A stretch of 64,000 nt of DNA from Yuukianura sp. NJ FZ-2021 (lineage: Eukaryota). Positions 1 through 64,000 of the stretch are shown piece after piece (the first letter of the stretch is position 1; the number at the start of each line of letters is the position of its first letter). The notes under the pieces were generated by a model that was given only the letters and a program-made list of their open reading frames with translations, did not search any database and was not told the origin of the DNA. Position numbers and translations under genes: made by a program. The stretch lies in NCBI GenBank assembly GCA_046563655.1, contig CM102285.1:9672001-9736000 (forward strand), read 5' to 3'.

Positions 1-128
1 TAGGTAAATACATTATGTTGACACTAACGTTAGAATAGCATCAGAATGGTTCTTGAAGTTTCTTAACATTATTTGTGCCAATTCATTTTTGACATTAATG
101 GGCTAATTTTAATTCGTTGTCTTCATAG

Positions 129-292
129 GATCCAAAACGATTTTGGGTAAGCTTATAATAGGTTCCGATCCAGATACACATCCGTCGAGTTCGCATTTGA
201 AATCTGGATTCGCTTCGGGGTCTGAAATCTGGGAAGACATTTTGCATCAACCGAACGTTGAAATTTGTAGATGGATTCAGTTACAACCTTGA
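129..292 (+). CDS. Terminal exon of a C2-domain (synaptotagmin-like) protein; the gene begins upstream of the window
   Basis: Intron GT at 4 and AG at 127-128. The exon reads GSKTILGKLIIGSD...GSEIWEDILHQPNVEICRWIQLQP*, resembling the C-terminal G-x-x-x-x-G...W-x-x-(M/I)L-x-x-P...W-x-x-L of C2B domains. Confidence 0.55.
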
Positions 293-1079
293 ACCACAAT
301 TCAATTAAATTCAATTCTAAATTATTTCTTCGAGTGTGTGACCAGCAGTTCAGCAGAACGCTGTTGGATTAATGTGATTACTATTTTAACATCAAAATCG
401 ACGCAGCCTAGTTTAATTAATAAAAATTGTGCTGTTGATGCGCGTCTTCGTCTCTTGAAAAATCAACCGGCTATATCAGGGATTTTTTTAAACAAACAGG
501 TTCGGCGATAGTTCGCTTCTCAAAAATTTCCAAAAAAAACCTTTGAGTTCCGACCTAATCGTCAAATTCAAAAAACCTGTAGTTCGTCTCTTTTCTGCAA
601 GTCATTTCTGCTTTTAGGTCATTTTTTCAGATTTGTTGTAGATTAAGTGATGATACAATCCTGCCGTTCGTCTAACTTTGGACACTAGGTTCGTCTAGTT
701 TGTTTTTTGCCAATAAGTTTTTAGGACATTCGTCTCGTTTGCTACTCCCAATTCTAGAAATGAGCACCCACAGCTTAAGATTCTGAAATTCCTGATGCAC
801 TTTTGTGTATTTTTAAAAGGTTGATGTACGAGTACTATTTACAGATGAGTCTTTTGTAAATGAATTCTGCGAAAACTAAAAACAAAAATAAGGATTGGGT
901 TGCATGTGGGCAGGGCAGAGAGAGATGTACTCAAGGAGACAAAATGTGACGCTGATCTTGTCGCTTTCAGTTTGAATTTCGCTGGCGAGGCTGCCAGGGA
1001 CTTAAGTCTAACATTGACATTTTGCAATTCAAACAAATTTTTGAAGTTCTACTTTCACTTCCCAGATAAATCAAGACTG

Positions 1080-3292
1080 ATGGCTTTGTTGGTGAAAGTA
1101 CTTTTTGTTCTATTGCCACTTTCACTTCTTCCTTTTGTGTACGGAGGAGATGGAGTGTTTAGAAAAACTCGCCAATTCACAGTAAGTGATTCAAATTCAA
1201 TTCTGTGTGAAAAGTTTTTTTTAATAATATTAGTAATAACATTAATAATTAATGATATACTTAAAAAAGTATTGAATTGTAGGTGTGTCGAGACGGACAG
1301 TGTCACGACCTCAGGTCATTGCCCTCCATGGACTACTTGAACAAGCTTTTGTTTAGCTTTGGGTCATGGGGCGCATGGTCACCTTGCAACAAGGATTGTT
1401 CCACGTTTCGTTCACGGTAAGGTTTAAGGTTATCCTGAAAGTTTAGGTTATTCTGAGGTGTTTACAATTTAGGTTTAAAAATTTTTGAATTTTTGAAAAC
1501 GTTGAATTTTGTAAATTTTTTCGAAGTGTCTGTCGCTTTGCCTTTCTCTGCGGAACAACGGTTGTGAATGAAGAGGCGTTTTGTTTCTATCCTGGAACGA
1601 AATGTGAGCACATTTTCAACAATTACAGAAAACAAGCTCCTTGGCTCCATAGTTCAGCTGAACCAATTCCAAATTACGGTACGTTTGAACATTATTCTAA
1701 AAACTTTTTGAAACAACTAGCCATGGTTCAAAAGAAATCAAAAGATGAGGATTTGTTTTTGAACCGGCGAAGCGATTTTGATAATCTTATGGCTTTTGCA
1801 GACACTCCTGACGAAAATCCCGAAAATACTGCCCAACATGACCATTCCGGTAGTCGACAGCGTGTTGCCAGTGAACGTGTTCGTGATCCCGAACTTACGA
1901 ACCGTCACCAGTACTCTGTTCCAGAAATTGCATATCCTGGAAGAGGTCAAAGTACAATGGGTTCTGAACCGCATGTGAATGACCTGAGCAGAGAGACCTG
2001 TGGAGTAGCTCGGATTACTGACAGAAATAGACGCGGACTCGCATTGCGAATTCTTGGCGGAAAAGAAACACAGAAAGGACGCTGGCCTTGGCAAACAGCC
2101 ATTTTGAATAGATACGGGGTAAACCTATGACAGATGACAAGGTCTACGAACTCCTCTGACGCTGTCACTTCCAAAAACACTGCTAAAATGGTTCTTGAAC
2201 TCTGTTTTTTTTACAGGAAACTTTCTGTGGAGGAACTCTGATCTCGCCTAGATGGATCATCACGGTAATTTTTGCTATGTAACTTAAATGCTATCTTGAG
2301 ATGAGCTGCTGAAATGCCAAAAAAAAATTGCAAATCTTGAATTTTGCAGGCTGCACACTGTGTTCGCAGAAAAATTCAAGTGACAATTGGGGAACATCAT
2401 CTTCATAATGTAGACGGGACGGAGCGTCAATTCAAAGTCAGTTACGATCAGAAACACAAAGAATCTGCAAAAATCTTGAAAAACTGTTCGTTTTAACAGA
2501 TTGAAACAGCATTCATCCATCCGAACTTTGACCCCGAGACGGTTGACAATGACATTGCACTGCTCCTACTTCCAGAACCAGTTGCCACCGAGGCTGGAGT
2601 GGCATGTCTTCCAGAAAATGGACAATCGTTACCCCCCAGTGGCACTTATTGCACCATTTTAGGCTGGGGGAAGGAACGCTACAACCATGTCTTCGGAACC
2701 AGCGCACTCCACGAAGGCGTTGTTCCGCTTGTTAGCAATGCTGACTGTGGACAGACTTATGACCCGTCTGAATTAACCGAGAACATGTTTTGCAGCGGTG
2801 AGAGCAACCTAAAAAGTTTCACGTCAATGAATACTGGTAATACAATGGAAATACTTGTGAAATTACGTAGGTTACAAAAACGGAAGCGTTGACTCATGCG
2901 CTGGGGATTCTGGTAAAATTCCTTGTTTTCTTCCTTCTAAACTGAAAAACAAAGTTCTGAAAAATGCTCCAAACTTACTGAATTTTTGTTTCCTGTAACT
3001 ATCTAGGAGGGCCGCTACTTTGCAGACAGGCTAACAGGTCTGAAAAAAGTTTCAAAATATTACGTTTTTTCAAAACAAGTTGAAATTACACCCAATTTCA
3101 TAATTCTTTCCAAAAATTCGGCTGAAATAACATAGTTTTCAAATTAGATGGACACTGTTCGGCGTTACTAGTTTCGGAGATGGGTGTGGCCGAGTTGGAA
3201 AGTACGGAATCTACGCCAAGGTGCCGAATTATGTCAATTGGATCAACAGAGTAATTAGTGCCACAGAAAAGTCAAATTCACACGGATTTTAG
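1080..3292 (+). CDS. Secreted trypsin-like serine protease with N-terminal thrombospondin type-1 (TSP1) module, about 10 exons
   Basis: Signal peptide MALLVKVLFVLLPLSLL; TSP1-like GSWGAWSPCNKDC..RSR.C; activation site R-ILGG; WPWQ and CGGTLISPRWIIT. Intact triad motifs AAHC, DNDIALL and DSCAGDSGGP; FGVTSFGDGCG; stop TAG at 3290-3292. Confidence 0.9.
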
Positions 3293-3470
3293 TCAGCATG
3301 TTGTTAAATATATAGAACTGTTTAATCTTAAAACCTAAATACTCAAGCACTGCCCTATAAGAGTTAATGCCTAAAATGTGATTTCCGCTAGAACACAGAA
3401 TAAGTATTTGTCAGATAATAAAGTTAATTGTACCGATAATTAAAGTTAATAACAATAAAATTCAAAAGAG

Positions 3471-5764
3471 TTACTTTCCTCTTTTTGTGGATGTTGGCTT
3501 TTTTCCAGGCTTCTTCTTACTCATCTTTGATCTACTTGGCTTGCTATAAGTTCCACTTCCCTTTGACTTGAATCTGTTGAATCCTCCAGTTGCTGCTTCA
3601 GTTTGTCTGGCTTTACGTTCTAGCCGTTTTGCCTTGGCATCGGCATTCTTTTGCTTGTCTTTCTTCATTTGCTTAGCCTTTTCCTTTAATTTGGCAAATT
3701 TAGATATGCGAGGTCTCTTCGGATCGAATTGACCTGTACGATTTTTCAATTTATCCCCCTTTCGCTTCCTCTGAAACCTGGGATCTTTTGGAGGACGACT
3801 GGAAGCTGAAGATCCAGCAAACGTTTCTGTATAAACGTAAATATCAGGATTACTTCTTCTCATACTTTTAGTAAATCAATTGGCTCATCATCCATTAAAT
3901 TAATGTTACCTACCTTGGTCTGGTTCCATTCCAACTTCTTTGCGATACCACTCTGCATCTTCCTCTGGCGTATCCTTCTCCTCTTGAGGATGGAATCCCA
4001 TTCCGTCCAGACATTTCTTCTTATGAAGTTCCTTTTCTCTTAACTTTCTTTCCAAGTTTTCATTCTGAATGGCTATTCGTTTTTCTTTCAGTTTTCTGAA
4101 ACATCAAAATGAATGATGGTAAGCTGAATTTTCAAAAAAAAAAAATCTCTAACTTCTGAAAATTACCTCTTGGCTATCTTCATCTTCCTGATAGCAAGTT
4201 TTTCTTCGTCTGTCTTGTCTTCCAATTTATGGTACAAAACTTCACCGTCCAGGATACCTTCCTCCACTTTGATGAGCTAAATAATACGTACATTAGAATT
4301 CAAGTTAAAGTACTTACCTCAAATTCAAATACACAGGGAAGTAAGTACACATTTTGTTTGTAACATTAACTTTTGAACTAATTTCACCTGTAATTTTAGC
4401 CTTGGTCCAAGTTCAACTAGCTTGATGGCAACTTCATCCAGGCCTTTGGTGCCTCTTGTAGCAAGTTTTTGGGCAAGCGCAACTGTTTCCGATGTGTCTT
4501 CTGCTTCACTCTCAGAACCATATCCATCTCTGTCAAAACGAATGAATTTACTCCTAAACCCATAACACGAAGTTTATGAAATTTTTGAATTCGTAAGTAC
4601 TTACTTCTTCAGAAAATCAGATATGTCAGTACAATTTCCAAGGTTTGGAATTCTGTTACTTTTCCCAATGAGTAGTTTTTTGATACCCTTCGAGACTCCA
4701 ACTGGATTGTGCTGAAATTCAAACAGCAAAGTTCCATTTACATTTAGGAAAATCGTGGAAATTCCGCGATTCAAAATATTCGGTTTATTAGAATTTACCG
4801 TGATAGTGAAATGCCTAAAATCGATTGAATCATCTTCTTTGTTGTAGTTAAGCATTAGAACTCGACGAATCGCTCGAAGCTGAACTGTGTTGATGTTGAT
4901 GGGAGGAAACATGTTTTGGAAAGTTGCAGAAACAATTTCTAGATGTTTCGTTCCAGAGAAATTGTTCATGATGAGCAGTGGATGGTGGCTGAACTGCATC
5001 TCGTATGTGACCTATGAGAATGAAAAAACTAAAGTTAACGCTTGTTGAATTAAGCACTCAAAATATTATGCACTCACTTGCTTCCGAAGACTGGCTAGTA
5101 CATCTCTAGCTAACGAGTAATCTAGGATTCGGAATGTCAAAGAAGGGCCCCTAGGAATTCTGCAAATCTTGAAATATGGACTCATCGTTGTACGGCTCAG
5201 AATACATAAATGTGTAACATTGAAGTAGCTTGCAATTGAGATGTAGTCCTTAATCACGTTTCCCTTTGTCATCTAAAAATTGTGAAAACTTATCGTAAAG
5301 AACTGAATTTGCTTATGTTTTTCCTACATGTCGACGCATAATGGATTAACCTTCAAATTGCTAGCGGTATACGGTTCCATGACATGCCGAAGATCATTCA
5401 TCAATTCCTTTATCCATCTGCCAACTTTGCCTCGGTAGATAATAAACGAATGCGGTGCTGTTTTCAGTTCTGCGGGTTCGTACTGGGCCCATTCACTCTC
5501 TCCAGGTTTTGCCAGTGTAACCGGGTCATGTTGCTTCGTTGCATGGACACGCCGCCTAGCTTTCGTCTAGATATCACAAAATAATTAAAACTTAACATTA
5601 CTGTTGATATTATCGGCCATTTGGCTACACGATTATACAGCCTGTAACTGGAAATTGGAAGTTCCCGTAACTTACAGGAGCTTCCAGTTTCCGTTTAGTA
5701 AGTTTAAGTTTACAAGTTACTGCTTGAGAATTTGAAGTTTTACCGTTTTCTTTTTCCGGGCCAT
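3471..5764 (-). CDS. ppan: Peter Pan / suppressor of SWI4 1 homolog (Brix-domain ribosome biogenesis factor), multi-exon
   Basis: MARKKKT|...APHSFIIYRGKVG...DLRHVMEPYTASNLK; PRGPSLTFRI; PLLIMNNF; FQNMFPPININTV; IDFRHF; KLVELGPRLKLQ; Lys-rich C-terminus. Confidence 0.95.
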
Positions 5765-6818
5765 TTAACAGAGATATATCAAATGGAGGTTACTAATTAT
5801 TACTAATTGGTTTACAAGTGACAGAGACAACTGGCTTGTCGTTCCCCGGCTCCGCTGGTTCCTTAACGATTTGGATTTTCTGAAAGCAATGAATGACAAT
5901 GACACCAGGAAGAAAAAAAAATGTAAAAATTGTTTTTGAACACACGAGGAATTTATGATTTTCGCGCTTCTTCTAACAAAGTGTGACGCCGATGAGAGTC
6001 TTCCTTATCCACACGAATTTAGTAACAATTTTAAAAGTTTTGTTTCATGATGCTTTCTCCAAAAAAAAAAAGATTAAAAGTAAAAGTGTAGCCAGTGCTA
6101 ACTTTCTTTTCTTCCCTTCTAAATAGCTTTTTTTCTTTCAAAATAGTTTTTTTTCTATTCAATGCCATTTGGAAACGCCTTTCAACACCGGAAAATAATC
6201 GGATGTTTATACAATTCAATTGACACAAGGGAATGTCAAGTGACATTCCATCAACTAAATTGTAAGCAACTCGAATTGCGTCAAAGTTCAACCGACCTGA
6301 CCAAAATCTTACACATCTTGACATAATAAGCGAATAAGCCGTTGAAAAGAAAGTGAAACAATTGAGTGACCAGTTGAGACAATTCTGTTGACTCTATTCA
6401 ATTGACGTAACGAAAACGATGCGTTCCCTCTTAACTACTTAAACTGTGCTTTAGTATATGTTATAAGAGTCTCGGTAGCAGTTTTTTAAGAGGTTTGAAA
6501 AAGAAAGAATGAACTAAACATGTTTGTGTTAGACATTGAGCATTTGAAGTAGAAGCAGCCAGTATTTTGGTATTTTAAAAAAATTGAGAATGCAAATGAA
6601 AGTTTGTTTGAATGCGCAAATTGTGGGAGATAAGTTCAGATTCGGTTTTTGGTGTAGTCCAAAAATAAATTCAAGGAAGTGGAAAAGTGGGTAAAGCATT
6701 AAACTGTTTTAGTTTTAGCACTGCTTCAAACGCTGGCTTCCACTTTTTAGTTCCTTCCGTTGAACTTTGAATCAAAAGACTACCAAAACAGTGCCACATC
6801 ATTTTAACAAGAAAGAAA

Positions 6819-8129
6819 ATGATTTTGAAATACTATAAGAAGGTATTATTGCTTTTCTTTTGTGTTTTCTTAAACCCGATTTCGGTTTTCGCAGTTTCTC
6901 CGGAGAGGTCAAATGTCAAAAGACAAGTTTTATCTTTGGGAGGAGAAAAGGCTGATCCGATTGTACAGAAGGCTGATTCAACTGGACATCAGCAGTACAG
7001 TGACCTCAACTACCCAAGACGAGTGCGACTTGGTAACCATAATTCAAAATTTTGGTTTCATAAAATCAAAATTTCAGAATATTCCTGAAACTGTGTTTCT
7101 CCGCTTCCTGAAGGCATACCGAAAGTTACTGTTACGAAGAACGAAGTTCAAGGTGTAATTGGATCCAACGTGACTCTGGAATGCTTCATTGAGTCTTTTC
7201 CAAAAGCAACAATATATTGGACCCGAAACGACTTCGAACGAATTCAACCGAAGCAGCACGACGGAAAATACTTGGTGGAAGAAGATGAGTTTCGGCATGT
7301 AGAACATGGAGAGAGATTCCGCCTTCACATTTTGAATGTGGATTCAAATGACCTTGGGACGAAGTACAGATGTTTAGCGTCAAACGACTTTGGCACAGAG
7401 TCTGGAGTTATCTACATACCGGGTTAGAAGATTTTCAAAATAACTACGTGTAACCTTGCAAAATTTGAGTCTGTTAGTTTTCAAACAGAGAGTATACTGG
7501 GCTGTTTGTTTGTCTTTTGCAAAACCTTGTTTTCGTTCCGCAGTTCCAAGTTATTTGCAAACTAAAGCGTTTCCAGATAAAGCATTTCTTGAAGTACGAC
7601 TTGGTTCGGAAGTGGTGTTGGGATGCGAGGTCAAAGGTTACCCATTAGCTAGAACGTATTGGATTCGCAAAAGTACCGGTAAGTTAAACCAAACCACAAT
7701 TTTTTTTTCCAAAAGAACCTACTTTCTTTTTGTAGGTGACCAAGTTGTGGAGTCAGACAACTACAAAGTGACAGAGATCGAAATCAATGCCTTTCACTAC
7801 ATTACACGCCTTCAAATTCATCGTGTTGCTCCACATGATTTAGACAAGTTCAGTTGTGTTTCAAAAAACAGTTTTAAAGAATCAGAACATCAGTTTCGAA
7901 TTCTGAGTAATCAAACTATTTTTTTTCTAATTTACATCTTAATTAAAAATCTTAATTAGCATCAAAATTACTGTTTTTATGCTGTATAGGTTCAAGCTCT
8001 GGTTCGTATTCAGCAGGTTGGTCTTCATCTGAAGGGCCGAGGGCCCTTGGACTTAACTCGCTTCAACATTTCGAAATTATTGCTTCTGTCGCTTTCATTG
8101 TTTTTAAGCTGGTCTATTTTTGGAAATAA
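6819..8129 (+). CDS. Two-Ig-domain cell-surface protein (lachesin/amalgam/DIP-like), probably GPI-anchored; start uncertain
   Basis: Ig1 GSNVTLECFIESFPKATIYW...YRCLASNDFG; Ig2 VVLGCEVKGYPLARTYW...FSCVSKN. Last exon 7990-8129 has a Ser-rich spacer and hydrophobic tail (IIASVAFIVFKLVYFWK*). Confidence 0.8.
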
Positions 8130-8936
8130 AATCTTTTCAACTTGAAAGTTCACGGTTGTACGAGAGTTTTTACAAAAAAAAAATATTCTGCCAAATTTTG
8201 AAATATTTTGTTTTGAACAGTCTAACGTGTTTTAGTGACGACTGGGAGCGTTAGAACACGAAGAAAGTAGAAGAGAAAGCATTTTAGAGTAACCTGTTTG
8301 CATTGGCATCTAGCTGTGCGCGTGCTGGTTTGGTGCCGATTTCGTGCCGAAATTTTGACAGAAGTTGACCGGAGATGAGACGGATGAGAAAGATTCCTGC
8401 CTTCTCGGCCTGTTTTTGATTTTTGGAACTTTGGAGGTAGAAGCGAGCGTGGGAAAAAGTATAGGAAGGTGTGGAACCTTTTTGAGTCGCCTAATCTCCG
8501 CATAGCTCCGGACAGTTTCCAAGCGACTCCTCTTCCTCGTCACAATGCAAAATCTCTTTCCAAAATATCAAAAATTAAAAAAACTTTCAAAATTCATAAC
8601 TTTTGAACGGAAAGCGATTGAAAGGTAAATTCTTCGCGCATGAACTCGCAAAAACATGTGATTTAAAAAATTAGAAAAGTACTCTAAAATTTTCACGAAA
8701 TTACGAAAAAATTCAAGGGTAATAATAGTCTTGGGATTTTTTTTGCAGCAATTTCTCATCCATCAACCGTTTCAAGTTGCAATTTGCAACTTGCAAAGCA
8801 AAACAGCGTTTCGATTAAAATTCCATTTTTTTTTTATTTCTATCAAAGCAGGAACAAAACAATCACAACTGTTAGTTTATGCTATTGCGTTTAGAAATTT
8901 TGTTTGAATAAATTCAACAGGCAAAGAACATTTACT

Positions 8937-9347
8937 TTACAGCAACTTAGTGAGTAAAAGTGGCTGCATAGCTTCTCTCTTCTTCCTGAAAATGCCAATG
9001 GTGGGCGTAGAGACGACTGCTGAAACGTTGTGTCCGTAGGGAACGTTAGCGTAGTATTTCCCAGGCGGGTAAATAATGTAAAACCAAACAATTGCTGCTG
9101 GAATCAGCACAAATGGAGCCAGTGTAAGTGCCAGCAACCAGTTGACATTTGGAGTGACCCAGAAGAAAAATCGGTCCGTAGAAGTGTCTGGCTTTCCAAT
9201 CAAAGAACGTCCAAGGTCACGGAAGGCAGCAAGAACATCAAAGGCATCGCCTGTACCTCCAGATTCCGAATTACTCACTCCCAAAAAGAAATTAATCACT
9301 GTTTGAACTATTGCACTTGTTAAAAACGTCAAAATGTATCCAATCAT
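8937..9347 (-). CDS. Small membrane protein of unknown function
   Basis: 136-aa ATG ORF with hydrophobic N-terminus, a second TM segment (WLLALTLAPFVLIPAAIVWFYII) and an RKKR motif. No family recognised. Confidence 0.55.
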   Translation of the reverse strand: MIGYILTFLTSAIVQTVINFFLGVSNSESGGTGDAFDVLAAFRDLGRSLIGKPDTSTDRFFFWVTPNVNWLLALTLAPFVLIPAAIVWFYIIYPPGKYYANVPYGHNVSAVVSTPTIGIFRKKREAMQPLLLTKLL

Positions 9348-9857
9348 TTTTTAAACCAATTTTCAAAACGGGCGATGCTAAACTTGTGTTAAATCGCGCA
9401 ACGCGTTAAAGTCTGATTTGTGTCTCTCACAAGTTATCAACCAAACCTGACACTGAACGAAGAAGTCCAAACGGTACTGGTACAAATGCTAATGATTTTA
9501 AAGCTTAACTTAAAAATGCACACATCAATAATTAATTATTGTAATTTACTGGTGCTTAGCCACTTTTAAATTTTTAAAATCGGAACAGGTAACGGTAAAG
9601 TGACTTCATGATGCTCCAACGTTAAAGTTCATTTTGAAAAGCTATGCAAACGTTTTATTTAACAATTTGAGTCAATTTTCAATTTTCCAACAACTAACAA
9701 GTATTAACCTTTACATTACATAAATTAAACTACTACGATAATATTCTCATCAGAACTTTAGATACTTACATAAATACAATAAGAATATACATTAACCTAG
9801 TCGAATCCAGGAGTCGGCAGTGTTTGTAAAGTAATCAGTTGGGAATAACTTATGATC

Positions 9858-11139
9858 TCATGAAATTGTATCCAGGAGCTCTTTTTGCTTATCAATCATA
9901 ACTTTTTCCGCCTCTCCAATGTACAGTTCAGTCAATTTAGTAATCTGAGAAGTAAAGAATAAAGAAATGATTAATCAATTTTTCATTGACGCTTGAAAAC
10001 TGTTAACTTTAGCGTACCTGGTGACTGACGCTGAAGACAGTGTCTTCTGAGACGTCTTTATGAGACTTGCACTGCTTGATAAACTTATTTTGTACGTGCT
10101 GAAATGAGGTTTTGTACTTTGTGAAAATCACTTTGGCGTTCTTCGCAAGATTTTCACGATGCTCTCTCGTTACCCTTAAAAAAATGCATACAACTTTAGT
10201 ACAAATTCTTCCCGACATTTTTGAAAATTTTTCGATTTTTCGAAACGATGTCGGCAAACATACTTCGGAAGGGGGATATAAATCGTCGTGCCCTCTTGCT
10301 GCGGATTCAGTTGCATCCCCGATTCTTGGATTGCTTTCAGTACAGGTTGAATTGCATCCGGAAGTGGAGCTAAATTAAGGACGGCCAGTTGCGGGTTTTT
10401 CCGACCAACTTGAGCAAGTTCTTGGAGTGGATACTTTTCTCCTTCAAATTCAACCTCCAGCAGTTCCAGAGCACCTTTAAATTAATTAAACGCTTCATTT
10501 AGTAAATACTCTTTGTATAATTAACGTTTTGCCAATCTTTGACGTACCTGCAGCTCCACGCAGACTCAACTGACTTGCATATTCATCTTTCATTTGTTTC
10601 AAGACGCCTTCCAGTTGAGTCTTCAAGGCCTCTGAACTGATCACATTGTTCATCTCGTTCTCATTGATAACCACCACAGTCTTCTTCTTGGCCCCTCTGT
10701 CCTTTGTTTTTGAATAAGAACGACGAGACTCATTGTCACAGTTTTCATGAATCGACGAACTTCCAAGTATGTTATTCGTCAGAACGTTCTTCCCTCCGCT
10801 GAGGAAGCTTTTACTCCTAAGTTTCAGAAACCCCGGCGATGTAGCAGTAGGTATTTGGTAGTGCTCGTTCTCCAGTACCGGTTCGGCAGAAAAGGCGCTT
10901 GCAGAGCATCTTGTTCTAAGAGGTCCCCTCTGAACCAAATGTGGCTGTTGACAGAGGTTGTGACAGTGACGATGAGCTGCAACCGCATGGATAACCGGCA
11001 TTCTCGTGCAAATTCCTTGAGTTGAGTTTGAGTTATTTAGAAATGGGCGTTCCAACAATATTAGTAGTTGGCAGTTGAAGATGTGTCTCCCTCGAGTCAC
11101 AACTGGTGACAGGCTTCTTTGAAGGAGTCGACTGGTCAT
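9858..11139 (-). CDS. MRRF: Mitochondrial ribosome recycling factor, 4 exons
   Basis: YSKTKDRGAKKK; LSLRGAAGALELLEVEFEG; LNPQQEG..IYIPLPKVTREHRENLAKNAK; C-terminal KQKELL. Confidence 0.92.
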
Positions 11140-14100
11140 ATCCTTGGGTAATCTCTGGGCAAGAGTCCACTTTGTTAATGTGAGATTGGATATGTTGGCT
11201 ACTAGACGGGGGTCGTTGGTTGTTTAGTTAATGTGCCCTCCAGTACTGTTTTGTGGTCTCTGACTATCGGTTTTGTCTTTGTCTATCGACTCCTTGATCC
11301 TCAACAGCTTCGGTCACTTTTCCTATGTCTGCAATGTCACGTAGGCCAAGCTAGAAATGTAGTTTACCGGCACACCTTTCAGTAAGTACCCCGCTGTAAA
11401 TCAAAACAAAACAACCCATTTTAGTTGAAATTGTGGTGCTTATTAGTGTAAAATTATCAAAAAACATGAGCAAACATAAACGCCAACGGCATCTTTTCAT
11501 CTCTCATTTTCAGATTTGCAGAAATTACGATGAGATGATCTGAAGCATGACAAGGACCTAAAATAGTAAAACCCAAAACATTCCGTTCTGTTTTTATTTT
11601 CGGGGTTTTGGTCATTTCCAATTCAGAACCGTTTGATTACAGCTTCAAAATTTATCGCGCAAGCAACTTTCTCTGCTTTCACCATCGTTTTCGGTTGGCA
11701 TCTTTCACTAGACTGTTTGTTTAAATTGAACTAAAAAATCAACAACCTGGAGCCTACATTTTACTTTAGGGCGACATGATTCTTTACAAAGAACACTGTG
11801 ATGAAGATACAAACTTGACTTGACCGTCAACAGTATCAAAATCAACACAAATTAATCAACATGAGAGACAACTCCTTAGAAGTTCTCCTTCAACAACCAA
11901 AGACCACAAAAAAGACAAGGAAAGAAAACAATTATTAATCTGTTTGACAATTTCACAACATTTGACATCAGATCAAGGCAGTTTGACTCCTTTTTTATGG
12001 AACTAGAACGCTCTAGAACAAAATTTGAAGATTATTTCCAGTCAATAGTTCATCGCTACCTAAAAACATAAAATCCTTGGAGTTTGTAAACTCTATCCTT
12101 GAGCTTCCACAAAAAGTGCAACTGCAACCTCAAACCGCTTTTTTCGATGACGTTGACTTGAGGTCATGTCATCAGCTCTAGCCAGAAAACCTACAGTATT
12201 ATATTTATCGCTGCCATGTCTTTCTAAAGTGCTGACGCTTTCGAAGCCACTTTAACTGGACTTTTAAGGGAAAAGTACCAAGAGATCTCAAAACACCGCT
12301 GGGCTGGATTGAACCGCCGCTACAATTGCGTAACTTCTCTAGTCGTCATCACAAGCGACATTAAAAGACTTATCTCATAAAGTTCTCATAAAGTGGACCA
12401 GCAACAAATTCTGGTCAAGTCCAGTATTCAAAATCAAGTTTTTCTTTTTAATTTAACTCCGCTGCAAGCATAAGCATTACTCGACTCAATTCGTTGTCTT
12501 TGCCATCGGTATCCTCAAAATAAGTGTATTCCAGAAATGATCACTAATTTCCAATTCTGTTTTATTTCGAACGCAAAATTTTTTTTTACGATTTCTTGAT
12601 TGTTAGAATATAAAATTACTTTCGCGCATTATGTATGATTGGCTTTGCTTTGCACTTATACAAGTATTGACATTTTAGTAAATTGAGTGTTTAAAAATCT
12701 TTAATCAGAAAACAGTCTTTACCACCTATGAAATGCTGCGAACCGGTTTCAAAAGTGCATTTTAAGGTTGTTTCTATGATGTGCATTCGAGGTCACCCGC
12801 AAGTGGCCATAAAAGACCCCTCACGTTTAAAGCCCTACGAAACATAAACATTTGTTGCTAAGCTTAGGGTGAAACTGGCGCTTGGACGAACCAAATTTCC
12901 GAAAACCAAGTCCTTCCCTGTAGTATACCAAAAATGAAATTTTGAAAGGGGGAGGTTTAACTTCATTTTTCGTATATTAGGGCAGTTCCAAATTTTCGCT
13001 TGCACTTCTGCAACTTGACAGGGAAAAAGTACATGGAAAAAGTAGTGCAGATGGGAAAAGTGGGGAGAAGTACCAAGTGGTGAAGGGCCCCCTCACTCCG
13101 CCAATGCCTCTTTTGCGATGAATTCGGAGTGGGGAGTAGTGGCTCCCTTCAAAAATGCAATATGGCTCCACCAGCCTCCGTCTGTCCATACAATAATGGA
13201 TACTTTCAGTTTTGCCTATTTTATTATTCTCCCAAATGGTACAACAAGGGAAGGGGGACTTAGAAGGGGAAGGATCCCTTGGCACAGGCTCCTTCCTTGC
13301 AATACGGAATGTTAAGCGCCACTACTGCACTTCTGCTAAACCAGATCACAAATATAACAGTTTCCTTGAAACCAAGGAATACTTTCATCTCCAATCCATT
13401 GTTTAGTACAAGCTCCAAATAGCTGCCAAAGTAGCACTCAAGGAACGAAAAAGAACTCAAAGTCCGTACGCTATCGTCTTAAGTTACTCACTTCAACAAC
13501 CTAGGTCACCTTCAAACTGGCACAAAAAATACTAAGGGCCCTTAAGAACGTGGATTTCCCCGCTACAACTTTCCAAATAATATCAAACCAAGTTCTTGGA
13601 CAATTTTAAAGTTACATTTTGAGTGCTTGAAAACTTTCACCAACATTGTTTAGCTCCGAATTCTGCCCAGTTAAAGCTATTTTCAGCGTATGAAGAATGA
13701 CAGTGTCAAGGTTGTTTACGAATTTTCGTTGACAAAACGGGTAAGAAGGCATTTTTTTTAGAATTGAATTGGAATTAGAAATTTAAAATAGAAATTCTCT
13801 CCGCAAAAGCACGAAAATGCTTAACACGTCATTGTTTTTGAATTTCTGTTTCAGTTTACTTTTAGGGGAAAGAAAAAAAAGTTACATCCTAAATTAAATT
13901 ATGTAATTTAGCTGAGTCCGGAATTGTAGGATTCGGAAAGTAGCGAAACTGGCCACTAAGATTGAAGGGAAATACATTTGCTGTAACTAATTTTTTTTAA
14001 CAAGGACGTTAAATCAAGACAAATGTTTCGAAATTTATCATTTGGTCAAGCCTGACTAGATCATCGATTCAACACTGTATTTAATATCGAAAATGAAAAT

Positions 14101-14622
14101 ATGGTTCGAAAATCGAAATATGTCGAATTAATAATGGTCTGAATAATTGGGGGCCTAGCATAACCTTGCCGGAAAAATTCAAGCTTTCAAAAACGGCTTC
14201 AAAACATTATACATTATGTAGTAGCTTATAAAAGAGTAAACAAAGTGATAGTAGTAGTAAGGTTAAAAGTTACTAAACTCTGAACCGCGGTTCACGTCAT
14301 GTTCCAGCCAACACGCAGAAAAGCGGCTATGTAAAAGCGTCATTTCTCTAATCTCCGCTAAGAATCTCAGCCACTAATTGCTTTGCTTTCAAGTAATTTT
14401 TGCAAGGTTACACACACTTCTTCGCTGTTGTTAACCCCAAGTGTTAATTACTTGTTAAATACTTATGCAAATCCCCACACTCTTCCAATACACTTTCCTC
14501 CCATGCTGATTTCCTGTTTTGTCTTATTCCAGGTAAACAGATCAACAACTCCTTAACAAATCCCGTTATTGGTTGAAGTAAGGCCATGCTCCTCACGTTC
14601 TCCCTGTAACGTCCACCTTACA

Positions 14623-17600
14623 ATGGGATCAATCGTTGAAGATCTGGAGACACTCCGTGGTTCTGCCACGAATGCAGAACTTGATGAAGCTGGATTTGGT
14701 GATGTTGATGGTGAAAAGGTTAATTCCTGGCCTTCCCTACCCTCTTCATCAGTGAGCAAGTCAACTAGGAAGAAGAAGAAGAACAATGGGGGAGTTTCTA
14801 CAATCGAATCAACATCTTCCCTACTAGTTCCTTCAGCTGCTGCAACTCGTTCAAGCGGAGTCATCCAAACTGCTGCAACAATTGGAAACAACTCCAATCA
14901 TCCTCCAGGTCGACGCATCTTCACTTCCGAGTTCAAACAAAGCGTCCTCGAAGCTTACACTTCTGACCCTGAATGTATTGGAAATCAAAGAGCTACTGCC
15001 CGGAAGTTCAACATCCACCGACGACAAGTTCAAAAATGGTTGACTCAATTAGACAAGGTTAGTCATCATCATTGTACGACTGTAAAAATACCCTCAATTT
15101 CAATTACGGCTGTACAACCCTTCAAAAACTCCACTTTCAAGCAGTTTACAGTCGTTATTTCATGTTTTCTACTAAAAATTCAAGGTTAAGTTTAAGCACA
15201 AAAGCTGTTCCAAAAGTGCTGTTTAACCTTGGAATATTGTTTGAGGAGGTTGAACCTTAAGGCAGGGCCAGTAATAATAATAACAGTGCTCTCTGACTTC
15301 CTCATCCACCCCATTCCATTTATCTTTGAACACGATACAGGAACACATAACCAAGTAACCAACTTTGGAAAAGCAATAAAAAGTTTAGGGAAGGGAGCTT
15401 TGACGTTATTTTTTGTGTGTTTGTAGTCAAAGAGTTGAAGTACAGCAGGGAATGGCTGGAAACCATCATAAGTCCAATGAATGTTCCTGGAAAGTCGGAA
15501 GGGGGTGGATGATCGTTGCACTGGTGGTGGTGATGTATTTTATTATTGGGGTAGGGCAGTAGATGTGATAAAGCAGAGGGGAAAATAGTAACAGCAAACT
15601 GAAAATTGGACTTGAAAACGCAAGGCCTTGTTTAATTCCTCTTTGAACAATTTAAAACTTCAGATTCAGAACACATTCCGCAAAAAAACTAACCTTTTAC
15701 CCCAAAAACTACCTTTTAACGCCGTCGTATCACAGCAAAATACTTTCGGCTTCCCTTAATTCTAATCCTGTTCCGATTACAATTCACAGTCAAACAGAAA
15801 TTACGCGAACCAAACCTCTCTATTACGAGTTAGATAAATTTCAAACCCCGGTGGATTTCGATTTAAATAGAAAATATACAACTTTTTTTTTTTAAATATG
15901 AGATGCCCAAAGACACAACAATGGTCAATCTTCGCCCGGGAACACTTGAACCAAAGACGAAGCCCTTGAAGTCCTTCGAATTTTTTACTAACTAAAATCC
16001 GAAATAGTTACTGCAAATGCTTGAGCTTGCTATCTTGCTCAAGGGAAGGGCCCTTCATTTTCTTAAGTCAAGTTTCCAACCCCTTACGAGAAAAAAAAAG
16101 CGTCAAGGAATGGAATCTTGTCCTATTATAGTTTGTCTATTTTTAGAAGGCGGTTTTCAAATTTGAAAAAATTTCAGTCGCCTTATGGACCGTTAACATA
16201 GAAATTATCAATTTTGTGAAATTTTATATGCAAACCTAATGGAGAAAGTGTTTTTCAAAAACTGAGTTTTGCCATAAGCGTCGCAATGGAAGCGAAAAAA
16301 TCAACGAAACAAACCCGCCTTCTAAAAATAGACAAACTATAGATTTAACGCTTTTATAAATCCCTGATGTGGCAAAGTCAGTTCGCTTGATAAGTTCCTC
16401 TACAGTAAAAAACTAAAAAGTGAAGGGATTTCATTCCAGTTTCACGGATGACTCTGCTTTAAAAAAATACCATAATAATAAGGACTTGAAGGGCTCCCAA
16501 AAAAAACTTCCCCATACAAGGACTTCAAGGTAGACAGACACAAAAAATTAAGAATCTTTGCTTGAGGGTGGTTGAGGAAAAGCAGGACTTGGAGAAGAAG
16601 CCCTTCAAAGGCAAAAAATAATACAAAGAACTCCTCCACAACTTTTAAGTTGCAGTGGTTGCAACTTGTCCTAATCAAGGCTATTTTAAGGGCCCCACTC
16701 CTCCGTTGGGCCTTTATGCAGGGAGTACTTACGTAAGAGTTGAGTCAGTGTGAGTTTGGCCTTGAATAGAAATTGAGCCCTTGCGTGTGAGTGCATTATT
16801 TGTGCAGGAACAAACGTCTTTGGCTACAAACCAGCCCTTCCTCCTACCCTCAAAGTCTCCTTACACTTGAATTTCAAAACTATTCCCACCCAAACCCCAA
16901 CCTACGCTAAAAAATTCCAAATATAAGTTTTAAACCCTATTCTTGGTTTACACACGCACAGAAACACATCTCTTCCATTTTTGTACAAATTCTGCTGGAA
17001 ACAAGTCAAGGGCTAATTTTAAATTTTTTTTGACAAACACAAACCAACGTAATACAACTTTGAACTACAAATTGCAGCTATAAAGTGCAGTTATTGTGTT
17101 GGCTAACGGAGTTGGCAACTGACTTGACCTTGCTCAATGGGGGTGAAAGGTGATCTCTGATCACTTTATCTTATCTACAGGACACGACGACACTTAAGCT
17201 GTCATAGTGAGCTAAGCATGCCCTATGAACTGTGTGGGTTTTGGTGAAAGTTTTTCTGGAGAAACAAAGAAAAAGTTCCACTGGATTGTTCAAACAAAAG
17301 CTTGGGAGCAATGCAATAGTTTGTTTCAGTTGTACAAAACAGTCTAAAAAAGCTGTACCAAGTGTAAATAGCAACGAGAAATTAGTAAGTACCAACTTTT
17401 ACATAACTGTTTACTAAAAGTTCAACAAAGCAACAAACATTTTACAAAGTTAGTAGAATTTCTGAATCCTAAACAAAAATTGCGTTTGTGGCGGAATAAA
17501 TCTCTTGTTCTGATAGGATTTCAATTTCAACGATAATTTCAATTTCAAATTCAAACAATTTGGAACAATTTGAAGTTATAAAAACACTTCTCGCAACAAC

Positions 17601-19896
17601 GACTCAATTTCCCTGTAAGTTCTCAGCAATTTTTTTTTCTGGAGAATTCGATTTGAACGTTTCAATTCTTTTCGAGTTGGCATTAGCAAGAACGTGTTCT
17701 AACAATAATAGTTTTTCTAGAAAAGAAATGTCGACTCCACTTTTACATAAAACTTGTACGTAGTCCAAGAAGATAAATTGAAAACGACAAGTCGAACTCT
17801 GCTCTGCTCTGGTTGGATTATTGACAATCCCATATCAATTTTCCATTTCCCTTTGCGTTTGCACAGACGTTTTTGTTGACCCATCTCTATTACTTCTAAA
17901 TTAGGAACTGCGTTAGATCTAACTAAACATTGGAAAATTGACAAATCCCAGCAAATAAGAAAACAGCATCGTAGGATATGAGAAATGACAGTTACGAAGG
18001 TTATTACTGTCTTGGACTGAATAAAATTCGCCTTCCCTAGTTCCACTTCCAGCCCCCCTTTCCTTGTTCCTTCATGCGCTTAAATTCGGAAACTCTGAGC
18101 TAGTTTATCCTCATTTTGAGAAATCGGATTAGAGGAATAGAGTAGAGCTTAATTCGTGCTTCGCACTGAAATAGGTCGGATTAGCTGATTTCTGAGAAAC
18201 AATTGTTTGTAAGTGACACATGAACAACTAGAATTTTGAAATTAAGAATTTACAAAGCACAAAACTGTGTTCAAAGTTGCCTAGTCTTCGGCTGCATTCG
18301 CATTCCACTCCACACGTGAAAGTGAACAAATTCAAAGTAAAGATGCATCAAGTTCGCTAAACGTAATCGTAATCTCCATGCGACAGTTCAAATCTGATTT
18401 GATTCTGAAACTTATTGAAACCCTGCTTAAAACTCTCAAGCGACAGCTAAATTATCGCAAATTGTTAATTTTTGAAAATTTTGTATTCACAGGAAGGGGA
18501 AGTGTTATCCCATTCATCGTCGCTTGACGCGGGCGTTCTCACGCCAGACGGAACCAGTAGCAACAACGACAGTCCGTCGTCATCCTCATCATCTTACGAC
18601 AAAGAACAAGAAAATACAAAGGAGCACTTATTCCAGCCTGAACAAGGTGACCAGCCACAGGATAGTGGCCTGTCTCCAACTTCAAATTGTTCCAAAGTGC
18701 CAGTAGATCTTTGTACAATGTCAAGTGCCGCCATGGCCATGAGCCTCAACCTCACGCAGACTCCGAACCCCAACAGTATCATGTCCAACTCCATTGGACA
18801 CCTCAAGCGACCATATCATTCCAGTAGCCTTTTCAGCTCCGAATTGCCTAGAAGTAACGGCAGTCCTAGCCCAACGTCCACAAATCACCTAGTGCCACCG
18901 ACTATTCCGTCACCGAATTCACTCCTGTCAAAATTCTACAGCTTGTACGCACCAACGCTATCCCGAGAGTCTAATTCCATTGAGCCACCGAAGTACCAGC
19001 TACCAAATCTAAATGGCGACTCGCTGGCTAAGGGCCATCTTGGATCCGGACCTGCACCAGCAAAAGTACAACAATCGAGTTCAAAACCACGACGGAGCAA
19101 TAGACAAAGACAACAGAGTACAAATGGAACCAATAATACAATGTCTCACGCCCAGCATATTCAGATTTTAGATGAAATTGCTGCAGCATATCCACATGAC
19201 GATTTCAGTCTCCTAAGACAAGCTGTCCTTCGCAACGAAGTTTCCTTTACAAAAGTTCCCTCGTCTACACCAAAGTCAACATTCTTTCCTGAGGCAGAAG
19301 CCAGTCCAGACTCGAATGGACGAGGTTTTGGTCGGTATAACGGTAAAGGAGGATCAGAACATGCTAGGTCCAGAACCAGTTCTCCAACATCCATATCCCC
19401 TAAAAACAATCAAAATCAAACAAGTAACAACACCTTGGCACAACTTTTAGGCCAAGCTCTAGGACCACAAGATGTTCAGCGCCAACAAACTGATTACATG
19501 AGACTTGTTCACCAATCTGCTGGCCTCAATTTTCCAGATCTTTCTCCCGAAGGAATTGACACACCCAATGCAAACAATTCCATTTCGATGAAGTATCCTC
19601 TACTGCTTGCCCAGGCTGCAGCGACACTCGGACTTCCACTACTGGCTACACCACCCCCTCAACCGCCTCATGTCAATGGACAAAGAAAGTCACCACCACA
19701 TCCTCATGTCTTTGTATCTCCAAAACCACCGAGTAGTAATTCCAAGCCAAAAACTAAAAACAAAAGAAAAAATTCCAAACCGAATCAAATCTGTGATTTT
19801 CAACAAGACTTGGAAGATGAAGATTTGGGACTGGGACTCGACGTTCCACTCGACATGATGATTCCAATCAAAAAGCGACGAATGTCGTCACAATAA
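14623..19896 (+). CDS. brk: Brinker-like transcriptional repressor (BrkDBD); coding exons 14623-15057 and 18493-19896, about 612 aa
   Basis: RRIFTSEFKQSVLEAY...CIGNQRATARKFNIHRRQVQKWL is the Brinker DNA-binding domain. Phase-0 GT-AG intron 15058-18492; PxDL-type motifs in the low-complexity C-terminus. Confidence 0.8.
16127..16341. mobile_element. MITE-like element with 27-bp perfect terminal inverted repeats (outer TA is the probable target-site duplication)
   Basis: TATAGTTTGTCTATTTTTAGAAGGCGG (16127-16153) is the exact reverse complement of CCGCCTTCTAAAAATAGACAAACTATA (16315-16341). The interior is non-coding. Confidence 0.8.
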
Positions 19897-21762
19897 AAAT
19901 TTATGTCCTGCTCATACTTTAAACAGGTAAACTTTTTACAGTTTAAAGCATTCTGGTGTTGTACCAAAGTATTTGCGTCCTCGAGTGCTAAAATACAGTT
20001 TCTGTTTCAGATGGATTTGGATCACGTGGAGCTTACGCATAGCGGGATAAAAGAACTGAAAAACGACTGATTAGCTAAGAAGAAGAACTGAAGTTAAACA
20101 AAGAAGGCTGAATTCTGTGAAACTACTCAAGGGAAATGAGAGACTGCTACCTAATTCGTGCAAACTTAATAGTTAAAGTTAAAGATTTAATTTACGATGT
20201 TATTCTGTTACCTTTGACTACGCTTATGAGCCGTGCCTGGAAAACGATCGAAATGTTGTACCGAATAGTCGAGTACGTCCCTACCTACCGAACTGGAGCC
20301 ATGAGCAATTAGTTGATCTCTGATCTGCGTTCAAAGAGTTTATTTTCTCCCTGTATTTATCATTTTTTTAAAGTACTGAAAACCCTCCCCATAATAAAAC
20401 TGTTAACCGTGTTATCAAATTACGTTATAAGTGAAAACAAGGATCGATGCTTAAGGGTAGCGGTTTAATTAAGCAAGAGATAATCACCTATTTAACTTTA
20501 AGTTACTTATTGCCGTAGTAGTATAAAGAACTGAAGCGAAAACTCGATGATGAAACCAAATTACCTTCATTGTTAGTTTCCTAAGAACTAAAGTTATGGT
20601 TGTAGAATTAAACCAATTCGCCTTTAGAATTACCTCAATAAATTGTACAAACTTAGAAACGTTTACACTACAACAAACCACTCAATTGCAAAGCAAATGT
20701 TGAATGAAAGAATGCATTACCTTTCACCTTTTCGGTTTCTGGAGATCGGAACCGGAAGCTGGAGACTGCTTAGCATTCAAGGATAAGAATCGATCCCTTA
20801 GGTTGGAGGAATTCCAGCATTAATGATCTAAATTCAACAACCATAAATTCGTTAGTGATTGGTACTTCGGCAATTGGTGAGATCGATATTAAATTGGTTT
20901 TGGTAGTTCTGGTTGGTACGTTTTCAATTTACAAGTTCCTTTACTTTCTTTATTTGAGAATTGAGATCTCCATCTCATTTAATGGCACAAATCAGAATCA
21001 GATCACTTACCAATCTTTACGATGATAAGTTCTGCAATGAAGTTTGTCAGTTCATTAACCGCTGTGTCAGTGTACTAAATTACTTCAAAATTACGAACTT
21101 ATTCAAATAACAGCAGCAAACTTTGTTGAAAATGAAATTGAAAACAAAATCAAAAAATAATGTTTGTTTTGAATGATCTCTTTGAATTTCGCGGGCGAAG
21201 ATTACGAGATCTCTTCGGACGAGACGGGAATCCCCAACTTGGGATTACGAACCACCACCATATTGGTATTGCAAAACGAAAATATCAAAGTAAGAAAAAT
21301 AAAAACGATTAGCAAACGTTAGCACGATTGCTGATCATAATAACAGTATGCTAACCTCTAGTCCTTGTCAGTTTAACGTTCCCCATGAAGGCTGCGAAGC
21401 ACAATGGCGTTACTTTAGGTGGTAAATAGGCGCCAATAATTTAATTTTTGATGTTTATTGAACATTGTCTAAATTAAGAACTCCCTCTTTGACATTCCAT
21501 TGATAAGTAATTACTCAAAAACCCCCACAAAACTCGAAAGCAAAAGCTATCGTTACACAAGTTATGTAACACAGCCAGAATCATTAATGCTTAGCAGATA
21601 ATGACAATGTCGCCCAATTCCAATTGAGGAAACTTATAATTTCAAAGTTACAGCAGACAACCTTGATAAATCCATACCATATGAATTACTTGACTTGATT
21701 AGCTAACTTTAGTTAATGCTGTTTAAACAAATTGCCCTTGGAACATGATTTGTAAATCTCTT

Positions 21763-22811
21763 TTACGGAATGATTCTTTGCAGAAACTGCTTGACATCGT
21801 CTAACTCTTCGGGACAGGATGAGTGTCCCAACCTTGGATACGCCTTGAATTGATACCCTGTCAGATGACTCTTTAGTAACTGGGATGACAAGAGCCCGAA
21901 CTCGTAGTGAACCAAAGGGTCACTCTGCCCATGACACTGAAGTACTGGTACTTTCTGAACATTGCTGAGATCGATTTTCTTGTGAAGAGGGAGCCATGCT
22001 GACAGTGCAACTAAGCCTCCCAGCTTCTTTGGACCCGTGAGACCAACATGGAGAGCCAAACTACCGCCCTGGCTGAATCCTCCAAGAATAATACGATCGG
22101 CTGGAATTCCATTCGCAATCTGAAATCGTAAAACCTTTTGAATCAATAATATCAACGTCAGGTTGTAAAACATAGCTCATAAATCAGCACTGGTAATACC
22201 CAACCAAACGTACCTCCTGATCAATCAAGCCTTGAATGACTTGTGCTGCTCGCAATATTCCTGGCTCATCTTCTGGAGTGTTCGGATCCAATGATCTCAA
22301 GTCAAACCACGACGGCATTTCCATACCTCCATTTAGAGTCACCGGCATCTTGGCTCTGCAATGGATACATTCAAGTTAAGAATTTCGGTGGTTACAAGAA
22401 CATTAACAAGAACATTAGTGCAAATGCACGGTCGGCAGATCATAAATCGTGTCATGAGAACTTGCATATCGTTTTAGAAATATAACAAGACATACGCTGT
22501 GGGACATATCAATTTACAACCGCTTGGCTTCAAGGAGCTTAAGGTTCCAGACCATCCGTGGCTAAAAAGTGAATAGACCAACCATTAATGAGCGGAATGA
22601 CGCAAAGAAATTAGACCAAACGCAATAACTTACCCAGTATCCCCCAACCCATGCAAGAAGATAAACTAAAACCAAAAACAAAGAGGAACCATAACACAAA
22701 ACAGTCCATAGTCCATATTATCAAGTTTTTTCTATCGTTATACGGGAATCGTGTTACCGTAGACGTTTGTTTTCCAGTAGAGGCCACAGTCACTGGATTT
22801 TTTGACGACAT
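21763..22811 (-). CDS. Apt1: Acyl-protein thioesterase 1/2 (lysophospholipase), 5 coding exons
   Basis: IFLHGLGDTGHGW; ICPTAAKMPVTLNGGMEMPSWFDL; GGFSQGG nucleophile motif; QCHGQSDPLV; GHSSCPEEL. Confidence 0.95.
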
Positions 22812-23891
22812 CTTCACAAACGTGTGATACAAAACAACAGAAACCAGGAAAACAGAAAAGAAAGACACAATAAGAGCTGCCGTATGCACGTTTGATTCTT
22901 CCAATACGAAACTCGGCGAGTAGTACTACTAATCCTCGTTGTGGGTGTTGTTGGGTGTAAACAGTGAAATCCAAAACCTAGCCGTTTATGTTGTGTGATG
23001 TTGGTTGGATATCTGAGAGTAAAGCAAGGTTACATTTGATTAGAAGTAAATTGAATGCACAAATTCGATTTTACTAAAACTCACAGTTCCGGACTCACCT
23101 TCCAGTGTAGTAAATCCACGTCCAACAACTAAACTGTTAATGGGAAAAGGAATGCGTTGGAAAAATTCGTTTACTTGTGCAATTAGTTAATTTAATTAGT
23201 TCCGGGGTTCTTTTCCTCGAAGAAGACCAAAGGGCGAGATCAAGGAAACAGCTGACAGGACAGACAGATTTGACAACTGATTGAGCTTGTCTCAGCGCAT
23301 GCTCAAACAAAATTTAAAATCCAATATTTGTTCAGTCCCCTTTACATGGGCAGGCATGAGTTCTTCAATAATGAACGAGATGCGGACAACTTCTTATTGG
23401 ACATCCCATGATCAATAATTAATCAATAGGTAAATCTGTCGTCTAAATAGTCGTCACCAGCCATGGTTATGCTATGCAGAAACTGATGATTTACTAAACG
23501 TTTGCTTACCTAAAATGAATTAAGAACTTGGTAATTGGTAAAGATGATGACCGTCTCCCCCCTCAAATTCAAGGCTTTTGAATACGTTTTTATAAATAAA
23601 TGATTTCCGCTTATTCTCTCACCGTTCGACTTTCCTTTATAAAATATACGTCATAATGCACATTGAAGATAACAAAGCCCTAAGAACAACAACCTACTGG
23701 TATCATCAGGTTGAACGAAGAAACGTCTCAATTACGAAAACTATTTTCACTCTAAAAACTACTCAAACTAAACATCAAACATCACATCACAAACGACTCC
23801 ACATTTTGAAGAGCATAAAGACAAACGGCGCGAGTCGTGTCAAATCACCGAGCCCTTCTCTTCGTCCTCAATTCCAAGTTTAGCGCGAACC

Positions 23892-26800
23892 TCAGGCATT
23901 TGTTGGGAGAGCAGTAGTTGTTTGGATTCCGCATCCAGCCATATTTGGATTTGCAGCCACTGCTTTAGCAGCCGCGAGAGCTTTATCCGCTTGATGAGGA
24001 TTCTGACGTTCTGGAGCAAGTAAATCAGAACGATCACGCTCCCTTTCACGACCGGGCCGGTAGGAGTCTATCAAAGAATCCACTCGCTCTTCAGTTGGTT
24101 TCCATTCTTCAAAACCAGCTTCGTTTTGTAACCAAAACACAACGGTAGCATGTGTAGAACGTATGGCAACTTCATTCCTGTAATTCCAGACAGAAATTGT
24201 CAATTCAACCTCTCAAATGAAGAAATTGTAACTTAATTTCATTAAAAATGTCAAAAATGTCTCACTTTGGAACAGTGTGCTGAGCTCCACTTCTGTAATC
24301 ATGTTCAAAAGCTGGGATTGTCACTTGCTTCCGTTTCCAACTGGAGTTTTGGAGTCGATTGATCCACAACGAGTCTTGATGATGACTCGACTCGTTCTTC
24401 CCATCAAACTCAGGCAGAAATATGACAAACGACATTGGTTCCAGAGTAGAAGCTGTGAACGAACAAAATGGCAAAACACGAGCATTAGAATAAAAAATTA
24501 AAAAATGACGTCGAACAACACCATAATTTAAAATACTAAAATTGGACTTTTTTCAGGCAAATGCCTCAAGATCGCTCATAAACCCACAAATCCGCGAATC
24601 CAAAATACTCCGCAATTGTAAAAGAGAACCTTTCACGGTAGCAAAGTACATTACCTCACAGATATTGATTGTGGTCAGACTCGTCATCGTATCATCATTA
24701 AAATCCAAGTAAAGTCTCCAGAAACAAAAGTAAAATCTTAAGGTTTCTTACCTAAAAGACTCTCCGCGTGCGTAATAGCTGCATCAATGAGATCATCACA
24801 TAATGGAGGATGCATTTCAAAGGATCCGCATAATGGGCGAAACTCCAAGAAAGTTCCGGAAGAACCGAAATATCCATCCACATCCGGAAAAGCAGAACAA
24901 TAGTTCCGAAAGTAGCAGTTGAATGGAGAAGAAAAGCATTCAAAGGTCACACCAAAATTCCGTTGGATGGATTCAAAAACAGGAGTAGGAATGGAACCTA
25001 CAGTAGAATTATAATAAAATTAAATACAATTCCCTCTAAAAATACGAGTAATAAATAATCATGATAAATGTAAATTCATGCTCAGAGAACACAACAAATA
25101 TCAATTTCAATACTAAATGCTTCGAGTTCGATGTCACGTCAAAAGTCAGGACTCACCTTGCGTTGTCTGGCATGTTGTGTATTCGTTACAGAACGCATTG
25201 TAACGCTTCAGCAGACAATATACTCGGGTAAGAAAAAGTTCCTGCTTCTTGTCGTCTAACGCATGGTACTTGTAGAGTGCGTCCTAAAATAGTAATTAAT
25301 CTTCAAGTCTTCCCAACTTATTAGGATATTACAACTTTGTGACAGAAATTAAAAATACCAGCTTCTGTAGGTAATTTAGAGAGATTCGCACAGGTTCGTT
25401 TTTGTGTTTGATTAGAACGTTATCCTTATCCTGCTGCAAATAATCCACCAATGGTTTGTTCGGTTGTGGCAATGCTTCTTCTTTGAAGTGATACTCCGCA
25501 CATATCGCGGCTTGTGATTTGAACCTTCCGATTTCCTAAGTCAACCAAGGTTTCGATCTTAGTTTAATATTAGTATTTCGATTCGCTCATAAAGAGAAAA
25601 GAATTACCGTGTTCTGCGAGTGTTTCACATCTCCAGGACAAACAAAAAGTGCTAGATGTGCCTCCCGCGACTGGAGAGCATACTGGCGCGATAAAACACT
25701 GATTTTCTTACAAATGCCTTCAACGGAAGTTTTGGCTGCTTCGTGAACTAGTGGCTGAATAGTTTCTTTCAAATGGGCCAACCGTTCTTGGAATGCTTCG
25801 TATGGTGCTCCGACTGTTTCCCTTAGCCAAGTAAACGTTTCTTCGGCTTTCCATTTTACCAATTTTCTGTGATCACTAGAAGCGCTTCTGTAAAACAAAT
25901 AAATTGGAAAAAGAAATTAATGACAGACCGGAAGCAACTGTTACTCCAGTGGATTTTCGTTTTCAATCTAACCTGGTTTCGATAGTTTTCTTGCAAGCTT
26001 CGGCGAATTTCGCCAGCTGCTTCCGTGCATCACCGGTAAACCGTGGTTTTACAACTCTCATGGGAACATCGTTCATGATTTCTCTGAACATTGACGCAGA
26101 TACCACGCCCTCTGGGTTTTCACAGTATGGAAACAAAGAATCCATCTTTGAATCTTTAATTTTTTGTTCCATAAGCCACCTAAATTCAACGAGGAGTTGT
26201 TCTGAGTACATCTTTAAAATATCTTTAAGTTTCTTAATTTAAAAACCTTTGAAAAGTGACCAAATTGCAGTAGATAAGAAGAAGGGCAATACCTATTGAG
26301 AGATTCCTTCGGAGAATCAATTTGTTCACGAGATTTGCAGGCTTGCTGGTAACAAAGCCTTAACTTCGCCAGTAGCTGATAACGTAGCTGCTCGATCTGC
26401 GGATGTGGTGGAAGCAAATCCGGCCGCGGTGCTTGTGCTTCAGCAGTATACACGTTTGATGAAACTTCCAGATCCCACGGCCCACTATAAGAATCAAATC
26501 GTGATAGGCTAGAAATTTTGACTTCAACATTTAATGATTTCTTACGAAATAATAATTCTCTTTGCGGGAGGACACCCTATGAATTCACCGGAAGATGCTC
26601 TTCTTTTCATTCCAGCGTGGACGCCAGCATGTTGAATACCAAGTGGATCAGTGATAGGATCATACTGTGTAGCAAAGCAAAAAACCGAATGTTTCGTTTA
26701 CTTACTTCACATTTTTACTGAAAAGTAGGCGCATAGTTTTCTTACATGATGTCCGTGGCGTCCAGGAGCGGGCATTTCCCAAATCGACTCGTTCGTATTG

Positions 26801-27633
26801 CAGTTGAAAAAGTAAAATCTTCCTTCCCGTTTACTCCAACACTTTGTCCATCCTTGTTCAACTAGATTGGGTGGTAATTCTGGTCCTTTGTCCGAGGGTG
26901 TAGCACCGAATGGATTTGGCATAGGGACACCCTAAAATTGAAATAGTGTAAATCAGAAGCGGACTGGTATGTTTAATAGACAACCAAATTATCGTACTTG
27001 AGGTGTCTGCGGCACTGATACGGCCGTGCTTCCAGAACTGGGAGGGTTTGGTGGAAGTGGAGACGCCGTTGGGAGTCGCAGCCCAACATTATACGGATCC
27101 ACATGCTGCTCTGGAGGAAGAACAGGTCCGGAACCGGAAGGATGATGGTAGAACTCCGGAGGTGGAAGATTTGGTGGATTTCCTAGCCTAGGACCTGGAA
27201 CAGTAGGAAGATGCTGCTGATGGTGTTGGGAATGAACTGGTGGTGACCCATGAAGCTGGTAATATGACTGCTGCTGCTGCTGTGGATGAAGATGTGGAAT
27301 ACTTGGATGCTGATGCTGGTGATGTTGAAGATGAAGTGGTGGATTGTTCGGTATCAATGGGTGCCCATGCGGCGGGTGATGTTGGTTATAAAGTGGTCCA
27401 CTAGAACCTTGATTGTGAATGTGGTTGACTGAGTCAAGATGTTGTTGTTGTTGGTGCGGGGGAAGATGAGGTGAGATGGGCATGGGCACTGACTCTGCTC
27501 GAAATGGCGGTGGAATCCCAATGTTATGTTGGTCCAAATGACCAACGGATGAAACTTCACTTCCTCCAGGATTATACGAGTAGTTTCCAATTGGTGGTCC
27601 ATTGCCACCATGTCCAAGTTCCCATGAAGCCAT
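23892..27633 (-). CDS. PCIF1: PCIF1/CAPAM (WW domain + cap-specific m6Am methyltransferase fold), multi-exon, with variant catalytic motif
   Basis: WW domain GWTKCWSKREGRFYFFNCNTNESIWEMP; PPHPQIEQLR; VVKPRFTGDARKQLAKFAEA; FECFSSPFNCYFRNYCSAFPDVDGYFGS; SFVIFLPE; VVFWLQNEAGFEEW. Confidence 0.95.
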
Positions 27634-29690
27634 TTTCCTTACCAGAAGTGTCGTTCCTTGGGTCAAATAGCTGTATTTTGTCAATTGTTAGTTAAAAATC
27701 GTTGACTTGGATGAGTCCACGTTAGAATCCATTGACGGAGAAATGGAGCAATACTCCACCCTAGACGACGCCTCAACTGCACCTGAACACTTTCCTTCTA
27801 TCATCTTCTGTATTGAATGGAATATGGAATCTTCTTCTCATGCGGGGAGATGTTGTCTCGGATTATAATGCTGTCACTATACTTACTAGCCAATGCGTCC
27901 AATATGCTGGCACTAAACAGCACCCACTACTGGCAAAAACCCCTGAACTGCTGATCTGTGAACACACACGTGTGTTTCCGCGTGCGCAGTCGGCCTCTTG
28001 ATGGTTTTTACTGAGCACTGTTGTGCATAGCAAATTTACACATTTGCCTTACCGCACCATGTATCGTGTTTTGAAAGGTCGGTTAATTGAAGACACAATT
28101 TTGATGCTAAACTATGCTTTCTTTCAATCATTTCTTTCTAGGATATTTCATATTTTGGATCTTATTATCAATTTTGTCTTATTAATCAATGACAAGAAGT
28201 TATTTATTTCGAGTTCGACTCGTCTTCTCCAGCAACATTGGTTTAAAGTGTCGTCGTAACTTGAAGCCTTAGCTTGGTTTGATTCTATTCTGGAAATATT
28301 TTTCTTTCATGTAGAATACTGCTGATGAGTTTGAAGTAAATTAACGTTAACTTTAATTAGGTGTAGTTGTGGTTAGCGTTAAATTCTCCAACGATTCATT
28401 AGATTTGTTTTTTCAACCGAGTGGTTTTGAAGTTCGGGTAGGGTGCGGCAAGCGGTTTTTGGACAAGAATGGCAGGTAGGTGAACCTTTTGTTTCAGAAG
28501 AAGCGTAGCGGTCTACCGCGAAGTTTAAATGAGATGGGGGACATTGTTTTGGTAAAGTCAAAAGTCGCAGAGGAGTACTGATCACTGGCGCCGCTGGTTA
28601 GGAAGGACCTTCTCGTTATGTCATAAGCGTAAAACACCATATCAATTAATTCGATTTAACAAACTCTTTTTTGTGCAAATCGCTAAATGGCTTGCTTTAA
28701 CGGCACTATATCAGAGGAACAGTGATGCATAATGTACAGATCTCTTGAAAAACTTGAATGAAATTAAGCAACAAAGATCATATCCACGAGACCGAAGGAA
28801 GTCGAGGACGAGAGGAAGAACGCAAAAAGTGGACGATCGTGTATGGTTGAGTTCGTACTAAATTAAGTGGAGTTGTATTTGGGTGGTGGTTCAGTGGTCA
28901 GTTGAATTTAGAACTGGTAGAAGTGATCAAATTTCTACATTTGACGACTACCAAATGATACGGTGATGGATGGGAGAGGTGAATCATATCACTAAACAGT
29001 AAGTAATTGATCAGTGAAGCGGAACTGACTAGCTGCTACTGAATACTAAATTGATTACCGATCTAACCGCGATCCGCGATTTATGATGGACGGCTGACGG
29101 TGAGCTAGTTGTTAGTAAAGTTCATTCTTCACCCGGATTTCTCCGTAACCTTAAAATTTTTATACCGGTAAGGATATCCGGCATGACATGTGTGTAATAC
29201 GGAAATCGTAGAGGATGACAACAAGACAACATTGTCTAGAATTTTCAACTTTAGACTTTCAAGCATGTAGAGTTAGGGTTTGGTGCAAGTTAGCAAGTTG
29301 TGGAGTCGGATTGCGTTTGGCTATTCAATTTAATTAAAAGCAATTAACAATGCATTGTTGAAGTTTATAATTTTGAACTGACCATTTGTCCTTGGGGATT
29401 GTTTTCAGGAGGGCCATTACCACTATCAACACGCATCGAAATTTTGCTAGTTTTTCGCCTTTCAAGAACACCTAAGGAAATCGGGGAGCGAGCTGAGCAA
29501 GAAGAGTCCCATTCATTACCGTCCCCAGTTTTATTCCACTGTTTACTTTAACAACTCTATGGGTTGTTGACGGGTTCTATTCTACCATTCGATTTCTGAA
29601 AACCAGCACAAATTGAGCTGTCTTTCTGAAGAAAAACCACTTCATTGAGCATCTCGTTAGTAGTTCGGCTAAAAACAGCAAGGCATCACG

Positions 29691-31487
29691 ATGCCTTCAT
29701 CACCTTGCAGAATGGAAACGCAGTACTTGACAACGGAGCATTTGGAAGGATTCGACAATTATAAAGTAATATTTTATATTAAATATTAAAACATCAAAAC
29801 TGTAAGTCATTATTGTGTTTTTAGTATTCATCTGTGGATACCAGTCCCTTGAGCAATTATGTGATGCACCCATTCTGGAATGCAGTGGTCAAGGTATGTT
29901 TAGGTTTTTTTCACATCGAATTTCTTAACTTCACACTACTTTCCAGATGTAGTAGGCAGGCGTCGAGACTATTTTTGTTTTAGTCTTGTTTTTGGAAATG
30001 GATAGTCTTGAGTTTTCTTGACTATTGAACCCGGAGTATGATAAATTCTAAGGTCATTTTGATTTTTTAAGTTGCGGTTTGATGGCTGTCTTATCAATTT
30101 CAGATTTGTCCAATGTGGATCGCACCAAATCTCCTAACCTTCACTGGATTCCTTTTTACCGTCGCAAATTTCGTTTTGCTGAGTATCTATGACTACAGTT
30201 TCCATGCTGCTGATCATGATAGTATGGATGGTTATTCACCGGTGCCAAAATGGGTTTGGATAATCGCTGCCTTCAACCTCTTCATGGCTCATACATTAGG
30301 TAAGTACTTAATAGCAGCCTTAATAGACTTGTTTATGTGCATGTCCGTCCATCTGCAATTAAGTTGAATGATATCTAACTTTTGATTGGTAAATGACTTC
30401 AGATGGCATCGATGGCAAACAAGCCAGGCGTACTGGCTCCTCTGGGCCTTTGGGAGAACTGTTTGACCATGGGTAAACATTTTTTTAAATAGCAGAAAAT
30501 ATGAAAATTCTAATAAGAATTGTTCTTTTTTAGGTTGGACTCATGGACTACAGTCTTTATTCCAACCGGTCTTTACTCTGTCTTCGGACGTGGACCCAGA
30601 AGTATACCAATCAAACGAATGTTCTTCTGTTATTGGAACGTTTTCTTCAATTTTATTTTTTCTCACTGGGAGAAGTATAATACAGGAGTACTTTACCTTC
30701 CGTGGGGCTACGACGCTTCCATGCTGGTAAGTTTTGAATAATATTGACTACATAGTAGGATAGACCATATCTGTTGACAACTTCGTGTCATCTCGACAAT
30801 TTTCTTTACTCCAGGCCTGCTTTATTGTTTTCCTCGTAAGTGCTTTCGGTGGGCACGAAATCTGGCATTTCAGCGTCCTAGGAATTTCCAGTGGAAACAT
30901 TGTCGAGTTTTTACTTTACGCTGGATCCATTGGGTTGTCAATGCCTGTCGCATGTTACAATGTCTACAGGTGACTTACTATTGAAAAAACTCAGCTTGTT
31001 ACTAAATGCGTTGGAAAAAATATTCATTGTACGCAAACGTTTGCTTTCCAGGAGCTACAAAGACGGAACGGGAAAATTAAGGCCGTACATCGAAGCCTTC
31101 CAACCTCTGTTTTCCTCCCTATTTCTAATGTTCATTACGACACTATGGGTGTTTCTGTCTCCTGTGGACATTTTGGAGGTGGAGCCTCGGATGTTCTTCT
31201 ACATGATGGGTACCATATTTTCGCACATTTGCTGTCGCCTGATTGTTGCCCAAATGAGCTCAACCAAGTGCGAAGCCTTTAACTGGTTGCTATTTCCAAC
31301 GACGGCTCTGACCCTGGTTGCCATTACTCTGAGACCTGGCCAAATATTTGAAGTGATGGCAGTCTACGTCCTCACGACACTCTCTACACTCACACAGATT
31401 CACTATGGTGTCTATGTTGTTCGACAAATGTGCAGGCACTTCAGGATCGACTGCTTCAAGATTAAGGATAAGGCAAACACAGATTGA
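29691..31487 (+). CDS. SELENOI: Ethanolaminephosphotransferase 1 (CDP-alcohol phosphotransferase), 7 coding exons; possible UGA recoding to 31508
   Basis: [46 protein letters not shown]-alcohol motif [46 protein letters not shown] (EPT1-type); [11 protein letters not shown]. Confidence 0.95.
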
Positions 31488-32636
31488 CTATTAGCCGACA
31501 GCGCATGAAGTATGTACATTGGAAGATTTAGAGTTGACAAAAACTTGGGATGAGAACATTGACAAGTTACGTGAAATATGACAACTGCACCAACACGTAC
31601 ATTCCTTTGTGTTGTTTTGTTTTATGTCCCAGTTTTTGTTTCCTTCTTAAATTTTTCAGTATACATTTGTGTGAATTGCATGGCAAAATCATTACATTTC
31701 CTTTTTGCTTCTTTACGTTTCAATTTTCCTTTTATTCGTTTCGATTTTCCTCTTCAACGCTAATTATTTCTGTTCATTTGATACAATTTCTTTTCCGTCG
31801 TTTTGCAAACCGCTTCTGTCCTGTATAAATTACTTTACTCCGGACCGTCTAATATCCGTCATTTTCCAGAATATATTGGTACCTGATTTTGAAATTTCGA
31901 AGTTGTTTTTTTTATTTTTCGAAATTCTGGGGAAAAAAACGGATGCCATTCCGAGCATCAGTTTTCGCTGGGCTCAAAAAAGCAGTGCAGCTATTAAATC
32001 TTTAATCTCCTTAAGCGGCCTGATTAACTAACACCTATTGGCTCAAATGGAACTTTTACTTTATAAAAATTCGCCCTTAGAATCGAACATAGTTTAAATC
32101 AGTTACAGCTTAATCACTCCAGCCCTTGTTTCCGATGCCTTTAAACTTATTAACATGTTACTTTAAAAAAATAGTGTCTAAAATTGCTTTAGTTTTGTAT
32201 TAGAAAACAAAGCATGCAGATGCATTTTCTAACAATATTGCTAAAATATACTTGTGAGGTGTTGCCAAAAACTCATCTTTAACCTCTCGTACTAAATCTT
32301 GTTCATAAACTATATGTTGACTACTGAATAACAAAGCTAGTTTTCTCAATTCTTACAACTGCTGTTCATCTTTCTTCATCTTTCTTGTTCTTTTGTATTG
32401 ATTTTGCCACAATTTATACATTTATTAACATCACTGTCATTGGACGCGTAAAATCCCAATAGGACTTCACTGTGTTTTGAATGACTTTTCATGCGTTGTC
32501 GCCTCGTAAAACCAACTCCATACTCATTCTCCAGAGTTTCCGAACAAAAAGTTAGATCTGGTTCCTAATATTCACAAATAATCCAGTAAATCCAGTTACT
32601 TAATAACGCTAATTTTTGGTAAAATTTACTCGAAAG

Positions 32637-32848
32637 TAGAGTAAAACCTCTCATTGCGCAACACGTTTTTCTCGTTCATTCAACGACGGGATACAGGAGA
32701 AATCAAATTTTCGAGAGATTATAATTAATAATAATCTAATACAAGGCGCAACATCAATTCGGCGATTGGAATTTAGCATAAGCACGCTGCTTAATTAGAA
32801 TTTCTAAAAAGTAAAAGCTCTCAGTGCGCACGGAGAGGTTTTACTGTA
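32637..32848. mobile_element. Degenerate MITE with TA-flanked (C/G)AGTAAAACCTCTC termini (Tc1/mariner-pogo-like)
   Basis: Left end TAGAGTAAAACCTCTCATTGCGCA versus reverse complement of right end TACAGTAAAACCTCTCCGTGCGCA. Confidence 0.65.
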
Positions 32849-33769
32849 CTTTCACTGTTTTGAAACAAGAGCCAGTTACTGAACTCTGCGACTTTCACTT
32901 TGTTCCTTCTTTTAGTTTAAACTTAAAGAATCAAAGCTTTAGTATCATTAGTATTTTCGGTACATCTTCTTACGTTTTCTTTGGAAGCAAAATTGATTCA
33001 AAAAGATTTCAATTCTTTCAAAATGCAACAGAATGGTATACTTTTGTGTAAAAGACAAATTCAAAACACTCTAAAAAAAAAGTCATTTATTGCCAAATGA
33101 GAATTATAAAAGTTAGAAAATTCGAAAATAGAAATAAAATTAGACGTTTCGTTGAAAGAGGCGTTGGCGTTTATTAACGTGACTTCAATTCCGTGAAGTC
33201 GTATTTCCATTTCGCTGGAATTGAAAACGTCACCGAGAAACAGTGACTAATAGGCAGCTTACCTTTAATTTCCAGGAATTTGAGATATGAAAAACACAGC
33301 AGCACTGCAGTAGAGTCGGAAGTGGCCTAGATTTCATTTATGACTGATAATCATGCAATCTCGTAATTATTAGTCACAGGAGAGTGTTAAAGTTGTTCAA
33401 GTGTTCTAAATTAGACTTTATTACATCATGTTCCAAACTGAATCCTGGAACACACAAGTTTCCACCAGTCTATTTTAAGCAGAGAACATACAAAATTAAA
33501 TTGAAACAGCCTTTGGGAAGTTATACACTGGAGTGTTCTTAGAAAACCACCATAAAACAATATATTATGCATGCTCAATATTTCTGTTCAAACGAAACTT
33601 TAAAACAGCAACGATGAGATTTTGAATTTAAAATTAAAAAAGAGAGAGCAAAATAATTTGTGATCTAGATCGACGCAGTCGTAGTTATTATAATGTTTTG
33701 GGCTGCGTTGTCTACGGACTATATAATTTTTGAATTCAAAATTTTGACGTTTTTTTTGAAGATTTGTCT

Positions 33770-36065
33770 TCATGATTTTGACGTAAGTCGGAAAACGGTT
33801 TCGACTCCATTGACGTTTACACTGACGGACTTTGTTGAGGAATCCATTTTGTCCAAGTACTTGGTGAAACTGCTAACGATATTCCTGTTTGAAAAGTTTA
33901 GAATCGTTATTTTCAAAATTTCGAAAAAATTGAAATGTACAATTTGTAATTTTACATGTATTTGTCTTGGAGTCCACTGGAATTTGTCTTGTAGCGAACA
34001 ATGAACCAGAGGTCACTGGGTAACTTGTAAGCATAGATGTCATGGGGAGCCTTGAAGTTTGGATTCATGTGCTTCTGAAATGCTTCCTGGAGGGTTGCAT
34101 GTTCATCATCTACTGGACTCGGTTTGATGTGATCCGTTGTCATGATATAGGCATGTCGTTCGTAGTCATTTTCCTCTGAATATTCTTCTTCTGATGACCT
34201 GTGACCTCTGGGGTGACTTTTGTAATTTGATTCTCGACGGATATGATTTGAGTGATGGCTGGGTACGCTGCTTTCACCGACTTTCTTTTCAACATTTTCT
34301 GTTTTTCTCCAAGGCTGGATTTCATTTTGGTGACTGTGCTGTGTATGCATTTGGTTGTTGGAATTATGTGACTCTTGTTCATTTCTCGTTCGATGTGTGC
34401 GTGAAGTCACGGAGCCAAAGGTCATGACCAGGAAATAGGCAATTACCTGGACAGGGAAAATAGAAAACAAGAGACATGTAACATTGTTTTGTATTGGAAA
34501 CTTTCTGTTTCAGAGAAAGTGAAAATACAAAACAGAATTTGAAACTCCAAATCCCTGTTTAAGGTCGAAACGGGATTGGAATGCAAATAGGATTTGGAAT
34601 TCTTCTGAGAAGAAAGTAATTTCAAAGTTCCATTAAGGGTGGAGAACTTCCTAAAATCCCAGAGAAAGCCAATTCACTAACATTTCCAAATAACACTGTT
34701 ACACTAAACCAATTTCCCAAAACATGCAACCTTTATTTCTGTTGATGATTTGGAAAGCTTTTCCCATTCCTTTTAACGATTTAACAATTGATTTCCGTTG
34801 TGCAAATAAATTTAATAACAAAAGAAGATGAAAGTGAATTTTTGGAAAACATTTTTTAATTTTTGAACCCTCCCCTGTTTCAGTTTCAATTAATATCTAA
34901 ATTGAAATTAATTAAAACTTTGCCTCTTAATTGCAATTTTAAAGCGTCCTTTCCTCGTTTAAAATTAGCTATTTTTAGCACTTTCTAGAATCTTTGACTT
35001 CGTAAATGCGAAATTCCGGTTACGTCATGGAATTATTTGTCCCATGAATTGAAACGTTAAGTCTTTGAAGATAAACAATTTTTATTCAAGTTTTTATGAT
35101 GAAAAAATTAATCGTGTTTGAATTGACTACAATTCCAGTATGCCCTTTGACCTCTTGAGTACGCATTAATTTTTTTTCTCACAAAGAAGACTGGATTATG
35201 TCATTCCCAATTTTAGTTTGCCAAAAATAAATGACAACGACCATCCTTAAATTTCCATATACGAGGCAAATTACTGTGTGTAGGAAGAGTATTAGCAGAG
35301 AAAAAGTTGTCTTTACTGAATTATTTGCATAAGTACTATTGAAAATTGGCGACAGAAATTTTTGCAACACAAAAAATTCCTTTTGTTCTCCCAACTTCAT
35401 TTTCATTTGGGGAACTTTGTCAACAGGTCCTTTTGTAGTCTTATGAGTAGGCTGAATATTTTCGGAAAATAAAACTTCTTTTTGGAAAGAAAATTCTTGC
35501 TTTTTGCAAAAATTAATTCAATCGACAGTTGAATAGGTGAGTGGACAGGCAAAACGTTTACCTTAGCTTAAGCTCATAGACAGCATGAAGGTTATCCTAA
35601 ATTCGTATAAAAAATGTAACCCGGATTTTGTAGCACTTTCCTCCTGTACTTTACGCCTAAAATGACGTCAGCTGAAGCGTCAACTTCAACAGTTCACTCG
35701 TGACAGGAACCTATTATCCTCCACTTTACTTCAAGTGTCAATTTCCGCCCATATGAGTCCCAAATCCTTTAGGAAATCTCCTCTGATTTTTCATTTTTGA
35801 AAAAAAAAATCTCAAATTCAATCAGTAGTTTTCATCTCTCAAAATCTCAAATTCTCAGATTTTGAAAAAGAAAACTGCAAAAGTTATTAAATTCGACTAA
35901 ATTTAAAATGTCACAGTGGTAATTTCTGGAACTTCCGGAAAACCATGCTTTATATACAAGTTCAAGTTGTGTTATTATGATTTATCATAAATTGTTGTTT
36001 ACATTATTATAATTCTAAGTAAAGTTTGTTGATCATACCGTAAACACTGGATGAGGAAACCGCAT
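33770..36065 (-). CDS. Secreted His/Glu/Ser-rich protein of unknown function, 3 coding exons
   Basis: Exon 36065-36039 (MRFPHPVFT) splices in phase to exon 34446-~33956 (VIAYFLVMTFGSVTS...), completing a signal peptide. The last exon reads NIVSSFTKYLDK...VFRLTSKS*. Confidence 0.65.
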
Positions 36066-36794
36066 CTTGTGAAAAGTTATTTTCCAATTGGCTGAAACTG
36101 GAACACTTTCACTATTGTTTCTCAGATTTCCGGATCGCTTGAGACGAGAGCTTGGCTGGAAGCGTTCCAGGAGCTTTCAGAAGTGACTTTCTCCTTCGTT
36201 TGGTAAATCCCAAGTAAAGTCTTCTGAGATTGTAACGGTGCCTTGTGCTAAAGTATCTTATTTGCTCGAGGTGATTTCTATTGTTGTACGAGTGCCTTTA
36301 AGGATTGAAACAAGATTTCAAAAGTGCGGAATCTTAAACTGGAAAGATGTTTCTTCTGCAAAGAAGATGGAAATCCTTTTGGGAAGCGTTTGAAGTGTTG
36401 TGGCGGAGGGAATCGATGATGATGAGATGAGGAGATGATGGGAAGTGAAGCGTAAAAGAAAAAGCGTTTGTTTTGTGATCTTCTCTCTGGTTAGGCTATG
36501 ATGATGATGCCATCAGTCCTTTAGTCCACGACTACAATACAAATCTTCCCTATTTTTTTCCTAAACCAAAAGCACACCCACTTCCAATAAGAACTAAAAT
36601 TCAGAAAGAAACAGGCCGCCAGTGCACAGGTACTTAATTACATTTCTTTCTCAGAATTTCCGAACCTATTGTTACTGAGGGGAAGGAACTTGGACTTGAC
36701 GACGGCAAGGAATAGTAGGGAGTGGTGGTAACAAATGGAACGATTCTAAATGCTTCTTGTTCCTAGAATGCCAAAAGCCTAGTCTAGACGTAAC

Positions 36795-36866
36795 GGTTAG
36801 GTTAAACAGTTTTTCCAAAAGGTTAGGCTATCCCTACGTTAGGTTAGGTTAAACAGTTTTTCCAAA
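36795..36866. repeat. 25-bp direct repeat containing TTAGG units
   Basis: GGTTAGGTTAAACAGTTTTTCCAAA at 36795-36819 and 36842-36866, with further TTAGG units in between. Confidence 0.75.
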
Positions 36867-39800
36867 TCCCAATAACTCCCGGTCCCCCCTCCCCACTAAC
36901 TTGTTCTAATTATTGTTTTTCTTTGGAAAGCGTACCAGGAAACTTGGAAACTATTTGGAAAGAAATATTTGACAAGTGCCAGGGCCCCTTTGCGAACTTT
37001 TCACACGCACGGTTCTGGAAGAACTGAAACGAACAAGCCACAGTTCCTCCAGTTTCTTTCTGAAAGCAAAGCGACGTGCTGAAAGCTCTTGAACAAGAGG
37101 AACAACGCTTTCCAGCTCCAGATTCAGCGTCTGGTGGTACAAAAGAACCTACGGTTATTAAAATCTATAAATTCAATTGGACTTGGGTCATGAAGGCTTG
37201 GTGGTTTGCTAAACTTTTACAATTACGACTTTTACGACAATCCGAACAACGGAGCAGTCCAAATTCTTCCAACCAAAAAATTCTTAAGCCTAACCTAACT
37301 TTTGAGAGACTTTTAACGAAATTTTTTGGAGTTTCTTCAAAAATTTGCAAAAGTTTTAATAGAATTTAACTTGCGAAGTCCCTGAGGGTTTAAAAGTTTT
37401 GAATTTTTTGATTTTTTTTTCTCGAAACTTTGTGGATCAAAATCATGTATAGATTTTTGTGTAGAGGAATTTGTTGTGGTTTGTGGAATGTTTCGGCATC
37501 ATCTGAACAACATATGGTAGTACACACACTGTTATGCCCAAATGAAGGCAAAAGTAGTAAGTAACCCACGCACTACACAAAACTTGAACTCTGCAGCAAC
37601 GCAGAACGTGAAAGAAGCAGATGTGAAATGCTGCTCAAAAAGACTTGCACGGAAGGAAAACCTCTTGAAATTGGCCAAAGAACCAAACGGTTCCCATGAT
37701 CTCGTAAGAATTTGACACTTTGGAACTCGTAAAGCACTCGGCAGAGTGAGGTTAACTCAGGCCCTTATGTAGCGCATAGGAGGATCCACTTCCAGGAAAC
37801 ACTTTTTAGAAAACAGAATTTACTGTGTGAACCAATTCTCACCAGTCAAAAACCACAACTTTCAACCAAAAACCAAAAAATGGGTCTGACATTTACTATT
37901 TGTGAAAACAGAATGTCAAAATTCTGAAAAAGGGCAACAACGTAACATGGCCTTTATGAATGAGTCTCATGAGGTTTGACAAAGTAGGAGAAAGCAGGTC
38001 AAATTTTTGCGTTTATACGAAATGCAAAATTCTACATAACAAAGTTTTGCAAGTTTGTTAATTTTTTAACTTTTGGAAAGTAAACGACAACTTTCCATGT
38101 TTCAAACTTTTCAAAAAAGACTAACAAGGTATAGTAGATGAAATTAAAAATGGACAAAGTGTTTCCTATTTGTAGTAAAAGTAAATTTGGCTCGGACTCC
38201 TCGTTAAATTATTTTCTACGAGAGCACTTCAGTTTCGTAATAACTTTTACTTTTTCGCAAGTTTTCTCCAAAGTTTCAAGATACCCTTATGAATTTTTGG
38301 AAAAAGTGAGCAGTGAAAGCGACGACGGTGAAAGTGTTTCTGCACTGCAGCAAGTTGTTCATCGTTGTGGTGGATTATGAAATTCAAAATTATCACACCG
38401 CCATGGCCATGTCCATTATCCCCGAGGAGGTGAAAGTCTGCTTTCTCCCAACATGAGAATCCCTTTTCCGTGTTAAGATCAGCCAGTAGAGGTTAGGTTG
38501 TTAGTGAAGCCTAACTTAGGATGAAAGTAAGCTTAGAATGTGTTACTAACCAAGGAAAAGACGCTTCCAGCGTCTCAAATTGTATTAGGACGAGGCAAAA
38601 GATTGATGAGGTAAATATCTTCCTGAACCCCTTTCCCCTTCACTTCCACTGGAACCACTTTCTCTCTGTTCTTTCCCCACGAGATGATCTTGGAAATAAA
38701 TAGCAAGGGAGCTTGGTTAGGTTTTGGAACTGACTGCTACTGTTATGAAAGTCCTTCATACTGGGTAGCACATCCTCTGAATCATCATCTTGAGCAGACA
38801 AGAACGGAGCAGCATGTTCCAGTAGTACTGCTGCTGAAATGGTGCTGGAAGAATCAAGATGGATAAGTTGATGTTGATGACGGCATTAGACCTGACTGAG
38901 ACTTTAGAAGACTTCAATTTATGCTTTTCAAAGGGGAGAATGAGCACGAGAACCAATTTATCTTCCTTTGTTGCACAAAGGATGATGAGAATCCATTTCT
39001 TAGGCTTCAAGGCCCTGGCTGCAAGAGGCTTACAAAGAATTCGCACATTCAGCACAAAGTGGTCCACACATCTCCACTTCTCAGCACTTTCTGCATTTCA
39101 TTTCCAGAGACCGGATTAACTTATAACTATGGAAAAGTTACACTTTATTACTTAAACTACGACCTTATTAATTAGCTAAATTGGTTGCTTAAATCTTTCT
39201 TAATTACGTTTTTCCTTCACTTTTAAAAAGTGTTTCCAACTAAAGTAACCTAAAATATAAGCAGTAACAATTTTATGGTAGGTTCAGAAAAATTTGAAAA
39301 TGATAGTCCTCTTAAACACATAGTATTTAATTTAATTAAGGCAACTTTACCTTTTCTTACCGTTGTATTTTCATTTAATTTTCACTCTAACATTTCCCTT
39401 ATGTTTACCTACTTTATGAGGCAAAATTACAGATTTAGTAAAGCTTTTTGTAGTTTTCATCAAAATTCGTCTAATTGGGTTATACTTTTATACTACAGTT
39501 AAGTGATGAGTAGCATTACAATCACAACTGCAATCGCAATTACTTGTAATAAACAAAAACTTGACAAACAATAAAATTTCCACATAATTGGCACTTTTGA
39601 ATCGAGAAGATTTCTGAAAAAATAAATTTTAAAGTATTTTGAGGCAACTACGACAGGGCGGGTCTCAAACTTGTAAGATCAATGTTGAGTGGAACCGCCG
39701 TGGAATTCAGAATGTTCTGTTAAATTTCAAAAAAAGACTTTCACTTTAACATCCACCAACACACTAAACTGACTTAAAGGATTTCAAAATTTTAAGGTTT

Positions 39801-40538
39801 TAACTAAAAATTTGTTTGACTTTGTGAACTTACACAACAATGCTGAGGACAAAAAACAGGATGGTGAGAATAAGCACAGCGGCTCCGGCAGTAATTAAAC
39901 AGCGCAGCATTTTTGGATTCCTAAGTTAGAAATTAGTTTCTTTTAAATTAATTATATTGGCAAATACTCCAAAAATCCAAGAAATCGCACTTCACGCAAC
40001 TGTAAACAAGTCAGTTATGATTCAAAATGAAAAATCAATGAATATTCATCAAGGAAGTTGAAAACCGCGTGCAGTCACTTTATTTTGTGTCTTCCTCATA
40101 AACAGTCTTACCTACATTTAGTATTGACGTCAAAGTCCAAATTTTGGAATCAATGCTTACTGTTTACCACAATGTTAAGTAACACACGCCAAAGCTCAAC
40201 TATTATTAGTTATAATGTTTTCAGGCGTCGTATGCTACGCTAGGTGATGTAAAATTGACATGCATGAGTGTGAACTTGAAAGTAGCGATCTCATTAGCTT
40301 GAATTTTTAGTTAAATAATTGCTTAACAGGTATGTTTCCATTGATAATCACATGCAGCAGAATACAAATTCACCTTCAAGCGTTTGAAGAGTTGTAACTG
40401 CTAAAACTATAGCTAAAATTACCAAACACTCCTCATTCCAAATCACCAAACAGCTAGGTGAAACTGACGAAAGTTTTTGAAAAAAGATTTCAGTTTTCAG
40501 AATTCAGCGAGAATTGCCAAAATTCAGAATTTCTCAAA

Positions 40539-42119
40539 ATGGAAATGTATCCTAACGGGAAGACTCTACAGACAGATCCGCTGTTAGCAGCGCCCTCTAC
40601 ATCGGTGCAGCCAGTTATCGTTCCGATTGTAGTTCAAAGCCATGCCAGTTCCCAGGGTTCTATCCAGAAAAAAGTTGAGGTCAGGGGGAACTTGGGCCGT
40701 AGAAGGTCAAGCGTCGTATCAGAAGTCGTCACTTTCTGGTCATCTCATGGTGGACTAGTCATGGCTCTACTTGCAAGCGTCTTTTTTTCTTGTGCGATGC
40801 TGCTGATCAAAACCATGGAGCATCATGGACTTAAGGCCTTCGGCGGAGCGCTGCTGCTAAACGCTGGAATAACAGTGCCCTGCATATTGGCCATTTTGAT
40901 TTACGAATTCGGTCCGGGATGGAGACACCGTCCAAGGATTTTCCAGTCGTTTTGTTCTGATAACTCTGAAATACTTTGGAAATCCATTGTGTTTCTAGTC
41001 GTAAGCGTCTTTTGAATTTTTAGTCTGAAATTCTAAATTCTTTGTAGAAAAAGACGTTTCAAACAAGTTTTTGAATGTTTTTTTTTTAGATTCAAGGAGT
41101 ACTGCAAGGAGCTGCTATAATATTCCGAACTGCTGCGCTTCAATTTCTATCAATTGGTGACATGACGGTGATTGTTTTTAGTTCTCCAGTTGTGACTACC
41201 ATCATTGCCCATTTCGTTTTAAAAGAAAAGTGCGGTTTTGTTTTCATTGGGATTGCCATTTTCACACTTGTTGGAGTCGTTTTAATTACAAAGCCTCCTA
41301 TGCTTACTGGAGAAAAAGGTTTCGATTCAAAAACACTGGTAAACAAAACATTCACAAAAATTTAAAAGAAAAATCCAAAATTGATGCAACACGCAGCTTG
41401 CAATTTTTAGACAAAGACAAATCTTGTGCGTTGTGCTTGTTTCTTCTGAAAATTTCGATATCAAGACACGGAAAAAGCTATTTTAGAGCTGTTTGCATCA
41501 TCTTTTTAAAAATTTTTTGTAGACGGGATTTGCGTTGGCTGCTGGAGCACTTCTGTCACTCTCCCTGACGTTTGTCGTTACCCGGAAGATTAAGGAGCAC
41601 CATACCCTTGTGATGACCCTTAGCATAGGACTCGTAGGCCTAATAATGTCCATTCCACTGTTCCTTTTGTTTGAAGACTGGAGTTCCATTGTCCCTGACA
41701 AGAGTGAAACAATCGCCCTGACACTGGGTTTCCTAATGACGTTTTGTGCAATGGCCAGTATCGTGTGGGCGCTTAAAATGGAGAATGCTGGTCTCGTGGC
41801 TCTTGTACGATCTTGCGATGTCATCTTTGCATTTCTGCTCCAATTTGTATTCTTAGGTGTTGCACCAGATTTACTGAGGTAGGATTTAACACGATTTACA
41901 ATACTCAATACCGAACGACCTATAAGTCCCTTGAAGTTATATGCACATGTAAACGACTTGTTTAAAACGGCATTGAATTTGGGTTTTAGTGGAATTGGTG
42001 CTACGATTGTTTGGCTCGGTGTTCTCTTGGCTGGATCCCACAAATATTGGAGTGACAAGAAGGAAAGGCAAGCAAGACACAAACGGAGAAAGCAGCTTGC
42101 AGAAGGAATTGAAGGCTAA
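40539..42119 (+). CDS. EamA/DMT-superfamily transporter (SLC35G-like), 4 coding exons
   Basis: Multiple TM helices; LSIGDMTVIVFSSPVVTTIIAHFVLKEK; ALKMENAGLVALVRSCDVIFAFLLQFVFL. Confidence 0.85.
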
Positions 42120-42609
42120 TTCTAAAAAACAGTTTCGAAGAATCACACTCTTTTCAAAACGAATTTTTTGAAATCTTATCAATTTTTTAACTCCTAGCAT
42201 ATGCTAATGGTTAATAGGAGTTAACTGGAGGTAGTTACAATAACTAGCAGTGTGAGATATTTTTCAGAAATTTTGAAGCACATATTTTTAGATGTTTTTT
42301 TAGATTCCTAAGGCCTTCATACCATAAAATTGTCTTTGTAGTTCACTGAATAATTGTATTTTAGTACACATCAGCAGACTTCTTTAGAAAATAAACAGGA
42401 AGTCATTGGTAATGGATTTGAAGCAGGAAGATTGCGGTTTATGAGGCCATGAATCACATCCTGACTCTAAAGTTAGCGTAAAACTTGTTAAGTTCAGCAC
42501 TTCAATTTGCAAAAGACAAATAAAACGAAGCCTAGTTCAGTTATACTTTCGCAGCTAACGTGTTCTAAAACTTTTCGCTAAGCCTGGTTCAGGTACACGG
42601 GCAACCAAG

Positions 42610-42936
42610 ATGGCTGACCCGGAAGACGAAGAAGTGTTTGAAGATGCGCAGGATCAGGAGGTCAAGGTCAAACCAGAAGAGGGCGGAGAAGTGGCAATCC
42701 AATGTGATCTGCAAGAAGACGAATTTGAAGAAATTTATAGAAGAGTCGTCTACTGTCCATGTGGAGCTACAGATAGCATTGACGAAGAAGAAATTTTAAA
42801 CAAGTTTGAAGAAGAATACGAACAACTTTTAGAAACTTGTCACGAGATAATCTTTACACAAGAATCGGAAGCTGACGACAAAGTTCTGGATGAGATCTAC
42901 GCAGCAATCGTTGGAAGAGGTTCTGAAGCAGATTGA
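42610..42936 (+). CDS. Small highly acidic protein, unknown function
   Basis: 108-aa single-exon ATG ORF, very Glu/Asp-rich, with a CPC motif. Confidence 0.6.
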   Translation: MADPEDEEVFEDAQDQEVKVKPEEGGEVAIQCDLQEDEFEEIYRRVVYCPCGATDSIDEEEILNKFEEEYEQLLETCHEIIFTQESEADDKVLDEIYAAIVGRGSEAD

Positions 42937-42990
42937 AAAAACTATTTCTCAAAATTTCAAAATGTAACTTAAAAAATTCATGATTTATTT

Positions 42991-45326
42991 TTATAATGTC
43001 AAAGTATTCATAAAATGATGCGAGTAGAATCTCGTTTCTTGAACAAATAAATCCTGATTGACTTCATCTGGATGGATTCCATTTTTGAGTAAATGTTCCA
43101 AGTACGATGCAATTTCGTACAGTTCCGTATAGTCATTTTCACCTATGATTGTTGTCAAACCTTTAGACAGGGATGCTCGTTCCTTTAACGCAGCGATTAG
43201 AAAGCGCAGAAGCAGCGTTCTGTAAAAGTTGTACTGTGGAACATGTCTGATTAACTCAAGAGCTCTCATGATGATTCCACGGGCAAGTCGTACGTCATTT
43301 GTAATTGTGTCGCCGTTGATACTGGCTGGTTTCTTCATAATGAAGCCATAAAATCTCAAATGTCGGTTGAAACAGTTGACGTGATGGACGTCAATGGTGA
43401 AGAGAAAAAACAATTGACGCAGAGTAGTTGAGTTGAGCTTGGTTTTCTGAAATTTCGTGAGGGTTTGGTTTCTTTTGTCAAAGAAATTTGAAATGAGAGG
43501 TTTCATTGAATATGGCGACAGTTTGAGAAAATATTCATAGTACTTGGCCAAGTACGTTGATTCGTTAAGAGCAAACAGTCGCTTCTCAAATGTGACTTCT
43601 GGTTGGCCCATGAGCAAGTTGACGCGGACGTAGTCAAGGGTAAAATTTTCTTTGTGGGCGTGAAATTTTTGTCGCAAGTCGTCGTCATCTTTGACGCCCT
43701 CTAAAAACAGAGCCAGAAGAAAAATGGATTTTGAAATTTCGAAATTTTGAAAATGAAACTGAAAAAAAAACGAACCTGGAAGGAATGGTGGCCATGTCAT
43801 GTAGTCCAACCCTGAGGGGTCCTCCACAATGTCATCAGCTTCCCACCCAGTGGCATTGGCCCCACCGGCAGCCCCACTGTCATAGTCATAGTCTACAGAA
43901 TCTTCACTGTTTGAATCATATCCAAGTGGATGTGGCGTCGTAGTTCCATTTTGTTCCGCTTTCCATAGTGTATCGTAATGTGTTTTGTTCATGTTCCACT
44001 TTGGATCTTCAGCATTGTCATGTTCCTTAGAATCATCAGCGTCATCATCGTCAGCTTCCGGCGGAGATTCTGAAACTTGTCGCTTTGATTTCAGTGTAGC
44101 TGGACTTAGCAAGTTTCCATATCCTTTGTTGTTGCACAGAAGAACTTCAAGCTCATCCACTGTTTCATAAATCAAAAACAGAACAATTGAATTGAGTTGT
44201 CCATAATTTCTATTGTTCGCAACTGGAAATTTCTGGTTTGGAGTAATGTAATTAAGGAATCATGCCCATGTTTTTCACACTGGCTTCCGGAAGTCATGAT
44301 TTTGTGATTTCCGAATTGATTGTAGAGATTGAAACAGTTTGAGTTACCGAGTTCGTGACGATCTAATCCTGGTTCACTCGTCAGACAAAGAGCAGAAGTG
44401 ACCATCTCTTCATAGAATACGTTCTGAAATCCATCCATTTCAGATTCAATATAAAGTGTGGGAATATGAACAACTCTTTTCTGCTTTTCAGCACGTTCAA
44501 GGGCACGGCCCCTTTCGCTTCCGGAATTCCGAAATCGGTCAATTAGCCTAAATTTTCCAAACTTTCAATTAAAAAAAATGGACAAAACTTTGTTCAATAA
44601 TAATTGTAATGTTAGCTTTAAACTTTCTATTTTGAAATTCCTAAATCTTTTTATACTAAAATTACCTAGAGCGTTTAGTCCTGTCATGACCATTGTCTTC
44701 CACAACAGTGACCTTTGTATGTGGAACTTTAGACACTTCCGGGTCATCAATGCTCCTAGAAAGTGAATACTAATCATTAACGACCATAGCTAAGATTCAT
44801 GTATGTTAAGTTCACGTTTACGTTTGGAATGTTAGTATTTTTGGATATATCTACTAGGTTAGTAAAAAATTTTGCAACAGAATCTTGTTTACCGGTAGTT
44901 GATACTGCGGACATCGTAGACAAAGTAGGCAGGATCGCTTAAATCAACACCAAACCGATGTTTGCGCTTGGTTTGACTGAGCTGCAGTTCGACATACTTG
45001 ACCTTCCCTGGATACAGACTCATATGAGCCTCTTCTCGGAGCAAAATGGCTTCTCTTCCAGCGCTTCTACTTTCCAGTGCTATGTAAGACCGAAAAACAT
45101 CGCTGTAATGCGCATGTATTTGACTTGCGTCAACTTCTTCCAGGGGAGTGTAGTAGAACACGTTCTTTGTAACGGGAATCTGTAGATACTGCTTTCGAAC
45201 AGCATCGTTCTGAACAGGATCCAATTTTGAAAAATTTTCTGCTCGATGAAAGTTTTGTACTGGAAGGATTTTGGAAATTGCACTGGAAATGAATATTGTC
45301 AAAACGAAAAAACTGAAAAACCCCAT
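42991..45326 (-). CDS. Large secreted protein of unknown function, about 5 exons
   Basis: Signal peptide MGFFSFFVLTIFISSAIS. Long open exons can be joined by GT-AG introns. Acidic linker with several N-x-S/T sites; TATAAA-like box about 60 bp upstream. Confidence 0.7.
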
Positions 45327-46373
45327 TGTAGCAGCACAGTTTACATCATTCTAGGAAACTAAAACAAGAAAATTGACAATGAGGCTTTATAAATAGAAAA
45401 AATGGAAAAGTCCAATTAAAACTAAAATATGAAACCATTAATTAACTTTCCCTTTCAATTTTTAAATTACAGGAACTCCAGAAACGTAATTCTCAATTCC
45501 ATGAGCGGCATTGCTCACACAGTCAAGCTTTCGAGTCCGAAAGTTCATACGAAATCGATTTCAAAGTGAATGCGTACTTAATTCATTCCAAAACGACCTC
45601 TGAACTTGGACTTGACCTTTACATTTCATTACGTCATGCCTTTCGTCTGTTAATTACGTTAACTTCGTTTTTTTATTTGTCAAAAATCAGTTAAATTTCT
45701 GAATTTTGAAACTATTTCAAAATTAAATTTGAAATTGAATTGAATTCAAATTGTATAACACTTTCAGCTAATCAAGTACTATTAGTGGGCTTATATCAAT
45801 TTGCAGTAGTTTTGAGTTCAGCATCACAATCTGATCAAATCTTTTGACTGACCATGGCCCTATTGTGTCAATTTTTGTTGGGTTTCATTGTTTTCTTTGT
45901 AATTATTGTTTTCAAATGCCAATGGAATCATCAATTAATTCTTAGCCCCGAGACAAATAATGTATAAATATAGAATTTAATGGCACGTCAAAATAGACTT
46001 ATAGTACGCAATTGTTCAACCAAACTAAAACCATCTCTCGCTTATTATGCTAAAACAAAATTATATTGCATTGTCTTATGAAACAAAACTGAAGGTCAAA
46101 GACTCCTTGGATTATTGCTGCATTCTGTACTGTACTATTATTTGTATTGTTGGATTATTGCTAATAAACATGAAATCTTTTGTCAAAAATATATTTTGAA
46201 TTTACAATTTTTAAATAAAATTCGAACTGAACGAACAACTGTATTTTCTTATAAATTAAATCTTTCACTTAAAATTAAAGCCCGTATGGATCAATTGTAA
46301 CTTTTAAATTATTTTCAAAATTTAAAATAAAACTGAAACTTTGTGCTTTAAGTAGCTTAGAATTTGGAATTAT

Positions 46374-49300
46374 TCACATGTAAACTGTTTCCTCTGCAAG
46401 ATGGCTACTTTTCTGATGAAAAAGTTGCCGGAGGAGCATCGCTTTTTCCGTTTCCAATTGCGTTATACGATGACTGCAGTCACTAACTTCTTGCGTCAGT
46501 TGACGATTCTGTTCTTTGAGTTGCGTAATCGTACGGACACTTAAGTGGGATGGGATTTGTAGATTCATGTGATCTGGAATTCTGGTTGTTGATCCATCCA
46601 TAAGTACAGCTAGAAGTCCATTGATTTCGGTAATTCGGCAACTCAGGACGTTGAGTCTCTCTTCCAGAGATTCACTCCATTGCTCCTGGGGAAAGTTTTT
46701 CAAAATCGAAATGTGAATTTTAGTTGTCAAAATCAAAGTTTTGGAGAGAAAAATGACACTTACAGGAATCGACGCTCCTTTGGTCAAAATTGAAATTTTG
46801 TCTTCAACTCCTTCAATTTCCTTGGTGTACCATTCCTTAGATGATTCCAATACACTGACTCCTTGCTGCAGTATATCCCGCTCTTGTTCTAATTGCTTCA
46901 AGCGTTTCAGCGTTGCAAAATCAATTCCGGCTTGAACAGTATGCCTTCGAGCCGTTTCGCGACGGCGCAGATTCAGTTTCTTGTCCCCTCGCAATTTTAC
47001 GGTTCTAAATCACAGTGAAAGTTCGTCAAATCAAAGTACAGAATCTGTAGAATCTTAAAAGAAGTTAGCAGAATCTTTTAGTAAAAATTTAGCAGAATCT
47101 TTTAGTAAGAAGGTAGCAGAATCGCAGTAAAAGTAAAGAATCTCTGCGAAATAAAAGTTAATTAATGGGATAACTAAACTAAATTACTAAATTGTTAAGT
47201 TGTTAGTAAAAACAAAAAGTAAATGTTAGCAGAACTTCAGCTAACTTCTAATTCTTTTATCAGAATCAAACACCAGCAGGAAACCTTTTCATCATATACA
47301 AAATTGCTAAAGTTTTCGTACAATTTTGAAATGGCTACGAGTAAGAAAAGTATACACAATGAAGACGAAAGGTAAATTAATTGATACTGCAATTTAGTAC
47401 TTACCCATTGTTGATGGATTCATTTTCTTGTGATTGTTGTGCATCAGTTTTAGCATTGGTATTGCCAGTGCTACTGGGTGGAGGTTGTTGCGGTAGAGGT
47501 GGTGGTGGTGGATTGAAATCATTTGAAGGACGCTTCTCAGCTACGCCCTTCTTCCAAGACTGCAGAAATTGTCTTATTTCTGGTTTCGATGGATGATTTA
47601 TGGTACTCGCTGTACTACTTCCGCTAAGTAGTTGATCTGGTGTAGAAGAGCCCCCGTTGGTCACGGACACTGACAGAACATTGTTGTTTCTTGGTGGTTT
47701 AGGAGGAGCTTGAATGTCGCCGCTGTCATTGGTTGATGCGTCGTCGGCAGCAGCTTTTGCAGCTTTGAAAGACAAAAGTGCTGGTGCTTCCGGTGGTCCA
47801 TTTCGGTTCGTCCTGCCGTTCATTGTCAAGGTCTCTGATTTTTGCTTGGCCATTTTCGTTGGAATTGCTGATGTTGATGACTTTAAGCTACTTTTCAATG
47901 CTCCGCGTTTCGTTTCTCCGGAAGACAACGGGGAATGTGAAGATGAACTTAGAGAAGGGGAGGAGTCATCATCCAATGGCACTGATTTTGCGTTCAACTT
48001 GCTCAATTGTAACTGCGGCATGCTCAGCGTCCTTTGCCTTGGCGTCACAAAACTGACGACGCGCTTACCAAAACTTTCCTCTGGAACTTGCTGCTTTCCA
48101 CGCTGCTTGGCGTCTTCCAGTGCTCTGTCACCGCTTTTGGCTCGTTCTCTTCTGGTAGCATTGGTTCGGTTAACGTAGTACTCCGCTCCACCTTCATCAT
48201 CGTCTGTGGTGTCCAGAAGTGGTGCTGATGGAGGTCGCACCTTCCCGGCTTTCCCATTTTTTTCTTCCTCTGTTTTCAGATTGTCTAAACTTCCATTTTG
48301 AGCAGTTTTGTATTTCGTGAAACCGCCATTTGGAGGTGTCACGAGTGACGGTTTAGTCAATTTTATTGTACCGATTTGAATGTCGTGTGGTCGGTGACTA
48401 AAGGACGGTACAACAATTCCCGTTGAAGGTTGACCTGACACGGGAGGTGGTTGATGAACCATAACCACGGTTGTACCTTGCTCAGACGTTGGTGTTGTCG
48501 ACTGCTGGTTCAGCGTTACCCTCCGAGCTGTACCCATGGACCCACCATTTTGACCGTTGAACCCGGACATGTTATTTGTTAACTTAGGTTTTGGTGGTGA
48601 AGCGGCAACGCCATTACTATTTGGCACTTTGGATTGGCTGAAACCAGGGATCCGTGACATGCCTCTTTGTAGTAGTGTCATCTGACTTTGATTGACGTTC
48701 TGATTAGTACTGATTGGCAATGAAGTGGGCCTTGGCTTCGGATTTGTTGAGGTAATTTGGCTATTTGCTATGGCACTCCGATTATTATTGGCATAAAAGT
48801 TGTGACTGAGGGGCTTGACAGTTAGGGTTGACGACTGAGGAATGCCATTGTTGTTGGTTTCATGGTCACTGACAAGCAGGGTCCCTGCGCCCTTGTGATT
48901 TGTAAGCAAAGCTAGGCGAAGTCCGGAACAAAAGCGGTCAAAGGTTAACATTCCATCCGGGGGAGTCACTTTCCTGAGGTAACCCATGACACCCATTTTG
49001 ATCAGTGGCTCAGCTCCAGTATTTCCTTTGCCTGCCCCACCATTCCCTTCGCCATTTTCCCACCGCGACTCAATGTCACTCAGCCGAACTCTACCTTGCT
49101 TCGAATCGTCCAGAATGTCAAACAAAGTTCGCATCGATTCCACAAGAGATACTGGCAACCCGTCACTTTCTGACGCTCCAGAAGTGGGATACTGCTGAAG
49201 TATTTTTGCAGAGTGGTGCTGTTGCTGGATTTGGTTGATTACTGGTTGAATTTGGCTTGGCGGAGGCCCTGGAGGCGGTGGTGGGTATTGCTGTTGATGC

Positions 49301-49932
49301 TGCTGCGGTAGTCGAGGAGGCTGCTGATGCTGTTGTGGTGGGTCGTGATGGTGCTGGTGATGATAAACTTGCTGGTGATGCTGCTGTTGCGGTGGGGCAT
49401 GATGGTGCATCAAATGCTGGCCGTGGGCTCCCAAGTTTCCATAGAGTGGGTCTGCAGCGTTACCGTTTTGCTGAGGTTGGGCAAAGGTGGGACCAGGGTG
49501 GGACGGATACGCTTTGCGCTGAAGCGTTCTTGTGCCCAACGGTGGCTGATGATTTTGATTTGGTAATCCGTCTGGCAGGAGCATGTTTCGCGGTAGGGTG
49601 CCATGGCTATATTGATGATGGTTTGGTTGGCTGGCATGCATGGTGGGGCCATTGGTGGGTCCAGAGCCACCGGAGAATTGATTAAACTGCTGATAGGGCC
49701 GAGCATTGTTGGTTATTGGGTTATGCAACTGGGCGTGGCTGTGATGTTGAGCTTGTAGCTGAGATTGGAGGGCTAATTGCTGAATTTGAGCCGGACCTAA
49801 CTTATTAGCATTGTTCCCAGCAACCGTGCTCTGATTGCCTGATGAACCTGATGATACGGAAGATGATGTGGGAATAAAGGAATTTGGATTTCGAAGTAGT
49901 TGTGGCCCGGGAGCCATCAGGCGTCTATCCAT
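46374..49932 (-). CDS. SAPCD2: Suppressor APC domain-containing protein (SAPCD2-like), 3 exons
   Basis: LVESMRTLFDILDD...VRLSDIESRW...LTFDRFCSGLRLAL (suppressor-APC domain); RRHTVQAGIDFATLKRLKQLEQERDILQQG; LKEQNRQLTQEVSDCSHRITQLETEKAMLLRQLF. Confidence 0.88.
47040..47145. repeat. Degenerate tandem repeat (AGCAGAATC...AGTAA, about 23-25 bp period) in a SAPCD2 intron
   Basis: TAGCAGAATCTTTTTAGTAA, TAGCAGAATCTTTTAGTAA and TAGCAGAATCGCAGTAA occur in succession. Confidence 0.65.
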
Positions 49933-51511
49933 ACTTTCACAACAAGTCCACTTAGGTTCCAAGAAAAATTAGAGTCAAGTTGACCTCTGACCCGAATTTG
50001 AGCAAAACCATAGACTTCCACCAAGTTCAGAGAGGTCAACTTGTGGTACTTTCCCAAATTTTCTTGACAAACATAACGTTATGTCATGAAAAACTGTTGG
50101 ATTTGTGTGGAACTGGTTTGTAAAAAAGACTTTTGTAAGAACAAATGATTAGTACCACCCCATGATCTTAAAAACGACACGAACAAAAGGATTCTTGCAT
50201 CTTTCTGGCAGATCTTCTCGAGATCTCTCAGCCAGATTTTCCTTTTGTTTTTTTGTTTTCTTCTTTAATTGCTTTCAAACACAATTTTCAATTCAAAACC
50301 ACAATGGCAATTCATATCTCACTTGTTTCTTTCCAAGCTCAACGAGGCGAGAAACCACTTAACACTTAAGCCTACTAAGTAGATCACACTTCACACTCGA
50401 GGAATTTCAGCTTCAGGAATGCTGACAGTACAACTGACAATAGGAATCTGGAAGAATGTTGATGAAGTATCAAACCTTCGGGTCAATCTCTCGTCCTGAA
50501 GCACATCTTCTTCATGCAACTCTGATTTATTGCATGTTCAACATCTTAAAATTGATGAGCCACTTTCAACACCTATGGCGTGACACAATTTGATGTCTTT
50601 TTCTTAAGCCTTGTTCATATCACAGATTTCGTAGCGCGTCTTAAAATTTGTGTATCTTCTTAAGTACTTCACTTTTGAGCACTTTCAAATCACTTGAACT
50701 TTTCTCACCTCCAAGGCGTCCTGAGTACTACTAACACTGATGATAAGCCAAGGCTTCTTAAATTTCCTAATGCAACTCTCGGCGTCCCAGATTTTGGAAC
50801 TTCTTATGAGCACTTGGACGGTGTGTTACAAAAACAGTAGGAGTCACGAAATCCATTGTCTGTTTATTGGGGGCCGCAAGTTGGCCAAACGGACCCTGCG
50901 CACTTGATGCTGGACACTTAAAAAATTGTGACAAAGATGCGGAAGGCTTCTTGGGCCAAAGGAAACCCAATTGTTGAAGGTAAGCCTAAAAAGTGAACTT
51001 GTGAGCAGCAATAAGACGAAGAACCCGTAAGAAATGGAAATGTCTTTGGAGGAGACTAACAATTGGAAATGGAGGGGCACAAAACAAGGCTTCTGTGGTG
51101 GAAAACGATGCCCCAAACACCGCTATATGTACTTTCTTGGTATTGGAACCACCTTAGGTTTTCTACGTTATGTTATGGTAGACAACTGTCGAGGGACGGA
51201 GAACAATAGATGCTAAACAGTGCATACGCAGAGACTGAGGTCTACAATAAAAATTCAACCGAAGAATTAAGAAGCTTTTTTGTTCAAAGTGTTTTTGAGT
51301 CTGTAGGAAATCTTCTTGTAGATTTTAAAATCTCGGCTTAAGAGGGGCTCTTGTCGTTTTGTGTCTAGTGTGTGAACATTCCACGGATTAGAGCAAAGTG
51401 GACAGGAGATTTATAAGGCCGAGAAATCCGTGTGTACAAGTGTCTGAGAAAGAATTTTATGTTATTTTTCATAACGCATGAAAATAAACTCTTCGTTTTT
51501 TAATTTAAACG

Positions 51512-51880
51512 TACAGTAAACTCCCTAAAATTCCTAAAATTTGAAATCAAAAATGAAGAAAAATGACGTTTGGTTTAGTTTTTTCTTAAAAAGTGTCGAA
51601 AAATACCTCGTTTATCATCCAGTTAAAGTTTTTAAAAAATTACCGAGGATAAATTAAATTCTGCTACTGGTATAAATATTAGTGAAAAAAGTTTAACTGG
51701 ATGAAAAACGTGATGTTTTTAGACAACTTTTAATTTAAAAAAAAAGTTATGTTTTTCTTTATTTTATTATTTTACACCTTTACTTACAATATACTGTTTT
51801 TTAGAACTTAAAACTGAAAAGTGAAAACTTTTAAATCCCTTAATTCTTGCGAGATTTAAAATTTGGAGGTGTTTACGGTT
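51512..51880. mobile_element. Degenerate foldback/MITE-like element
   Basis: Termini TACAGTAAACTCCC / GGAGGTGTTTACGGT. Internal inverted arms TGTCGAAAAATACCTCGTTTATCATCCAGTTAAA and TTTAACTGGATGAAAAACGTGATGTTTTTAGACA. Confidence 0.55.
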
Positions 51881-52924
51881 TTAAGTACTTTTTTTCAGGA
51901 TTTTCTACAAAGTTAATGCGATTTTTGTTAATTCTGGAAAAGTTTTCTAAAGAGTTCAAATTAGAACTTTTTCAACAAAATTCAATACGGATTTGTTCTG
52001 TTCGAGAAGTTCCAGAGAAGTCATGCGGTTTTTGGTTAAGTTTTCTTTCAACTTTTCCTCTTCGATTGTTGGTCTTGTTTGTAATGGAATCTTGATACGC
52101 AGCATCCACCTTCTTCTGCTTCTTCGAATAAGATTGAAGATGCATCAACAGATACTATCCTATGCATCATCATGACCAAACAAGTGTGCAATGGGCCACG
52201 AAGACAAGACTTGATCAACGTGCTTACCTTATGCTTTACCACTACAACTTGTACTGTACAAGTTAAATCTTTTTGCATGTGAGGTAATATTTGGTAAGAA
52301 AATAACTGAAGATCCTCTTTGGCCCATGGAGGTCAGTGACCTCCTGGGAAACGGAATAACGGTCAGGAGGCGAATCTGTGAAAAAACGTACGTAAATTTC
52401 AACCCTAAGCCGGCAATTCAATGCAAATTAAATTGCGAATAATTAGTAGGTGCCAATTGTTCCTGCAGAAACAAAATTCCTATTATTCTTTATGGTAGTA
52501 AAGTAGTATGTTATAATATTCAACACATCCGAAGGAAGGTGGACTAATGACATCCATTGTGTTTAGCAGCACAAGTTTTGATCTGAAAATGAATTTAATA
52601 AATGAGGACTCCACGGCATGCATTTGAATTTCAAAAGTTTTTTTTTCCGTTTTTGAAAAAAAAAGAAAAAAACGTGCAATTGAATAAGTGACCTCAATTT
52701 GCAGTTTTTTCAATAATGAAATTTATAATTCTTAAGTTGAAGCACGAAATTTCTCCCGTTTTGAATTTCTAAAAAATGAACTCGCGGAATTTTAAACTGT
52801 AAATTGTCCTTGTAATTTCTTCATTTTCATTGAAATTTTAATTGATTTCATTTTTTCATTGTTTAAACTAATTAACTACCCGTGGCTAATACTATTTTCA
52901 TTGTCTTTTGTCATTTTAAAATTA

Positions 52925-55900
52925 CTACAAATACGTGACCTTGTTGTCCCAGTACTTCTTGAGTCGAATCTCCCTCTCTACTGGATCGTAACACTTGATT
53001 TCAGTAATTTCAGATGCTGGACCAGTATTATGCTTGTCATGTGAGGGTAAATGATGGTGACTTTGAGAAAGGCTTGTTGGTCCAGTACGCTGCGCACTGC
53101 TAAAGTAAGCAGCTTCCGGTCCCGTTAAAATTGTACTTCTTGGAATATCTTTTGTAGAGCGAACACTTTCTAGAAATCCAGCATTTGCGTTTGTGAACAA
53201 CGGAAAATGGGATTTGGGTTTTGACCTTGACATTTTGGTTTGACCTGACACCGACATATCATCCTTCGCGAGCATTTGAGACAGTGACCTGGCTTTGCTT
53301 AAAGTGTAGAATCCAGGTTTCTCAATGTTGGAAATTCCAGCAGGATGATGTTCGACAACGACAGTTTCTTCTTGGGCATACGGAAATTGCACAGATTTTC
53401 TAAGTTTTTGATTTCGATTGAAAATGCCTTTAGAAATTGTATCCAGTTCTTTTTTAAACAAAAGTCTCGTGTTTTGTTCCAGCATGTACTCCCAGCATCG
53501 AAACTGTTCAACTGACATTGTCGTGTTGGCTAGAGAAACAGTATCACCATTTTCAAGCTCTTGGACTCCACCGGTTCGAATCCACCTTGGGCTGTTTGAC
53601 CTCTGCTGATCTTTGGCTTCTGTTCGAAAACTCCCGCCTCCAGAAGATCGGTCGGTGTCAATGGCACTGTCTGGTGTGGTTACTGAAGCAAGTGGGTTGG
53701 GTACATCGTCAGAGTAACTTGAAGAGGCACTGGAGTAGCACAAGGGGCCATATTCACTTTTCAGGGTCAACTTGGGGTCAACAATTAGTCCCCTAGAAGA
53801 ACTGGATCGCCATTTGAATCGAACAAGAACGACACTCACACATTGTTTACAGGCATGCGACTGTGCCATTTCTGTGATTCGTTTGGCAATTAGAACACTT
53901 TTCTTGGTACGATGAGCCTCCAGTTCGTCAACAATTTCGTCTTGAGTCACATGATTCCAAATACTTTGACTTGCGATGACAAGAAATTCGTAGTTGGGGG
54001 TCAACGGGACTGAGAATACCAGGGGATCTGGTATGGATATGTCACTGTTACTTTTCTTAGCGGAAACGTTGGATTTGCCTCCAGCATGGGCACTATCACT
54101 GCCATTTTTGTAGTTTCGTGCTACAGTTTCCCCGTTGTTGAGGTCCAGTAGCGGAAACGAACTTCTGGAAGGCTTCCTTGGGGCTTCCTGACTGGTGGAG
54201 GTGATAGGAGTGACTTGCTTTCCAGGACCAACCAAAATGCAGCGAATGTCGCCAACCATGGCCAAGTTTAGGGTGAAACTGGGTTTAGATTCGCCTAAAG
54301 AGTCATCTTGCACAGAAAGATGAGCAAGGACGCCACGGGTTTGGTTCGGTTGTCCGTTTTGCCGAATACTTCTAAAAGTTAACAAAATCAATATAATAAC
54401 ATTTATGTTAAATTTAATATCTATTAGTTAAAATGAATTAATATAGAAATGTGAACTGAAGTAAGGTAGATTTACCTTAAGGTATTTAAAAGTGTATATT
54501 TGAGTGAAAGTTTGAGACTTTCTTCGATGTTCCGCTCCTCTGCGTACAACTTGGCGATTAATTTTGAAATGGATTTTGGAATGATGAATTGTGGTCCTCC
54601 GTCGAAAATTCCAAACAAAGCTTCTCTTCCATTGTTGACATTGACGTCTCGATACTGCGTAACACTGAGACTCTGTTTCCGATCCGGAAGTTCCGAAAAT
54701 CCTAACTCCCACGGTGGATTCGGTGGAAAATCTTGACCTTGATTATTCTTGAGGTCAACCGTCCGATGCTTCTTGGGATTTGTTACTTCAACTAAATTCA
54801 TTGGTCGTCTGAAACAAATATAACATAGATATAATAATAGTATAGTACATTCCAAAACTAGGTCTTCGATTGTATGATTCTGCAACACCTATGAATAATT
54901 TTTTGTAGCGTGCAGAATTACAAAATTTTTATTACTTGGGACTGAACAGCTTCTCTGGATAGAGATTCAACTTGTCATTGCAGGAAATGTCCAAGTAGGT
55001 CAAGTTCCCGCCAGAAATGAGGTTATCCAGGTTAATTTTTTGTAAATTGTTGTGTGACAGGTCAAGTAGCTTCAGTTGCGGCATCTTCGTCAAGTTCGGA
55101 ACCGATTCGAGCCGGTTGGAATGCATGCGTAGAACACGAAGTTTGGACAGCAGTGACATTTTTGACGGAAGTGTCTGAATCCTATTGCCACAAAGTATAA
55201 GTTCTTCCAAGTTCCGCCAAGTTCCGGTAACCCTAAAAATACGAAATAAAATTAGGATGCATCTTTCAGTTTTTGAAATTTTGGAACCTTAGTGAGGAAT
55301 TGGGACACACTTTTCGTTAACTCGTTGAATTTTGTTAAAAGCAAGATGTAGTCTTTTGAGTCGAGTACTTTCGTACAAGAACTCCAGCGCATCCGTCTCA
55401 CCAGCATCTTCCAGATCATTTCGACTAAGAAATAGTTCCTGAATGGGACACCGCTTCCCGAAAGACGGTAAACTTTTTAAGAGATTTTGACTCAAGTTCA
55501 AAATGGTTAATCTGAAATTTTAGAAAACAGGAATCATTTGTGCTTAAAAACTTTCACTAAAGGCTAAGTTGCAACAAAAAGTGTTAAAAAAATTGAAATG
55601 TGTCGATTAAAAGAAGATTGTCCAACAACTTACCGAGTTGCTCTCTGAATGAAATCTTTTGAAATCGCCTCAATACTGTTGGAGTGGAGATCTAATTCTG
55701 AAATTGGCAAATGTGTCAAAGCATTTTGGAATTTGCAGTCGACGCTTCGTATTCTGTTATGTGATGCATATATCACAAATAGCTCAGGGATCATCCATGT
55801 CCAAGATGGTAGTTGCGTTAGGTTGTTGCTAAAAAATAACATCCAATTTCCAATTCGATTGACGCTAATTGTTCGGTTTGAGAATTACGAGTTGGCTTAC

Positions 55901-56246
55901 AAAGATAGTTGAAGTGTCGAGAGATTATTTGGCAAGGGATCTACAAGGACAGATTCCAATTCTAAAAAGATACAAAAAAGTACATTGAATTTTAGAAGTC
56001 GGACAGAATCTTTTTAAAAGGTTTCAGATTTTAATTAGTTCTCGAAATTTTTCTTTTACTATTGTGTGAGCAGTCCAGAAATGTCAAAGAAGTTCCGGAC
56101 AAAATGAGAATTTCTAATTGATTGTTAGCACAGCACAGCCATTCAAGGCGACACAAGTTTCGGAGGTCCAACTTCTTCGCACTGTTTCCGCTGATGTCCA
56201 AATGTGTCAAATTCTGGAAATCAAAATTTTGAAAAATAAATACCAC
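52925..56246 (-). CDS. PHLPP: PHLPP-like LRR + PP2C-fold protein; 5' exons (possibly up to ~58209) not resolved
   Basis: Several LRR exons (LTHLDISGN, LDLHSNSI, LRMHSNRL, LDLSHNNL); PP2C-fold LFGIFDG, VGD, PDP, EFLVIAS; C-terminal EQFRCWEYMLEQNTRLLF; PDZ-type terminus VTYL. Confidence 0.85.
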
Positions 56247-59200
56247 ACAAAATTCATTTTTGAAAATTTCAAAACAACTTGAGCTTGGCTCCAGTTGAAC
56301 ACATACGGGATTCCATAAAAGTTAACCTAACTTCAAAAATTTGATGTCAAAATTCTGGAATAGGGAGAACTCAATCTATCATTGGAATGATAGGTTGAGA
56401 CATTGCAATTATCTCAATTGAATCTTTGAATCTGAATTGATATAATTTTGAAGGCGAAAAATTAAGAAATTGAGGGAGTGACCTCAAAGTGACCTCCATT
56501 CAGTCGAATCACTTCCAGAAGACAGGATCCGTCAAACTTGAGTCTCAATTTGTACTTTTTGCCATCCTTCGAAGAGTCCTTTGTCTGAATGAAGCTGGTA
56601 TAGTTTTGCAAAGTGTCCAAAGTGTCACTTTCGGTCATTTCACACTTGCCCAAGTCCCTCATTGAACAAACACTCTTTTAGGCCAAAATCTACTGAAGCC
56701 GACTCAACCGTAGTACTTTCAATCGTTATCTGTCTGACTCTTCTGATCTAACCACCTCGCAACACTCAGCTTCCGTCCAGAATTGAGCAGGAAATGACTG
56801 TGCTGTTGATGTAATGCGGTGAATTCTATTGTTGTAAAAGCCCAACCTCGCCCACCTCACTTTTAGTCCATGCTCCCTTAGAACGCTCTTCGCAATGTAA
56901 TGAATGCCTTACGAACCGAAACAATGCCCTGTCCACCCAACCGAAAACAATCCAAGGAAGAGGGGGAAAGGAAACAGAAAAAAATTGACCCCGGCTACAA
57001 TTTGAGCTAAGGACTTCAATTAAAAAACATGCGCTGCACGGTTGCACTGGCGTCGGCTTCGTTCAAGTACCTCTATAGAGGTTAGGTACTTGGAAAATTT
57101 CCTGCACTTGAACCTTGAAAGTGAAGCTGAAACTTCCCGAGTCTCCACTTTCTCAAAAAAAAAAGTCCAACAGTTTTTGAACATGAGTTTTACTGCACAA
57201 AACAACAAAAAATGTCACTTTTACAAAAACTTTAGCCAAAATGCTGTCAAATCTGACAAAAATTCGACGCACGAATTCGTCAGTGACGAATTTTTGACAA
57301 CGAAGAACGAACTTTTGAGTTCAAACCTTCAAAAAATTGGGCGTGACGCCGTATTTAGTGTTTTTGAGCAAGAACATTGTAACTTGAAATGAAAAAATTT
57401 ATGGCCATGAAGACGCGTGGACGTTTTTGTTCTTGAAGTGACGGGAACAGAACCAGCGGCAAGTCTTGGTTTCGTTCCGCTTGAGCCTCCCTTAAGAAGA
57501 ACACCTTTTTCCTTGGAAGAGTGATTTGCGACAGCCCTGAAAAATTAAAGAGGTAGCCATCCAATGGTTACCATCATTCCTCTTTCAAGCGGAAGCCTTG
57601 CGTGACCTCAACGCACGTTTGGCCAAACAACTTGATAACTTGACCTTTTAGAAGTTAAGTCATGGTGGACCGTGCGCACTTTGGCATTGAATTCTTATAA
57701 CCCAAAATGTAAAGTATGAAATTGATGTATCACTAATTCACACATCAAGTCATTCATGTTCAAGTAAAGACAACAAGTGCATTAGGTAAGTACTTTTAGT
57801 AACAATCTGATTCAAAGTTCTGATTAACCTGAGTTTGTAATTAAGAGACCTTGGCCACATTTAGTAAAACAATGGATAAATTTAACGCTTTAGTGAAATT
57901 AAGTAAACATTAGGCAAGTGTGTTAAGTATTTTAGTAAAGTAAAAATGGGGGTGAAAAGTGTGTTAAAATTTTGTTACCCGAAAACTGTCTCCTCCGTTG
58001 GCATCCGGAATTGAAAAAAATCGTTGTTCTTCCACTGCGGATGCTGCTGATACTGTCGAAGATACAAATGAAACTGGCGACATTCTCGTTGATTCACGGC
58101 GTAGACGTGGAGATTCCGTGGTTGCTTCATAGTCACTTCCATTATTCTTGGCGTCACTTTCTCCTGGCGGACTTTCACCCTGGATTTCGTAAAATCCACT
58201 AGATTTCATAACTGATAAGATTGTACAGATTTGGTTTAATTTTAACCTTCTTTTTTAAATTAGAAATGTAGCTTATTGTCCATTGACACAATAGAACATG
58301 GGACAAAGGGAAAAACAATGCTTAATTACTGGTGCACAGAGGATGTTTAGGTAGCTTGAAGATGTGTAAGAGTACAATGACTGTTCCTAGAGATCTGGTT
58401 CCACTCGGCGTATCAAATGACCAAAACTGCTTTCATTTGAAGTTAACTTTGACAAGAAGTGGTTCTTAAGAAGAAGGAAAAAGTGTATTAAACAATCAAC
58501 AGGATGACGATGATGATGGTTATCTCAGTATGCAGCCGATGGCGACTGTCGTCGCTTGGCCAAAACTAAAACTGAGGTAGCGTTTTTTGCTTTTGTTGAA
58601 AATTTCTATTGTCATCTCTTGTTCGTCGTTGCTAAATAGTGGGTCAGTTCTGCATCAAATCCTGCTGTATTTAAAGTCATCTCTAAATTAAAAAGTATCG
58701 TCATTACAAAGAGTGGAGTCACTCCTGTATCACGGAATTTTATGGGATAAAAATGGGATTAAAATGAGCCGTAACCAAAAGTTGCATTTTCTTGCTCAAT
58801 GAGCAAAGATTTTAAATGATCTTACGTAAAACAGTTAAATAAGAAGACGATTTTGAAAACTAAGCAAAAACTAGCTAATGCCCTGTATTGCGGAAAAAAA
58901 TTTGGACAAAATTTCTCTAGACACACTTCTTGCCTGTACGTTTGGTTCATGATGTCGAAATCTGCAAGAAAGATGAAAACGCAAATGCTGTTAACTTAAG
59001 TCCGCTGCTTTTAGCTTGCTTCTGTAAATCATATGGGTTTTTAGGCACTCCGAATACTTCAGACTTTATAGGTTGTAAGCTAAACCAAATAAAATTATTG
59101 CAGATTTTAGCAAGTTTGGCTTTTAAAAAATTTAGGAATTCGTGGAAAGACATCTTGGCGTGCCTTGCGTTTGTAAATTCATCTAACCGAAACGTCTGGT

Positions 59201-60610
59201 GCATAATGACACGGGGAATATGCCAAGCCTTGTGATTTCGCCCGTGTTGTTTCGTTTTGGAAATGTCACGAAATAGAGTGCAGGAACTGAAACTAAATTT
59301 ATTTTGGCATTATTATGGTGTAGGAGCATAAGTAGGAGGATGTCACGTCGGACACGAGAACGCCATAATTTGCAATTAGGAATTACGGCACAATTAGCGG
59401 AAATTCGCTGACAAATTAAATGGTCCGATGATTTGCGGAAGTAAATATCTCAACTCAATCCTCCGCAGGATACCAACAACAATTAAACGCTTACCAAAAA
59501 TGCTTCAACTAAATGTTATGTTTAGCTAGTACTACACATACGATAGTAGTTTAGAATTAGATAGTAGTACATAATAGTTCGTTACTAAAAGTATACTTTG
59601 GCTACAGACTTTCAGTGTCACAAGTTACTTTATTCCTCATAAATCTATGCTCCTAACTGGGATTGTCTGCAGGGATTGATGTTTGATCCGTAATAAAGCG
59701 TTTTAATCCAAGAAAAAAAAGTTTCATCGTGCAATTTTTCTCACAGACTTGTAGGTTCAGGCTGCCAAAACTTCGTCACTTGGAATCAAAACGAGTAAAA
59801 AGCAAACCATAAACGCCTTAGCCAACACGAGGTCAATCGTAGACCTACCAAATATTCATCTTTAATTGTATATCTCCTTCAACTTTATTTGCCATTTTTA
59901 TTCTAAAACTCCAAAAGGTCTCATCAATGCGACCATCATTAAAAAAACTGAGATGCTTGGCAGTATAAAGCAATGCAGAATCACGAAATTCAGAATTCAG
60001 CGTTCCTCGACCCGTTTTCCCTGGTGGGTTTAGGTCAACAACGTCGGCTGATTTTGACGAATGGCACGTCGTGACGAACCATGCAGGCGTTTGACAGGTC
60101 TCTCCTCAGTTCATCATCATCAGCTCTTTTGTAAACATGATGAAGATGCATCCGAATCAGAAGTGACTCTCGTAGAATATTTTTGGCAAAGTGGCTCGTT
60201 TTTTGAGTCCGCGGCAAAAGGAACTGGGTTGTGGGTGTCAAAATATTTGTAATTGACAGAAGTTGGCCCACGGCCCACCGATGGAGGTCACATGACCCAC
60301 ACCAACTGTCTCGGCTCGACTCAAATCTTGGATGCAAGCCTAGCCCATCCATCCGTTAAGCGTATCGCTGCCCAAATTTTTCGTAATGCATTGACACTTT
60401 CTTTTCGGTGTGAAAGTATCATCCACCCTTACAAAAACAAAACATGCCTCCTCAGTGCTGTTTTACTTCCCAGCATGTCTGGAAGCTCTCTTGTCTAAAT
60501 AAAAGTTACTTCTGGATCTACTATGCATTCTTATTTCAGTTTTGAATCTTGATCGAGAACGTAGCGTACTTTGAATTGTTGAAAATTTTGAAAATTGTTG
60601 TACACAAAAA

Positions 60611-61830
60611 ATGATTGTTCAAAGTGTCCTGGTTGACTTGTTTCTATTTTCGGTTTTATTTGTTCTCATTAACGGAGTTTCTCATCAGTGGAAACGAGAC
60701 AGACGTAAGTAACTATGTTCAGCAACGTTTTTCGAAACTGCTTTTTCGAAATCCGTAAAACATTTAATTGTTGAAAATGAAAATGCTTAATTTCTGTAGG
60801 GCCAAAGTTATATGGAGATCGGATGCCAAAAAACGCATCTTTGACGCAATCCAGAAGAGTTCGAGACAAAATCGTTGCGTACCATAACTACTTCCGGGCA
60901 AACGTGAAACCTTCTGCTGCAAATATGCTTGAAATGGTTTGACCTTAACTACAAGGAACACAAAAATTAGCAAACATTAAAGTTACCACAAGCTATTGCA
61001 AAATTTTACTTTGTGTCCAGACATGGCATAACTCCGCATCCGAATTTGCTCAGAAGTATTCCGAGAAGTGCGTCTTCCTCAAACATGACAATGCCACTGA
61101 CCGATGGACGAGTAACTACGGCGGGTGTGGTCAAAATATTTTCGTGTCGTCGCATCAAGTTCCATGGTACTTAAAGTGATAGCTTGTTATTAAAACTACT
61201 CTAAATTTTACTATTGGCTTTTTAAATTGCGAAAATTTAGGTTCTTCGCCATCAAGACTTGGTTTCTGGAGCATCGAAATTTTACTTACGCTTCTCCCAA
61301 AAACGATTTAGGCCTCGTCGGTCATTACACGCAAATGATATGGGCTACAAGTCATAAGGTGGGTTGTGGTTACTCAGAATGCAAGACTGACCAAGGCAAA
61401 GTCTTCTTCAATTACATCTGCAACTACTGTCCATCGTAAGTTACTTTACAATACAATCGGTCTCACAGTTGACTCAATTGTTCACCCGATTTTTCCAAAT
61501 TGCAGCGGAAACTACGCGGACATGTTGGGAAAACCGTACATAAGAGGCCCACCTTGTAAGAAATGTCCAAACGACTGCAGTGCTAAAACGAAGCTTTGCA
61601 CTAACTTCTGTCCATTTGCTGACCTCTGGGTCAACTGTGGACAATTGAATCGCCAGTGGCGTGAATGGCTTTGTAAGGATCGAACTAAGGAGGGTTTGAA
61701 AAGGCGGAGACACTGCATGGCAACTTGTGTCTGCAAGAACAAAATTGTTCAGTATTATCCAATACTCAGACCATCAAAGGCTACAATTCAGTTAGCAAAC
61801 AATACAGTAATTGTTGATGTCAAAGGTTAG
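60611..61830 (+). CDS. CAP/SCP (CRISP/antigen-5-like) secreted protein with Cys-rich C-terminal domain, 5 exons
   Basis: Signal peptide; HNYFRANVKPSAANMLEMTW; GCGQNIF; GHYTQMIWATSHKVGCG; YICNYCPSGN; PYIRGPPCKKCPNDC; ShKT-like Cys pattern. Confidence 0.92.
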
Positions 61831-62553
61831 TCAGTCAATAAGCTAATAAAACAAATGTGAATGATTAATAAGCAGACAAAGAAGTACTGACAACTGAAAA
61901 CACTAATAAAATTAAAATTCTCACTTGGAAAGTAAAACAATTATTCTCAATTATTAAAAATGTATAATAAATATAATAAAATGTATAAGTATAAATCTTT
62001 AATAAATTGAAGAATTATATTCAGCGCGTCGTTTCAAAACTTGTTCTAACCATGTTTCGCCATCTATCGGATTTTGTATGTGGACAAATAGGAATTTTGA
62101 AAAATAAATTTGCACTAACACAGAAGCGCGCCTGTAGTGCGGCTATGCTGAACCGGTACCGGTTTGTAATAAATGAAATGTGTCAACCATCCTTTTGTTT
62201 TTTGTCAATAAATTGTAATAAAATAATATATTAAAAGTAATATTTTAATAATACTTTTAAGCATAGGTACAACACCTTTATTAAACAATAAAGAAGAGAT
62301 GTATTCTTGTATGGTGCGGTAAAACTTATTTTCGATATTCTGGGAAAGACGTCTGTGTATGAGTCATTCATGCACGTTAGTCTGAAATATTTTGATCTCA
62401 TCTCACCGGCATCCCTAATCTTCCTGAAATCGAAGACAGCTGTTACGTCATCCTTAGTGCAATTCTGCAGTTGATTAATTGTTTTTAATTAACAGCTTTA
62501 CTACTGGTTTGTTTAGGAAGTCAAGTACTAATCGTTGAACATTGAGGTCTCAA

Positions 62554-64000
62554 ATGGCTGACTCGGGAGAAGCCGTGTTATCCAAAGGGTAAATTATCGT
62601 TTGGCTTTTCTTATTTTATGGAATTTATTCGTAGACGTAAATGGCAGCGTTTTAAGTACTAATTTAGGACATAATATCTCCAGGCAAATGTGGGTACTAG
62701 AGTTAGGCAGAGGGCTACTTATTGTATTAGGACAGGAGGGGAAGTCACCGATTTTTTTAAAGTGAAATACAAAGCATTAATTCTTCAGTAGTACGGCAGG
62801 GGCAGACTTCAAATTTTTGTTGATGGTTTTCACATTTTGATACGCGAATTCAGTACAAGAAGTTGAGTCGATTTTGGTTTTCTTAGATAACGGAATTCGA
62901 GAATCCCCCGGAATCAATAATAATCAAACGGGAGATGATGATTGCACTTCGAATCCGAAATAGTGTAGTGTCCACCGTTTTTCAAACTGCTCGACTCAAA
63001 GTTCCATTTTTAAAAACAGGGCCGACCTCTACGAATTCTACACAATTGTCTTATGCCATTTTGCGTCACATGAGGTAAAGAGGAACGCCTGTTTTGTATA
63101 AAAATCATAGGAAGTATTAAAATAATCCTAGTCGTTAACTCCTTCCCTTTGTTTGGGTTGTCAAATTTCTCAAAATCTGCAGAGTTATTCTACATGTTAA
63201 TTTCTGAACATTTTAGGTAGTAACCAATGCTCTAAGGTTATTTTCGAGTTATTTCCCGATGCTTGTCACAGTTTCACAGTTTTGACTTCTTTTATTTCAG
63301 TGAGCAGAAACGTCGAGCCAAGGCAGCACAGAAAGCCAAGGAAAAGGAGGAGAAAGAACTGCAACGGCAGCAAGCATCCAATAACAGCACTGACGTTGCA
63401 GTGCCTCAAGAAAAGCCCAAAGCCAAGAAGGATCAGGAAGCTGACGAAGCTAATCCACATGTAAATACCGAACCTCTTTCCAAATGTGGATGACTTTTCT
63501 ATGTTTTAGTTAAACGATTCTTATTTGTTCTTCTGTAGGAATATCACAGACTACGTCTCCAGTACCTTCAGCAACTGAAAGACAACGGGGAAAATCCATA
63601 TCCCCACAAATTCCATGTAACAATTTCACTTGAAGAGTTCATTGAGAAGTACAAAAACATCAATAATGGTGACATACTCGAAAATGAATCTTACAGCATC
63701 GCAGGTTAGTTGTGTACCTTCTGCAGCAAACCAATATCTAAGACATATCTAAATGTTGAACGTTTTTAACAGGTCGAGTACATTCGATTAGAGAATCTGG
63801 TCCGAAATTAATTTTCATTGACGTAAGAGGGGAAGGCGTGAAGCTGCAAGTTATGGCGAACGCAAAATTTTATCCGTCTCAAGAACACTTTGAGTTGGTT
63901 ATGGAGAGAATGCGGCGTGGAGACATCGTTGGATTCACAGGGCATCCAGCTAAGACAAAAAAGGTTCGCCAGCATCCAGCATTCGCATGAGTAGTTCTGG
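62554..64000 (+). CDS. LysRS: Lysyl-tRNA synthetase (class II), 5' part; truncated by window end
   Basis: MADSGEAVLSK|EQKRRAKA; NPYPHKFHVTISLEEFIEKY; AGRVHSIRESGPKLIFIDVRGEGVKLQVMAN; RRGDIVG..GHPAKTKKG. Confidence 0.95.

Follow-up and report, generated by a model that had tools for sequence, protein, structure and literature searches.

A leaky UGA-CUA context and a covarying long-range helix suggest programmed readthrough at the EPT1 stop codon of arthropods

The window, meaning the whole stretch of 64,000 nucleotides that was analyzed, contains a springtail-like orthologue of a lipid-synthesis gene, ethanolaminephosphotransferase 1 (EPT1, the SELENOI orthologue). All features described here lie on its forward strand. 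The coding region (29706-31484) was located by tblastn of P0003 and P0007 (Orchesella cincta EPT1), which gave seven collinear exon matches over 29706-31478. With approximate borders, these lie at about 29706-29765, 29825-29935, 30101-30298, 30396-30473, 30535-30735, 30809-30970 and 31052-31484, and the acceptor AG of the last exon can be read in the sequence at 31050-31051. This last exon is 65-74% identical to the EPT1 of O. cincta and of other relatives, and the PF01066 domain was found in these homologues. In the window itself, the exon at 30396-30473 is short and matches PF01066 below the threshold (E 0.0025, 18.7 bits for a cut-off of 22), and a Pfam search with three long exon ORFs returned no family, the fragments being too short. 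By homology, the predicted product is a CDP-alcohol phosphatidyltransferase of the EPT1 subfamily. A search of the PDB by sequence yielded weak matches to CHPT1 and CEPT1 only, and no SELENOI structure.

The annotated stop codon of EPT1 is a UGA at 31485-31487, as read in frame, and it occupies the position at which vertebrate SELENOI predictions are cut. It is followed by a nine-nucleotide spacer, CUAUUAGCC (31488-31496), which includes the leaky UGA-CUA context and is near-invariant across lineages. When the frame is read on, the codons CTA TTA GCC GAC AGC GCA specify a six-codon extension, Leu-Leu-Ala-Asp-Ser-Ala (31488-31505), up to a second in-frame TGA at 31506-31508 that falls within the proximal arm of a helix described below. 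An earlier, sequence-only reading of this DNA had given the end of the reading frame in the same way, and its account matches exactly.

The site was compared across 80 related metagenome loci, to which taxa were assigned by best identity to named proteins. The set includes springtail-like loci (L001-L005 and L026), a Daphnia-like locus (L007, 77%), a barnacle-like locus (L031, 80% to Amphibalanus), ant-like loci (L055-L057, 81-91% identical to Temnothorax EPT1), a mayfly-like locus (L052, 78% to Cloeon) and a centipede-like locus (L012, 69% to Strigamia). The 12 bases past the stop are almost invariant in springtail-, water-flea-, barnacle-, ant-, mayfly- and centipede-like sequences, and each position of the spacer is identical in 9-12 of 12 lineage representatives. 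The sequence-only reading had regarded the context as leaky and had named TAA or TAG in relatives, or loss of the CTA and of the extension, as observations that would speak against it. What was found is TGA in all 15 motif-bearing loci, CTA as the next codon in 13 (CTG and CTT in one each), and an extension that is kept; UGA-CUA is a consensus readthrough motif (PMC3159437). TGA is also present in mature mRNA, namely in the contigs L002, L003, L006, L007 and L031, which derive from RNA and have an unbroken coding sequence. At two distant loci of unknown taxon and about 35% identity (L040 and L045), a TAA is located at or next to the site.

The distinct C-terminal tails that stop at this particular Asp/Glu end in TGA-C in 12 of 14 cases and in TAA-C in the other two. 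Among the 43 tails that end elsewhere, TGA is used 23 times, TAA 11 times and TAG 9 times, and TGA-C occurs in only three. The TGA-C context at the EPT1 site is judged to be beyond chance, because it is seen in 12 of the 14 tails at the site and is accompanied by an almost invariant stretch of 12 bases across lineages. Constraint is also visible at third-codon positions, where 9-10 of 12 lineage representatives agree over the four codons past the stop and 4-10 of 12 over the eight codons ahead of it.

The extension itself is well kept. Its variants in 13 loci are LLADSA, LLADNA, LLADDA, LLADSAC, LLADSTC, LLADDAC and LLDDSAY, with synonymous codon changes: Leu2 is encoded by TTA, TTG or CTT, and Ala6 by GCA, GCG, GCT or GCC. 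Leu-Leu-Ala-Asp thus survives synonymous replacement, as in the change from TTA to CTT in the ants. A second stop (TGA, TAG or TAA) follows after 6-7 codons in 13 of 15 loci, after 5 codons in the centipede-like L012 and after 27 in the mayfly-like L052. The latter is also the one locus of 15 with a frame-breaking indel in the extension. In this case, GCCGAC and a helix candidate are retained, and a 1-nt deletion leads to a different read-on peptide of 27 codons, which suggests that the RNA element is under tighter constraint than the peptide. With an extension of 6-7 codons that overlaps the RNA signal, constraint on amino acids and constraint on nucleotides are not cleanly separable. In lineages without a stop at this site, such as the copepod Lepeophtheirus (P0318), the protein continues with an acidic residue, Arg-Leu-Leu and then Ser, Asp or Pro, and the predicted read-on peptide therefore resembles ordinary coding tails. 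The tails of Lepidoptera end in Lys-rich motifs, which suggests a changed tail in lineages that lost the cassette.

The helix was uncovered when a comparison of the 3'UTRs by k-mers and blastn revealed a reverse complement to the extension. Its proximal arm has the core GACAGCGCAUGA (31497-31508), which extends to 31493-31510 with one C-C mismatch. The distal arm, with the core UCAUGCGUUGUC (32489-32500), extends to 32487-32504 and is followed by a conserved flank, CCUCGUA. The helix accordingly begins 9 nt past the stop, with its distal arm about 1 kb downstream. In most lineages the arms are about 190-1130 nt apart. Enclosed by them is a second conserved inverted pair, formed by GGCAAAAUCA (31682-31691), one of the 10-mers common to springtail-like loci, and UGAUUUUGCC (32399-32408), part of a block aligned in five springtail-like rows; the two halves pair in both the MFE and the centroid structure. 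When the segment 31485-32510 was folded, the long-range helix was closed in both structures as well, and the MFE fold closes it in six other loci too. In MFE folds, part of the spacer can pair with CCUCG(U/G), the conserved sequence that flanks the distal arm, and adds lower-stem pairs.

RNAalifold was applied to a plain MAFFT alignment (13 regions, 1442 columns), and this helix was the only consensus structure that it returned. It comprises 11 pairs, 6 of which have changed in both arms, with pairing in 142 of 143 cells. A separate pairing table, for which the registers were picked by best pairing, gave 153 of 156 paired cells and compensatory changes in 7 of 12 columns. As a control the registers were slid by 1-3 nt, and pairing fell to 26-77 of 156 cells. 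The offset of the helix from the stop is identical in 13/13 aligned sequences. In per-locus duplex shuffles (the 13 long-range loci and L052), 0-38 of 300 reached the observed run, which is only moderate support. L012 carries a local 12-bp hairpin at +8 instead (z -3.97; 0 of 200 shuffles fold as well). A stem about 8-12 nt past the stop, with covariation support, is present at this site. The sequence-only reading was right on the stop and its context, and lacked the structural half of the signal, which is the covarying helix with the distal 3'UTR.

No SECIS element was detected, in agreement with the earlier remark that none was visible. Rfam covariance models gave no SECIS at E<=10 in 29000-37000 and 31450-32650, at gathering thresholds in the whole window, and at E<=10 in 11 loci and in the 3'UTR of L006. 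The last is a Daphnia relative whose transcript ends in poly(A), and it provides the only demonstrably complete 3'UTR. A custom scanner for SECIS pattern and pairing found no hits in 12 UTRs (mean of 0.54 in shuffles); the absence of a SECIS is a statement based on the Rfam models and this unvalidated scanner, run without a positive control. The k-mer and blastn comparison revealed no SECIS-like block common to the 3'UTRs. It was also considered whether the helix itself could form a SECIS, and this idea was rejected, since every base of the AUGA at the second stop is in a Watson-Crick pair, tandem G-A pairs are missing, and the AUGA is absent in L006, L007 and L059. By pattern position only, an ATTAAA lies at 31993, ahead of the distal arm, and the first canonical AATAAA past it, a possible poly(A) signal, at 33133-33138.

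In vertebrates, SELENOI contains selenocysteine (Sec) as residue 387, near the C-terminus (PMC8540796). It is an odd selenoprotein, as it is not a redox enzyme and its Sec is located outside the active site (PMC13134290; PMC3473315). Automated predictions of the protein end in ...SLRKPNSD in Castor canadensis, in ...SLRKPTPD in a bird 'Selenoprotein I' and in ...SLKKMNSE in hagfish. The mammalian, bird and hagfish tails hence share their terminal Asp/Glu with the arthropod proteins, and truncation at that residue is what a predictor gives when it halts at the Sec codon. Placement of the arthropod UGA at the vertebrate Sec position, as the sequence-only reading had proposed, gains indirect support from these shared ends. 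The two enzymes are orthologous and have a recoded UGA (putatively so in arthropods) after the same conserved Asp/Glu, in a cytosolic tail past the last transmembrane segment and ahead of a short further tail. They differ in that vertebrate SELENOI has Sec and a SECIS, whereas a SECIS was not detected here and the tail has another sequence. None of the listed C-terminal tails has a Cys aligned with the UGA, in what is a loose alignment of a variable region, and the tails without a stop show Arg-Leu-Leu near the UGA position.

Taken together, the UGA of arthropod EPT1 is probably a programmed, SECIS-independent readthrough site, in which a leaky context is combined with a helix 9 nt downstream. 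The signal would consist of two parts: the UGA-CUA within a nearly invariant 12-nt stretch, and a helix of at least 11-12 bp, located 9 nt past the stop and usually formed by the stop-proximal sequence and a 3'UTR segment. A ribosome with this UGA in its A site would have the foot of the helix at the mRNA entry channel. Known readthrough stimulators suggest, by analogy, that a near-cognate tRNA may then outcompete the release factor in some of the rounds. Ribosomes that read through would add one residue and Leu-Leu-Ala-Asp-Ser-Ala (X-LLADSA) and halt at the second stop inside the helix, so that EPT1 would be made in two cytosolic C-terminal forms. Readthrough itself, its rate, the residue inserted and the role of the tail are what we infer from these features. 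For the inserted residue, Arg may serve as a lead, since the stop-less lineages have Arg-Leu-Leu there. An acidic-dileucine or DXXLL sorting motif was considered for the tail and not adopted: by eye, the read-on tail has no acidic residue at the canonical distance, which leaves a loose lead only. The long copepod-like tails do fit [DE]xxxL[LI]. The signal is of a known type, in a gene and at a site for which no earlier report was found. The literature searched contained no publication linking EPT1/SELENOI to non-Sec readthrough.

Two readings of the UGA had been offered at the outset, a Sec-containing SELENOI and readthrough independent of SECIS, and the evidence favors the second, given a cassette that is retained in ant-like loci, of the Sec-less Hymenoptera, and searches that detected no SECIS. 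Decoding as Sec could be restricted to Sec-competent arthropods (perhaps springtails, water fleas and centipedes), with a non-canonical or distal SECIS and the helix as an SRE-like helper; we regard this as decidedly unlikely. Non-insect arthropods such as Strigamia do have many selenoproteins (PMC4244043), the UGA sits where vertebrate SELENOI predictions are cut, and stems of the SRE type adjoin Sec codons and promote Sec insertion as well as readthrough without a SECIS (PMC4561486). However, the ant-like loci keep TGA-CTA, the LLADDAC extension and the helix, and Hymenoptera have no Sec machinery and cannot make selenoproteins (PMC2500217, PMC4561486). Nor did 29000-37000, the 11 loci or the complete L006 3'UTR contain a SECIS match at E<=10, although a distal element could be missed in the majority of contigs, whose 3' end is not proven. 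Cys, the usual replacement for Sec, is found at the aligned position in no lineage and Arg is seen instead. A 2026 survey that includes Strigamia points the same way, as it detected, outside vertebrates, no homologue that reaches or covers the Sec position (PMC13134290).

It is also unlikely, if less pointedly so, that the UGA is simply an efficient stop, with no meaningful production of the extension. The 12 nt and the helix would in that case act in mRNA localization or stability, in the control of termination or recycling, or in the choice of poly(A) site. Conservation at the nucleotide level does exceed what the peptide needs, L052 keeps the RNA motif and not the peptide frame, and the ATTAAA at 31993 lies between the arms, such that the helix could bear on 3'-end choice. 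A structure alone, however, gives no reason for TGA-CTA in nearly all lineages, nor for a helix-to-stop distance that is constant in 13/13 aligned sequences. An extension of this length does not allow a strong coding test. Leu-Leu-Ala-Asp is kept through synonymous codon changes and the peptide is similar to the Arg-Leu-Leu tails that are translated ordinarily elsewhere. Exonic ultra-conservation and a distant complementary sequence are typical of editing sites in insects. The same combination at EPT1 could mean that the duplex is an ADAR substrate and that, after A-to-I editing, part of the mRNA carries UGG (Trp) instead of UGA. This is highly improbable, as the covarying helix covers +12 to +22 and leaves the UGA outside, and the position that faces the A of the UGA holds no consistent base across 11 loci (A in 3, C in 2, G in 4, T in 2). 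Furthermore, all five uninterrupted RNA-derived contigs have TGA and not TGG, although partial editing would be hidden in consensus contigs.

Invertebrate EPT1 is annotated to end at a UGA with what appears to be a deeply conserved recoding signal. It is for this reason that surveys see no non-vertebrate homologue at the Sec position: the invertebrate annotations end one codon earlier. Recoding at this site looks far older than the vertebrates. Tentatively, and with more doubt than confidence, it may be proposed that the vertebrate Sec codon goes back not to a sense codon but to an ancestral bilaterian EPT1 stop that was already leaky and stimulated by structure, and that vertebrates later captured for Sec through the gain of a SECIS. 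The ancestral UGA would have provided a short cytosolic tail by near-cognate readthrough, possibly with Arg. If true, programmed readthrough would be an evolutionary stepping stone to a selenoprotein. The mirror image is an alternative: Sec-EPT1 would be ancient, with the SECIS lost in arthropods and the UGA surviving by readthrough as in SPS1. That reading would be about equally new. Should programmed readthrough of EPT1 itself hold, arthropod EPT1 annotations miss a conserved C-terminal isoform, and a cellular readthrough site would be conserved in myriapods, crustaceans and hexapods with a helix that spans up to about 1 kb. It would also offer a concrete route from stop codon to Sec codon, and a hint that the role of the enigmatic Sec in SELENOI lies with the tail (trafficking or stability) and not with catalysis.

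The closest known systems belong to the class described by Firth et al. 2011 (PMC3159437), in which UGA-CUA or UGA-CGG is followed by an 8-12 nt spacer and a 10-14 bp stem with a loop of 100-270 nt. An extended 3' RNA structural element of this kind is reported there for the alphavirus nsP3/nsP4 UGA and for Drosophila kelch and headcase. EPT1 shares with this class the UGA followed by C or CUA, the conserved spacer of 8-12 nt, and a stem of 10-14 bp whose two strands flank a long loop of low conservation, as well as compensatory changes and raised synonymous-site conservation. In contrast, the EPT1 stem closes over about 190-1130 nt rather than 52-268 nt and resides in the 3'UTR of a cellular gene. 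Its second stop lies inside the stem because the extension is only 6-7 codons long. The cassette also spans at least myriapods, crustaceans and hexapods, and not one genus or virus group. Long-range readthrough elements are known from luteoviruses such as barley yellow dwarf virus, where a distal element about 700-750 nt past the stop is needed for readthrough and base pairing of this element with the stop-proximal sequence has been proposed (PMC3159437). The viral stop is a UAG in a C-rich repeat context with a long extension, whereas EPT1 has a cellular UGA-CUA with a very short one.

A further parallel is found in the insect SPS1-UGA (Mariotti et al. 2015, PMC4561486). There too, an in-frame UGA is present exactly at the Sec position of a selenoprotein relative without a SECIS, the UGA is kept in Sec-less Hymenoptera, and RNA structure and 3' context are conserved. 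Non-Sec readthrough was deduced for SPS1 much as it is for EPT1. The UGA of SPS1 differs in being internal; a three-stem structure carries it at its apex, and GGG-UG[C/U] comes next. In EPT1, by contrast, the UGA is the annotated stop, CUA-UUA follows, and the stem begins 9 nt downstream. In SPS1 the Sec form is ancestral, whereas the Sec form of EPT1 is known only in vertebrates, and the direction of change in EPT1 may therefore be the reverse of that in SPS1.

The plus strand of the window carries a gene of seven exons with matches to EPT1 (ethanolaminephosphotransferase 1), the orthologue of vertebrate SELENOI. The last exon (about 31052-31484, +) is 65-74% identical to EPT1 from Orchesella cincta, a springtail, and from relatives, which makes a springtail or something closely related the probable source of the DNA. 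The exon ends directly before the TGA at 31485-31487 (+), the end of the reading frame. This TGA is followed by six read-on codons, CTA TTA GCC GAC AGC GCA (LLADSA, +), and by a second in-frame TGA at 31506-31508 (+). This end of the ORF is exactly as described in the sequence-only reading. On the minus strand, the neighbors are an Abhydrolase_2 (acyl-protein thioesterase-like) exon (21763-22176, E 2.7e-36), a WW-domain exon (26707-26931, E 1.1e-10) and a long ORF, rich in Gln, His and Pro, that matched nothing in Pfam (26989-27687).

The selenocysteine (Sec) of SELENOI is described as residue 387, near the C-terminus (PMC8540796). The vertebrate side of the comparison consisted of three automated SELENOI predictions lacking Sec, which were aligned jointly with the arthropod proteins and, given this location of the Sec, are evidently truncated at its codon. 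The predictions from a mammal (Castor canadensis, in the 90% cluster of protein P0200), a bird ('Selenoprotein I') and a hagfish have the tails ...SLRKPNSD, ...SLRKPTPD and ...SLKKMNSE, respectively. All three stop at the Asp/Glu where the arthropod proteins end, in line with the earlier claim that the UGA occupies the vertebrate Sec position. The spacing from the HYG motif to the end is exactly that of vertebrates in centipede, millipede, horseshoe crab, spider and tick, one residue below it in most insects and crustaceans, and one above it in the window protein. The homology of the arthropod stop position with the vertebrate Sec position is well supported.

Related DNA was obtained by scanning metagenome contigs, giving 80 EPT1-related loci, many of them intron-less and mRNA-like. 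Directly after the conserved Asp/Glu, 15/15 motif-bearing loci have TGA, followed by CTA in 13, CTG in one and CTT in one; the refuting condition of the sequence-only reading, TAA/TAG stops or a lost CTA and extension in related species, is not borne out by these loci. According to labels based on identity to named proteins, the TGA-CTA loci are springtail-like (L001-L005, L026), Daphnia-like (L007, 77%, and its relative L006), barnacle-like (L031, 80% to Amphibalanus), ant-like (L055-L057, 81-91% to Temnothorax), centipede-like (L012, 69% to Strigamia) and from an unplaced insect (L059); listed with them is a mayfly-like locus (L052, 78% to Cloeon), whose own context is TGA-CTT. At the protein level only, the same end residue is found in predictions from many named arthropods, including bees, wasps, beetles, termites, decapods, spiders and horseshoe crab. 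Distinct tails ending at this site (n=14) carry TGA-C in 12 cases and TAA-C in two, and those ending elsewhere (n=43) use TGA (23), TAA (11) or TAG (9), with TGA-C only three times. The two TAA-C tails come from distant EPT1-like loci (L040 and L045, about 35% identity, taxon unknown), where the stop lies at or beside the same site. As lineages that have not kept the UGA, they would be of use in timing when the cassette arose or was lost (TGA-CTA context, read-on extension and downstream helix).

Thirteen loci carry the read-on peptide as LLADSA, LLADNA, LLADDA, LLADSAC, LLADSTC, LLADDAC or LLDDSAY, and a second stop (TGA, TAG or TAA) follows 6-7 codons past the first. The second Leu is encoded synonymously by TTA, TTG or, in ants, CTT, and the last Ala by all four GCN codons. 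Among lineage representatives, third-position identity is 9-10/12 in the first four post-stop codons versus 4-10/12 in the eight pre-stop codons. Together with the synonymous changes, this pattern points to an RNA signal superimposed on a few coding codons. Two loci are exceptions: the centipede-like L012 reads on as LAGQI before a stop, and in the mayfly-like L052 a deletion of 1 nt shifts the frame and leaves the GCCGAC nucleotide motif intact, giving a different read-on of 27 codons. The latter is either an RNA element kept with a changed peptide or an assembly error. In this locus (L052:822-912), two copies of GCCGAC lie within 25 nt, and there is a partner of 13 pairs at +278.

Where EPT1 homologues continue past this site, as in the copepod Lepeophtheirus and in many unnamed sequences, they show an acidic residue, at most four more residues, Arg-Leu-Leu and then Ser/Asp/Pro. 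The X-Leu-Leu-Ala-Asp read-on would resemble these ordinary tails, with Arg where the UGA sits; given the loose alignment in this variable region, the likeness is treated as a lead. Arg is among the residues inserted at UGA by near-cognate tRNAs. The SELENOI tail is predicted to be cytosolic (PMC8540796), and a role in sorting or stability would be plausible. Lepidopteran EPT1 proteins (P0324, P0331, P0332, P0334, P0337-P0340, P0344) have Lys-rich ends of the ...VPKEKRK type and not the conserved Asp/Glu. These ends look like KxKxx ER-retrieval signals, which fits a cytosolic tail carrying trafficking information.

During the search for SECIS-like blocks shared among 3'UTRs, the reverse complement of the extension was met in several loci, far down the 3'UTR. 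Such a partner is present in all long-range loci, at 190-1130 nt past the stop, and pairing always starts at +11 to +13, counted from the stop's first base. For the window, the paired segments are 31497-31508 and 32489-32500 (+), extending to 31493-31510 and 32487-32504 if one C-C mismatch is allowed. Thirteen regions, from 3 nt 5' of the stop to 3 nt 3' of the distal arm, were aligned with MAFFT (1442 columns), and RNAalifold returned exactly one consensus structure, of 11 pairs (columns 16-26 with 1416-1426), with 142/143 cells paired and changes on both sides in 6/11 pairs. An ungapped table, with registers picked by best pairing, has 153/156 cells paired and 7/12 columns compensatory, versus 26-77/156 cells in control registers slid by 1-3 nt. 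In single-sequence folds, the same helix is closed in the MFE and centroid structures of the window and in six other loci. Shuffle tests on the 13 long-range loci and L052 are of moderate weight only (0-38/300 shuffles reach the observed run); the argument for the helix is carried by the common register and the covariation.

The ant-like version of the helix has 23/24 bp. L012 forms a local 12-bp hairpin instead (start +8, z -3.97, 0/200 shuffles folding as well), after which comes the CCUCGU flank seen behind the distal arms of other loci. Springtail-like loci also conserve a second inverted pair, an inner one (31682-31691 with 32399-32408 in the window, +). An ATTAAA lies between the helix arms (31993-31998) and an AATAAA about 630 nt past the distal arm (33133-33138). 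Use of a proximal poly(A) site would drop the distal arm from the mRNA, and poly(A)-site choice could therefore turn the helix off.

No SECIS match was obtained with the Rfam covariance models at E<=10 in 29000-37000 or 31450-32650 of the window, in 11 loci totalling 34,210 bases, or in the 3'UTR of L006, which is complete because a poly(A) run ends it. The same holds for the whole window at gathering thresholds, in agreement with the lack of one noted by eye; a purpose-built scanner run without positive control also gave no matches. These negatives are limited in that most contigs may end short of the true 3' end. In L059 (1698-1856), an insect-like genomic contig, a match to the plant microRNA precursor MIR7807 (37.6 bits vs gathering score 90, E 0.00028) was found just upstream of the last EPT1 exon and is most likely a long hairpin or inverted repeat in an intron.

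The sequence-only reading had offered two options, an unrecognized Sec-SELENOI and SECIS-independent readthrough. The SECIS negatives and the ant-like loci favor the second and lower the first. Selenoproteins and the capacity to make them are described as lost in honey bee and Nasonia (PMC2500217) and in Hymenoptera generally (PMC4561486). The ant-like loci nevertheless retain TGA-CTA, the LLADDAC extension and the helix; the UGA there is therefore a plain stop or is decoded by an ordinary tRNA. Plain termination, with the RNA element serving some other function, is considered unlikely for arthropod EPT1, and undetected Sec insertion in Sec-competent lineages somewhat less likely again. RNA editing is thought very improbable. 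From the sequence comparisons, the arthropod EPT1 UGA is probably subject to programmed, SECIS-independent readthrough.

The origin of SELENOI has been placed at the vertebrate root (PMC13134290) or in the 'vertebrate era' (PMC3473315), and PMC13134290 describes none of the non-vertebrate homologues as extending as far as the Sec position. A literature search, with supplementary lists of insect readthrough candidates outside its scope, returned no link between EPT1/SELENOI and non-Sec readthrough. What appears not to have been reported before is the gene involved, how deeply the element is conserved, a helix at kilobase range, and that the site coincides with the vertebrate Sec codon. The mechanism is of an already known kind. 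The cassette matches in architecture the readthrough stimulators described for alphaviruses and Drosophila kelch, in which UGA-CUA is followed by a conserved 8-12 nt spacer and a stem of 10-14 bp around a long loop; a distal element in a luteovirus is about 700 nt away (PMC3159437). Conceptually, the nearest precedent is insect SPS1-UGA, where a UGA at a Sec-homologous site is described as persisting in Hymenoptera that lack Sec, accompanied by a conserved structure and lacking a SECIS (PMC4561486).
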